The notes below the pieces were generated by a model. It was not told where the DNA came from and made no database searches. It saw nothing but the letters and a program-made list of their open reading frames with translations. A DNA stretch of 64,000 nt from Octopus sinensis (lineage: Eukaryota), in assembly GCF_006345805.1 (NCBI RefSeq), contig NC_042999.1, positions 91,140,001 through 91,204,000 of the forward strand, read 5' to 3'. The position numbers were made by a program, and so were the translations under genes. Shown piece by piece: positions 1-64,000 of this stretch. Numbering within the stretch: position 1 is the first letter of the stretch; the number at the start of each line of letters is the position of its first letter.

Positions 1-307
1 GAGAAAGAGCGAGACAGAGACAAGCAGACTGATATACATTCATGGCTGGACACGTAGGAAAACAGAGATGCAGAGAGATAGGTAGCTAGCAGACAGATGC
101 AGACAAATGGCTAGCTAGCGAGTGCTATAATTTGGTTGACAGACAGACAGACACACAGTCAGATACAGAAGCAAAAAGAGAGAACGATAAACAAAATAGA
201 TAGGCTCATTGACACGTAGGCAGAAAGACACAGACAAACAGATAGAGAGAATAACAGAATGACATACATACAGGCAGCAGACAGACTGATAGGTAGGTAA
301 ACTGAAG

Positions 308-389
<82 letters not shown>

Positions 390-520
390 GAGATAGAGAG
401 ATAGATATATAGAGAAATAGATAGGCAGGGAGGTAGGCAGGTAGGCAGGTAGCTCAATAGACAGACACAGACAGACGAACAGACGGACAGACAGACAGAC
501 AGACATACAGACAGATAGAC

Positions 521-590
<70 letters not shown>

Positions 591-740
591 GGAGGTAGGG
601 AGGTAGGCAGGTAGGCAGGTAGGCAGGTGGGTCAAAAGATAGACACAGACAGACGGACGGACAGACGGACAGACAGACAGACATATAGATAGATAGATAG
701 ATAGATAGATAGATGATAGATAGATAGATAGATAGATAGA
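1..740. repeat. Compound tetranucleotide microsatellite (AGAT/AGAC/AGGT/GGAC)n
   Basis: Long (GATA)n runs at about 308-415, 520-590 and 685-740, interspersed with (GACA)n and (GGTA/GGCA)n. This explains the SIYL-repeat ORFs. Confidence 0.97.
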
Positions 741-1144
741 TAAAGTATTTTTTTGATCTTGAGATGCCATAAAAAAAGCTTGTGTACGAAAAACAATAAT
801 GGAAGTTACAGAAGCGTAAATAAAACTAACATTATCACCTATAAAATATTGCTTATTAATAATGTATATTCAGCCATTTGAAATTGTTCCTTATGTAATC
901 AATTTAAACGATATCAATTACATATAAGGTTACACAAAATACTCCAGTATTACAGTTCTATATTTAAGAGATGAGGAATTATGTACATTATTTACATTAT
1001 TTACATTTGACGCATGTTTGTCCTCATCTTGTTTGTAGTTAACACAACGTTCCGGCTGATATACCTTCCAGCCTTCTTGGTGAAATTTCGAACCTGAAAT
1101 GAGAACCCAGGTATATCAGCTGAAACGTGGTATTAACAACAAAC

Positions 1145-1258
1145 ATGTATGTATGTATGTATGTATGTATGCATGTATGCATGTATGCATGTATGTATGT
1201 ATGTATGTATGTATGTATGTATCGATGGATGGATGGATGGATGGATGAATGGATGGAA
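1145..1258. repeat. (ATGT)n/(ATGC)n/(GGAT)n microsatellite
   Basis: Directly visible tandem tetranucleotides. Confidence 0.95.
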
Positions 1259-1458
1259 GGCATCAGGGTAGGTTAGTTGTTTGGGTGGATGAACAGGCAG
1301 TTAGATATCTGGATAGCTGCAACTTCAGGCTGGTTGAAATCAAAACAAGCAGCGTGGAAATTTATAGAGTATCATTGAAATATATGTTGAAATATTTGAA
1401 ACACACACACACACATTCGCACCTACCAGACACTCACACTCATGCACACATATAAATG

Positions 1459-1780
1459 AAGGCACATGCCTCAGTGGTTAGTGCTTCGAGTTTACGAATA
1501 TGAGTTAGTGAGTTCGATTCCCGTCCCGAGCTGTGTGTTGTGCTTTTGAGCAAGACACTTTATTTTACGTTACTGCAGTTCATTCAATTTCAGAAGTGAG
1601 TTGCAATGTCACAGGTACCAAGCTGTATCGGCCGTTGTCGTTCCCTTGGACAACATCGGTGGCGTGAAGCGGGTGGGAGACTTGTTTTTATGGGTGACTG
1701 CTGGGCTTCCACAAAACAACCTTGCCCGGATTCCCATGGTTATTCGCGGTCATCCCATGGTCATTCGTGGTCGAAGGGCG

Positions 1781-1787
<7 letters not shown>
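1459..1787 (+). mobile_element. tRNA-derived SINE, family A (CORE-like central motif TTGAGCAAGACACTTTA)
   Basis: A-box-like GCCTCAGTGGTTAG and B-box GAGTTCGATTCC (1510-1521), then GTGTTGTG..TTGAGCAAGACACTT and AAGCTGTATCGGCC. Homologous copies at 17318-17635 (+) and 38783-39075 (-). Confidence 0.85.
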
Positions 1788-1809
<22 letters not shown>

Positions 1810-1815
<6 letters not shown>

Positions 1816-2887
1816 TAATAAATAAAATATATGCATACATACAAACATATATGTACGTACCGACATCTACATGTATATATACATGCATATATAAATATAT
1901 ATATATGTACAGGACATCACAAGAAGACGAAAAAATCAACAGAACGAAAACGGAGAAGACATTTTGTTACAACAGAAGGACAGAGACGTGGAACAAGACG
2001 AAACGAAAACGAAAACGGGAAAAACAATTATGTGCAGCAGAAAAACGAAGTACAGGACATGCTACACAAGGAAAAATCCCCTTCATCAGCTGTCGCTAGC
2101 AGACACGTGTTTCGAAGGCAGAGACAGAACACGTAAGGCCAAGCTAGGCCTTCCTACGAGAGAATTAAAATAAAATAAACTCGTAGAGGGGTAAACGAGC
2201 GAGAAAAAATGTAACACAAAAAGGGACGTAACAAGGAACTGCACAAAAAATACATACAAGAAAAAAATAATACAAAATTAAAGATACATGTACACGAAAA
2301 TACATAACGAAAATTAAATTACAATACGAGAAATCAAAAATAAACAGAGAACAAATGAAAAAGACGAATGGAAGCCTTTGTTCTGGCATGGACGAGAGGG
2401 TAACTGGCGAGCGCGAGGAAACATGACCTTATGGCCTGAATGCAACAAGCGGAAAGGTTTAGCAGTGACGAAAGTGAGGAGGAGTAGGAGAGAGAGAGAG
2501 AGAGAGACAGATAGAGGAAGACACAGGCTAGAGAGAAGGGTGAGGTAGAGAGAGCAAGAGAGAGAGAGAGAGAGGGGAAGTTAAAGCAAAGGGAGAGAGT
2601 TTCGCATCATTGTAGTAAAGTGTAAAACCGGACAAAGAGGAGGGAACGGAACGAAGTGAGAATTCGAAAAATCGAAAATTCAAACGAACCCGACGCGAAG
2701 CGCTGTCAGACAATAGTGTAATAAATAAAATATATGCATACATACAAACATATATGTACGTACCGACATCTACATGTATATATACATGTATATATAAATA
2801 TATATATATACGTACAGGACATCACAAGAAGACGAAAAAATCAACAGAACGAAAACGGAGAAGACATTTTGTTACAACAGAAGGACA
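1810..2887 (-). mobile_element. About 1.08-kb non-coding element bounded by ~173-bp direct repeats (Penelope/retrozyme-like or TRIM-like)
   Basis: 1810-1982 is nearly identical to 2713-2887. (TA)n flanks both outer ends. The interior has several hairpins and hammerhead core words on the minus strand. No coding ORF. Confidence 0.6.
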
Positions 2888-3092
2888 TATATATATGCGT
2901 GTGTGTGTGTCCTAATTCTTACTTGCTTGTATCTTATATTCACGACAGTTGCATCTGTTCTTAGTTTCTTTAACTTTGTAATGCAAAGTATTTTGTCCCA
3001 TCCACATACGCCATATAATTGTCAAAGATGGCAACATTATTTAGGGAACCAACCATCTATTACATTCATGAGTCATTTCAAGTGTCCGATTA

Positions 3093-4545
3093 ATAATCAT
3101 CACCATCACTTTCAATATCACTGTCCGATCCTACTCTGTCAAGGAAATCCCTTTCACTAAGTTGAATGTCACTATCATGGTCAAGTTCTTCTTCCGAATA
3201 TCCACTAACTGACTGGGCATCACTTTACCCTCTGTCCTCGTCGTCTTCGGGGTTCCAGCTTCCATTGTCCATCCACGTCCTTCGTCTGGTCTTGTCATTG
3301 AAAGCTTTGCAATGTTCGCGAGCTTCCATATCCCGGCCAGGAAGTTGCTTCGCCGAACAGGTTGCTCGAATACGTTTCTACATGGGGTCAGTGAAGCGAG
3401 ATCGGATTGCTTAAATTTTGTGAAATCATCTTTCCTACCGTAGTTTGCTCGCAAGGTTGTGAATCACAATATATTCAGATTTTTGTTCTTTTGTTACCAT
3501 ACAGCACACACGTGAAACTCTCCATTTCATTCCTCACCTCCTCCTCGACTTCAAAGACTCTCCTAACGTGGAGAACGCTTTCTGGAATGATTCATCTGTT
3601 TCAACGACTTTCAGTCCCTTCACTTTCACCTTTCCATTGATGGCACTGGTATTTTTGCACCCAGTGAAGGCATGATAACTCAGCAATAAAGAAGAGAGAA
3701 CAGGCATCGAAGATATAGCCAGCCTGGTTATATCGTTGCAGCTTTGCGTATTACCCTTTCAAATTTCAAACAGAATTTGCAGTCCTTCCAGGAATCTAGC
3801 GTGGTGAAGTAAGATGAAAAATATGTCTGAATCAGGACTCCTCGCGTGAACGGATTTGCATCCCCGTTCTTTAGCATACATACAATACAGGATCACACGA
3901 GTGTCAGATTCTTCATGTGGAGATTTGAGAGTGTGTATTTCTTGACAGAATGTGTTATATTCATCCAATGTCAATTGGTGAGCTTTTTCCTTCACATATC
4001 AGTACCATCCCATGTCCAGTGAGAATGTCAGCAGACACCTCACTCCTTCAAGCTGAGAGCAAAAGCTGAATGAATTGTGTTTTGTTCTCATCATTTGCAA
4101 GAAAAACTTTCCAGTCTTTCGGACGCTTTGTTTTCTCACTACTCAAGATGAGTTTGTCTCCAAAACCTCGTCTGTTTCATTCCATCTATTTTACAGAGTC
4201 TTCCTTGTACATGTCATTGCTAAATATGACAGGTAACAGGTGAAGAGCAGATCCCAACACCTTACGAGATATTTTCCGGAATTTGGCTCGTTCTTTACAT
4301 GACTTTTTCCATCTTTGATAGGCACTGTAGTTTGTCTGCAGGCCGCTGATGCCCTCTCCAGTCGATCCACTTCCACCTTTTGATTTTGCATGTTTCATAA
4401 AAGTTTCTTCGATTGTCTTGTCGACAGCACACAAACTACCTGGAATAAAGGATCTCGCCACACTGATTGCACCTCTCTTTAATAGATCCTCTGCACCGGG
4501 ATGAGAATGTTCAATGTTTTGTTCCCTGGCGGTAGTATGTTGCAT
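3093..4545 (-). mobile_element. Degenerate DNA-transposon ORF with an XPG/FEN1-like (PIN + H3TH) nuclease domain, probably AcademX-like
   Basis: Frameshifted minus-strand translation gives AVDKTIEETFMKHAKSKGG, KRPKDWKVFLANDENK, HEESDTRVILY...RSPDSDIFFILL, YHAFTGCKNTSAINGK (H3TH-like), LTPCRNVFEQPVRRSNFLAGIWK...GW and an acidic tail. The Academ assignment is inference from the XPG-like domain. Confidence 0.6.
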
Positions 4546-4974
4546 CGTCTATGAAGTAATTGTTTTGTAGGATGAACTTAGGGATTCAATGACAAAAGTC
4601 TGGTTTATGCGGTCCGGGAGAATTCTAACCAGAATTTTGTTGCCTCTATTCCGTAGTGATGTGAAATGTTAGTGTTGAAGTTGATGACATCGAAGGAGCC
4701 TAATAGTGCTTCACTCTCTAGACTCATTCTTATTTTTCAAGCATCGAAAATAGCTAGACCCCTTTGTTACAAGAATTGATTACTTCATAATATCCCTTGA
4801 AAAGCTAATTTATATAGCAAAAACCAGTTGGATATCACATCAATAAAATATGTATATATAAAAAAAATCTCTTTATAAAAAGATATTAAACTATGTGAAA
4901 CGAAAGCATGTTTTCCATATATTTTCAAAATTTTTCCACGTGGCGTATACTGAATCTCCAGTATACCTGCTCCT

Positions 4975-5014
4975 TTTATATATATACACATATATGTATA
5001 TATATGTGTGTGTA

Positions 5015-5049
<35 letters not shown>

Positions 5050-5093
5050 GTGTGTGTATATATATAATATATGTATATATATATATCTATATA

Positions 5094-5162
<69 letters not shown>
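4975..5162. repeat. (TA)n/(TG)n microsatellite
   Basis: Directly visible. Confidence 0.95.
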
Positions 5163-5165
<3 letters not shown>

Positions 5166-6029
5166 GAACAATACACTTAGGACATGATTAAGAGACGAAA
5201 GATGGAAGTAAGTTTTTTCTAAATGCCATTTCAAAAGAAGACATTTGTAAACCTTGTCATATGTATATATGTGTAACACGAGTAAAAGGTGTAGATTTCT
5301 AACTACATCGTACGCCATTAAACCACGCAAAATGTCATAGATTTATGTTTATTAAATATTAAAAAAAGAACAATTACAAAAAGAAACAGAATCAAACATT
5401 TACCTTGATACTTGTTTCTTCTCTCTGTATGGCTACCTGTCATTAATATATATTCATGCTTTTCGGCGTTTATTTCGAAAGCCTATTTAATGGTTGAAAT
5501 TTTATGCCTCTCTCTATCTCTCTCTCTCTCTCTCTCTCTCGCTCGCTCTCTCTCTCTCTCGCTCTCTCTCCCCCCTCTCTCTCTCTCTCACACACACCTA
5601 CATATATCAACATATATTTATAAATGAGTGCATGTGTTTGTGTGTGTGTATTGAAAACTTGTGATCTGGAATGAGATATAATTATCGTTAACCTTTCGTA
5701 AGAACACCACGTAAATCTATGTGTCCAACATTCAAGCAGGTTTTAAATATAATTTGTACTCAGAGTTTCGTTTGGTATTATATACATTTGAACATATTGC
5801 AGAGTGTGTACCCAGGAGAATAATATAACTGGAGATTCCGTTACAAAACGTTATTTTACTTTGGCATCATAAATTACATTATAGTTACAGGTGCTTCAGT
5901 TTTACATACGGTTGCATGGTCATCTAAGAACACGAGATCATCAGAAAAAAGTTTTGAATTGTAATCGACTCTCCTGTCTTACTCTGAACAGGTACACACA
6001 CACACACACACGCACATACTAATATATAT

Positions 6030-6063
<34 letters not shown>

Positions 6064-6130
6064 CACGTAAATGTCGAACGATGAAAATGAGTGCTGAACA
6101 CCGCATTAGTGGATATAATTTCTTTATTTG

Positions 6131-7042
6131 TTAAGGCTATCATTTGTTTCATGTTAAGAAAAGAAGGAAAATGTCCTAGTGTCTTAACAATTATACAAGC
6201 CGATCATATGGAAGAAAGTGTTCGCTTCCACTTTGGAAAACATAGTCTCGTTTAGTTCGCGGAGATTCTCGTGAATTCTCGTGAAAATCTCGTGAATAAA
6301 ACGATAAATCAAGAGACATTACTCTTGGATGGCATCGTTAGAATGTGTCTCCCTTGGATTTGTCATTTGGCCAAACTGTTGTGTTATCAATTTGCTTGCA
6401 TTATTTTATTTTTGGTTTTGGGTGTGGTGTTCTTATGCTTGTGTGCTGAGGTAGTTCGTCATTGGGGCATATTACTTCTTTGCGTAGAGTTTGTGTACGA
6501 TGTGTTTTCAAACTTCGCGTTCAGGAAAGGGGCTTTCCTTGTGGGATTAACGTTGCAATGGCGATTCTTCTTTGAAGTATTTGAGTGTAAATACTTCAAA
6601 TACTTCAAAGAAGGGCCACCATTTGTAACGTTAATCCCACCAGGGTAGCCCCTTTCCTGAATGAGAAATTTGAAAACACATAGAACACAAACTCCACACA
6701 CACAAGAAATATACCCCAATGACGAACTACCTCAGCATACAAGTATAAAAACACCATACCCAGAGCAAAACTAAAATAATGCATACAACTTGACCACACA
6801 ACAGCTTGGTCAAAAGAAAAAATCCAAGAGAGACAAGCATTCTAAAGATGCCACCCAAGAGTAACGTCCTTTGATTCATCGTTTTATTTACGAGATTTCA
6901 CGAGAATTTCCGCGAACTAAACGAAACTGTGTTTTCCAAAATAGAGGCGAACATCTTTCCTCCATGTAATCGGCTTGAATAATTTGTTAAAGAGGAAGAC
7001 ATTTTCCTGCTTTTCTTAACATGAAACCAATGGTAATCTTAA
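6131..7042. mobile_element. About 910-bp foldback/MITE: near-complete degenerate palindrome flanked by TTAA
   Basis: 6131-6585 is an imperfect reverse complement of about 6592-7042, e.g. TTTCATGTTAAGAAAAG / CTTTTCTTAACATGAAA and TGCTGAGGTAGTTCGTCATTGGGG / CCCCAATGACGAACTACCTCAGCA. TTAA at 6131-6134 and 7039-7042. Confidence 0.85.
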
Positions 7043-7109
7043 TTCACACGCACACACACACGCACACACACACACACACGCGCGCGCGCGCACACACACA
7101 CACACACAC

Positions 7110-7164
<55 letters not shown>

Positions 7165-8461
7165 CATACATATATACTGTATAGTATGGCTTCAACAGGT
7201 AGAATAACACTCGATTAGATACGAATATAAAGATAATGTTATAATGAAATCCACAAAACTTGTGAAATACACCTACCCAGGATTCCCTGGTCGAAGCATT
7301 AATTTATTTATCTATTTTTCAAGCTGATAAGAATAAAACCGTTTGGAGTTGTTAAGAAAAAGACCGTCCGCTAGTTATTGATTAGCCGCCGCTGCATTGA
7401 ACAATAAGGGGTGGCACACTTTAAATATCACACCACGGATAATCAAAAAGATGAAAAACTAAATGGCCTGAGAAATGATTTGTACGCAGAACATGCTACT
7501 TAGTTAAAGAATATATTGTATTCAATGGCCTATTATTTGACATGAACCGTTTGTTTTTTGCTATATATTTATTTAATCAGTTGAAACATGTTGTGAGGAA
7601 AACCATGACGGATTTAAGCAAAAGAACAAGATATCTATTACACTTTATATGCAAGGAAAACAAAATACAATTACACTTTATATGCAAGGAAAATAAAAAG
7701 GAAAGACAAAGAACAACTAAAATGCTTCTGTTGATAAATCTTTATGTAGATTCCATGTATTGGAGGATCTTATTTTATGGTTGGTAAATCCTTGGGAATG
7801 AACTATACCCCTTACTTTGTTAACCTTTTGAAGACCTATTTTTAAAATGTTCTCTCTGTGAAATTTTTCAACAGAACATATAGAGCCATAAAGTTTCAGG
7901 ATAATCTCTACAAAGGCATAAAGATGATTTCATGCGAGCTGCTCGTGACAGAATATAGCCAACATTATCTATGTATCTTAATATTTTCCAGTATCTGATA
8001 TGATGTATATGTTGCTGAATATGAGATACACACGAGAGAGAGAAAGAGAGAACGGAGGAAGGAGAGAAATGGAGAGGAGAAGCTGGTGGAGACAGATAAG
8101 AGAGTTTGACTGAATGGTTTAAAACTTTATGTACCCTTTGCAAGGTCCAAGTTTCAATCCTAGCGTTCGGCATCTTACGCGTGATTATTTGACTAGCTTT
8201 CCTGTAACCCAAGGTCTACGAAGTTAGGTATAGGGAAATTTTTGGAATTTTGTCGCTTGAATTGTACAGGTATATACAAAGGTCCAGTCTGGTAGCTCTG
8301 TATCATACTGATTTTATCTGAACATTATGGTAAGGGAGCATGTCTCTTTCGAATACAGAACCATGTGTATATTGGTGCATTGAGCTTGATCACTTGTTCG
8401 ATCAAATTCTTGACAAGAATTCTGAAAGAATTTTTTTTTGCACACCTCCCCGTCTCCACTG

Positions 8462-8499
<38 letters not shown>

Positions 8500-8607
8500 A
8501 TATATATATCACGCATACAGTTACACACATTATATTATATGTACAACAGACATCGATACCTGCACATTTTCTATCTACAAATACCACTCACAATATATGG
8601 TTTAAAC

Positions 8608-8950
8608 CAATGGTTTTCAACCGGGGCCCATACGGCCCCTGATGTTCTGTATGGTGAGGTTTCACACAACAAAAAAGTAAATCAGGTATCCAAAATAATA
8701 TTTTAAGGGCTCTGAAAAGATCTGTAGTTGACAAATGCATTGGTATGTATTGCAAGAAACAGCCTCGTCTCTTTCTCTAGCATTTTACATAGATTAACCT
8801 ACACATGTTAATGTGTGAAAAACAAAGTAGGAATTTTGAAAGAAGTATCTATAAAACTAGTTCTTTAAACATGGGATAACTATGGGGATTCTGCAGAACA
8901 TAATAATTATCAAAGGGGTCCATAGATAACAAAAAATGGTTGAGAACCCT
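8608..8950. mobile_element. hAT (Charlie-like) MITE
   Basis: Left end CAATGGTTTTCAACCGGGGCCC, right end GGTTGAGAACCC (CAGTGGTTCTCAACC-type TIR). Left flank GTTTAAAC and right flank TTAAAC fit a partly eroded 8-bp TSD. Confidence 0.7.
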
Positions 8951-9646
8951 TAAACGAAGCTACAATAGTAGATACAAGTGCAACCATATGGGCGAAAGCG
9001 AGCTAATTAGTCACATGAATTGACCCATAAATCATAATTTGGGAGATTACACTGTGGCAGAAGTATAAGAATATCATAGTTTATTCTTTCTCAGTAACTG
9101 AAGGTGTGTGTTGAAGTAGTACGAGAAAGAGTTAAATTTTACTGATTTACGATGTACTTTCTAATAAGTGAGTAGATAAAAAACTTTTATCAGTCCCAAA
9201 CCAAAAATAAAATGTATTTCTAAGAACATAATCACCATTTCATTTCATATGCTATTACATTTATCATATCATATTACTGTTTTCTCGTATCGTAGTCTGT
9301 AATAAAACTTATTAATTTCCATTTTCAACTCTATTCCCATTATGTCTCTCTCATGAAATTTGGTCACTATTATTTTTATTGATTGTGACAAAAATCTAAA
9401 CAATATAAAGAGGACACACAAATATACAACAACATTAACGTATAAATCTCCTCTGCGCGTACAAGATCACACGCATTAACTCTCGAATGCGCACAGGCAC
9501 ACACACTCACAATTCCTTCTGTGTACATACATATATACGCAAATGTATCTATGTCAGTCTATCTATCTAGATACACGCGTATATTTGAAGGTACATACTA
9601 CATTTATTTGTCTATGTATGCATGTAAATATATACGTACCTATATA

Positions 9647-9723
<77 letters not shown>

Positions 9724-11269
9724 TTATTTATACAATCAAAATAAGCAAGAGGATATCCAGGGATGAAACAGTACGACCGTTTCAAGCGCTCCATTTAATT
9801 GATCAATGCAATCATTACATCAATTTAAATGCAGGGCAATCCACAGCTGCATAAATAAATAAATAGAATTAATTTAATCAGTCGGACACAGTTGTATAAT
9901 TTTACTTAAATCCTCTAAGAGGGTAAGAAGACAGACAAAGTCCATGCTACTTTCACATCAGCTTAGAAGTTTCTAAGACATGAGGAAGAAAAACGTGTTA
10001 GAGTCCTAGCTTGTCACCGATTTTGGGGTCGGTTTTAATTTATAATCTTGTTTATCAAATCTTTGTATAACAAAATCTAAAATTTGAAACGTTTATATTA
10101 ATTTAGCATTAGAATTCTTCAAGTTGTAAAAAAATAGTTATTGTCTGCATCATTCGAAAGAGAAATAAATTCTGCATAAGGTGTAAAAGATAAAAGTAAT
10201 TTGTATGGTGTTAGTAACAAAATATTCTGTAACAAATAGAACTTTTATCATCGGTCTTAAATTTATATTCGCCAGTGTACTTGTTTCTGGAAAGATTACG
10301 TCTTTTCTTTGGTAGCATATTTTCCCCGATATTGTAAACAAAAAATTATGAGCATAGAAAGAAATTATACATTAATCCCTATTTTTGTAAGCAGTTGTAT
10401 CCGTAAACATTTTATTTCAAGAGAGCAGAAGTTGAAAGAAGATAAGCGCAAAGGATAGAGAAAGAAAGTGAAAGATGTATGTACGTCTATATGAAATGGA
10501 CGTGTGTGTATGTGCGTGCGTGCTAGCGCGTGTGTATGTGAGAGAGAAATGGGATGAGAAAGAGACATAGAATGAATGAGTGAAGGTGTGTGTCGTGATG
10601 ATTGATGTATTTTAAGGTACACACTCATATAGAAAATGTGACGTAATAGTATAAATTTTTTACGATAGTTGATTTATAGAAAAGATTATGTTAAACTTTT
10701 GAAATGCAAATATGTGAATGAAAATTAAGTTCAATTTGTAGCCAAATAGCACTGAATCTTTTGATACCCCATACGTCAAAATCTGTAACTCGGTTTTGGA
10801 AAGCAAAAGGAATATATAATATCAATGAGGTAGACCTCTACATATTAGCTAGAAGTGGTAGAAATAGCTCTCTCAAAACACCCTACTGTCTTAATGCGAC
10901 AATTCTGCCTATTATGCAGTTTGAATGAGAAACTGTAACTAAAGATTAAGAGAGGAAGGAAAAGAGATATCATAGCGACCGTTTTGGCTGACTGTCATCC
11001 TGTACTCCCCTTGTTGCTAGCGAAATGGCATGAGCCGGCTGTCTGAACAACTGGTTGTTTTAATGGCGAAACAAACAGGACGTAAAGATTACAAAAATAG
11101 CGATTCTCACTTTGAAACTAAGGATTTTGAAACTCTTTTTAGATTACGAAACGCCCAGCTCTCTTATGTATCCCTGTTTAAAATTCCAGCGCGATCGGAT
11201 GAACAATACTCGAGTTATAAGCGCACAAACATACAGATGGAACGAATTTTATATACACTTTTACGCTTT

Positions 11270-11469
11270 TTACTGTTTTACTTGTTTCAGTCATTTGACT
11301 GTGGTCATGCTGGAACACCGCCTTTAGTGGACCAAATCGACCCCAGGACTTATACTTTGTAAGCCTAGTACGTATTCTATCGGTTTTTTGCCGAACCGCT
11401 AAGTTACGGGGACGTAAGCACACAAGTATCGGTTGTCAAGCGATGTTGGTGGGACAATCACAGACACAA

Positions 11470-11475
<6 letters not shown>
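11270..11475 (-). mobile_element. SINE family B, 3' part
   Basis: TTTCAGTCATTTGACTGTGGTCATGCTGGAACACCGCC...AAGTTACGGGGACGTAA...GTTGTCAAGCGATG matches the family-B copies at 12255-12625 and 42321-42687. Confidence 0.85.
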
Positions 11476-11514
<39 letters not shown>

Positions 11515-12254
11515 CATATTATATACGCATACATATGTGCACACGTATGTATATATATATATATATATATATATTTGGCACATATTCATTGCATATACGC
11601 ATATATACATATGCCCATACACCTGTGTATATATATGTATATACATATACGTGCGCTCAGGCAAGCACTCAGACACACAGAAACACGTATGCACACACAG
11701 ACGCACGCACACACACATACACACGGTTATATATAGGTATTAAATTTCAAAATATAAATCGAATGGAAATGAAAATGACATCGTATATAAATCGCTTTAA
11801 AGTGCGAAAGAAACTAAAACGTAAATATAAAAAAGAATTAATAATAAATAAATCATGAATAATATTTACTACATAGGAGTTCATATATATAAAGCAGGGT
11901 CGATAAATAATAAATGAATTGTGAATAAAAAATAGTAAATTCTACTAGCGGAAACACCTGGACTTTAGATGAAGATTGGCTTTACAAAAGGTAACAGCAA
12001 AACGGAACCAGCTGAAGTAAATCTGTACCCTTGTATTAAACGTTGGCATGTATCCATCTCATTGCATATAAAGCGTAGTGCAAAATTTATTCATTTAGAA
12101 GTAGATAAACTTCATACGTCTATACCTACCTAAATACATACACACATACATACATGCATACATGCATACATACATACATACATACATACATACATACATA
12201 CATACTGATATTGTACATGTACATATCTATATATATTTAATTATATACATATAT

Positions 12255-12452
12255 TTATTTGTTTCATTCATTTGCCTGCGGCCATGCTGGAACACCGCCT
12301 TTAGTCGAGCAAATCGACTGATCCTTTGTAAGCCTGTACTTACTCTATCGGTCTTTTTTGCCGAATCGCTATGTTACGAGGGTGTAAACACACCAGCATC
12401 GGTTGTCAAGCGATGTTCGGGGGACAAACACAGACACATAAACACACACACA

Positions 12453-12498
<46 letters not shown>

Positions 12499-12625
12499 GT
12501 ACGACGGGCTTCTTTCAGTTTCCGTCTGCCAAATCCACTCACAAGGCTGTGGTCGGCCACGCAGTGGTACTTGAACCCGGAACCATGTGGTCGGTAAGCA
12601 AGCTACTTACCACACAGCCACTCCT
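12255..12625 (-). mobile_element. tRNA-derived SINE, family B (internal TG/TA microsatellite), near full length
   Basis: Minus-strand head AGGAGTGGCTGTGTGGTAAG...GGTTCCGGGTTCAAGTACC (A/B-box-like), internal (TG)n, and a 3' part shared with the other copies. Confidence 0.85.
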
Positions 12626-12800
12626 CGTTTTCTTTTTCTGTTTTCTCCCGTTCTTACACGAAGTTGGGGAAACAAGTGTTAACATGACCTTTGTGAAAAA
12701 CCAATTAGCCCATACATTCCACTAGCCAACGTTATACAGTACCGGCCAATAATATAAGACAGTGATTATAAGGAACTTGTCCTCTTAGAATTCTTTCAAC

Positions 12801-12801
12801 C

Positions 12802-12876
<75 letters not shown>

Positions 12877-12878
12877 CC

Positions 12879-12920
<42 letters not shown>

Positions 12921-12921
12921 C

Positions 12922-12971
<50 letters not shown>

Positions 12972-13209
12972 ATATGTCTATCTGTCCGTTTCTCTGTCTA
13001 TCACTGTATATGTATGTATGTGTGTGTATGTATGTATGTATGTATGTATGTATGTATGTATGTATGAATGTACGTATGTATGTGTGTAGGTATGAGCGTA
13101 TGTATGTAAATGTGTGTATGTATACTCGAAAATACTGCAAGAGGAAACGCGTGTGATATAAAAAGCATTATATTTCACCCATTGCGAAATTTTGCGTGCC
13201 TGTGTGTGC

Positions 13210-13264
<55 letters not shown>

Positions 13265-13335
13265 TGTGTGTGTTTGTGTGTGTGCCTGTGTGTGTATGCG
13301 TGTGTGCGCGTGTGGAAGTGTGCGTGTGTGTGTGC
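12801..13335. repeat. (TATC)n, (TATG)n and (TG)n microsatellite block
   Basis: Directly visible. Confidence 0.95.
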
Positions 13336-13934
13336 ACAATAACTACCGAGGCCACCCACGTGTCTCCAAATGTGATCAGTCTCCCTCACAAGTGTCTTCA
13401 AAGAAATTTCTACTCAAGACATCGTTATCCATTTTCTAATGAGCTTCGCTTGCTTCGTGTTGATTTTCATTATTACTTCGTTACAGCCTGCTCTTTTTCT
13501 ATATGGATAGTAAGAAGACTTCTGAGCAAGATTTTTCTCTCTCTTTTAAGTAGAAAAATAAAACAAAATATTAAGAAGTAATTTCTTTCTTTGCAATTAT
13601 TTTCCATACTGAATTTAATGTTCAGGGTTAGCAGTTTTGGCTCCTCTGATTTGTAAAACTGTTCTTTCGTGTGGTCTTAAATTTAAACTGAAAAATGTAC
13701 GAAATGTTGTAAACATCTCTTACGTTTGGAAAAAAAAATAAATGAAGCTGATATTAAATTGAATTTTGAAAATAACTACAGAAGATACGATATATATAAA
13801 AACATCACTAAGAAGAGAAAGAGTGTTTCGTAAGGTTTATTCCTCTTGCAGAGGGAAAGGCAAAATCACAGTATCAGATCTTATGCAGACTTGTTTATAA
13901 TAACAACAACAATAACAACAACAAAAACAACAAC

Positions 13935-14012
<78 letters not shown>
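13935..14012. repeat. (ATT)n microsatellite
   Basis: Directly visible, preceded by (AAC)n. Confidence 0.95.
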
Positions 14013-14014
<2 letters not shown>

Positions 14015-14097
14015 GGCGCTTTAACAGTACATTAATATAAAGTTGGATATAAAGATTCCATCACTAAAATTTAATATGCATACATACTTACATATAT

Positions 14098-14172
<75 letters not shown>

Positions 14173-17100
14173 TGTGTGTGTATGTATGTATGCATGCATA
14201 AGTATATTGATATAAAATGAGCTAAGAGAAACATCTGAAAGTCGCCAGTGACATATATTTGAGCAATGCAGAAGAATCAGGAGATAATATATGCGTACGT
14301 AGGGGAAACGAACACACGCGTGCAGTTGCGAGCATATGTATGTTCCTGTATGTGCAAGCAATTGTAAATTTTGACAAATGTACAAATACACACGCGTGCG
14401 TATCTCCTTACACACAGAAGCGCACACACACATGAATCACTTATAAGGTATATATTTGCGCATTCTACTTCAGATTCTTTATGTTGTTATAGAAAGAGTT
14501 ATAAAATTCCAGATTCATATTATTGATGTGTTCCAACCCATTGACCATTCTTGCAAAGTATTCATATCGTAACATTACTAAAGGAATGTAAGTAATTTTT
14601 TTATAACCTAGTTTGGTTTTGGCTCTTAAAGATAAATATTGATGAGTAAAATAAGAATTAACGAAACTGTTCCCATGCTTTCATTTTGTAGTATAGTTTA
14701 GTGTCTTTGTATATTGAATGCTGGATTTTAGATATAAATTCAGATTGACAGATATCGTATTTTATGATAGAAATAACGATATAAAGCTGAATTGATAGTG
14801 AATATATTGGTTTTATCAAATCGAGTGGCCCAATTAGCTTCTGTTTGCAGGTAAATAGAAACTGTAAGAAGGCGTGCGGTGCTAACTTGTCTAATTTAAT
14901 GATTTTGTTTGTGAGATATATGAGATATATAAATTCTATGATAATAAAAAAAGACATAAACCCCATTGACAGTTTATTCCCCATTGAGTCTATTAGACTT
15001 TCTAAAATATATTTTATCATTCTGTAATTGATAAGTAAAATAATATTAGCCGTAGGGAAACTCGCGATTTTTTAGACGAGTTCCTCTCGACTATATGTAA
15101 CATACATCAAAGTCAATATTAAAAGTTTTTTTTTTGCCTTCAGTTGTTATTGTTGGTTAAACGCAGGTGAGACGTGGTTGAGCAGAGCTACGTTCAAAAG
15201 TGTTCCAGTCATGAGTACCCTTTTATATTAGAGTACGTCTAAAATAATCAATACGTCCTTCACTTTCTCCAAGAAAGTAGGGTGTGATTTGAGAGAAATA
15301 TGCTTGCTAATTTCAGCACTTCAAGTGACCAAGTAGAGTTTCTTTACTCGATTATGATATTTTCTATTGTTTGTGATGGTAAATGTTTCCTTGTGAGATT
15401 TGTTTTCTCTTTTGTATAATATATTCAAAAATTTACCTTCGTCTCCTCTGCCAACTTCTACCTTCCTTACAGGTCATAACCAAAAATAATTATGTATATT
15501 CCATAGTAGAAACACAGAAGAAATAATTTTATACTTATATATCAGGAAGATAAGCATGTTGGTCTTGAATGATTATTAATATATTGTATGAAATTAATTG
15601 CAAGTAATGGAACACATAAATTTCACTAAGCATATAAAATATATCTATAAAAACCAACTTATACATTTATATTTATGTCACTGCTGTACATAAGGACATG
15701 GAAGTCAATCGCCTCCAGGGCCTTTACCTGAAGGAACATTTTAAGTGCAAACTTTATTAGCAAAACCACGTCACGCTGGGCACTAAATGACATTCGCGAA
15801 TTGACCGAGCGCACAATGTTCCTAAATGTCAGCAATATTCTTCCTCGGTCACGAGTGCACGGCCATCATGTGTATACGTATGCATTTTTTTATTGTGTGT
15901 ATATATGTATGTTCATGTATAGGATTGCAAGTTCATATATATATATATATACATATATATATACATATATCTTTTCCTCTATCTCTTAATATATCATATA
16001 TACGTACATACATATACACATGTGTAAATATAATCCGAGATTTAGTTTTGTCTTTGCTCGACAAGAAGCCTAAATTATTGCTATAGTAATGAACTTATAA
16101 CCATAATTTTTAATGTGTTGAAGGTGGAAATCTAATTATTTAATACTATTACTATGGTTTATATTGTTTATCTCCGATTTTGGCCAGAACTGAGGATAAC
16201 TCGAAACAAGCTTCTCTGATTTTAGATCTCGTTAGCGAAGAATAGTTTGTTCATCACTGGCAAATTAATAAGACACTCTACCTTGTTATACAATAGCGTA
16301 TAGGAATAAATGTCACAAGGCATCGTAATCATGGCCGGTATTATACAACGACGCCATCGATGCCAAAAATAGATCAAGTACTTCTTATGAAACTGAAGGT
16401 GGTCAGGAATAAAACTAATAAATATAATACTTAATCGGTAAGGATAATTAAATGAATATTAGTTTAATGTTCAATGGCAGATGTTGATTTAATCTAATAT
16501 CAGCCATTATGGCCGACAATTCCAGACGTTTTTGTTATTATGAGACTTCTTCAGTGAAGCGTAACCCTGTCCGTACTTTCTATGTTATTGATAAAAGAAT
16601 CACTATGTCTCACTATATCGGTGAATAATGTACAGGATGCAGTATTAAAAACAACATACAATATATTCTTTTTAGCAACTGTATATCCTTTAGTTTGTTT
16701 TAGACAGCTCACTGTAGTGCAGTCTTTAAATGTGTTTCGTCAGAAATACAATTTTGAGATTAGCAAGTCTACGCAAGTACAATTACACTACATCCGCTTC
16801 ATAAAACATGAAATAATATAAAGAAGTTCAAACACATACAAAAGAATTATATGTGCGCGCACACAGTTGTTCACACGTATATAGTACGTATGAAGACATA
16901 TATATCTGTACGAATATAACCACTTTTACTAGCTAAACGGTTAACAGCGACTTCGATGTATCGTTGTATAGTGGCTTTCTCAGTCCTGGAATATTTTATG
17001 TATTATTTTACATATGAAGCCACACATCAATATATTCATAAGCGAGTGTCTTTGAATATATATTTATAAATATTCATACAATCGTATACACATCATATAT

Positions 17101-17184
17101 ACATATATATATATACAAATATATATATATATATATATGCATAGTTATATATATACACATATACATACATAGATACACACACAC

Positions 17185-17230
<46 letters not shown>

Positions 17231-17317
17231 TGTGTGTGTGTGTGCATGTGTGTGTGTGTGTATTGATAGGTATATAGATAGATAGACAGACAGACAGATA
17301 TAGATATATATAATGTG

Positions 17318-17635
17318 AATGTGCATGGCTCATTGGCTAAGGAAATCAGGCTTACAATCATGAGGTAATGAGTTCGATTACCGGCCTGGGCCGTATGTTG
17401 TGTTCTTGAGCAAGACACTTTATTTCACGCTGTTCCAGTTCACTTAGCTGTATAAATAAGTTGCGACGTCACTGGTGCCAAGCTGTATCGGCCTTTGCCT
17501 ATCTCTTGGATAACATCAGCGGCGTGGAGAGGGGAGGCTGGTATGCATGCGCGACTGCTGGTCTTCCATAAACAACCCTGCCCGGATTTGTGCATCGGAG
17601 GGAAACTTTCTTGATGCAATCGCATGGTCATCCAT
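17318..17635 (+). mobile_element. tRNA-derived SINE, family A
   Basis: TGGCTCATTGG A-box, GAGTTCGATTACC B-box, TTGAGCAAGACACTTTA core. Homologous to 1459-1787. Confidence 0.85.
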
Positions 17636-18434
17636 ATATATATATATATACATACATACATACATACATACATAAATACACATACATAAATACGCGCACA
17701 CATGCACACACAAGCACACATATATCACCGGATTCAATGTTAAATGACTTAATCAATGCACAGTAAAATGTAAATGTATATACACGTTATACACTGAGAC
17801 TTCGTTCGGTCCTACGTGATATATGGCTATGTATGCGGATGTGATAGTAAATTTAGATAAATACACGCATTTTGCAGCTTGCCTAATTAAATCCTGGTAA
17901 TTAAACCTTAATATAGAATAAAGCGTTCATATGGAAATATATTTATGGATGTCTTGCAGCAAGAAAGTCTAAAATGTAATTGGTTTCTAAACTAACGACA
18001 AATGCCAGCGCACCTTCTTTGGATAGCAACACAAGAGTTGCTTAGATACGACAATTACGTCATTTTAAAACTGGGACGAAATAGAAGATGGATTCATATG
18101 TGTCAGGTAACTTAATGAGTTTCCGTCGTGATCTAATGAAAATATAATTGATAACTATATGTATAATTAACAGCTCGACTGTTTTGACTCATGCTTATGC
18201 GTTTGTCTGTTTGTCTCTGTCGACTGGTATGTTTGTGTGCGCGAGCACGTATGTGTGTGTATGTGTTAGAGAGAAAAGAATGTGGATCACAATATCTATT
18301 TTAACAAAAAAAATCAGTAGCAAGGATAAATACTATTATCTCACTGCATGATTTATTAAACACAATTCTAGCAGTCTATCTATGGTGTTTTATCAACTTG
18401 CAAATATCTTTACAAACTGCTATCTTGATCCTTT

Positions 18435-18613
18435 TGGTGCCGAGGTGGGATAGTCGGTTACATTGAATCTAGTGTTCAACTGGTACTATTTTATTGACCC
18501 CGAAAGTATGAAAGGCAAAGTCAGCATCGGCAGAATTTGAAGTTAGATTGTAAAGACAGACGAAATGCCGCTAAGCATTTTGTTTGTCATGGTAACGATT
18601 CTGCCAGCTCGCT
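18435..18613 (-). mobile_element. tRNA-derived SINE, family C
   Basis: Reverse complement of the GGCGAGCTGGCAGAA...GCTTAGCGG...TTCAAATTCCGCCG...GACTTTGCCTTTCAT unit seen at 63117 and 56997. Confidence 0.85.
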
Positions 18614-18799
18614 GTTTTATCTTGATCGTTTTTAATAGGTCGTCATGTATGACATTTGTAGTAAGGTATATGGTAAACTGACAGCTGCTCATTTTCCGCC
18701 GTTATTATATTTTGACAATATGTTTTGTTAAAAAGCTGACACATCTATTTCTTTATCTATCTCATTTTGTGCTTTATAAAGTATTTATACATCGTTTTG

Positions 18800-19829
18800 C
18801 GCTATTTTTGTTTAGAGTCGGAAATTCGTACACTTGTGAAATATGAGTTCTTTCTTGGAAATACAACATCACAGACATCCCGGAATATTAATGGAGTATT
18901 TCGTTCTAATGTTATTACACAGCAGGCAGTATTGGTTTTCAAAATTTCGTTCTGGTAAATTTGACCTCACTAATGAGCAGTGCGGTTGACCAGAAACAAA
19001 GGTGGATAATGACGAACCGAAAGCCACCGTCGAGTCAAATCCATCTCAAAGTGCTCGTGAAATATCGTTGTTGTTTGGTGTTAACAAGCAAACAATATTG
19101 ACTCACCTAGTACAAATCAGTAAAGTGAAAAGTTGGATAAGTGGATTCCACATGTACTGAATGAAAATCAGAAACAGCAACGTTTGGAAGACTGCATTGT
19201 GCTACTTTCTCGTCATAAAAATGAAGCATTTTTGAATCGAATTGTAGTTTGTGATGAGAAATGGATCCAATACAACAACTGTAAACGTTCAGCACAATGA
19301 TCGGACAAAGACGAGCCACCAAAACACAGTCCAAAAAATCAAAATTCATCAAAAGAAGCTGATAGTGTGTGTTTGATGGTCTGGCGCAGGGGTGATCCAT
19401 TATGATTTCATAAAAGCTGGCTCATCAATCAAGGCCGAAGTATACTGCATCCAACTGGACTAAATGATGCAGAAACTTATAAAAAACATAAAAAAGCAGC
19501 CTAGATTTGTCAACAGATCCACTCCAATTTTATTGCAAGACAACGGCAGACAACACATCGCAAAAAGGACATTGGCGAAACTACAGGAGTTGGATTTGGA
19601 AGTTCTCCATCATCCACCATACTCACCTGATCTTGATCCCATTGACTACCACTTCTTCCAGAACTTGGATAACATTTTGATAGGAAAAAATTCCGACGAT
19701 GCTGTAAAACAGGCCTTCCAAGATTTTATTGATTCTAGATTGTCAAGCTTTTACAGTTCCGGGCTGGACAAGCTGCCGCTGCACTGGCAAAATTGTATTG
19801 ACAATATGGGTGCATACTTTAATGAATAA
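18800..19829 (+). mobile_element. Degenerate mariner (D,D34D) transposase
   Basis: Frameshifted translation: SEIRTLVKYEF (HTH), WIPHVL, CDEKW, LLQDNGRQH, HPPYSPDLDPIDYHFF, ending KLPLHWQNCIDNMGAYFNE. Several in-frame stops. Confidence 0.93.
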
Positions 19830-20158
19830 AACTATTCCTTGTATTTATGAAATATTAGCAAACTTTACTTTCTTTCCTATAATATATAGATAATAGATGA
19901 TTAGAGAACGAATAACATTTTCATTCGATGTAGGGTGAATATCATATATACTAACGTGTGCAGCGCCCTAAAATACATGAACACATACTTATCTCTTTAA
20001 TTTTCTCTCTTTCACTCCCGTCTCTTTCCTCTCTCTTTCTCTCTTCCTCACACACACTCTCTCTCCCCCTATTCCTGTACATACATATGCACACTTACAA
20101 CACACACGCAACACACACACATACACATAGTTTCATACATATTTGCATGTATACATAC

Positions 20159-20211
<53 letters not shown>

Positions 20212-21709
20212 TTATTTATAGGTCGGAGAAGATGACTAGCAGTTTCCACCTTATGACATTCAATAATTGATTAATTATATTTCAAGTTTTCTTGTTGTTG
20301 GTGTTTCTACTGTTTAGCTACAAGCCATCTTGATCAAGCAAGCATACCAATGAGTAACAAAATTCCGCAGATAAACATTCCGTTACCTTTTCAGATGTAG
20401 CATATCGCGTGTCCATCATTTTTTTGTGGTGGTATTATATGATTTGGTGATTATATTTAGCACATAGATGGTCCTCATTTGTGCACAGGACTACGAGTTT
20501 ATGTTTATGCATTTCTATTTTAATTTATGACAATTGACATCTCATTTGCAACCTTTATTTACATAATTTTGTGCGAGATTTGGCAAAACCTTTTGTTCAA
20601 AAATATGGCTGAAAAAATCAGAAATCGCAGCATTCAATAACAAACCAGTTTCTTATCTTGAGTCTTTCGATTAATAGGGTGACTTACCATGCTTTACTTC
20701 ATTTGAGTAACACCAAATATTTGGATAGGATCTTTTACTGTATGTCCATCCTGCTTTCGATTTACACCATTTAATGTTCAATTTAATCCTACTGTATTTG
20801 ATAACAGCGTATTACTACCAGCATTATACTGAGTTTTATTTGATCAAATTTTGTTCTATCTCTCACGTACAAAAGCTTTTATTTACTGGCAAAGCATCTT
20901 AACTTTACTGATTCTGTGCGATATTCACTTCTTTTTACTTAATCCACAGTCGTACGTGAGGAATGTGGGGATATCAGGAATTGAATTACCTTAACTTGTG
21001 AATTCGATTCCTCCTGCTTAAGTAAAGAAATTGCTTTACAGCTTTAGAAATATGCATCAGTCAACTTGACTTCAAACAATTAGATATGAAGTTCGTCTGG
21101 GTAGCGAGTTAGGTCACGTATTTTAGACAAAATATCTAACTTTCATTGCACGAATGTTCATATTCTGTTAAGAACAAAAAGCAATAAACAAAAACATGTA
21201 TATGCATTATTGTAACAAACATGAATTCGAAATATCATATACTAGAGAAATACTTTCCCAAAAGAATAAAAATTGATGAAATGTGTTACAATAATGTAGC
21301 TGGAAGCTTTCGCTTTTCAGTATAACGCTCGTTACTACAGTTTTGAACCTCTAGCCATTTAGTAAAAGTATTCTATTCCTGGGTGTGTGGAAATCACATA
21401 CAACAGCTATAGAATTGCACCTTTTTTATCGATATTATATTTTATTCTATATTATCATTTGTAAAAGGTCTCTAAAGGCAACCAAATAATGGCTATATCA
21501 GAAGAACATAGCTACAATCCTATGCATTTACATATTTTCACTTCAGCAAAAACAGTATAAATTACATCAATAATAATGGTTTTTCTTGCTTACAACAGAG
21601 TGGCCATTGCTGGACAATGCGAAGCCGGAATATAGTTCAGAACTTTTACAAGTTAGTTAGAAGAAATACATATACATGCAATAAAAGGAAAATACAAATT
21701 GCTATAGTT

Positions 21710-21915
21710 TATCCTTTGCTCCTGTCAGTCATCGAACTGTAACCATGCTGGGGTACTCCTTGAAGGTGTTTTTTAATCGAACAGATTGACTCCCGTACTG
21801 ATTGTTAAGTCCGCTACTTACTATATCGCATTGTTTCTCGAACCGCTTGGTTAAAGAAACATAAACAAACCAACACTTGTTCAGTGATGGAGAGGGAAAA
21901 CATACACACAAAGGC
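21710..21915 (-). mobile_element. SINE family B, diverged 3' part
   Basis: CAGTCATCGAACTGTAACCATGCTGGGG...CGAACCGCTTGGTT resembles 11270-11475. Confidence 0.7.
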
Positions 21916-22016
21916 AAGCACACACATACACATACACACGCACGCACACGCAAACACACGCACATACACAGACGCACAAGCACTCACAGATATTATACAT
22001 ATATACAGATGTATAC

Positions 22017-22051
<35 letters not shown>

Positions 22052-22055
22052 CATT

Positions 22056-22120
<65 letters not shown>

Positions 22121-22243
22121 GAGAGGTAATTAATAAATTATTATTTATTAATTGAATTGAAAAATTGACAAACATCCCTTAAGGATGTTTGTCAATTTAT
22201 TAGACTTTTTAATTAATAAATAATAATTTATTAATTACCTCTC
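22121..22243. repeat. 123-bp nested perfect inverted repeat (mini-foldback)
   Basis: 33-bp perfect arms at 22121-22153 and 22211-22243. Inner 16-bp perfect arms at 22162-22177 and 22183-22198 around CTTAA. Confidence 0.95.
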
Positions 22244-22376
22244 CATTTTCTCATATTAAAATAAATAAACATATACAAACCACGGTTTATATAGTTACCT
22301 TGCAGTTGAATATTGAATGTAATGTTCAATATTCTTTGAATAGGTATCTAACCTAGTACTTTCATAAGATGTTGTT

Positions 22377-22815
22377 AGGATCTTTACTGTGTGAACGGCA
22401 GTTTTCTAGCGGTGTCATATGAAATTGTCACCCATAGTTATGATCCTAGTATCGAGCTATTGCATTTCAATCTGTTTTAGGGTTAAGTATAGTTAGGGTT
22501 AGTTAGGGTTAGGGTTAGGGTGGGGGAAGAGTATCTTTTTTCTTCACAAATGTAAATAAACCCAATCTGTTTCTTAAACGAGGGACATATTCATACGTCA
22601 CAGAATGTTTTTTACCTCAATAGACGTCACTGATTGGTTGACATTGCAGAAATTGAAGAAAAAAACAACAAATATCTTACAAACTATAGAATTTTCTCAA
22701 TAAAGCCAAGAGAAAAAGATGTTTTATAAACACATTCTGCCAGTATACGAAGTTTAAAAGTGTTTAGTTACGTAGAAATTATTTTAGAAAACTGCCGTTG
22801 AAACCCAAAAGATCA
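22377..22815. mobile_element. MITE with ~30-bp TIRs and internal TTAGGG repeats
   Basis: AGGATCTTT..GAACGGCAGTTTTCTA at the left and TAGAAAACTGCCGTT..AAAAGATC at the right. (TTAGGG)-like array at about 22484-22526. Confidence 0.75.
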
Positions 22816-23429
22816 TTTTGCCATACCTTAATGAGGTTTGCAACTTTGAATTATGCTTATAAATATGTAGTGGCTTCATGCAGGCATAACATGGATCCGA
22901 TCATCGATCGCCAAATTTCACTTAACAGGACTTTTCTCACGGTAAAACAATAGGTTTTCTGTACGATGCCTTCACAAATCTGACTAATGTCTTTGCCACT
23001 TGACCCTTCTAACCTCTGCTAAGCCATAACAGACCCCCAGCGAAATTTATTGTTCTCAACAATGTCTCTCTTTCATCCCCACGCCACACACAACCTATGA
23101 CACAATAAGATCCCCATAAACTGATAATTATATGAAACTAATACAATACACAGATAAATAAATAGAATTAAATAATTATATATATAAACAAAATAAAATA
23201 AATCAAATTGAAGTAAATTAAATAAACATCAATAATTTGGGGATACTGATAATACAGGTATCATACACATTCCCATACACACACATACTAAACATAGGCA
23301 TACAGGGATATACGCATGCGCAAATAAAGACACACAGGATTATACGCATGCGCAAATAAAGGCACATACAAAATACAAAATTGCAGACCGTTGGTAAGAG
23401 AAGACACAAAACAGAAAGAAGAAAGCAAA

Positions 23430-23474
23430 GGACCACTGATGAGGTCTTAGAAGTGTGACGAAAGTACTCTGGCC
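23430..23474 (+). ncRNA. Minimal type I hammerhead ribozyme (Penelope-type terminal-repeat remnant)
   Basis: GGACCA-CTGATGA-G-GTC[TTAGAAGTGT]GAC-GAAA-GTACT-C-TGGCC. All core nucleotides are present, with stem II GTC/GAC, palindromic stem III AGTACT, a CUC cleavage triplet (after C23469) and stem I CCA/TGG extended by GG/CC. Confidence 0.8.
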
Positions 23475-23575
23475 GAAATACAATTAAAATAATATAAAGC
23501 TGAGTGAACACTAAATATAATGTGCGTGTGTTTTCATTGGCTAAATGGCAACATGACCATCCCCAAATACAACAG

Positions 23576-23635
<60 letters not shown>

Positions 23636-23641
23636 TATATA

Positions 23642-24447
23642 TACTAGGTCTGATGAATAAGTATCCAGACTGTTGTTCCCATAGTAACGAAGCTAAAGCA
23701 CGCAGAATCAAGCCGCTTGATACAGATTGACCTTGGAATCTGATGTGCGTGCGCACTAAGTTTTAACATTCTAGCTCACATCTACTGCTTATAGCAGTAC
23801 ATGGAAAGAACGTGTGTAGCATGTGATCGTCGCATTGACCATGAAAAAGTTGCCATGGCGATACCTGCTCAGAGTTCTACAGAAAGAGGAGTATATGAGC
23901 TGCACAAAAGTTTACGAGTGGTTCAGATGTTTCGAAGATGGTCGAAAAATGTGACAAACATTCTGGAAGACCAGTAACCGGCAGAACTGAGAAAGAAATT
24001 GTAGTTGTGCGTGCAGCTCTGACGGAAATCGTCGAATAACCATCCGTGAGTTATCAGAGGATGTGTAGATTAGTTACGGTTCAGTCCAGTTCATTGTCAC
24101 TGAAGATTTGGGTATAAGCCGTGTGTCCGCCAAGTTTGTGCGAAAACTGCTTTCAACTGACAAACAAGACACTCGGGTTTCAGTTGCATAAGATCTTGAT
24201 TGTGTTGAGAACGATAAAAACTTCTTTGAAAACTTTGCTTAGGCTTCTGAACAGGTATCACCAAACTTTTGGTAAAAACTGATGCAGATTCTCTGCTCAG
24301 CTTTCTCTGTCATAGTCAGTGCGACGATCACACGCTACACGCGTTCTTCCCAAGCATTGCTGTATACAGCAGATGTGAACTAGAACGTTAAAACTTAGTG
24401 CACACGCGCAGCAAAGTCTAGGGTCAATTTGTGACAAGCAGCTTTAC
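23642..24447 (+). mobile_element. Non-autonomous mariner derivative with two inward-facing 5' ends
   Basis: Left TIR-like TACTAGGTCTGATGAATAAGTATCCAGAC, then a degenerate N-terminal transposase (VYEWFRCF, HSGRP, ITIRELSEDV, RVSAKFV). About 24230-24447 is an inverted copy of the 5' end (MTEKAEQRICISFYQKFGDT on the minus strand). Confidence 0.8.
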
Positions 24448-25699
24448 AGTTTTGTTTAGATAGTGTGTCTATGAGGTACGTGTCTATGGGTCGGCTTTAT
24501 CGGAAAATGGAAATTCTTAGCTATTTCTGCTTTAAGCTGCTGAAAATATTCGTATAAATTATTTTGTAGTCTCTACTGTTCATATCAGCTTCCTTGACAC
24601 TGACAGCAATACTTCTAACATATATCGTTTACAAGAACCACATTAACCAAGAACTTTTGACCGTTCACTCATCAATTAAATATCTGTAAATAAAATTGAC
24701 CAATAACAAACACTAATTTTAGTGTTTTTCATCTAATTTTTTATCTCTTTCCCTCAAACAAATATTATGTAGCAGAAATATCGTTCTTTTTTTGTCTCTG
24801 TTATTTATATAAAATATTGAGCATCTCTTATGTATAATTTAATATAAGGCATATGTTATTTATTGTAACATGTTGTTACTATGTAATACATATCAATTTG
24901 CTGCACATGTTTTGGTTTTTCGGTTGTTTATTTATGTTCAAAGTTATCGTACTTATTCTGTGTTTATTGGGTAAGTATCAGTAATAAAAATACGAAATAC
25001 AGACGCAGCATGACTAAAATCTCCCATAATTCATATTATGTAACTATGTTTTTGATTTTATTTCACTTACATTTTTAAAGTTTTGTTTTAGTTAAGTCCG
25101 TTGTGCCGCTCTAATTTATAACTCTAGAAACTTTTGCTCTTGTAAACATCATTGAATACTTCTCTACTTTAAAATGTGGTTGAACAAGACTCGGCGATGG
25201 TTGCAAATTTAAGAAATTTCTTTGAATCTCACTGTGCACCATACACTGAATAAGTATCTTCTGCCACAGCTTCCAGTTTACCAATGTTTTGAATGCAATA
25301 TGTCAAATGGAAACTATGCACACTCGCATCATTTGTGTATATTTGTAGGGACCTGATACTCTAATCGAAATGTGACTCCAAGCTAACACATTCACCACAG
25401 TAATGCTGGCCCAGTCTTTTCACGAAGACACAAAAACAAAAACAACAACAACAACAAAACCCACAACAAATGAGGAAACGACAACCCTAGTGCAATACAC
25501 ATCCAGTCAAAATTTGCTCCCTAAGCAAGAAAATTCTTACAAAAAACCTTTTAGCCATCACTCAATACCATCCTATGCTATTACCCCAGTGCACCAGCTC
25601 CACACATTGCTGTCACTAACAACCAATCAGAAGAAAACCCTGCATCAGTCAAAACCCACTACTACACTAGCCTCTACCCAATGCACATGGGTTCGGATT

Positions 25700-26885
25700 C
25701 TCCGTCAATGCACAAAAATGTAAGATCCAATTCATTAAGGATTGAGTTGGTAACCATCCACACTACATCCCTTTCTTCATTCTTACCGAGACCCATCTTG
25801 ACAAGACCCACTTGGAAGCCGAAGTGAAAGTGAGGAATTTCGCAAACATTCGCACAGATCGACAGAAGGAATGGTGGAACTGGCATTTCTTTGCATGATT
25901 TCTTTTCGGCAGATGGAAATACGATATTCTCCAATGGCTATTGTCAATCGGTCAGCCTACAAAACAAAAATATTGACCTGATAGTTGTTGGGTTGTATAT
26001 GTCTCCTAAAACGTCCGTACTGTGCTTTAAAGAATGCCTTAACGGCATTAAGTGCTTTATTCAACAGTGCCATCCTAATAACATAAGTATGATGGGAGAT
26101 TTTAATCTGCCCTGTGTTGATCGGTTTACAAACAGCGTGAAACCAGGCACTCCCACTTCAACTGCTGACAAAGAAGCAGTAGAGTCACTTCAGGACTTTA
26201 TGAATGAGTTTTTCTTGTTCCAACTTGTCCTTGCACCAACAAGATATCAGATCATTTTAGACCTTGTGGTTAGTATCCACGCTAACACTATACATAATAT
26301 AAGAGTGGGAAAAATCCTTCTTTCATGACATGGTTCTCTGTAACATGTTGATTCTACCAGCCGAAAGCTAACCCTCTCTCCAGCCCAACCATTTGATAAC
26401 ATGGATCTCTATAATGACAATTGCCATGCAATCATGAACGCGCTATCACATGTTGACTGGTCTTTCACACATGCACACATCTCCTCCAGCATCAAAATAT
26501 CTTGGCAAATCTTTGTAGACACTGTCACACACATATGCGCAAAACACACCCCACCAAGACCTGTGAACAAACCTAAGTGCAGAATTCCCCAAAACAGAAA
26601 ACTTATTATCAGAAAAATAAAAAGAACAGGCATAAAAATTAACAAACTAAAATACTGTCAACAGCCACACATACATTCGACGGCTATCGCCATGCTCGAA
26701 TCAGAAAAATATGATCGCCAACAATAAATGGAGAATATCATCAATAATCAAAGAACAGGAGAAAGGGACCGTTAAGAAAGTCAGAGTGTTCTCTTTTGTG
26801 AAAAAACACAAGGTCACTGTCTCCGCTGTTGATCTTCAGATTGATGAAAATGGCACTCTCCAAGATAATGCCAAAGCCATAGTAC
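25700..26885 (+). mobile_element. Degenerate LINE ORF2 N-terminus with AP endonuclease (CR1/L2/Jockey-like)
   Basis: LTETHLD, VGLYMSP, MMGDFNLP, PTRYQIILDLV, S*H, then NALSHVDWSF and FSFVKK linker motifs. Breaks off before the RT domain. Confidence 0.85.
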
Positions 26886-26919
26886 TGTTCTGTTTTCAGC
26901 AATCCTGATATGGCCGAAT

Positions 26920-27195
26920 TTCTTGTTGGCTGTTAGAAGCATAAAAACTATTTCGGCCGTCGTTTTCCCCAACAGAAAACAGAATTTCACAGAAGTACGC
27001 TGTTCTTTCGTTTCAACCATTGCAAAAATCGATGAAGAGGGGAGAAGCACTGCAAACAAAGGCGCACCACGTGGCAGCAGGCCTACACTCGACGAGGCTG
27101 GTTGGCATACTGATGCCTGAGGATTGCATCAAGTGGCTTTTATTAACGGAAGCCTGAACTACAAAGGGCTTGTCCCATAGAGAACGTTTCCGGTT
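26920..27195 (-). mobile_element. Mariner 5'-end fragment
   Basis: Minus-strand MVETKEQRTSVKFCFLLGKTTAEIVFML, a typical mariner transposase N-terminus (ATG at 27020). Confidence 0.7.
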
Positions 27196-29713
27196 ATACA
27201 TAATATATAAATACATGATATATATACATACATACTTACACATAATATATACACATATATAATATATATACATACATACTTACACATAATATATACATAC
27301 ATACTTACACATACATATGCACATACGTATATCTATGACTGTATCTGTATTTCTATTAGTGTGTTAGAGACCGCTATTTGAAGATCTTTGGTAAAAGACA
27401 TAATTATGACTATTTACTGAGATGGCATATATAATAAAAAGAATACACTCCCTTGCTGCAGACAGGGATCAAAAAGTTGAAAAGGGATGGCCAGCTTTTT
27501 ATGCAAATCATCTCATAAATTGTAGATATCCCGTATGATAAAAGGAGAAAAGAGGAAATCAGTTACAGAAAGAAGGAAAGTATTTGTTTTTTTTTCTCAG
27601 CCATATTGCTGTTGAAGTGATCATATATTTGTAGGCAGATTTGTATCGAATAATACTTCCTTGGGTGATGACAAATAACTTAATTTCCTTTAAGATATTT
27701 CCAAATTTCAAATATCTTTCTCGTCTCATGCTCTATAATTTCCTATAAATTCCAAACCTGGTACAAAAATGAAGATTTATTCCCCGTTTTATGGCATCCA
27801 ATTCAATTTCCTATCGTTTTATTTACAGACCTTTCTAGATGAGGGATTTAATATGGTTGCTCACGCACACACACACACACAAACATTCACACGCATGCAC
27901 AGTTTCTCATATATATTTGCGTACTCATACATGAACATACATACATACAGACACACACGTGCCCTATCCCGTTTTTTCTTTACCATGTATACAAGTATTT
28001 ACACACAAATACACACACACACACACATGTATATATGTATCTGCGTGTGGATGTAATTTCTGAATGATGTTATTAAACACGGCGTGTGAGGTGTGAACGA
28101 CCTCATCAATATTAAAGCATCAATGGGGAGTGTATCTCAAGTAAAATAAAATGATAAATACACGGATATTACCGAACTTATTATATCTTGAATCGGTCTT
28201 AGAACTGTTAAATCATAGGCTTAACCTCCGTTATCAATGTCCATTAAGGAATGTACGGTAGACACTTGGTATCAAAACGTTGTATGAGAGAAATCATCGA
28301 AGAGAAAGGGCTGCTTTTGTTATTGTTAAATGATGTGTTTAGGCTCCAAATGAACTGATATTTGGTTGCTATTTGAAGCAAACCAAACCACCATATGGTA
28401 GTGCTATCGTAGGTTCATCATGGGTGGAGTCTTCAGGTTCTTATTGCCTTATTATACTCCTATCTTAGTACAAGCTAATATTTCTCTCAAATACATCATT
28501 AAAATCGTTGTTCAGCTACTACTGGCGAATTCATTTTATCTACCTGCCATTTTTCTACAAGAAAATAAGACAACGGCAATGACGGCGAAAAAGTCAAGAG
28601 ATAAGAGATCATTTGAAAACAACACCGCAAAGTAAAAAGCTCGTTGATTAAAACGTAATGCCGTGCTGAGCCGTAACGAACTTGTGCCGCTATTTCGAGA
28701 GTTGCTATTTAGAACTAGGGGAAATAGATTATTCCAGAATTTTACTTGTATAATAAAGCAAATAATTAAATCTCACAAAAATCTTTTAAATTAACTTTTC
28801 CCTTACTTCTCCAGGTATTACAACTTTCATACTTTCCTTGCAATTGTTTGATTGCTTGTGTGGATGGTTTATTTTGTCATATTTGTTATTATTGTTTTTC
28901 TCTTTTTTGTTGAAATTATTGTTAATGGTGAGTACTCATAAGTCTCACTTTATGGACATGTGAATTTGTTGCATTCATCTTGAGTGACTTTGATCTCCTT
29001 ATCGATCAGTTGTAGCTGGTTACTTTCAGATTCAATTGTTTTATTTGTTTATAGCCTTATGTGTATCATTTCATCATTCCACTTTTATTCTCATAATTTC
29101 TATAATATTTTTTTTCTCTATTTTCTATTCTTTCTCGTCTTGAAGGATTGTTTACAATTTATCCTTCCTTATCTCCTTCATATAGACAGAGGTATGCTAG
29201 TGTTAATTAATTTTATGAGATGAATCTAAAGAAATTAGATTCCTATTATGTAGATTCAATTTTATTTTAAACGCCACCTCCAAGGATTCCAAGGAAAAGT
29301 GAGTGGGCGTAATTTAATCTAGAAATGGTATAAATATATGTTTATGCATCTGACTATATAAACTTTCATATGTAAAATACTTATGTATATACGCAAGTGT
29401 GTGTATGCGCGTGTGTACATGTGTATGCGTATCTACTCGTGTAAATACGAAGGAAAGGTAGACGAACTCAGCATGTTCAATAAGAGTTACAGATTATTTA
29501 GAACAATTTAATTCTATCTCATGCAAGAGAAAGCCTGAGGTGCTAAGTTTCTGCAACGAACCCGCGAATCTTGAAGTTGCATGGGGCCAAATAAAGCTGA
29601 TTTAATGATTATAATAATAATAATAATAATAATAATATTAATAATAACAACAACTGTCTCAACATATGCCACAATACAGAGCTCAATACTAATAATTTTA
29701 ATATTGCACAAAT

Positions 29714-30933
29714 ATGTCTAACGAAACACAACGGAAAACTACATCAGTACAGCGAATCGCTTGTTTTTTGGTCAATCTGGAAGCGCGTCCCCCAAAAGAG
29801 AAAGCCAGAATGGAGTCGAAAAGTCACCCATTGGCACAAACTCTTTGCTGAATACGAACCTGGATGGTCATTTGAACGAAAACTCCCCCAATACGAGCCC
29901 TTCAAATCCACCACCACATCAAACACAGAAAGAAAAATGTAAGAGGGGCAAATGGACCCGACAAGAGTATACAGAAGTTAATATACGCCTATTACTATGC
30001 AGTAGGCAAGCCAAATGAAGAGAAACACAATGCACACACTTATCAAATATGGAGAACACGAAATCAAGGCAGCAGACTATATTTGGACGAAAACAAGTTA
30101 GCAAATGTTAAGCGGGATATCCTCAGAAATAAAAGACACACAGATAGTGAAACAACTACGATCAAGCTCGCGCGGAAAATGACCTAAATATAAGACAACA
30201 AGGAAATGAAGAACTGACGAAGAGAGCATCTCTTCACAAGCCTCAGTTGAAAGCCTGCCATCTGACCAGAACACGCAAACGTCTGAAGAAATAAATTGTA
30301 ATGAACCTGATAAAAATAGCGAGGAAAGTGGTAAAGAAAAAATGTTTGACAACTACACATTTACTGAAGAACACAGCGAGTCTATGATAGAACTGAAGTA
30401 GAAAATTTTAAATAAGCCTCAAGTTGTAAGACACACCAATATGCATGATAGATAACCACTTCATAAGCTCTGAAATACAATTCAAAATAGAAAACAAGTT
30501 AAAATTGGAAACTATGTAACAAAGGTGATTATACAAGAGCCGAAACCATATCTCACTGAATTAAATGAAATTGTTTATGCAGCTGCAAAGACAATTGAAA
30601 TCAGTTGTATGCCTCTGAAAAAAAAAAACAAAGAAACAAAGAAATACAAACCTGAGAAGAATTTCAAACTGAAAAAGTAACATTGAAAAAGAGATTGAAA
30701 TAATGAGAGGTGAAATATCAATATTGAATGAAATAATCTGTGGAAACGACGTAAAAAATAGAAAAAGAAGACGAAAAGAAAACAGATTCTCACTTAAAAA
30801 AGAACTGCTTTCAGCAAAAGAAACATTGCAAAAAAAAGTTCAAGCAAAATCGCAAAGAATGCGATGTTTTGAGAAGAGAAACAAATTTTGAAACAGAATA
30901 AGCTATTCACATCCAATGCAAAAACATTCTACG
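29714..30933 (+). mobile_element. Dong/R4-like (REL-endonuclease) LINE, degenerate 5' ORF fragment
   Basis: GKWTRQEYTEV..YYYA, YQIWRTR, ENKLANVKRDIL, TELNEIVYAAAK, KVQAKSQRMRCFE. Homologous to 36246-37630 (-). Confidence 0.8.
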
Positions 30934-31204
30934 TTCTTAAAACTCTATGGCAAAGACGATAATGAGCTTTATCTAGTTCGAAATCTATAAAAGCTCTAAC
31001 AATTTGACTGGCAAAATATCTTGAAACTTCTAACGACTGAATGCTAAAGCTCGTGAAAAACCATGAAAGACGTAATATGCTTCATTCTGTTATGAAGGAA
31101 AGCAAAAAATTTTCAAGTGAGTTTATGCATAATACCCGGGTATTAGAGAAGTGCAGCAATTGTAGTTGCAAAGAAGGTCAATAGCGAAGCAAAATGCGCT
31201 TGAA

Positions 31205-31585
31205 CAATTGGCTGATCAGTGAGAACAAAAACCTCTGCATGGTAAAATATGTGGCCTGTAGCAAACAAGATGATGTAGACCAGTAGCACACACATCAGTG
31301 GCTATAGAGCTTCAGGGCTAAAGGCAGAGAGTGAGGGCTTTATCCTGCCCAAGATCAGGGCTTATCGACAATGTGATGAAAATGGTGTAGCCCCAAAGTG
31401 CCGATACAGCAACGATGGAATAGAAACAATCGACCATCTAATCTCTGGATGTAAGGTTTTAGCACCTGTAGAGTACAAATCAAGACATGATAGAGTTGGC
31501 TAATATCCACATTGGTTAATGTGTCGGCATTATAAAAACTGCTGACAAATGGTACAAATACCTCTCTGAGGCTGTAATTGAGGGA
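31205..31585 (+). mobile_element. Dong/R4-like LINE fragment, CCHC region
   Basis: KPLHGKY, SGLKAESEGFI, KCRY...ETIDHLISGCKVLAPVEYKSRHDRVG. Homologous to 55440-55800. Confidence 0.85.
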
Positions 31586-31731
31586 CTTCCCAGTATGTAC
31601 AGATCGGACTGTATACATTGGTAGGCCATTAAAACAAGCACACCAGATTGGTCATTTATAGAGCCATGTAATGGTAGTGATCGGGTGGCACCATAGTATA
31701 TCTCCAGTTTAGAATTTGTGCAAAGACAATA

Positions 31732-31768
<37 letters not shown>

Positions 31769-31779
31769 TAATAATAATA

Positions 31780-31846
<67 letters not shown>

Positions 31847-33677
31847 TATCGTGCACGTATATATGTTTAGAAACACAAACACATACACACGCATACAAAT
31901 AGATGCGCACATACACAAAGCTATATATGAACATATATCTAGGTATAGGTTTCTAAACAGAAGTATATAAGCGTAAAAACCTAATATCGTGGAAGAAAAC
32001 GGTGAATTTCTTGTGTATATTGTATCGAGTTTGCAGTTGCCTACAGATTCACTTCTCCAACATCGTATCATGAGAATGAGCTGATATAAATATAACTATA
32101 CTGAGACCATTGACTGAACCATTGTCGCTATTGTACATATAGGTAAAAATATATATAGTTTTCTTTTCTGGAACATTTTCCCATATTCACTTAACCATTC
32201 TTTTATATAACGAGCTATATCCCCTACGTATATATCAGCAAGATTAGCACATATTCCTTGTAAGCAGTTTGTAAGGTATCCAGTATTTCCTAAATCAGCG
32301 GACTATATGCTGATTTTCGGAACGTCTAGTCTAAAAAGGTATATTTACGAACAATGATCGAGTTAATAGATTTAACTATTATTTTCTGCGGTTTACATTT
32401 TAATGTTAGATTCTTAGAAGAGTCTCCTAAATAATACATGCCAATTAGACATTATGTTGCATCTATAAGCATTGAAGCATGAAATCTAATATGATCGTGT
32501 CAGTTATTGACCTTGAATAACTTAATATTACATCTAGTACACTGCTACGATACTCTACGCTTTAATCCCTTTACAGAACATTGCCTAATTATATGTTTAA
32601 AAGATTATGGGCAATGTGCACCAATAAATCACATCTATTAACTTATTACTTGAATGCCAAATACACAATACCCTTTTCTAAAAGCCGTTAGCTATCTGCA
32701 AAGCAGCATCATTCTTTAAAATTAAACTTGCTAGTTTTATTGTATGGATTAGACCTTACAGTTTTATCAGGGCTCTCAAGTGAAATACGCAGAAAATCAA
32801 ATCTATTTACATGCTACCCAATCCCATTGTGAAATATGCGGGAATTATATTATATTACAAATTTTCGAAGAAAACTACAATTGCGAACGGAAATATCATC
32901 AATGATAGTTGCCTTACAAAACCTAACGTCTTCTTTTGATACATCACTCAGAAAATTTAATTCAAACGACGGCGAGTATAAACTGGCTAACAGAAGACTA
33001 TAATTACTTGCCAGAAGAATTCCTCTAAGTTATCTAAATACTTTACCCGTTTGCCTGCTAGAAAACATGCTGTATCTTATATTTGACATAAAGTCCACTC
33101 AGTTTATAATCGATATATAATTAGATTATTTCTATACACTAGTCTTTTATTTTAAGTAATCCATCTTCTACTAAATTAAATTTCTAAACAGCCTAGAAAC
33201 ACCATGCACATTTATTGTTTGAACTACCTTAATCTTTTCTAAAATCCTGACGTTAGACATGATAGTTTATAATAAACTAACCCTAGAATTTTGGTAAATG
33301 GTTTTGGTAAACTCTCCCATATTGATCTTTCTCTCTCTCTCGATCAATACTTTGACATCCTCAACGAATTACCACGAATTATAATCTACTGTTACACGTA
33401 ATTCTCAAATACTTACTAATAAAATTTTGTCTTAAAACTCTTGGCCTCATCTTATATAGACGACTAGAAAAAATATTAATTAATTTATTTATTTATTTAA
33501 TGAGTATCCTAAAGGAATACAATCTTAAAATGTAACACATACAACTTCTCGTAGCATAACATTTATGAAGTCCCTTCCACATTACATATGTAATTTTGTA
33601 CACTTTCTTACCATCCCAATTTCTCATTCCATGGCAACATAGCTTCTGCGAAAGATGTATAAACTGCATACCTCTTT

Positions 33678-33970
<293 letters not shown>

Positions 33971-34436
33971 CATTGAGAAAAAGAAACGGTCAGAATTTTG
34001 GATAATTCTTAGTTACCACTTTCCTTCGTTTACCGAACTCCTCAAGACGAAATCAAAATCAAAATGGTAAAACATGTTTCGTTGTTCATTTATATGAATC
34101 GGATGCATTTTTCTCATTGCTTAGAAGAGGAGAATATTGTTTTTTCTTTTTGTTTTTGGGAAATTGTGGGTAAGAGAAAAAGATTAGCAAATACGGGGTA
34201 AAATAGACAGAGTGGTTTCAAGACAATCAAGAAAGAGGAAAAAATAATAAAGGTTTGGGAAAGGATAGATAAGTAGATAGACAGACAGACAGAGAGACAG
34301 ATAGCTAGAGAGATAGAGAGAGAGGAAGGGAGGGAGAGATTTCTTTTCAATTTGATGTATCCTTTCTCTCAATATAAAATATCTTTACACCACTTCAAAC
34401 ACACTATACACACACGCGCACACACACTCTCACACA

Positions 34437-34495
<59 letters not shown>

Positions 34496-35150
34496 ACACA
34501 CATATGTAATGGGGCAAAAATAATGTAGCTTATAAACGAATATGAGCGATATCAATATCGCCCATTATTTTGAATAAATATATACTGAATAATTAATTCT
34601 CTTACAAGAATCACTTTAATGGATTTTTCTAATTCACAGGAAACACCCTGATTAATAAACAATATTGACTAAAAAAAGAACGCGTGGATTTTGCTGCGCG
34701 GAAAGATAAATGTAATATTTTTTTTTTTTTTTAAACTGGTTGTACTTGATGTCCACCGTTATGAATGAAACTATCGTTTCGCAATAAATGCTGAATAAAA
34801 TGACTTTTTAAGAACTTTTGGAAATTGCACGGTGTGAGTTTTGAATCAGTGATGTTAGAATCACGAATCATAACCACAACTATTTTTCAATCCTATTTTT
34901 GGCTCTTATTGTGTAAAATTGTGTTTTAGGTGTTTTCAGTAGTAAAAGCAAATGCGATTTTGCATCTTGCACGCCTTTTGAAAACAGACAAAAATACTCA
35001 ATAGACCAGCTCCATTTAGGAATCGAAACTGGTAGTTCATTCTCTTTATCTCTTACACAATGAGGTCCAACAAAAAAAAATCAATATCTAACACTGATCG
35101 GAATAGCAAACCTTCTATTTTTCCTTCGTCATCACAGATCTATTTCTGGG

Positions 35151-35273
<123 letters not shown>

Positions 35274-35709
35274 CATACATACATACATAGATACATACAT
35301 ACATAGATACATACATATACGAAAGTAGAATAGGAAGTTATGATGTTGACTCTATTGTAGAAGGCTTGTGTGGTGTAAATGAAGTAAAACAGTAAACAGT
35401 TAAAATAACAGGCAGTATGATTGTATGATTAGCTTCAGAAGTATATGAAGTACATCAAACTGAGAAATTTAAAATTTCCATTAAACTACTCCGATTAAAC
35501 CAACCGAAAACTTTCTCTTTTCCCTAATAAAGAAATCTAAAGACTAAATATCATTAATTTTAGCCTAGAGGCGAGTCAAGTACAAGTTTAATCTGGTTTC
35601 AATTCCCAGTTGACGCCAATTGATTTCGCTTAAATACATAACACACTCAACTATGAAGTAATATATAATCGTATCACAGAAACTTTGCAGTCTTATATGT
35701 TGCTTAATG

Positions 35710-35741
35710 TATTATTATTATTATCATTATTATAATTATAA

Positions 35742-35785
<44 letters not shown>

Positions 35786-36245
35786 GAGTGAGAGAGCAGT
35801 GCATCCCATCAAAGTGACACTGGGGTAAAATATACGAAGCCCAGTATACCCATCATGACTACCCGTCTTATAGAGTACACTAAGCACATGCATCACAACC
35901 ATATGTGCGCGACATGGTGATCTCATATCAAGATAAACAGTACATGATCTTGCAGATGGGGCCCAGTTAGAATTTTCTTCTGGTCGAGTAGCCTATCCCA
36001 CTCAAAAGGTCCTTGAATAAGGGTTGTTTAAGGATATTGAACGAAACACCCATGTTTCTAGAGGTGAATTATTCAAACCCCAAAGAATCCCTCTCAACAC
36101 ATGGCTATGATGCTCCCCTACTACTTCTGCTCATGATCAGAGATGCACACACAGTCAGCCACTAAGGGACATGCTCAACTGGTTAAGGTCAAACAACTGA
36201 CAAGCAAATCTGAGATATTGAGCAGAATATTTGCTGTGGCCCATC
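35710..36245 (-). mobile_element. Non-coding retroposon with (TAA)n tail
   Basis: About 460 bp of non-coding sequence, relatively GC-balanced, ending on the minus strand in (AAT)n at 35710-35787. No coding capacity. The family was recognised only by pattern. Confidence 0.55.
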
Positions 36246-37630
36246 TGTCAATATCGTCTTATTCATATAAAATATATGACTTATTTTCTTGTTGCCAATT
36301 TTATATCCATACCTTGTTCCGTTGAGTTCAATTGTAAGAGATATTAGGCATATGCAGAAAATTAAAGGTGAAAGTGAGTCACCCTGGAAAATGCCGCAGT
36401 TGATATTAATATACGATTGATTAAGAATTGGTCTTTGCATCCATATGAGACTCGTCGGTACCCATTTTGTTCAGTGGGGTAAAAATCTTTATGTTCCATA
36501 AATTTGTATGTTTTCTCCACTAGGATGGACGTAAAAATTTTATACGTGGTAGATGGACATGTTATGGGTCGTTAGTTGTAGGGGAAATTTGGTTTTAATA
36601 TTCTTCAGGAGTAGGTGAGTAATGCCTCTTGCTAATCAATTGGGTGTTTTCGCAGGATTTCCCATAAATTCATTGATTAAATGGACTAACTTTTCGTGTA
36701 CGGGAGCGAGGCGAGCCAGAAATTCGGCACCTTATAATTACCAGGAAATTTCCTCTTATGAGCCTTCGTGAGTGTCGTCCTTAGGTCTGCTGTTGTGATG
36801 ACTTACCATGCTTGTTCTGGTATATTTTGGTAGGATCCTTCTCTGTGTCTAATCCAGTCTGCATTTTCATTGTAAGTCTTTTCATTACTCCAGTTATTAT
36901 TCCAGAAGTTTTCAACTTCCATGGCAGGTGGGGTGGGGTCTTCAACGATTATTTTCTTCTTTCCTATTCCTTTGCTTATTTTTATTGAAAATTTCTTTTC
37001 TTTCCTCAAATGTTTGTATTGTTTCAGATTTTGCTTGGACCTTTTGTTCTAGTGTTTCTTTTGCTGAAAGCAGTTCTACTCTTAGCGAGAAACTATCTTC
37101 TGTCTTCATCTTTCTGTCTTTTACGTTATTTCCACAGATTAGATCATTCAATATTGATATTTCACCTCTCATTATTTCAATCGCTTTTTTCAATTTTGCT
37201 CTTCCAGTTTGAAATACTTCTCAGGTTTGTATTTCTTTGTTTTTTCAGAGGCATACAACTTGTTTCAATTGTCTTAGCAGCTGCGTAAATAATTTCATTT
37301 AATTCAGTGAGATGTGGTTTTAGTTCTTGTATAATTACCTTTGTTACATAGTTTCCAATTCTAATTTGTTTTCTATTTTGGATTGTATTTGCGAGCTTAT
37401 GAAGCGGTTCTCTATCGTGCATATTGGCGTGTCTTACACCCGCAAGCTTATTCAGGATTTTCTACTTCAGTTCTATCATAGACTCTCTATGTTCTTCAGT
37501 AAATATGTAGTCTTCAAACATTGTTTCTTTAACACTTTCCTTGCTATCTTTATGAGGTTCATTGCAATTTATTTCTCAAGACTCCTTACTTTTCCTCCTC
37601 AATCTTCTTTTTTTTTGTACACCCGTTGTA
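36246..37630 (-). mobile_element. Dong/R4-like LINE, degenerate, internally deleted, truncated at the RT YMDD motif
   Basis: Minus strand: TELNEIIYAAAK, EVENFWNNNWS, KVPNFWL, SYGCKDQFLIN fused directly to ININCGIFQGDSLSPLIFC, then KISHIFYM and the break. Confidence 0.88.
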
Positions 37631-38103
37631 ATATGTGTCTGCGAGATCAAACGCATAGTTTAGAGGCGACACTGCTGTGGACATCGTCCTCACTTGAAAT
37701 TAAAATATGAGCTTTGGACTTGCTTGCGATTATCAAACGTAGACACTTGGAGGAGCCTGAGAGAAACAAATACCAATTAATCAAATAAATCCGGCGCTTG
37801 ACTGTTAATGTATTGTTTCGAATTCTGGAAGTGAGAGCTGACTCGCAAAATAACAGGATCTAAACTCCTGGCTTAAATTGAGGAAATTAAGTACAACTTG
37901 ATAGTTTGTTCGACACCTTAACTACACGGAAAACGCTGTGCATATAGCTATTGTTAGTGGGTTCCCATTAGTTTTATGCTCCACTTTTAAGCAGTTAAAA
38001 CTCTACTAAATGTAACTTTTGCGGAACGTTATTATTTCTTTAATCAAGGACAACATTTCAATGGGTTCGAATATACGGACAATAAAGCCTTGATAATATC
38101 ACA

Positions 38104-38134
<31 letters not shown>

Positions 38135-38141
<7 letters not shown>

Positions 38142-38290
38142 GAAGACAGGTGTATAAACAATAAGCAGGTGTATTAGTTTGACGCTCAGGAAGGTGAGAA
38201 AGTCTTTTACACTTCGAGCCTAGGCTCTTCATCAGAAAGGAACATAACATGAGGAAATAAACAGAGAGGGAACAAAGAGAGCTAGCGGTC
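38135..38290 (-). mobile_element. Penelope-type terminal-repeat fragment with a degenerate hammerhead
   Basis: Minus strand TTT-CTGATGA-A-GAGC[CTAG]GCTC-GAAG-TGT...GCGTC-AAA. Same family as 46065-46430 and 51785-52170. Confidence 0.65.
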
Positions 38291-38782
38291 AATCATAGCA
38301 ACCAAAGATTTATTAACTAAAGGAAAATACTCTTGTATCATATTATAAACATTAAGCAAATTCCTCATTTATTGAGTGGCGTAACAGCATGGCATTTTCG
38401 TAGTGAAATCTCCTTGAATAAACGAATTTATCGATCAATTATGATAATATTTTGATTCACTCTTAGTATATATTAAAATAAGGTTTTAAACTAGTTTTAT
38501 TTAAATACATGCAATATTATTTTTGTAATTTAAAGTTTGTAGATTATTCTTCTTTCGTATACGTAATTTATCAGCTTCAACAACAGTTATCTCTCATTAG
38601 ATTCTGCTCTCTCTTAGAAAAATTTAGGATCTCTATTTGCCCCTCATCTGTACTACATAATATTCTTTTCCTAACGTGACCAATTATATTAAATAGCATA
38701 AATATTTTGTTTCGTTATTAATAGGAGTACTGTACTATGACCATTGTAACTTAAAATAACAAGTTTTAGTAAGCGTATTGGT

Positions 38783-39075
38783 AAATACCCCTTTCGGTCA
38801 TAAATGACCATAGGATTATACCTAGAAATTTCCCTTCCAAGGCACAAGTCCGGACAGAGTTGTTTCATGAAAGACTCGCAATCGCCCGTGCGTACCAGTC
38901 TTCTCTCGCCACACCACTAATGTTATTCAAGGGAAAGCAAAAGCCGATACAGTTTAGCAGCAGTAACGTTGCAGCTCATGTCTACGGTTGAATGAACTGG
39001 AGCAACGTAAAATAAACTAACAACCGGGTCCGAGAATCGAATTCAATACCTCTAACCATTGAGCCATGCGCCTCC
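38783..39075 (-). mobile_element. tRNA-derived SINE, family A (head partly deleted)
   Basis: Reverse complement of 1459-1787 and 17318-17635 (GGAGGCGCATGGCTCAATGGTTAG, AAACTGTATCGGC). Confidence 0.8.
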
Positions 39076-39139
39076 TTATTTTAATATTTACATTTCTTGT
39101 AATTTACAATTATGCATATATTTAATGATTAAAATATTA

Positions 39140-39344
39140 TTTTCAAATTTTGTCAACAAGTTCGGGAGAAGAGGTAAGTCGACTACATCGACCGTAGTGC
39201 TCAACCGATGCATTATATCAATTCCGAAAGGATGAAAGTTAAAGTTGACCTCGGCAGAATTTTAACTCGGAACGTAAAGACAGATGAAATGCCGCTAATC
39301 ATTTTTTCTGGCGTGTTAGCAATTCTGCCAGTTAGCTGCCTTAG
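39140..39344 (-). mobile_element. tRNA-derived SINE, family C, with an 18-bp target-site duplication
   Basis: Family-C sequence flanked by TTAATGATTAAAATATTA at 39122-39139 and 39345-39362. Confidence 0.9.
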
Positions 39345-39619
39345 TTAATGATTAAAATATTAGCATAGCTAAATTACATTCTCTTATAAAGTAAAAGATA
39401 AATATAATAAGACGAAGACAGATAATTTTATCAGGAAGTATGGAAAATAATTACATATACATTTTGGTTTTTGAATCTTTTCAGTGACCGGTATCTATTT
39501 TATGACTTGCGACTTGCCAGAGTGTGATAAAGTTAGTACTAAATCCGCAGGGCTTGTAATAAAGAGGTTGTAAATTACATGAAATATAAGTATTAAAATA
39601 AGAATTTACATAGATAACA

Positions 39620-40740
39620 ACATTTACAAATTAGTTTCTTATTTCACCAGGTCTCAGGTGTTCGTCCGTAACACTGATAAGGGGATGAAGATATACCATT
39701 CCCATTTGTTAGGTTTTCAACATTTTGGCAGATTAGAGACAAAGCTATCAATAATAGCGAAGGATTCTGGCTTTGAAACTTCTGAGAAGGCGTTTGCGGT
39801 TCAAGTGTCTCCAAAAGGAATCGATGAAGTCATCGCACTCGTAATTTTTCTTGTATTCTCTGCGAGTTTAATGTTGTTAGTCTGTACGCTCAATCTGACC
39901 CCTGGCTTTATCTCAGTATAGGCTGCATAAATGCATAGTTTGAATATATATCCATGCAAAGATTTATAGAGTACACATGGTGTGTTCTGTCTTGGATAGA
40001 ACTTTACAAAGTATCGCTTGTCATATTAATTTTTCTACTTTCTAAGTTCATCAAATTAGAAAGTAGTTAGTTCAATGGCATGTTTTTGACACTATCCCTT
40101 ATGATTACTGTTATTAGGTAAATGTTATACAAGAATTTGTGTTGCTGGGAATTGTTTTTCTTACATCTACATCAGCTGACCATCTGATATTTTTGCAAAG
40201 AGTAAATGAGCTCCTCCGTCAGATAATATAATGTTTTTAAACTAAAAACAAATCCTTCTTCATCGCATTCAGCAGAGTGCTATTCTCCAAAGACATTTAG
40301 TGAGTGTACATGATATTCAACGTAATCTGCAGACGCATTCAACTCTTTTAATTGGTGTTTTAAAGCAAAATATTTGTCTCTCAAAATGCTAGCATTGTCT
40401 TAAATTTAATCACAGAAACCTTTCATATTGAAGCATATTTTTTTTTTTTGAAGAAAGTACATATCAACGAACTGATGAAGGGTATGAAATTTAAAAAAAT
40501 GAAATTTACACATCTTTCACCTGGACAAAATGGTGAGACATAGCTTGCAGTCAAAGCCGCATGATCCGTATTAGTATATAAAGTATAATCTAATGAAGCC
40601 AAATAAAACGGGTATTTCTTTACTTCTCGGATAATGTGATCCTTTAGACTAAAACCAATAAGACTAATGAATTTCTGAGCTGTTTTACATTGATATGATT
40701 CATGCCACCTGTATTTGTTTGCATAGGTATTCATATGCTC
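39620..40740 (-). mobile_element. Degenerate hAT-type transposase remnant
   Basis: Minus strand ISLIGFSLKDHIIREVKKYPFY..LDYT...YV...ERCVNF resembles the hAT/ZMYM1-like catalytic N-region. QTPSQKF..FAIIDSFVSNL resembles the pre-dimerisation region. Many stops and frameshifts. Confidence 0.55.
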
Positions 40741-41949
40741 TGAAGAAATAGGTTATACTTGGCCAATAATTCTATCACACCAAGTAATTTGTATTACAAA
40801 AAGTGTCGCTATATCGAAATGAAAGCCTCCTTTCACCTAAAAATTAACTACTCCAGGGCAAAAGAGGTTTGAAATGATTACACGTTAAAAATATTTTTAT
40901 TAGCTCATGAACTGAATTTTAAAGAACTTTAAAATTTTTAAAATTTCAATTTGCTCTTTTTGATGACACATTATTAGTGTGTTCATTTCCTATTTCTTTC
41001 TTTTCTACTGACCCTTATTCATGCATAATGTACATGGTAGAATTATAACGAAAGATCTTGTATTAGGCACTACATCATTTAATACTACTTAATATTGTTC
41101 AGAAAAACTGAAATTTACCATATCTGGTCTGATAAAAAGGATAATAGGTAAAGTCGACCTTCAGGGAATGTAAACTCAGAACGGCAAGATAGCGCTAATC
41201 ACTAAGTCCTGCTGGCTAACGATTCTGCCAACTCTCCGCCTTGAATAGGCTATAATAACAACATCAATACACGATTCGGTTTTTTCTTTGAATTAATTAT
41301 CGTAGAATGCCTACTTGAGCTCGTTCTTAAAAAAGCAAAATTCATGTAGAAGCTATCTTACTTACTCCACACCTCGATATCTTACTTACTCCACACCTTG
41401 TTAAAAAAGAAGGGATATCTCTTAATATGTTCAATAGGAGAAACTAGCTCTAATTAATAACATTATTCTTCGACAAAATTATAATCAAAAATTATCTATA
41501 GCACATTTATATAAACAATTATTATATCACTCATTCATATCACTTTTTCTAACTGTCATTTGACTTATTCAATACAGAAAAGATTTTAGTTGACCTTGCA
41601 CGACTGCTACATAAGCTTAGTACATGAACATGGACCAATCAATATGTACATCGACGGATAGCATTCTGAGCCACATTGCTAATTTTAAAACACTGTTTTT
41701 ATAACAATAGTCGGATTAGACGTAATTCGTGACATGTTTCCTTATAGAGTCTTGAAAATCTAATGTGAAACCGGTCAAATGATTTCTTATATTTTAAAAT
41801 TCAGTTAAATCTAATTAATTCTAATAGATTCTGTGCATTTTCAACTTCAGTTCCTCTACTCCTCCGCTTGTTTGGATTAACAACATTTTTCTGTATGTAT
41901 ATAACATTATAACTCAGTTCCCTATGACTTTAATAGTTGTAGGCGCGTA

Positions 41950-42290
41950 GGACGAACCCATCACATCGGATAACAGGAGTGTAACAGATTTAAGACAATT
42001 CAAGATAACTGTCTGAGAAAGCTGTTGAAAATCACCTGGCAAGACAAGGTTCGAGCTGATTTGCCAAGCATTTATACATTGCTTAAGAGAGTGTAGGTCA
42101 GGCAGGCAGATCACCTTGTTCAAATGCCTGACACACAACTCCCCCAAAACCTTTTACAGCGAATTGGTAGAAGGAAAGCGAACACAAGGTGGACAGAAAA
42201 AACGCTTCAAAGATACACACAAAGCCTTATTGATGTGATCCAATACCAGCAAAATGCAAGCACAGGACAGCCCTGCCTCACATAGCTTTA
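41950..42290 (+). mobile_element. RTE-clade LINE 3' ORF fragment
   Basis: CLRKLLKITWQDKV, ADLPSIYTLL, HLVQMPDTQLP, FYSELVEGKRTQGGQKKRFKDT (RTE C-terminal motif). Confidence 0.8.
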
Positions 42291-42320
42291 CTATTGACAA
42301 CGATGGATAAACATTATATA

Positions 42321-42687
42321 GGCGCAGGCGTGGCTATATGATAAGAAGTTTGATTCAGAACAGTATGGTTCGAAGTTCAATCCCGCTGCGTATCTACTAT
42401 ATCCTTGGCCGGATCAAAGCCTTGTAGGGCGGGTGGGGGGAACTGAAAGAAACCCTTGTGTATGTTTCTTTTTGCGTTTGTCTATCACCACCACTTGACT
42501 ATTGGTGTTGATTTGTGTATATCACCCTAACTTAGTGATTCCGCAAAGGTGACCGATAAAATACATACCAGTTTTAAAACAACAAAGTACTTGGGTTGAT
42601 TTTTTCGACTAAAATTTCTTCAAAGCGGTACCGCTGGATGGCCACAGTCAAATAGCTGAAACAATCGAAAGATAAAATATATAAAAG
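42321..42687 (+). mobile_element. tRNA-derived SINE, family B, full length, diverged
   Basis: GGCGCAGGCGTGGCT...GTTCAATCCC head, with the body and CAGTCAAATAGCTGAAAC tail of family B. Confidence 0.8.
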
Positions 42688-44399
42688 ATGAGCATCCGAC
42701 TAAAATGGAATAAGTCTAACCATTTATCATTGCCATTGGATTTGATTATTATCAGTTGTTTCAAATAAAGTGTATTGGATCGCGTAATATTCCCAGCATT
42801 CAATCAACCTTAAACATCCAGAGGTTCACAAGAATTAAAGATAGTAAATACTATATTATACCATCGGCACTTATAGTACAAAAGCAAGTGCGGAATCACT
42901 AAATAGGAAGTGATTGGTCTAACACATATAACAAGGGGATTTTAGCAATGCGGAGCTACTAGATTAATCCGGTTTTGGACGTGATACTGATATTAAATTC
43001 TAAATCTGTGGGCGCTTATTCGTGCTATAAGTGGTAATCTCTGAAACATGGACTTGAATTTATGCCAAAGCGAAACAAATATCTTAAGGTTCGCTCAGCG
43101 ATTGATTCATCATTATAATAGCTTTGTTATTTCCTCCGTGACTAAAAGAACTATTCACTTTGTAAGCAGGCATGACCATGATTGTTTCACTCAGACAGTT
43201 GTGGACAAAATAAATGAAAGAAAATTGTGTCTTGTAGCTGTTTACTTGAATACAACCTCCTTTGATCTTTGTCTCAATATCTTAATGACTAGATCGTACA
43301 AAATTCTCTTGTGGTTTTATTGAAAAACAGTTATTATTGCCTGTTTTGTATTGAGAATTATTTTCCAAGCGACAGAATCTGATATATCACAACAACCACC
43401 ACTACTACTATAACAACAACAACAACAATAGTAATAATAATCACCGTTACACGCTCATATATATATAATAAAATGTATTCAGAACTGTTAAAAACGCGCA
43501 GGGAGATGAAAGAAAATTATATAAAATCGAGAGTAGATATAAAAAAATCTCGCACAATACATTAAAATATATTAATAATCTTTTTAAATTCTGGAAAATA
43601 ATTAAATGAATATATTATACACAGATGTAAACTAAAAGAGATATTGATAAAGCATAAAGAAAAATAATCAATCCATCGACTACTGTTGCGAAGTCTCAAC
43701 CTCTTCTTGGCTGCTGCTCAATGTATTGCCAACTGGAGTGCTTAAAAACGCTCTGAAGCGTATTTTACGTTAGAGAAGACTAAGAGCATCGTTCTTTCTT
43801 TAGGAACATCTACTTTGATATATCATTGATATTGAGTTTTATCTTCAGTAGCGATCTATCTTCTGTCTCATAAAACCCAGCCTATATCTTTTTATTCATC
43901 ATAGTTAAATTTCAGAATGCCGCATTTGTCTTCACAGTCACGTTGCTTGTTCGCAGAACAGGGAGCTACAATAAATTGTTGGCCTCACTCCCATTACTAT
44001 CACCTCATCGACCTAGAATATGAACAAAAGGGACGGCGCAAATAAATTGTTCACAAGAGTAAATAAATGAAAAATAAGAGCACAAATCGGCTCTTAATAC
44101 CACTCATATTACAGTTTAGCTTTCTGAGTCATCCACAATCGCATTGCTTTCCCCTCTGTAACTACAATGATAGACAATAGCACTCAGAGAACGTAAATCT
44201 CCGCCAGGGCAACACCAACGTCATCGTTTTTTATTGCCCACAAGAGGTTAAATATAAAGGTTATACATTACAAAGACAATACAAAACATAAAATCGAGGA
44301 AACAAAATTACAAAAAGAAATCGAGCAAGGAAGAAAAATTAAAAAAGAAACGAATGAAATTATGAAAATGATAAAATGAGGCGCAATGTCCACTCGGCC

Positions 44400-45600
44400 C
44401 CCAAAGTCGAGTGGTTACATTTAGACATCATCTTGGACAGTTTTTCTCTTTTTTTTTCCCTTTTTTTAAACAAAAAGTTCACATATTCATCATTTTTTAT
44501 ATTGTTCATATCATCCATTATATTTTTCTTTAAAATTTCTCAACTCTTCATATTCCACCAGCCCGTCAATCATAGTCACCAATACTCTATGTGAATCCAT
44601 GAATATTTCGTATCTTTCTTCATTCAAGAGAACACATATTTCATTCTCCATGAATTTCTCCCCGGGCAGCTTTACCCTTACAAATCCCTTCTACTTGGAT
44701 GTTCTCCTTTCTACCTCTACACACTTTACGCAGTACTCTAAGAATGTCTTATGTTTAAATTCTTTCTCTCTTGGCTCTGTCTCTACTGTATGTGTATGCT
44801 CGAGTTTAGGCGGCTCCTTACTTTCTGGGGCATCCTCTCAGTTTCTGCTGCTGGTCCCTGCGAATGCTCTCTTTATTTCGCCTTGTTTCCTTTTGATGCT
44901 GACAAACACGTCAATCCCCTTCATTGCCGCTTTCGTTCTGTCTTCCTTCGTCTTTACTTCTTCTGCATCTCTGACACACTTTGTATCGCTCTTGCCATCT
45001 CCGTCTTTCTTTCGATTTGTACTCCAATCTCCACTTCTTGGTCCCTTTCCACAGTCTTCCCACTCGGAGGATGCTCATATCCGGGGCACCACATCCACAC
45101 ACGGCTTCCACCCAACACTCGCAACAATCGGGCCGACAACTCTCAGCAACCACCTCGAGGAATCCCCTCCCGCAATCTCCACCTGGCAGGGGATCGCTTC
45201 CACGTCCTCGAAAGTGGCAAAAGCCACAGCCCGATGCTCATCCCTCATCCCATTGGTCCCAACTCGGGATTCCCCCGGTGGAATCTTGAACAGCTGCCAC
45301 CAACCACCCCGTCTCCACCTCCGGCAGCACCTCACTACTCGAAACCGAACACCGCGCCTGTCCCCACACGCGGGCTGCAGCCCCAGCCCGTTGGAGCGCA
45401 GAATAGCGGCGGAACGCGAGGCTGACCCCTCCCCGGCAGCAAACCCCACCTCCACAGTGCCATACGCCCTCTTCGGCCCACGAATGCTGCCCCTTATTAG
45501 GGGTCCCGAGCACTCCCCCACACCAACCCGACAGGACCTCCATCCCACCGGTGGCGACCGCCCGCGTGCGGCTGACCATCGTCCCACAGCTCCCACCGCC
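44400..45600 (-). mobile_element. Degenerate gag-like ORF1 of a non-LTR element (L1/Tx1-like)
   Basis: Minus strand YGTVEVGFA, FATFEDVEAIPCQVEIAGG..EVVAESCRP and a degenerate zinc knuckle C-x2-C-x4-(H>R)-x4-C, followed by a charged low-complexity C-terminus with stops. No ORF2 follows. Confidence 0.5.
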
Positions 45601-45977
45601 GACCGTCACCTCCAGAGGGACCAGCCCCACTGCATCTCCCTCTCCCTGCACCAACTACATACTTCCCACGACATCGTCCACATTAACTCTCATCCACCCC
45701 ACCCCCACCGCAGCAGTCCCCGCACAGCTCCCCACAATGAAAAGCCAACCGCTTCACCCCAACAATGGGGAGAAAAACAGCAAAAAATCACAACAGCAAC
45801 AAGAACAACCACGCACGATTCGCCCCAACAACATCCAACAGCAACAAAAATAACTTCAACAATGGATAGTCCTAAACAGATTACCCTCAACAACCATTAT
45901 CTATCTGTCTATGTCTAACTATCATTACATATATATATATATATATATATATATAGTAGTTTAACGCAGGTATAATA

Positions 45978-46546
45978 TATAAGTTACGGGGACGTAACAA
46001 CACCAACATTGTCAAGCGATGGTGGGGGGGACAGACAGAGACACAAACAGCTATTTATCTCTCCTTCCTCCTTGTTATCACCATGCCAGACTACAGATCC
46101 TACCTTCTCACTCTTCACCAACGCCTAAAACTGCCTCTGCTTACTCCCTTCCACTGCTTTCAGTCGTCCATTAACCTCTCTTTACTCATTTTCAAAAAAA
46201 CTTTTGAAGAGAAAAAAGAAAGGAAGAGTCGCCATGATAGATCGTTAGCCACTACACACATTTTCTCTCCTTGTTTCTCTCCTAGTTTTTTGTGTGTCCC
46301 TTTCTGTAGAAGAGCGTAGGCTCGAAACGTAAAATACTTTTTCTATTTCTGAGCGTTTACTAAACATCTGTTTGTTTTATACACCACTGCCTTCGTCTTT
46401 TGATTATCTCGTAAACTCTCCCTATATATATACAACGTTTTTCTTTCAGCTTCAGTCTACTAACTCCACTCACAAGGCTTTGGTCGGCCCGAGGCTACAG
46501 TAGAAGACTGAACCCGGAACCATGTGTTTAGGAAGGAAGCTACTTA
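45978..46546 (-). mobile_element. SINE family B interrupted by a Penelope-type repeat fragment
   Basis: SINE middle at 45978-46060 (AAGTTACGGGGACGTAA..TTGTCAAGCGATGG) and SINE head at 46435-46546 (TTCTTTCAG..GAACCCGGAACCATGTG), with unrelated sequence between them. Confidence 0.7.
46065..46430 (+). mobile_element. Penelope-type terminal-repeat fragment with a degenerate hammerhead
   Basis: CTGTAGA-A-GAGC[GTAG]GCTC-GAAAC-GT...GCGT-T at 46304-46357. Homologous to 38135-38290. Confidence 0.6.
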
Positions 46547-47674
46547 TATATATATATTCTGTGCATATATGCATATCTGTGTTTTGTGCGGTGTTTTGTT
46601 GTGTGCAACATTTGAATATATATGTGCGCACGCACATATTTTAAAGAACTTTAAAATTTTTAAATTTTTAAAATTCAATTTGCTCTTTTTGATGACACAT
46701 TATTAGTGTGTTCATTCATTTCCTATTTCTTTCTTTTCTACTGACCCTTATTCATGCATAATGTACATGGTAGAATTATAACGAAAGATCTTGTATTAGG
46801 CACTACATCATTAATACTACTTAATATTGTTCAGAAAAACTGAAATTTACCATATCTGGTCTGATAAAAAGGATAATAGGTAAGTCGACCTTCAGGGAAT
46901 GTAAACTCAGAACGGCAAGATAGCGCTAACACTAAGTCCTGCTGGCTAACGATTCTGCCAACTCTCCGCCTTGAATAGGCTATAATAACAACATCAATAC
47001 ACGATTCGGTTTTTCTTTGAATAATTATCGTAGAATGCCTACTTGAGCTCGTTCTTAAAAAAGCAAAATTCATGTAGAAGCTATCTTACTTACTCCACAC
47101 CTCGATATCTTACTTACTCCACACCTTGTTAAAAAAGAAGGGATATCTCTTAATATGTTCAATAGGAGAAACTAGCTCTAATTAATAACATTATTCTTCG
47201 ACAAAATTATAATCAAAAATTATCTATAGCACATTTATATAAACAATTATTATATCACTCATTCATATCACTTTTTCTAACTGTCATTTGACTTATTCAA
47301 TACAGAAAAGATTTTAGTTGACCTTGCACGACTGCTACTAAGCTTAGTACATGAACATGGACCAATCAATTGTACATCGACGGATAGCATTCTGAGCCAC
47401 ATTGCTAATTTTAAAACACTGTTTTTATAACAATAGTCGGATTAGACGTAATTCGTGACATGTTTCCTTATAGAGTCTTGAAAATCTAATGTGAAACCGG
47501 TCAAATGATTTCTTATATTTTAAAATTCAGTTTAATCTAATTATTCTAATAGATTCTGTGCATTTTCAACTTCAGTTCCTCTACTCCTCCGCTTGTTTGG
47601 ATTAACAACATTTTTCTGTCTGTATGTATATAACATTATAACTCAGTTCCTATGACTTTAATAGTTGTAGGCGC

Positions 47675-48015
47675 GTAGGACGAACCCATCACATCGGATA
47701 ACAGGAGTGTAACAGATTTAAGACAATTCAAGATAACTGTCTGAGAAAGCTGTTGAAAATCACCTGGCAAGACAAGGTTCGAGCTGATTTGCCAAGCATT
47801 TATACATTGCTTAAGAGAGTGTAGGTCAGGCAGGCAGATCACCTTGTTCAAATGCCTGACACACAACTCCCCCAAAACCTTTTACAGCGAATTGGTAGAA
47901 GGAAAGCGAACACAAGGTGGACAGAAAAACGCTTCAAAGATACACACAAAGCCTTATTGATGTGATCCAATACCAGCAAAATGCAAGCACAGGACAGCCC
48001 TGCCTCACATAGCTT
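47675..48015 (+). mobile_element. RTE-clade LINE 3' fragment (duplicate of 41950-42290)
   Basis: Near-identical copy in the second duplication unit. Confidence 0.8.
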
Positions 48016-48047
48016 TACTATTGACAACGATGGATAAACATTATATA

Positions 48048-48413
48048 GGCGCAGGCGTGGCTATATGATAAGAAGTTTGATTCAGAACAGTATGGTTCGA
48101 AGTTCAATCCCGCTGCGTATCTACTATATCCTTGGCCGGATCAAAGCCTTGTAGGGCGGGTGGGGGGAACTGAAAGAAACCCTTGTGTATGTTTCTTTTT
48201 GCGTTTGTCTATCACCACCACTTGACTATTGGTGTTGATTTGTGTATATCACCCTAACTTAGTGATTCCGCAAAGGTGACCGATAAAATACATACCAGTT
48301 TTAAAACAACAAAGTACTTGGGTTGATTTTTCGACTAAAATTTCTTCAAAGCGGTACCGCTGGATGGCCACAGTCAAATAGCTGAAACAATCGAAAGATA
48401 AATATATAAAAGA
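48048..48413 (+). mobile_element. SINE family B (duplicate of 42321-42687)
   Basis: Near-identical copy in the second duplication unit. Confidence 0.8.
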
Positions 48414-50119
48414 TGAGCATCCGACTAAAATGGAATAAGTCTAACCATTTATCATTGCCATTGGATTTGATTATTATCAGTTGTTTCAAATAAAGTGTAT
48501 TGGATCGCGTAATATTCCCAGCATTCAATCAACCTTAAACATCCAGAGGTTCACAAGAATTAAAGATAGTAAATACTATATTATACCATCGGCACTTATA
48601 GTACAAAAGCAAGTGCGGAATCACTAAATAGGAAGTGATTGGTCTAACACATATAACAAGGGATTTTAGCAATGCGGAGCTACTAGATTAATCCGGTTTT
48701 GGACGTGATACTGATATTAAATTCTAAATCTGTGGGCGCTTATTCGTGCTATAAGTGGTAATCTCTGAAACATGGACTTGAATTTATGCCAAAGCGAAAC
48801 AAATATCTTAAGGTTCGCTCAGCGATTGATTCATCATTATAATAGCTTTGTTATTTCCTCCGTGACTAAAAGAACTATTCACTTTGTAAGCAGGCATGAC
48901 CATGATTGTTTCACTCAGACAGTTGTGGACAAATAAATGAAAGAAAATTGTGTCTTGTAGCTGTTTACTTGAATACAACCTCCTTTGATCTTTGTCTCAA
49001 TATCTTAATGACTAGATCGTACAAAATTCTCTTGTGGTTTTATTGAAAAACAGTTATTATTGCCTGTTTTGTATTGAGAATTATTTTCCAAGCGACAGAA
49101 TCTGATATATCACAACAACCACCACTACTACTATAACAACAACAACAACAATAGTAATAATAATCACCGTTACACGCTCATATATATATAATAAAATGTA
49201 TTCAGAACTGTTAAAAACGCGCAGGGAGATGAAAGAAAATTATATAAAATCGAGAGTAGATATAAAAAAATCTCGCACAATACATTAAAATATATTAATA
49301 ATCTTTTTAAATTCTGGAAAATAATTAAATGAATATATTATACACAGATGTAAACTAAAAAGATATTGATAAAGCATAAAGAAAAATAATCAATCCATCG
49401 ACTACTGTTGCGAAGTCTCAACCTCTTCTTGGCTGCTGCTCAATGTATTGCCAACTGGAGTGCTTAAAAACGCTCTGAAGCGTATTTTACGTTAGAGAAG
49501 ACTAAGAGCATCGTTCTTTCTTTAGGAACATCTACTTTGATATATCATTGATATTGAGTTTTATCTTCAGTAGCGATCTATCTTCTGTCTCATAAAACCC
49601 AGCCTATATCTTTTTATTCATCATAGTTAAATTTCAGAATGCCGCATTTGTCTTCACAGTCACGTTGCTTGTTCGCAGAACAGGGAGCTACAATAAATTG
49701 TTGGCCTCACTCCCATTACTATCACCTCATCGACCTAGAATATGAACAAAAGGGACGGCGCAAATAAATTGTTCACAAGAGTAAATAAATGAAAAATAAG
49801 AGCACAAATCGGCTCTTAATACCACTCATATTACAGTTTAGCTTTCTGAGTCATCCACAATCGCATTGCTTTCCCCTCTGTAACTACAATGATAGACAAT
49901 AGCACTCAGAGAATGTAAATCTCCGCCAGGGCAACACCAACGTCATCGTTTTTTTATTGCCCACAAGAGGTTAAATATAAAGGTTATACATTACAAAGAC
50001 AATACAAAACATAAAATCGAGGAAACAAAATTACAAAAAGAAATCGAGCAAGGAAGAAAAATTAAAAAAGAAACGAATGAAATTATGAAAATGATAAAAT
50101 GAGGCGCAATGTCCACTCG

Positions 50120-51330
50120 GCCCCAAAGTCGAGTGGTTACATTTAGACATCATCTTGGACAGTTTTTCTCTTTTTTTTTCCCTTTTTTAAAACAAAAAGT
50201 TCACATATTCATCATTTTTTATATTGTTCATATCATCCATTATATTTTTCTTTAAAATTTCTCAACTCTTCATATTCCACCAGCCCGTCAATCATAGTCA
50301 CCAATACTCTATGTGAATCCATGAATATTTCGTATCTTTCTTCATTCAAGAGACACATATTTCATTCTCCATGAATTTCTCCCCGGGCAGCTTTACCCTT
50401 ACAAATCCCTTCTACTTGGATGTTCTCCTTTCTACCTCTACACACTTTACGCAGTACTCTAAGAATGTCTTATGTTTAAATTCTTTCTCTCTTGGCTCTG
50501 TCTCTACTGTATGTGTATGCTCGAGTTTAGGCGGCTCCTTACTTTCTGGGGCATCCTCTCAGTTTCTGCTGCTGGTCCCTGCGAATGCTCTCTTTATTTC
50601 GCCTTGTTTCCTTTTGATGCTGACAAACACGTCAATCCCCTTCATTGCCGCTTTCGTTCTGTCTTCCTTCGTCTTTACTTCTTCTGCATCTCTGACACAC
50701 TTTGTATCGCTCTTGCCATCTCCGTCTTTCTTTCGATTTGTACTCCAATCTCCACTTCTTGGTCCCTTTCCACAGTCTTCCCACTCGGAGGATGCTCATA
50801 TCCGGGGCACCACATCCACACACGGCTTCCCACCCAACACTCGCAACAATCGGGCCGACAACTCTCAGCAACCACCTCGAGGGAATCCCCTCCCGCAATC
50901 TCCACCTGGCAGAGGATCGCTTCCACGTCCTCGAAAGTGGCAAAAGCCACAGCCCGATGCTCATCCCTCATCCCATTGGTCCCAACTCGGGATTCCCCCG
51001 GTGGAATCTTGAACAGCTGCCACCAACCACCCCGTCTCCACCTCCGGCAGCACCTCACTACTCGAAACCGAACACCGCGCCTGTCCCCACACGCGGGCTG
51101 CAGCCCCAGCCCGTTGGAGCGCAGAATAGCGGCGGAACGCGAGGCTGACCCCTCCCCGGCAGCAAACCCCACCTCCACAGTGCCATACGCGCCCTCTTCG
51201 GCCCACGAATGCTGCCCCTTATTAGGGGTCCCGAGCACTCCCCCACACCAACCCGACAGGACCTCCATCCATCCCACCGGTGGCGACCGCCCGCGTGCGG
51301 CTGACCATCGTCCCACAGCTCCCACCGCCG
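50120..51330 (-). mobile_element. Degenerate gag-like ORF1 (duplicate of 44400-45600)
   Basis: ORF 50675-51325 (-) contains GTVEVGFA and RPDCCECWVGSRVWMWCP. Confidence 0.5.
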
Positions 51331-51652
51331 ACCGTCACCTCCAGAGGGACCAGCCCCACTGCATCTCCCTCTCCCTGCACCAACTACATACTTCCCACGA
51401 CATCGTCCACATTAACTCTCATCCACCCCACCCCCACCGCAGCAGTCCCCGCACAGCTCCCCACAATGAAAAGCCAACCGCTTCACCCCAACAATGGGAG
51501 AAAACAGCAAAAAATCACAACAGCAACAAGAACAACCACGCACGATTCGCCCCAACCAACATCCAACAGCAACAAAAATAACTTCAACAATGATAGTCCT
51601 AAACAGATTACCCTCAACAACCATTATCTATCTGTCTATGTCTAACTATCAT

Positions 51653-51688
<36 letters not shown>

Positions 51689-51784
51689 TTAACGCAGGTA
51701 TAATATATAAGTTACGGGGACGTAAACAACACCAACATTGTCAAGCGATGGTGGGGGGGACAGACAGAGACACACAAACAGCTA

Positions 51785-52170
51785 TTTATCTCTCCTTCCT
51801 CCTTGTTATACCACCATGCCAGACTACAGATCCTACCTTCTCACTCTTCACCAACGCCTAAAACTTGCCTCTGCTTACTCCCTTCCCACTGCTTTCAGTC
51901 GTCCATTAACCTCTCTTTACTCATTTTCAAAAAAACTTTTGAAGAGAAAAAAGAAAGGAAGAGTCGCCATGATAGATCGTTAGCCACTACACACATTTTT
52001 TCTCTCCTTGTTTCTCTCCTAGTTTTTTGTGTGTCCCTTTCTGTAGAAGAGCGTAGGCTCGAAACGTAAAATACTTTTTCTATTTCTGAGCGTTATACTA
52101 ATACATCTGTTTGTTTTATACACCACCTGTCTTCGTCTTTTGATTATCTCGTAAACTCTCCCTATATATA
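51785..52170 (+). mobile_element. Penelope-type repeat fragment with a degenerate hammerhead (duplicate of 46065-46430)
   Basis: CTGTAGAAGAGCGTAGGCTCGAAACG at 52041-52066. Confidence 0.6.
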
Positions 52171-52409
52171 TACAACGGTTTTCTTTCAGCTTCAGTCTAC
52201 TAAATCCACTCACAAGGCTTTGGTCGGCCCGAGGCTACAGTAGAAGACTGAACCCGGAACCATGTGTTTAGGAAGGAAGCTACTTATATATATATATGTC
52301 TGTGCATATATGCATATCTCTGTGTTTGTGCGTGTTTTGTTGTGTGCACATGTGAATATATATGTGCGCACGCACATGTGTATATGTGTGTGCGAGTGTG
52401 TGTATTTGT

Positions 52410-52475
<66 letters not shown>

Positions 52476-54256
52476 GCGTGTGTGTGTGTTGCGCGTAGCA
52501 CATTCCTAGCGATCTAATCTGAAGCACAGACAGCTCAATAAATATTTAACAACTTTAGGATATTCAGAACTGCGATATTAGTTTACATACTTAATCTGTT
52601 TACATTTCGAAATGAAATATTTTCATGATAAATATTGAAGAACGTTAAACACTCGGAAGTATCATAACAAACAATCATAAAGGAAAATACCTATATAGAA
52701 ATAGGACAAGATCTCTTTCTGAAAACCAAGCTTGCAACTTTTAGTATAAATTCAATATATTAACATACATTAAATGTTTATAACAGTAAACAAAATACCT
52801 TACCAAAAGGAGTGACTGAGTTTATAAGCACAGGACACGCCTTGTTTGTTTCCTCTTTTGCTACGAGCAAAACCAAACTCTCTACATTGTAAGTTGTTTT
52901 CGATTTTTAATGAGCCACGATGTCTCTCAAATGTTGTTAGCTGGATCTATTTTTGGGATTTTGCAAAAGTCAGTATCTTTTTTGTGTACAATTACTGTCA
53001 TCTCCTCAGAACACAAAGTATTTCTCTTGTTCTTTAAATCATACAGGCGTTCCATTACGTCGCTCTTACTAAACTCTGTTCTGATTTTCCCATGAGATGG
53101 TGGTCTTTTCGCATGAAAAACTTTCAGCCCCTTATGTTTCTACAGTTCGTTTTCATTCTATTTTACCTATTTTCTACTTTTCCTTTCTGTGTTAGTTTCC
53201 CACCATTTTCCAGCGTACTTTTTCTCCCAATCGCCACAAGATGACGAGGTGTAAATGCTGCTCGGAGAGGGGCTTATAATGAAAGAGAAGATACCTTGCG
53301 ATTTTCACAGTTTAATCAAACTTGCTTCGCTATACAAACCCGATAGGACTACATGTTGTGGGTAACATCCGCATGCTCCTTTAGTCTACACTGTGCCGTG
53401 ATACCAAAGGTCAGTATCACTAGCTCTATCTCTGATGATGGCTTTTGTGTTTCTTTTTGTTATACACATTGAGATATGTAGCCCATGACATGCACTTTCT
53501 TTTCACCTCATCTTCAGTCAGTTTTAAGCATTCTTCAATGAAAAGAGCACTTTTCGTCCCACACATTGGCCTGGTTTATCTCTCACTATGTTTTCGAAGA
53601 TTTACAGGAAATCAACACGCCGCTTTTAAAACAAATGTAAGACATCTTCCTATTCGTCCTTTCCTGGATAAATTCGCTATGAAAAGTAACATATTTTCGA
53701 TATACTTCATCTGCATCTGCTTTTTCCTCTTGTGCTATCAAGGAGTTATTTGTGACAACTTAGCAAAAGATAGAATGTTGTTGAGGTGGTGGCAGCAGTG
53801 GAGAAGTTCTTGATGTTATTTATGCTCGTTATAGTTATTTCGACGATACTATTCTTGTCTGTGTCTTCTATTTTGCAATTGAAAGCTCTGTTCAAATTTT
53901 TACACGCTCTGTTTTTTAATCTATTTTGAATATAATTTGGAGGCGTGTTTGTTTACATTATTGATGCAACTCCTACTACCATTGTATTGAGCATCTCTTT
54001 CTTTCTGTTATTTCTGAAGCTGTTTTGAACAGCAAACAACAACAATACAAATGACAATTAATTTGTGAAAAAATATATAAGTAGGTTTAAATGCCAATAG
54101 GCAGACCTTTCAATACGGAAGGTTATATTAAATATATAAAACGATCCAATTATTAAAATGGGAAAGAAAAACAAAATTTTCTCAATAAGATAGCGCATTT
54201 AAAACATTACTTTCCCCAGCAGTTGAGCTATAGACGACAGTTGGTTTGAAGTTTCA

Positions 54257-56301
<2,045 letters not shown>

Positions 56302-56341
56302 GAATAATAATAATAATATAATAATAATAATAATAATAATA

Positions 56342-56396
<55 letters not shown>

Positions 56397-56407
56397 TAAT
56401 AATAATG

Positions 56408-56455
<48 letters not shown>

Positions 56456-56494
56456 TAATAATAATAATAATAATCTCCACTACAATTGAAAATG

Positions 56495-56640
56495 GCCCGA
56501 AATTTGGGGGAGCAGGATAGTCTAATTACATCGACCCCAGTACTTGACTGCTTCTTATTTTATCGGCTCCGAAAGGATAGCAGGCAAAGTCGATCTCAGC
56601 GGAATTTGAACTCAGAACGCAAGGACGGATGAACTGCTGT
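56495..56640 (-). mobile_element. SINE family C fragment
   Basis: AAAGTCGATCTCAGCGGAATTTGAACTCAGAACG is the antisense of the family-C B-box region. Confidence 0.8.
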
Positions 56641-56996
56641 TATTACCTTCACATAACTTCAAACTACAGACAGAATTCAGTAATCTGGCCTCGCACTATT
56701 GGTTCTTCCGAAGTCTAGCATGAACATCTTCAGTGTTGGCAAACTAAAATACCATTCGTATATCATTTGAGAAATACTTTATTAGCCTTTGATATTATGC
56801 TTCTGTAGATATGATCATTTGTTTATCGTTCTGGCTTGTCTGAAGCACGCGCTTCATCGCCTCCATAATCTGTACAATATATTATTTGACACTTCATTGG
56901 TCTAAAGGTAGAATGTCATGGAATCTAGAAGTCTAATTTTATTAGTTTACTAAATTATCCTCCCACTTCTACCTTTGTACAATATCGTGTCAGTTT

Positions 56997-57205
56997 AAAG
57001 TGGCGAGCTGGCAGAATCTCTAGCACGCCGGGCAAAATGCTTAGTGTCATTCCGTCCGTCTTTGCAGTCTGAGCTGAAATTCTGCAAAAGTCGACTTTGC
57101 CGTTCCTCCATTCGGAGTTCATAAAATAAATACCAGTTGAGCACTAGGTTAATGTAACCGCTCCCAAGGTATTGCTGGCCTTGTGACAGATTTTGAATCC
57201 AATAT
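56997..57205 (+). mobile_element. tRNA-derived SINE, family C
   Basis: GTGGCGAGCTGGCAGAATC...CACGCCGGGCAAAATGCTTAG...GTCGACTTTGCC. Confidence 0.85.
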
Positions 57206-60200
57206 TAAGTCAGATTCAGTGAGAATGTTTATTTTTCTCATTTAGCCGAAGCCCAATCATGATCAACTAGATCAACAATCAAAGTGTTTCGTTCCTTAAC
57301 TTTGATTATTCAGTTTTTCCAGACAGTTCACCTTATACAATATTATTAAATATACCTCATTTTTTTTCAGAATAATTTAGGTGCTACTTCTAACAGCACA
57401 GCTTACAACATAAGGGTGTCTTCATTAGCTCTTCGTTTGCATGTTTTTTTAGTATTTAGGAAAAAGCTTGTTTTTATCCAGTTTTAATGAAATAAATGCA
57501 ACAAACATTTCCCCTTGTCTTTTATATTTTACGTATTTTAAAACAAATTTCAGTATTTAATATACGTTTGTATAACATTCCTTTTCTTTATTATTTCAGG
57601 TGTGCCTCAATAAAAAGAATATAACGGAATAATTTAAAACTTGCAAGAATATATTCCACTAATTACATATCTGGACATTTTAATTCAATTAGATTATTTA
57701 TTGAAAACTTGAACTGAAAGAACTCTACAAGTATCAAGTGTAAATTGATATTTGTCTCAAGAGGATATATCTCTACTATTGAACCAAATACTTAACACGT
57801 CAGCTTATTCTGGAAAGAGATTTTTCCATATATACAACTCCCAAAATATTTACCATTTTATGCCATCAAAAGAAAACAATATACCAAATACACATAAAAA
57901 CGTAAAACAAAATCATAAGTAAACTAGGTTTATAAGTCAATGAAATTGGTTTCATATTTAAACCATAAAAAATATAACTGTATACATCTCTATTACTTCC
58001 TAGTTTTCACACTTAATAAGAAGACACTTTCTTTCTTCAATCGATTTTAATTAAAGCTTTAAAGTACACTTAGCCAAAGTTCCCAATTTTTTATATCCCT
58101 TATTTTCCGTTAGGAGTGAAAAGCGGAATAATAATTTAGGTTTCACAATTCTGTGATTTAAAAAAAGAAAAAACAATATATATATGTACATACGCACAAT
58201 CAAGATATATATAGAAAGAAGAAAGGAAAATTGCTGTAATTATATTCTTTAAATTAACCATTATTGTTTGTGGAAAAAGGCTCGGACACAACGTTACTAT
58301 AGCCGATCAATAAAAGAGAACTATAAAGCAAACTATTTCCTACAGAATCAATTTAAAAAAAGACAGACTACATAAAACAGGGTATGAGGAATACAAAAAA
58401 GAATATTTGCTTCTCTATACATTCATTCATATTTGTTACATATGATTAAACAAAAAATATATAGGAGATTGTTCTGTTGATGTACAACTTAATATATCAA
58501 CAACAAACAGTTACTGTTCTGATATACCTTAATATTGACTACCATTTTACGCACATCCATCAAATACATAAACCAGAAAAAATAGTCTATTCATTGAAAT
58601 TTTAAGAAATTTACATTTGAAGTGGGCGGACACGGTAAAGTGATAAACTGGTAAATTACCCGAGAACCAAGTCCACCACATATTTGTTTCGATTCCCGGT
58701 TGTAATTATACCTTTTGAATACATTACGAACGTCCCCGTGAAGTGCATTTATCCTACATAATCTTATTTCTCCCTCTTATACGTCATGGACATTTGCGCC
58801 TGTGTAACGAATGCATTGGTTAATATGATGCAGCTTTCATGAATGCTATTACAACTTATTCTTTCATCAATTTTTGTATCAAACTATTTAAACTATCCTA
58901 ATTTTTATAGCAATCAGCTGTGTTGACATTAAAAATCAATCGATTTAACATTCTGCCCAGTGAATATAACACGCAGCCATATTGCATTTAATTCTATCTA
59001 TTGCTTAACTTTCAAATCGCGATTTACTTCGTGTTTTTCCATCTTAAATCCTTGAAGTAATTTCATTTTATCAAAATACCTTTGAAACCCACTGGATATG
59101 AAATCATCCCATTTTTAAACTCTACAAATATAATTCTTCTTTTCTACGTGAGACCCCATTTTATTAATGATATGCTCTTTTACGCACTGAAACCCAAAAG
59201 TGACAGAATGTAGATATTTCATATTCTCGATGTTTTGAGACCTGAACTTATGGTTCCGAAAATTCTCCAAATGAAGTTTAATTACATGCATGTGACAATC
59301 TACACAGCATCAGCAACAAGAAAAGCAACAGAAGGAACAGCAGCAACAATAACAAAACAACAATCCTTTATAATTCCAAGTCGCCATTTTGTCTCTGAAA
59401 TTAAACCAAATGAAAGGACCGAAATCGTTATTTTATTCTAAATCTAAACTATGTGTAAAAGAAATGAACAACAAAAAAATAGTATTTCCCTTTATGTGAG
59501 AAGCACGACTGTTTCATGTGTCTTAAATGTGGTTCACTGATAATGAGTATTCGAATTTACAGCAATTTCAATAGTATTAAATCAATAAATACTTCCAATT
59601 TAATTAACGTATTCATATGGCATTATTATTAATGTTCCACGATGAATACAAGGACAGACAATCTTACTTAATTAACAGTTTATATTATTTATGCCATACC
59701 AAGCATTTGCTTTGCCACAATCAGGATGTGAAAAAATAATAGTAAAGCAGCTTCGTGGAAGAAAGAATATTAAAACGAAATCTTCAATTTTGAAAAGGTT
59801 AATTCATTTTTACAAACATCAAGTAACCATTCCGTCTCAGACATTTCATTTTCAACAATTGGTGCAGACTGGAATATTGAAACAATCTGATTCTCTGTTC
59901 TGCTTGTAGGCTAATATTGTATTATCTAAGCTCTGAAACTAAGATATATTTTAAACGGTAAAGACCGTTGTCAGGGCTGACTTTTTATCTACCTCTTTTT
60001 TTCTTTCTGTTTCTCTTTCTCTATTCTCCTTCTCTTCCTCTATTCTCCTTCTCTTCCGGATTCGATTTATATGCATGTATGTATAAGCATATAACGGAGA
60101 AAGAGGCTGAGATAAATCATTCATTAATTAAGTGAGTATTATTGCAGTGGATTCCAAGAACATAAAATGAGTTATTCAATACTATAATATGAAAAGAAAT

Positions 60201-60439
60201 TGAGAAGGTTAAATTAAATAACATACTTACTGAAAAATGGTATATATTACCGATCCTGTTTAAACATGAGAATAATTTATGTAGATATTAATTAAAATAA
60301 ATAATTAAAAATAATAAGTTATCAATTGTTTTAATCCAATATATGACGATTAAAGAATTGCTATCCCTTAATTGTTACTGGCATTTGCGAAATAACGTAT
60401 TTGCCAGTAAATACTGCTTAGCTCCGATTTTATCGGGGA

Positions 60440-61870
60440 ATGAGCTCACTTATTGAAGACCCTGAGATACCTTTAGTCGGCATGAATAACCACAAGTGTC
60501 GTTCGTATTCAAGCACCAACAATGAAGATATCAAGGCCAATTCTCACAGTATTACCAGCATCCGTCGATACGGAACAGTTGGTAAGCGCTTGGCTATTCG
60601 GCGCGAGCTTTATCAGAAGAGACGCCGTATGGGCGATATCTCCTTGTTGTTGGCTACCTTCGGAACCGTCCTCATGATGATTGAACTCGAGTTGTGCCTT
60701 TTTTCCGTCATTGATAAAGCTTCAGCAATGTCGTTCTTTGTCAAGGTCGGCATTTCAGTCTCCACAGTTAGCCTTTTAGTGGTGCTGGCTCTTTACCATC
60801 GGGTTGACATTCAATTGTTTACCATAGACAATTGTGTTGATGATTGGTGTCTCGCTATCGATAGGACTCGTGTGCTCAAAATAGGAATAGAAATGTTAAT
60901 ATGTAGTGTGCACCCGATTCCTGGCACTTATATGAGCAGCAACCGCCAAGAAAACGCTGCACCTCAATCTTCTTTAGCATCGTCCACAATATCCTCAGGG
61001 ACTCTAAACTCATCTGCTCTAACTTTCGAGATTCCTTCGTATGATGTATTCCTAGCTCTACCCATGTTCTTGAGGGTGTACCTTTTGTGTCGAAGTGTTA
61101 TGCTGCATAGCAGACTTTACGAAGATGCTTCTTCTCAGAGTCTTGGTGCACTTAATCGAGTCCACTTCAATTTTGCCTTCATTTTTAAATCTTTTATGTC
61201 TCTACATGCTGAGCATGTGCTTATTATGATAACTATTATAGCATTCCTCATTAGTAGTTGGTGTTTGCGTCTTTGTGAAATCCAATTTCGTCCGACAGAA
61301 GCTACAATGTTGAATTCAATGTGGCTTATTGCTGTCACATTTCTATCGGTCGGTTATGGAGATATAGTACCCATATCATATTGCGGTCGGGGTATAGCTG
61401 TCATTACAGGAATCATAGGTGCTGGCTGCACCGCTTTAGTGGTAGCCGTCTTAGCGCGGAAACTAGAATTAACACGAGCCGAGAAATATGTGCATGATTT
61501 CGTCATAGATGCAGATCTGAACAAACGAATCAAACACGAAGCGGCTAATGTGCTAAGAGCTGGTTGGTTAATCTACAAGGCCAATAAAAACAACGCTTCA
61601 AAGCGTGCCATCAACGAACACCAACGTAAGATGTTACGCGCCATCTACCACATTCGTGAGCGGAAAGCACAACAACGAAGATTGCTGGATAGTACAGTAA
61701 CGCTTGTTGAAGTGAACAAAGGCCAGTCAGATATGTCTCTTTATATAGACCAATTACGTAATAAACAACAAGCTATGGAAGAACAAATTCTGAACATTAA
61801 ATGTGCAGTCGGAGGAATACACGAGAAGTTAGATGGACTATATTATATCTTGAATAAACCAACATTATGA
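60440..61870 (+). CDS. KCNN: Small-conductance Ca2+-activated K+ channel (SK/KCNN-like), intronless, 476 aa
   Basis: Uninterrupted ORF with SK hallmarks: GKRLAIRRELYQKRRRMGD (HA helix), LFTIDNCVDDW, HPIPG, LPMFLRVYL (S4), DASSQSLGALN (S4-S5), pore TFLSVGYGDIVP, S6 GAGCTALVVAVLARKLELTRAEK, a calmodulin-binding domain (AANVLRAGWLIYK...HQRKML) and a C-terminal coiled coil. Purine at -3 of the ATG, in-frame TAG at 60419. Confidence 0.96.
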   Translation: MSSLIEDPEIPLVGMNNHKCRSYSSTNNEDIKANSHSITSIRRYGTVGKRLAIRRELYQKRRRMGDISLLLATFGTVLMMIELELCLFSVIDKASAMSFFVKVGISVSTVSLLVVLALYHRVDIQLFTIDNCVDDWCLAIDRTRVLKIGIEMLICSVHPIPGTYMSSNRQENAAPQSSLASSTISSGTLNSSALTFEIPSYDVFLALPMFLRVYLLCRSVMLHSRLYEDASSQSLGALNRVHFNFAFIFKSFMSLHAEHVLIMITIIAFLISSWCLRLCEIQFRPTEATMLNSMWLIAVTFLSVGYGDIVPISYCGRGIAVITGIIGAGCTALVVAVLARKLELTRAEKYVHDFVIDADLNKRIKHEAANVLRAGWLIYKANKNNASKRAINEHQRKMLRAIYHIRERKAQQRRLLDSTVTLVEVNKGQSDMSLYIDQLRNKQQAMEEQILNIKCAVGGIHEKLDGLYYILNKPTL

Positions 61871-61934
61871 GACAAAAAATGAAAGGGATGTGCGAAGAAT
61901 AAAGGAAAACAAAAACGAGGCTGTGTTAACTCTG

Positions 61935-61981
<47 letters not shown>

Positions 61982-62939
61982 ATATGGATCCTAAAAACAA
62001 TATTCTATTTATATTCATAGTTTTTATTAAAATAAATCTCAAAGGAAGGAAAACAGAATTTCCTCAGCAATAGGTTCAAAACTCAGATTCTAAATTCATG
62101 ATGAGACTGAAGTACGAAAGATTTTACATATGAATGGAATAGAATATGTAAAAGAAAGAAAAAAGAATGAATATTAATCTGAAAGAAATGACGTATAATA
62201 ATGAAGTTTGAATCATGAATTTAACTGTTTACTACTGAGTTGCAGATACTATCTACTGTTTATCTTTTTTGTAGCGATCGTAAGCGGTCAGCATGTGTTG
62301 AATGCAATATAGACATAAGGTTTCATAATTGCTATGTTATAAAAACAGATGAATGGGTGTAAAAATGCTTTTTTTAATTTGGATATTGTTTAAGCACAAC
62401 TATTGCCTTTTAATATATGTTTAACTCCATAGTACATACATTCTACGTATGTGAGTATATACATAATTAAATATCTATAGAGATGTTTATATATATGCGC
62501 GTGCGTGTGTGTATGTGAGTGTGCGTGCATGTGCGAGAACGATTATATATACACAATCCTTCTATGTATATTAATGAGTGTATATATGTATACATACATA
62601 TATATGAGCGCATGTGTGCGTGCGTATGCGTGTATGTGTAATTATATATACATATATCTATCTAAGAATATCAATATGTATGTGTATATATGTGTGTACA
62701 TTTATATATACATATATACATATGTTTTTATTTATATATAAAACAAAAACATTAACCGAATAAAGGAATCAATACACGAAGTCGAGTTTAACATTTATTT
62801 TATATTCAGTTGACAAATTATTCGAATAGTCAGCAAAGTAAGGCCTTCGAACTCTGGTAAAATTTCACATGTGTTTCCTATATTATTACGTTCGGGAAAA
62901 TGTTATTGCAATGAGTGAAGTAGAAATATTCTTTTCTAC

Positions 62940-63092
62940 TCTAGGCACAAGGCCCGAAATTTTGTGTGAAGTGGGGTCAGTCGATTAAATGGACCCCAGT
63001 ACTTAATTTATCGAACTCGAAAGGATGAAAGGCAAAGTCGACCTGGGCGGAATTTGAATTCAAAACGTAAAGACAGACGAAATACCGCTAAG
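62940..63092 (-). mobile_element. SINE family C (5'-truncated)
   Basis: GAAAGGATGAAAGGCAAAGTCGACCTGGGCGGAATTTGAATTCAAAACGTAAAGACAGACGAAATACCGCTAAG. Confidence 0.85.
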
Positions 63093-63116
63093 AAACCGCA
63101 TAAGAAGCATTGAATA

Positions 63117-63722
63117 AGGACGCGAGCTGGCAGAAATGTTAGCACGCCGGGCGAAATGCTTAGCGGTATTTCGTCTGCAGCTACGTTTTGTGTTCAAATT
63201 CCGCCGAGGTCGACTTTGCCTTTCATCCTTCGGAGCCGATAAATTAAGCTAAGTACCAGTTACGCACTGGGGTCGATATAATCGACTTAATCCGTTAGTC
63301 TGTCCTTGTTTGTCCTCTCTATGTTTAGCCACTCTTGGGTAGTAAACAAATAGGTATTTCGTCTGCAGCTAAGTTTTGTGTTCAAATTCCGCCGAGGTCG
63401 ACTTTACCTTTCATCTTTTCGGGGTCGATTAAATAAGTACCAGTTACGCACTGGGGTCGATATAATCGACTTAATCCGTTTGTCTGTCCTTGTTTGTCCT
63501 CTCTGTGTTTAGCCACTTGTGGGTAGTAAACAAATAGGTATTTCGTCTGCAGCTACGTTTTGTGTTCAAATTCCGCCGAGGTCGACTTTACCTTTCATCT
63601 TTTCGGGGTCGATTAAATAAGTACCAGTTACGCACTGGGATCGATATAATCGACTTAATCCGTTTGTCTGTCCTTGTTCGTCCCCTCTATATTTAGCCCC
63701 TTGTGAGCAATAAAGAAATAAG
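63117..63722 (+). mobile_element. SINE family C with an internal tandem triplication (~186-bp units)
   Basis: One complete head, then units starting GGTATTTCGTCTGCAGCT at 63165, 63353 and 63537. Confidence 0.92.
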
Positions 63723-64000
63723 AAATACTGAATATGGATAGAGGGAGGTCGTGTTCAGTAAAAGCTTAACAAAATGTTACAAAAGAAGATATGATCATAT
63801 TTAATGTGAATATTGGGTGAACATTTTTTGTGTATAAGGAAAACTTACAATACATAGGCTTCTAGAAATGATTAACAGATTGAAAATTATGAATCAACTA
63901 ATTTTCATTAGTAGTTGATACCATTATGGAAAATCGAGAAACACTGCTATTACAAAATTAAGATTGAAATAATTTAGCATTATGGCTAAAAGGATTTCAT

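What the first reader, a model, noticed from the sequence alone, without database searches (positions are those of the whole stretch)
60440..61870. Intact, intronless, divergent SK-channel paralog: candidate functional retrogene
Seen: the whole channel from the N-terminal EDPEIPLVG motif to the coiled coil is in one 1431-bp ORF with no stops or frameshifts, in a region where every TE ORF has decayed. Known: characterised SK/KCNN genes (vertebrate KCNN1-4, Drosophila SK) are multi-exon. Inference: retroposition of a spliced SK mRNA (LINE RTs are abundant here) followed by purifying selection and divergence, possibly giving a lineage-specific Ca2+-activated K+ channel. No poly(A) remnant or TSD is visible, which suggests the event is old. 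An AATAAA lies at about 62031.
Basis: partly seen in the sequence, partly recalled or inferred. Interest (0 to 1): 0.75.

Follow-up and report, generated by a model that had tools for sequence, protein, structure and literature searches.

The report
Ancient single-exon octopus SK channel
This is an intact, already annotated octopus gene for a calcium-activated (SK-type) potassium channel whose whole coding sequence sits in one exon, but clam-like and worm-like relatives share that layout, so it is an old gene lineage and not a young octopus-specific retrogene.

Summary
Window 60440-61870 (+) is one uninterrupted 476-aa ORF with full SK/KCNN architecture: SK_channel TM domain, GYGD pore and calmodulin-binding domain. 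Human SK2 is the best solved relative (E 6e-108).

The genome does contain a conventional multi-exon SK gene: at least 7 exons over more than 207 kb on C12, plus unplaced contigs C8068 and C8737. That gene is not the window gene's recent parent. An AU test rejects grouping them (p 5e-5).

The window gene is the coleoid ortholog of a short (~460 aa) SK paralog lineage found across Lophotrochozoa. Genomic contigs of bivalve-type and annelid-type members carry the same complete single-exon CDS and the same N-terminal motif. By parsimony, the intron loss or retroposition predates the mollusc-annelid split.

The protein is under strong constraint. It keeps 100 of 103 universally invariant positions, and pore and CaMBD are each 96% identical to cuttlefish.

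It is already annotated in O. vulgaris, O. bimaculoides, Argonauta and Sepia.

The one distinctive trait is a coleoid-specific Ser/Ala/Pro-rich insertion in the S3-S4 loop, which in human SK2 forms the pore canopy.

Direct RNA evidence and dN/dS could not be obtained.

The parts
60440..61870 (+). Complete single-exon CDS (476 aa plus stop) of a short SK/KCNN-type Ca2+-activated K+ channel subunit
   Evidence: ORF. Pfam domains. Human SK2 E 6e-108. Identical or near-identical proteins annotated in O. vulgaris, O. bimaculoides and Argonauta.
60440..60484 (+). Conserved N-terminal motif (MSSLIEDPEIPLVGM), which fixes the start codon
   Evidence: The same motif opens the ORFs of bivalve-type and annelid-type contigs L019-L023 and of abalone and clam proteins.
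60587..60934 (+). SK_channel domain (S1-S3 transmembrane region, aa 50-165)
   Evidence: PF03530, E 4e-38. Confident helices in the AF2 model.
60935..61042 (+). Extracellular S3-S4 loop with a coleoid-specific Ser/Ala/Pro-rich insertion (aa 166-201; one NSS sequon at aa 190)
   Evidence: About 18 aa longer than in other molluscs and about 70 aa longer in cuttlefish. Sixteen of the 27 Argonauta differences fall here. pLDDT is below 50. The homologous loop forms the pore canopy in human KCa2.2 (PMC12006403).
61043..61231 (+). S4 and S4-S5 linker (S45A/S45B region, aa 202-264)
   Evidence: 92% identical to the cuttlefish-type ortholog and 71-73% to abalone and clam. No differences from Argonauta.
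61232..61465 (+). Pore module S5-P-S6 (aa 265-342), with the GYGD selectivity filter at 61352-61363
   Evidence: PF07885. G305, G307 and D308 are invariant in a 34-sequence alignment. 96% identical to the cuttlefish-type ortholog.
61508..61723 (+). Calmodulin-binding domain (aa 357-428)
   Evidence: PF02888, E 7e-20. Matches solved SK2 CaMBD/CaM complexes such as 1g4y, E 7e-21. 96% identical to the cuttlefish-type ortholog.
61724..61867 (+). C-terminal coiled-coil helix (aa 429-476)
   Evidence: One long helix, 388-472, with pLDDT 82-93 in the AF2 model.
61898..62036 (+). Candidate 3' UTR segment holding two AATAAA hexamers (61898-61903, 62031-62036) and a (TA)n microsatellite
   Evidence: The hexamer count is not above chance, so the polyadenylation site is unproven.

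Best explanation
The ORF is the octopus (coleoid) ortholog of an old, Lophotrochozoa-wide paralog of the SK/KCNN channel family. Members are about 450-480 aa, open with the MSxIIEDPxIPLVG motif, and carry the whole CDS in one exon.

The same genome keeps the slowly evolving, multi-exon canonical SK gene on another chromosome.

The short lineage most likely arose once, before molluscs and annelids diverged. The mechanism was retroposition of a spliced SK mRNA, or some other wholesale loss of all coding introns, followed by inheritance as an ordinary gene.

The product is predicted to be a tetrameric, voltage-independent K+ channel subunit gated by Ca2+ through constitutively bound calmodulin. 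The S4-S5 linker, GYGD pore, S6 and CaMBD are all conserved.

On the coleoid stem the protein diverged quickly. Its extracellular S3-S4 loop, the element that forms the pore canopy and apamin site in human KCa2.2, became a long, disordered Ser/Ala/Pro-rich insertion. The outer vestibule therefore probably differs from vertebrate SK2, and with it the unitary conductance and toxin pharmacology.

Shown here: ORF, domains, phylogeny, single-exon relatives, constraint. Inferred: the retroposition mechanism, transcription, channel function, and the effect of the loop.
For: - Full SK architecture and fold. Foldseek's top 20 hits are all KCa2.2/KCa3.1, E to 1e-21.
- Canonical gene in the same genome: the C8068 exon has clean AG and GT sites. 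It is 68-74% identical to arthropod and vertebrate SKs, 52-59% to the short lineage and 38% to the window protein. Further exons lie on C12 at 53.02-53.23 Mb.
- With abalone SK as query, the best hit in this genome is the window gene (57%, full length).
- Trees: the window clade sits inside the molluscan short-SK clade (100/99) and the canonical clade has 100/100 support. The AU test rejects window plus own canonical exon as one clade (p 5e-5).
- Complete single ORFs inside 3-7.7 kb genomic contigs, with up to 4.5 kb of flank, for bivalve-type (L019, L020) and annelid-type (L021-L023) orthologs.
- The same assemblies also hold canonical SK exons with conserved boundaries.
- Constraint: 100 of 103 universally invariant positions are kept. 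Pore and CaMBD are each 96% identical to the cuttlefish-type ortholog, against 36% in the loop. Only 1% of neutral simulations stay stop-free. Argonauta has 2 differences in 227 core residues against 16 in the 36-aa loop.
- Annotated orthologs exist in four coleoids. O. bimaculoides has four accessions for one protein, which implies UTR transcript variants.
- About a dozen small, probably RNA assemblies from several studies hold at least 87% of the locus.
Against: - The taxonomic identity of the metagenome contigs is inferred only from their position in my trees.
- The lineage is not uniformly intronless. L032 and L033 carry one intron at about aa 170.
- The SK tree is unrooted. The order of events (short lineage from canonical, and retroposition rather than stepwise intron loss) is therefore inference.
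- No poly(A) tract or target-site duplication survives.
- No codon-level dN/dS could be computed.
Confidence: 0.75

Rival explanations
1. Young or lineage-specific retrogene. A spliced mRNA of the cephalopod canonical SK gene was retroposed in the cephalopod lineage, then diverged quickly under selection.
For: The CDS is intronless while a multi-exon SK exists on another chromosome. A LINE reverse-transcriptase remnant lies 4.5 kb upstream. The cephalopod stem branch is long, 0.85-1.37.
Against: The AU test rejects window clade plus own canonical exon as one clade (p 5e-5). The window protein is 54-57% identical to abalone short SK but only 38% to the octopus canonical exon. Orthologs with the same N-terminal motif and the same single-exon CDS occur in bivalve-type and annelid-type genomic contigs. 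The C17-type subfamily shows an equally long cephalopod stem, so fast divergence is not special to this gene.
Confidence: 0.03
2. Parallel intron loss. The short SK lineage is old but was ancestrally multi-exon. Cephalopods, heterodont bivalves and some annelids each lost all coding introns independently.
For: Two annelid-type relatives (L032, L033) have one intron, so intron content does vary within the lineage. Exon structures of most orthologs could not be inspected.
Against: The L032/L033 intron lies in the middle of a canonical exon (aa ~170, against canonical boundaries near 122 and 258). That fits a gain better than a retained ancestral intron. Three or more independent complete losses are far less parsimonious than one. 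Every full-length genomic contig recovered for the lineage except those two was uninterrupted.
Confidence: 0.1
3. No retroposition at all. The short lineage descends from an ancestrally intron-poor SK gene, and it is the canonical lineage that gained its introns.
For: The SK tree is unrooted. A third, mollusc-wide group of short SK-like genes (C17 and C1 types) is also single-exon in this genome and lies outside the canonical-plus-window-type grouping.
Against: Both boundaries of the C8068 exon recur at identical positions and phase in dozens of canonical SK exons from diverse animals. Those introns are therefore at least as old as the protostomes. Characterised vertebrate and Drosophila SK genes are also multi-exon (established knowledge). 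Massive early intron gain is less likely than one retroposition.
Confidence: 0.1
4. Untranscribed or decaying relic. The ORF is open by chance or only recently released from selection.
For: No run on record as RNA was confirmed and no reads could be laid.
Against: Orthologs remain intact from octopus to cuttlefish, with 96% identity in pore and CaMBD. 100 of 103 invariant positions are kept, and only 1% of neutral simulations stay stop-free. RefSeq lists four transcript-level accessions for the O. bimaculoides ortholog. Many small, transcriptome-sized assemblies hold the locus.
Confidence: 0.02

Closest known systems
Human KCa2.2 (SK2, KCNN2), e.g. PDB 9vu9, 8v2g
   Same: Same 6-TM layout, GYGD filter, S4-S5 linker, S6 and calmodulin-binding helices. 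E 6e-108, about 44% identity over about 420 residues. The predicted gating mechanism (Ca2+ via bound calmodulin) is the same.
   Different: The coding sequence is single-exon, whereas KCNN2 is multi-exon. The protein is shorter (476 aa) with a different N-terminus. The S3-S4 loop lacks the Arg241, Phe244 and Tyr246 canopy tether described in PMC12006403. In its place is a longer, Ser-rich, predicted disordered insertion. The turret sequence before the pore helix also differs.
Canonical multi-exon SK gene of the same octopus genome (C12:53.02-53.23 Mb plus unplaced contigs C8068 and C8737)
   Same: Same family and same domain order. Both keep open exons and the pore signature.
   Different: The canonical gene has at least 7 coding exons over more than 207 kb. 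It is 68-78% identical to arthropod SKs exon by exon. It is only 38% identical to the window protein over the S3-S5 exon. The two fall in different, strongly supported clades.
Lophotrochozoan short 'SK-like' proteins (e.g. Haliotis cracherodii P0006, Saccostrea P0008, Mercenaria P0020, Lineus P0032, Paralvinella P0047)
   Same: Orthologous clade. Same length class, same N-terminal motif, and the same lineage signatures (DASSQSLGALNRIHFNF, KYVHDFVID). The CDS is single-exon wherever genomic contigs could be read.
   Different: Coleoid members sit on a long stem branch (54% identity to abalone against 64% for abalone versus clam). They carry the S3-S4 loop insertion, an Arg-to-Cys change in the DDW(R)LA motif, and a rewritten turret.
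Classical processed retrogenes (mRNA-derived single-exon copies of multi-exon parents)
   Same: All coding introns of the parental type are absent. The location is unlinked to the multi-exon gene (C3 against C12).
   Different: No poly(A) remnant and no target-site duplication. It is not lineage-specific. The multi-exon gene in this genome is not its direct parent. If retroposition occurred, it predates the mollusc-annelid split.

Membership tests
SK/KCNN (KCa2/KCa3) Ca2+-activated K+ channels | N-terminal SK_channel transmembrane domain (S1-S3), Pfam PF03530 | tested here: met
   E 4e-38, aa 50-165, full profile coverage 1-116 of 118.
SK/KCNN (KCa2/KCa3) Ca2+-activated K+ channels | K+-selective pore with a G[YF]GD signature between S5 and S6 | tested here: met
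   PF07885 at aa 265-342. GYGD lies at aa 305-308, and G305, G307 and D308 are invariant across 34 SKs.
SK/KCNN (KCa2/KCa3) Ca2+-activated K+ channels | C-terminal calmodulin-binding domain directly after S6 | tested here: met
   PF02888, E 7e-20, aa 357-428. Matches solved SK2 CaMBD/calmodulin complexes (1g4y, 1kkd), E about 1e-20.
SK/KCNN (KCa2/KCa3) Ca2+-activated K+ channels | Overall fold of an SK subunit | tested here: met
   The AF2 model (pLDDT 65) gives KCa2.2/KCa3.1 chains as the top 20 Foldseek hits, E to 1e-21. KCNQ follows at E 1e-6 or weaker.
SK/KCNN (KCa2/KCa3) Ca2+-activated K+ channels | Voltage-independent gating by Ca2+ through constitutively bound calmodulin | not testable with these tools
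   Needs electrophysiology. Here it is only inferred from conserved S4-S5 linker and CaMBD residues.
Vertebrate-type KCa2 (apamin-sensitive small-conductance subtype) | S3-S4 beta-hairpin canopy tethered to the filter (Arg241, Phe244, Tyr246 in KCa2.2; PMC12006403) | tested here: not met
   The loop aligns poorly (10-11% identity) and lacks the RLAFSY-type motif. It is 18 aa longer and predicted to be disordered. The gene therefore belongs to the SK family but not to the vertebrate KCa2 subtype.
Lophotrochozoan short SK paralog lineage | Phylogenetic placement inside the clade, apart from canonical SKs | tested here: met
   Molluscan clade 100/99 and canonical clade 100/100. AU test p 5e-5 against the alternative.
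Lophotrochozoan short SK paralog lineage | Length of about 450-480 aa, N-terminal MSxIIEDPxIPLVG motif, and single-exon CDS | tested here: met
   Single-exon CDS was seen in L019-L023. L032 and L033 are exceptions with one intron.
Processed retrogene | Lacks all coding introns of a multi-exon parental-type gene located elsewhere | tested here: met
   The ORF runs through all of the canonical exon junctions mapped on C12, C8068 and C8737.
Processed retrogene | Poly(A) tract remnant and flanking target-site duplications | tested here: not met
   The longest A run is 6. The longest flanking direct repeat is 11 nt, and 100 of 200 shuffles reach that length. This is expected if the event is very old, so it is uninformative about origin.
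Processed retrogene | Closest relative is the multi-exon gene of the same lineage (recent, lineage-specific copy) | tested here: not met

The most novel reading that the evidence does not exclude
A single retroposition more than 500 million years ago, in a lophotrochozoan ancestor, created a second, single-exon SK channel lineage. That lineage has coexisted ever since with the canonical multi-exon gene. In coleoid cephalopods it replaced the pore-canopy S3-S4 hairpin with a long, disordered, possibly glycosylated Ser/Ala/Pro-rich loop. The result would be a Ca2+-activated K+ channel whose unitary conductance and toxin pharmacology differ from classical SK. I found no paper in the searched library that describes this lineage or this loop change.
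Probability: 0.35. Interest if true: 0.45.

Novelty: already known. Interest (0 to 1): 0.27.

Why it matters
Practically, it is a caution for retrogene calls. A single-exon copy sitting beside a multi-exon family member is not evidence of a recent or lineage-specific event.

Biologically, it shows that octopus, and apparently molluscs and annelids in general, carry at least two deeply separated SK channel lineages, plus a third mollusc-wide group of short SK-like genes. The short lineage has kept a one-exon coding sequence for hundreds of millions of years.

The coleoid-specific rebuilding of the S3-S4 loop gives a concrete and cheap electrophysiological hypothesis, because in human SK2 that loop sets the small conductance and the apamin site.

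None of this is very surprising to a channel or genome specialist, and the gene itself is already annotated.

Tried and rejected
- **The look-up of encoding contigs**. I therefore could not read exon structures or DNA of the NCBI, ENA or Logan orthologs, and no codon-based dN/dS was possible.
- **Read laying**. There is no read-level evidence on transcription, UTR introns, transcript ends or A-to-I editing.
  - One local scan of the generic hexamer AATAAA used locus L099 as scope, and L099 physically spans them.
  - My scripts masked them.
- **Joined model.** The exons of the canonical gene were handled one by one, by reference. The trees use only the single C8068 exon.
- **C8068 as a pseudogene.** Rejected. 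The 'stops' lie in intron sequence on either side of a clean exon.
- **C12 pieces as a divergent extra paralog.** Rejected once a canonical query was used: 75-78% identity to spider SK.
- **TSD, poly(A) and AATAAA.** Nothing above chance.
- **Literature.** Searches for an intronless or retrogene SK lineage in molluscs or lophotrochozoans found nothing relevant. One search was rejected for a term that was too short. A squid atlas mentions a 'cephalopod-duplicated' Kcnn paralogue expressed in optic-lobe cholinergic neurons, without saying which one (PMC12240821).
- **Not run.** Complex prediction with calmodulin was not run, because no calmodulin sequence was available without joining exons and the CaMBD homology is already strong. 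The search of protein representatives was not used, because the family was not in doubt.
Full report
**1. Observation**

The window holds one uninterrupted ORF at 60440-61870 (+), with an ATG start and 476 aa. It is one of only eight ORFs of 200 aa or more in 64 kb. Its GC content is 0.42, against 0.28-0.31 in the flanks.

Pfam finds the three domains that define the family, in the right order:
- SK_channel, aa 50-165, E 4e-38
- Ion_trans_2, aa 265-342
- CaMBD, aa 357-428

Human SK2 is the best solved relative (E 6e-108, aligned over aa 38-461), followed by SK4. An AlphaFold2 model has mean pLDDT 65, which is moderate, as expected for one subunit of a tetramer. Its top 20 Foldseek hits are exclusively KCa2.2 and KCa3.1 chains.

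It opens the orthologous ORFs of other phyla as well. The start codon is therefore genuine, and the CDS is complete in one exon.

The AATAAA at 62031 exists, and so does one at 61898, but the hexamer is not enriched. There is no poly(A) remnant and no target-site duplication above chance.

**2. Other SK genes in the genome**

The window is C3:91,140,001-91,204,000 of a 2.72-Gb assembly. Earlier notes of this scan call it an octopus. The window protein differs from the Octopus vulgaris entry by one residue.

A six-frame search with the window protein found these further loci:
- two more uninterrupted SK-like ORFs, on C17 and C1, with full architecture at 37-40% identity
- a near-identical pair on C8615 and C9733, which lacks the CaMBD within the ORF
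- exon-sized pieces on C12
- a piece on contig C8068

The C8068 piece is not a pseudogene. It is a clean internal exon with a polypyrimidine tract, an AG acceptor and a GT donor. It is 68-74% identical to arthropod and vertebrate SKs, 52-59% to the lophotrochozoan ~460-aa proteins, and 38% to the window protein.

A spider SK query then recovered the following:
- exons at C12:53,021,225, 53,132,934, 53,216,021, 53,224,479 and 53,228,701, at up to 78% identity
- C8068
- a weak small exon on C8737

The genome therefore has a canonical SK gene of at least 7 coding exons spread over more than 207 kb. Two of those exons sit on unplaced contigs.

They were searched and compared one at a time.

**3. 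Where the window gene belongs**

The word-based protein search returned close cephalopod proteins at 97% and 76% identity. Below those came a broad band of ~450-480-aa SK-like proteins at ~50-53% identity. They come from abalone, limpets, snails, oysters, clams, a nemertean, annelids, a brachiopod, a bryozoan and a flatworm.

With the abalone protein as query, the best hit in this genome is the window gene itself (57%, full length). The canonical gene scores lower.

Three trees agree. In the careful tree:
- The window clade nests inside the molluscan short-SK clade (100/99).
- The canonical clade has 100/100 support. It contains the octopus C8068 exon together with arthropod and vertebrate SKs.
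- An AU test rejects a tree that keeps the window clade and the octopus canonical exon together (delta lnL 95.8, p-AU 5e-5).

The window gene is therefore not a cephalopod-specific copy of the cephalopod canonical SK.

**4. Age of the single-exon state**

I used the one metagenome-contig scan instead.

Five contigs of 3.0-7.7 kb carry complete 453-469-aa ORFs with the same N-terminal motif. They have up to 4.5 kb of non-coding flank, so they are genomic DNA and not transcripts.
- L019 and L020 fall among heterodont bivalves (100/100 with Mya and Mercenaria).
- L021, L022 and L023 fall among annelid sequences.

Two close relatives of L021 (L032, L033) have a single intron at about aa 170. That position lies in the middle of a canonical exon, which suggests a later gain.

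Dozens of other contigs match only the segment equal to the C8068 exon. They share its acceptor position and its phase-2 donor in the final Arg codon. Those two canonical introns are therefore ancient.

Three assemblies hold both gene types:
- JAAUXW: L022 and L041
- JAAUYA: L021 and L042
- OREC01: L020 and L070

By parsimony, the short lineage already had a one-exon CDS before molluscs and annelids separated. Simultaneous absence of all canonical coding introns is what retroposition predicts, but at this age the mechanism remains an inference.

**5. Constraint and expression**

DNA of the cephalopod orthologs was not obtainable, so I could not compute dN/dS. Protein-level evidence for constraint is strong.
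- 100 of the 103 positions invariant in ten non-cephalopod SKs are kept.
- Identity to the cuttlefish-type ortholog, by region:

| Region | Identity |
|---|---|
| Pore | 96% |
| CaMBD | 96% |
| S4-S5 | 92% |
| S3-S4 loop | 36% |

- Only 1% of neutral substitution simulations that reach the observed divergence stay free of stops, and that ignores indels.
- Argonauta differs at 27 positions. Sixteen are in the 36-aa loop and two are in the 227 core residues.

The exact window protein is in NCBI and UniRef. Its 90% cluster holds entries from three other coleoids:
- O. vulgaris: CAI9719690.1
- O. bimaculoides: XP_014770750.1, XP_014770751.1, XP_014770752.1 and XP_052822154.1, all one identical protein, which implies transcript variants differing only in UTRs
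- Argonauta hians: GAB1600642.1

The cuttlefish-type cluster includes an Acanthosepion pharaonis protein labelled KCNN3.

Twenty sequencing runs from nine studies hold at least 87% of the 2.4-kb locus. About a dozen of them are small, transcriptome-sized assemblies that the tool guesses to be RNA. That is suggestive, not proof.

Transcription, UTR structure and RNA editing therefore remain untested here.

**6. How it probably works**

All elements needed for SK-type gating align with human SK2:
- an S4 with few charges
- the S4-S5 linker (S45A/S45B) that receives the calmodulin N-lobe
- the GYGD filter
- S6
- the HA/HB calmodulin-binding helices
- a C-terminal coiled coil

I therefore expect a tetrameric, voltage-independent K+ channel opened by Ca2+ through bound calmodulin.

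The distinctive part is extracellular. [quoted passage not shown] Arg241, Phe244 and Tyr246 tether it to the filter. This sets the small unitary conductance and forms the apamin/UCL1684 site, and untethering it raises conductance (PMC12006403).

The window protein lacks that motif. It has instead a Ser-rich insertion of about 18 aa with one N-glycosylation sequon. The cuttlefish-type protein has about 70 extra residues there, including a poly-Ala run. The model predicts disorder between two short strands.

Non-cephalopod short SKs and insect SKs also lack the vertebrate tether motif. The absence of a vertebrate-type canopy is therefore probably general in invertebrates. What is coleoid-specific is the long insertion.

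A different outer vestibule, conductance and toxin pharmacology is a reasonable but untested inference.

**7. Context and verdict**

A wider tree resolves three groups:
- the canonical SKs
- the window-type short lineage
- a third, mollusc-wide group that holds the C17 and C1 paralogs

The window type is closer to the canonical group than to the third group (99* bipartition). Cephalopod members of both short subfamilies sit on long stems.

I found no paper describing this lineage. A squid single-cell atlas mentions an expressed 'cephalopod-duplicated' Kcnn paralogue, without identifying it (PMC12240821).

The finding is a real, functional-looking and already annotated gene. The retrogene idea survives only as a very old event shared across phyla. 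Interest is modest.

Noticed in passing
G000 C12:53,021,225-53,228,826, plus L006 (C8068:1995-2438) and L108 (C8737:55607-55702): The canonical multi-exon SK gene spans more than 207 kb on C12. Its large S3-S5 exon, and probably a small upstream exon, sit on short unplaced contigs. This looks like an assembly gap inside a giant intron.
   Followed up: partly
L002 (C17:29190608-29191900 +), L003 (C1:177369510-177370742 -), L004/L005 (C8615 and C9733): There are three more single-ORF SK-like paralogs. The C17 type has orthologs across molluscs (O. bimaculoides 99%, Argonauta 88%, abalone, chiton and bivalves about 50%). C1 is very divergent. The C8615/C9733 pair is near-identical (1 aa difference, probably haplotigs) and ends before the CaMBD, so it may continue in a second exon or be truncated.
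   Followed up: partly
protein P0146: A full-length C17-type SK-like protein lies on a 2.1-kb contig filed in NCBI as 'MAG: ion channel [Candidatus Thiodiazotropha endolucinida]'. This is almost certainly host-clam DNA mis-binned into a symbiont genome. It also shows that this subfamily is single-ORF in a bivalve.
   Followed up: no
L032:1440-4928 and L033:8155-10777: Annelid-type orthologs 87% identical to the intronless L021 carry one intron of 1.3-2.2 kb at about aa 170. No canonical SK has an intron at that position. It is a likely recent intron gain within an otherwise single-exon lineage.
   Followed up: partly
window 43778-46637 and 49500-52377: Two direct copies of a 2.9-kb GC-rich block (GC about 0.47, GC skew about -0.35) are 98.6% identical and lie 5.7 kb apart. 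They carry ORFs of 439 and 369 aa with no Pfam match.
   Followed up: partly
window 54460-55935 (+): A 491-aa open ORF has a partial RVT_1 reverse-transcriptase domain (profile positions 111-204). It is a LINE-type remnant 4.5 kb upstream of the channel gene.
   Followed up: no
window 63002-63720: Three tandem copies (period about 185-190 bp, 87-91% identical) of a SINE-like element lie here, with an inverted partial copy beside them. Diverged copies occur near 18.5, 39.2, 56.6 and 57.0 kb.
   Followed up: no
window 61939-61980: A (TA)n microsatellite of about 21 units lies 70 nt after the stop codon, inside the probable 3' UTR and between the two AATAAA hexamers.
   Followed up: no
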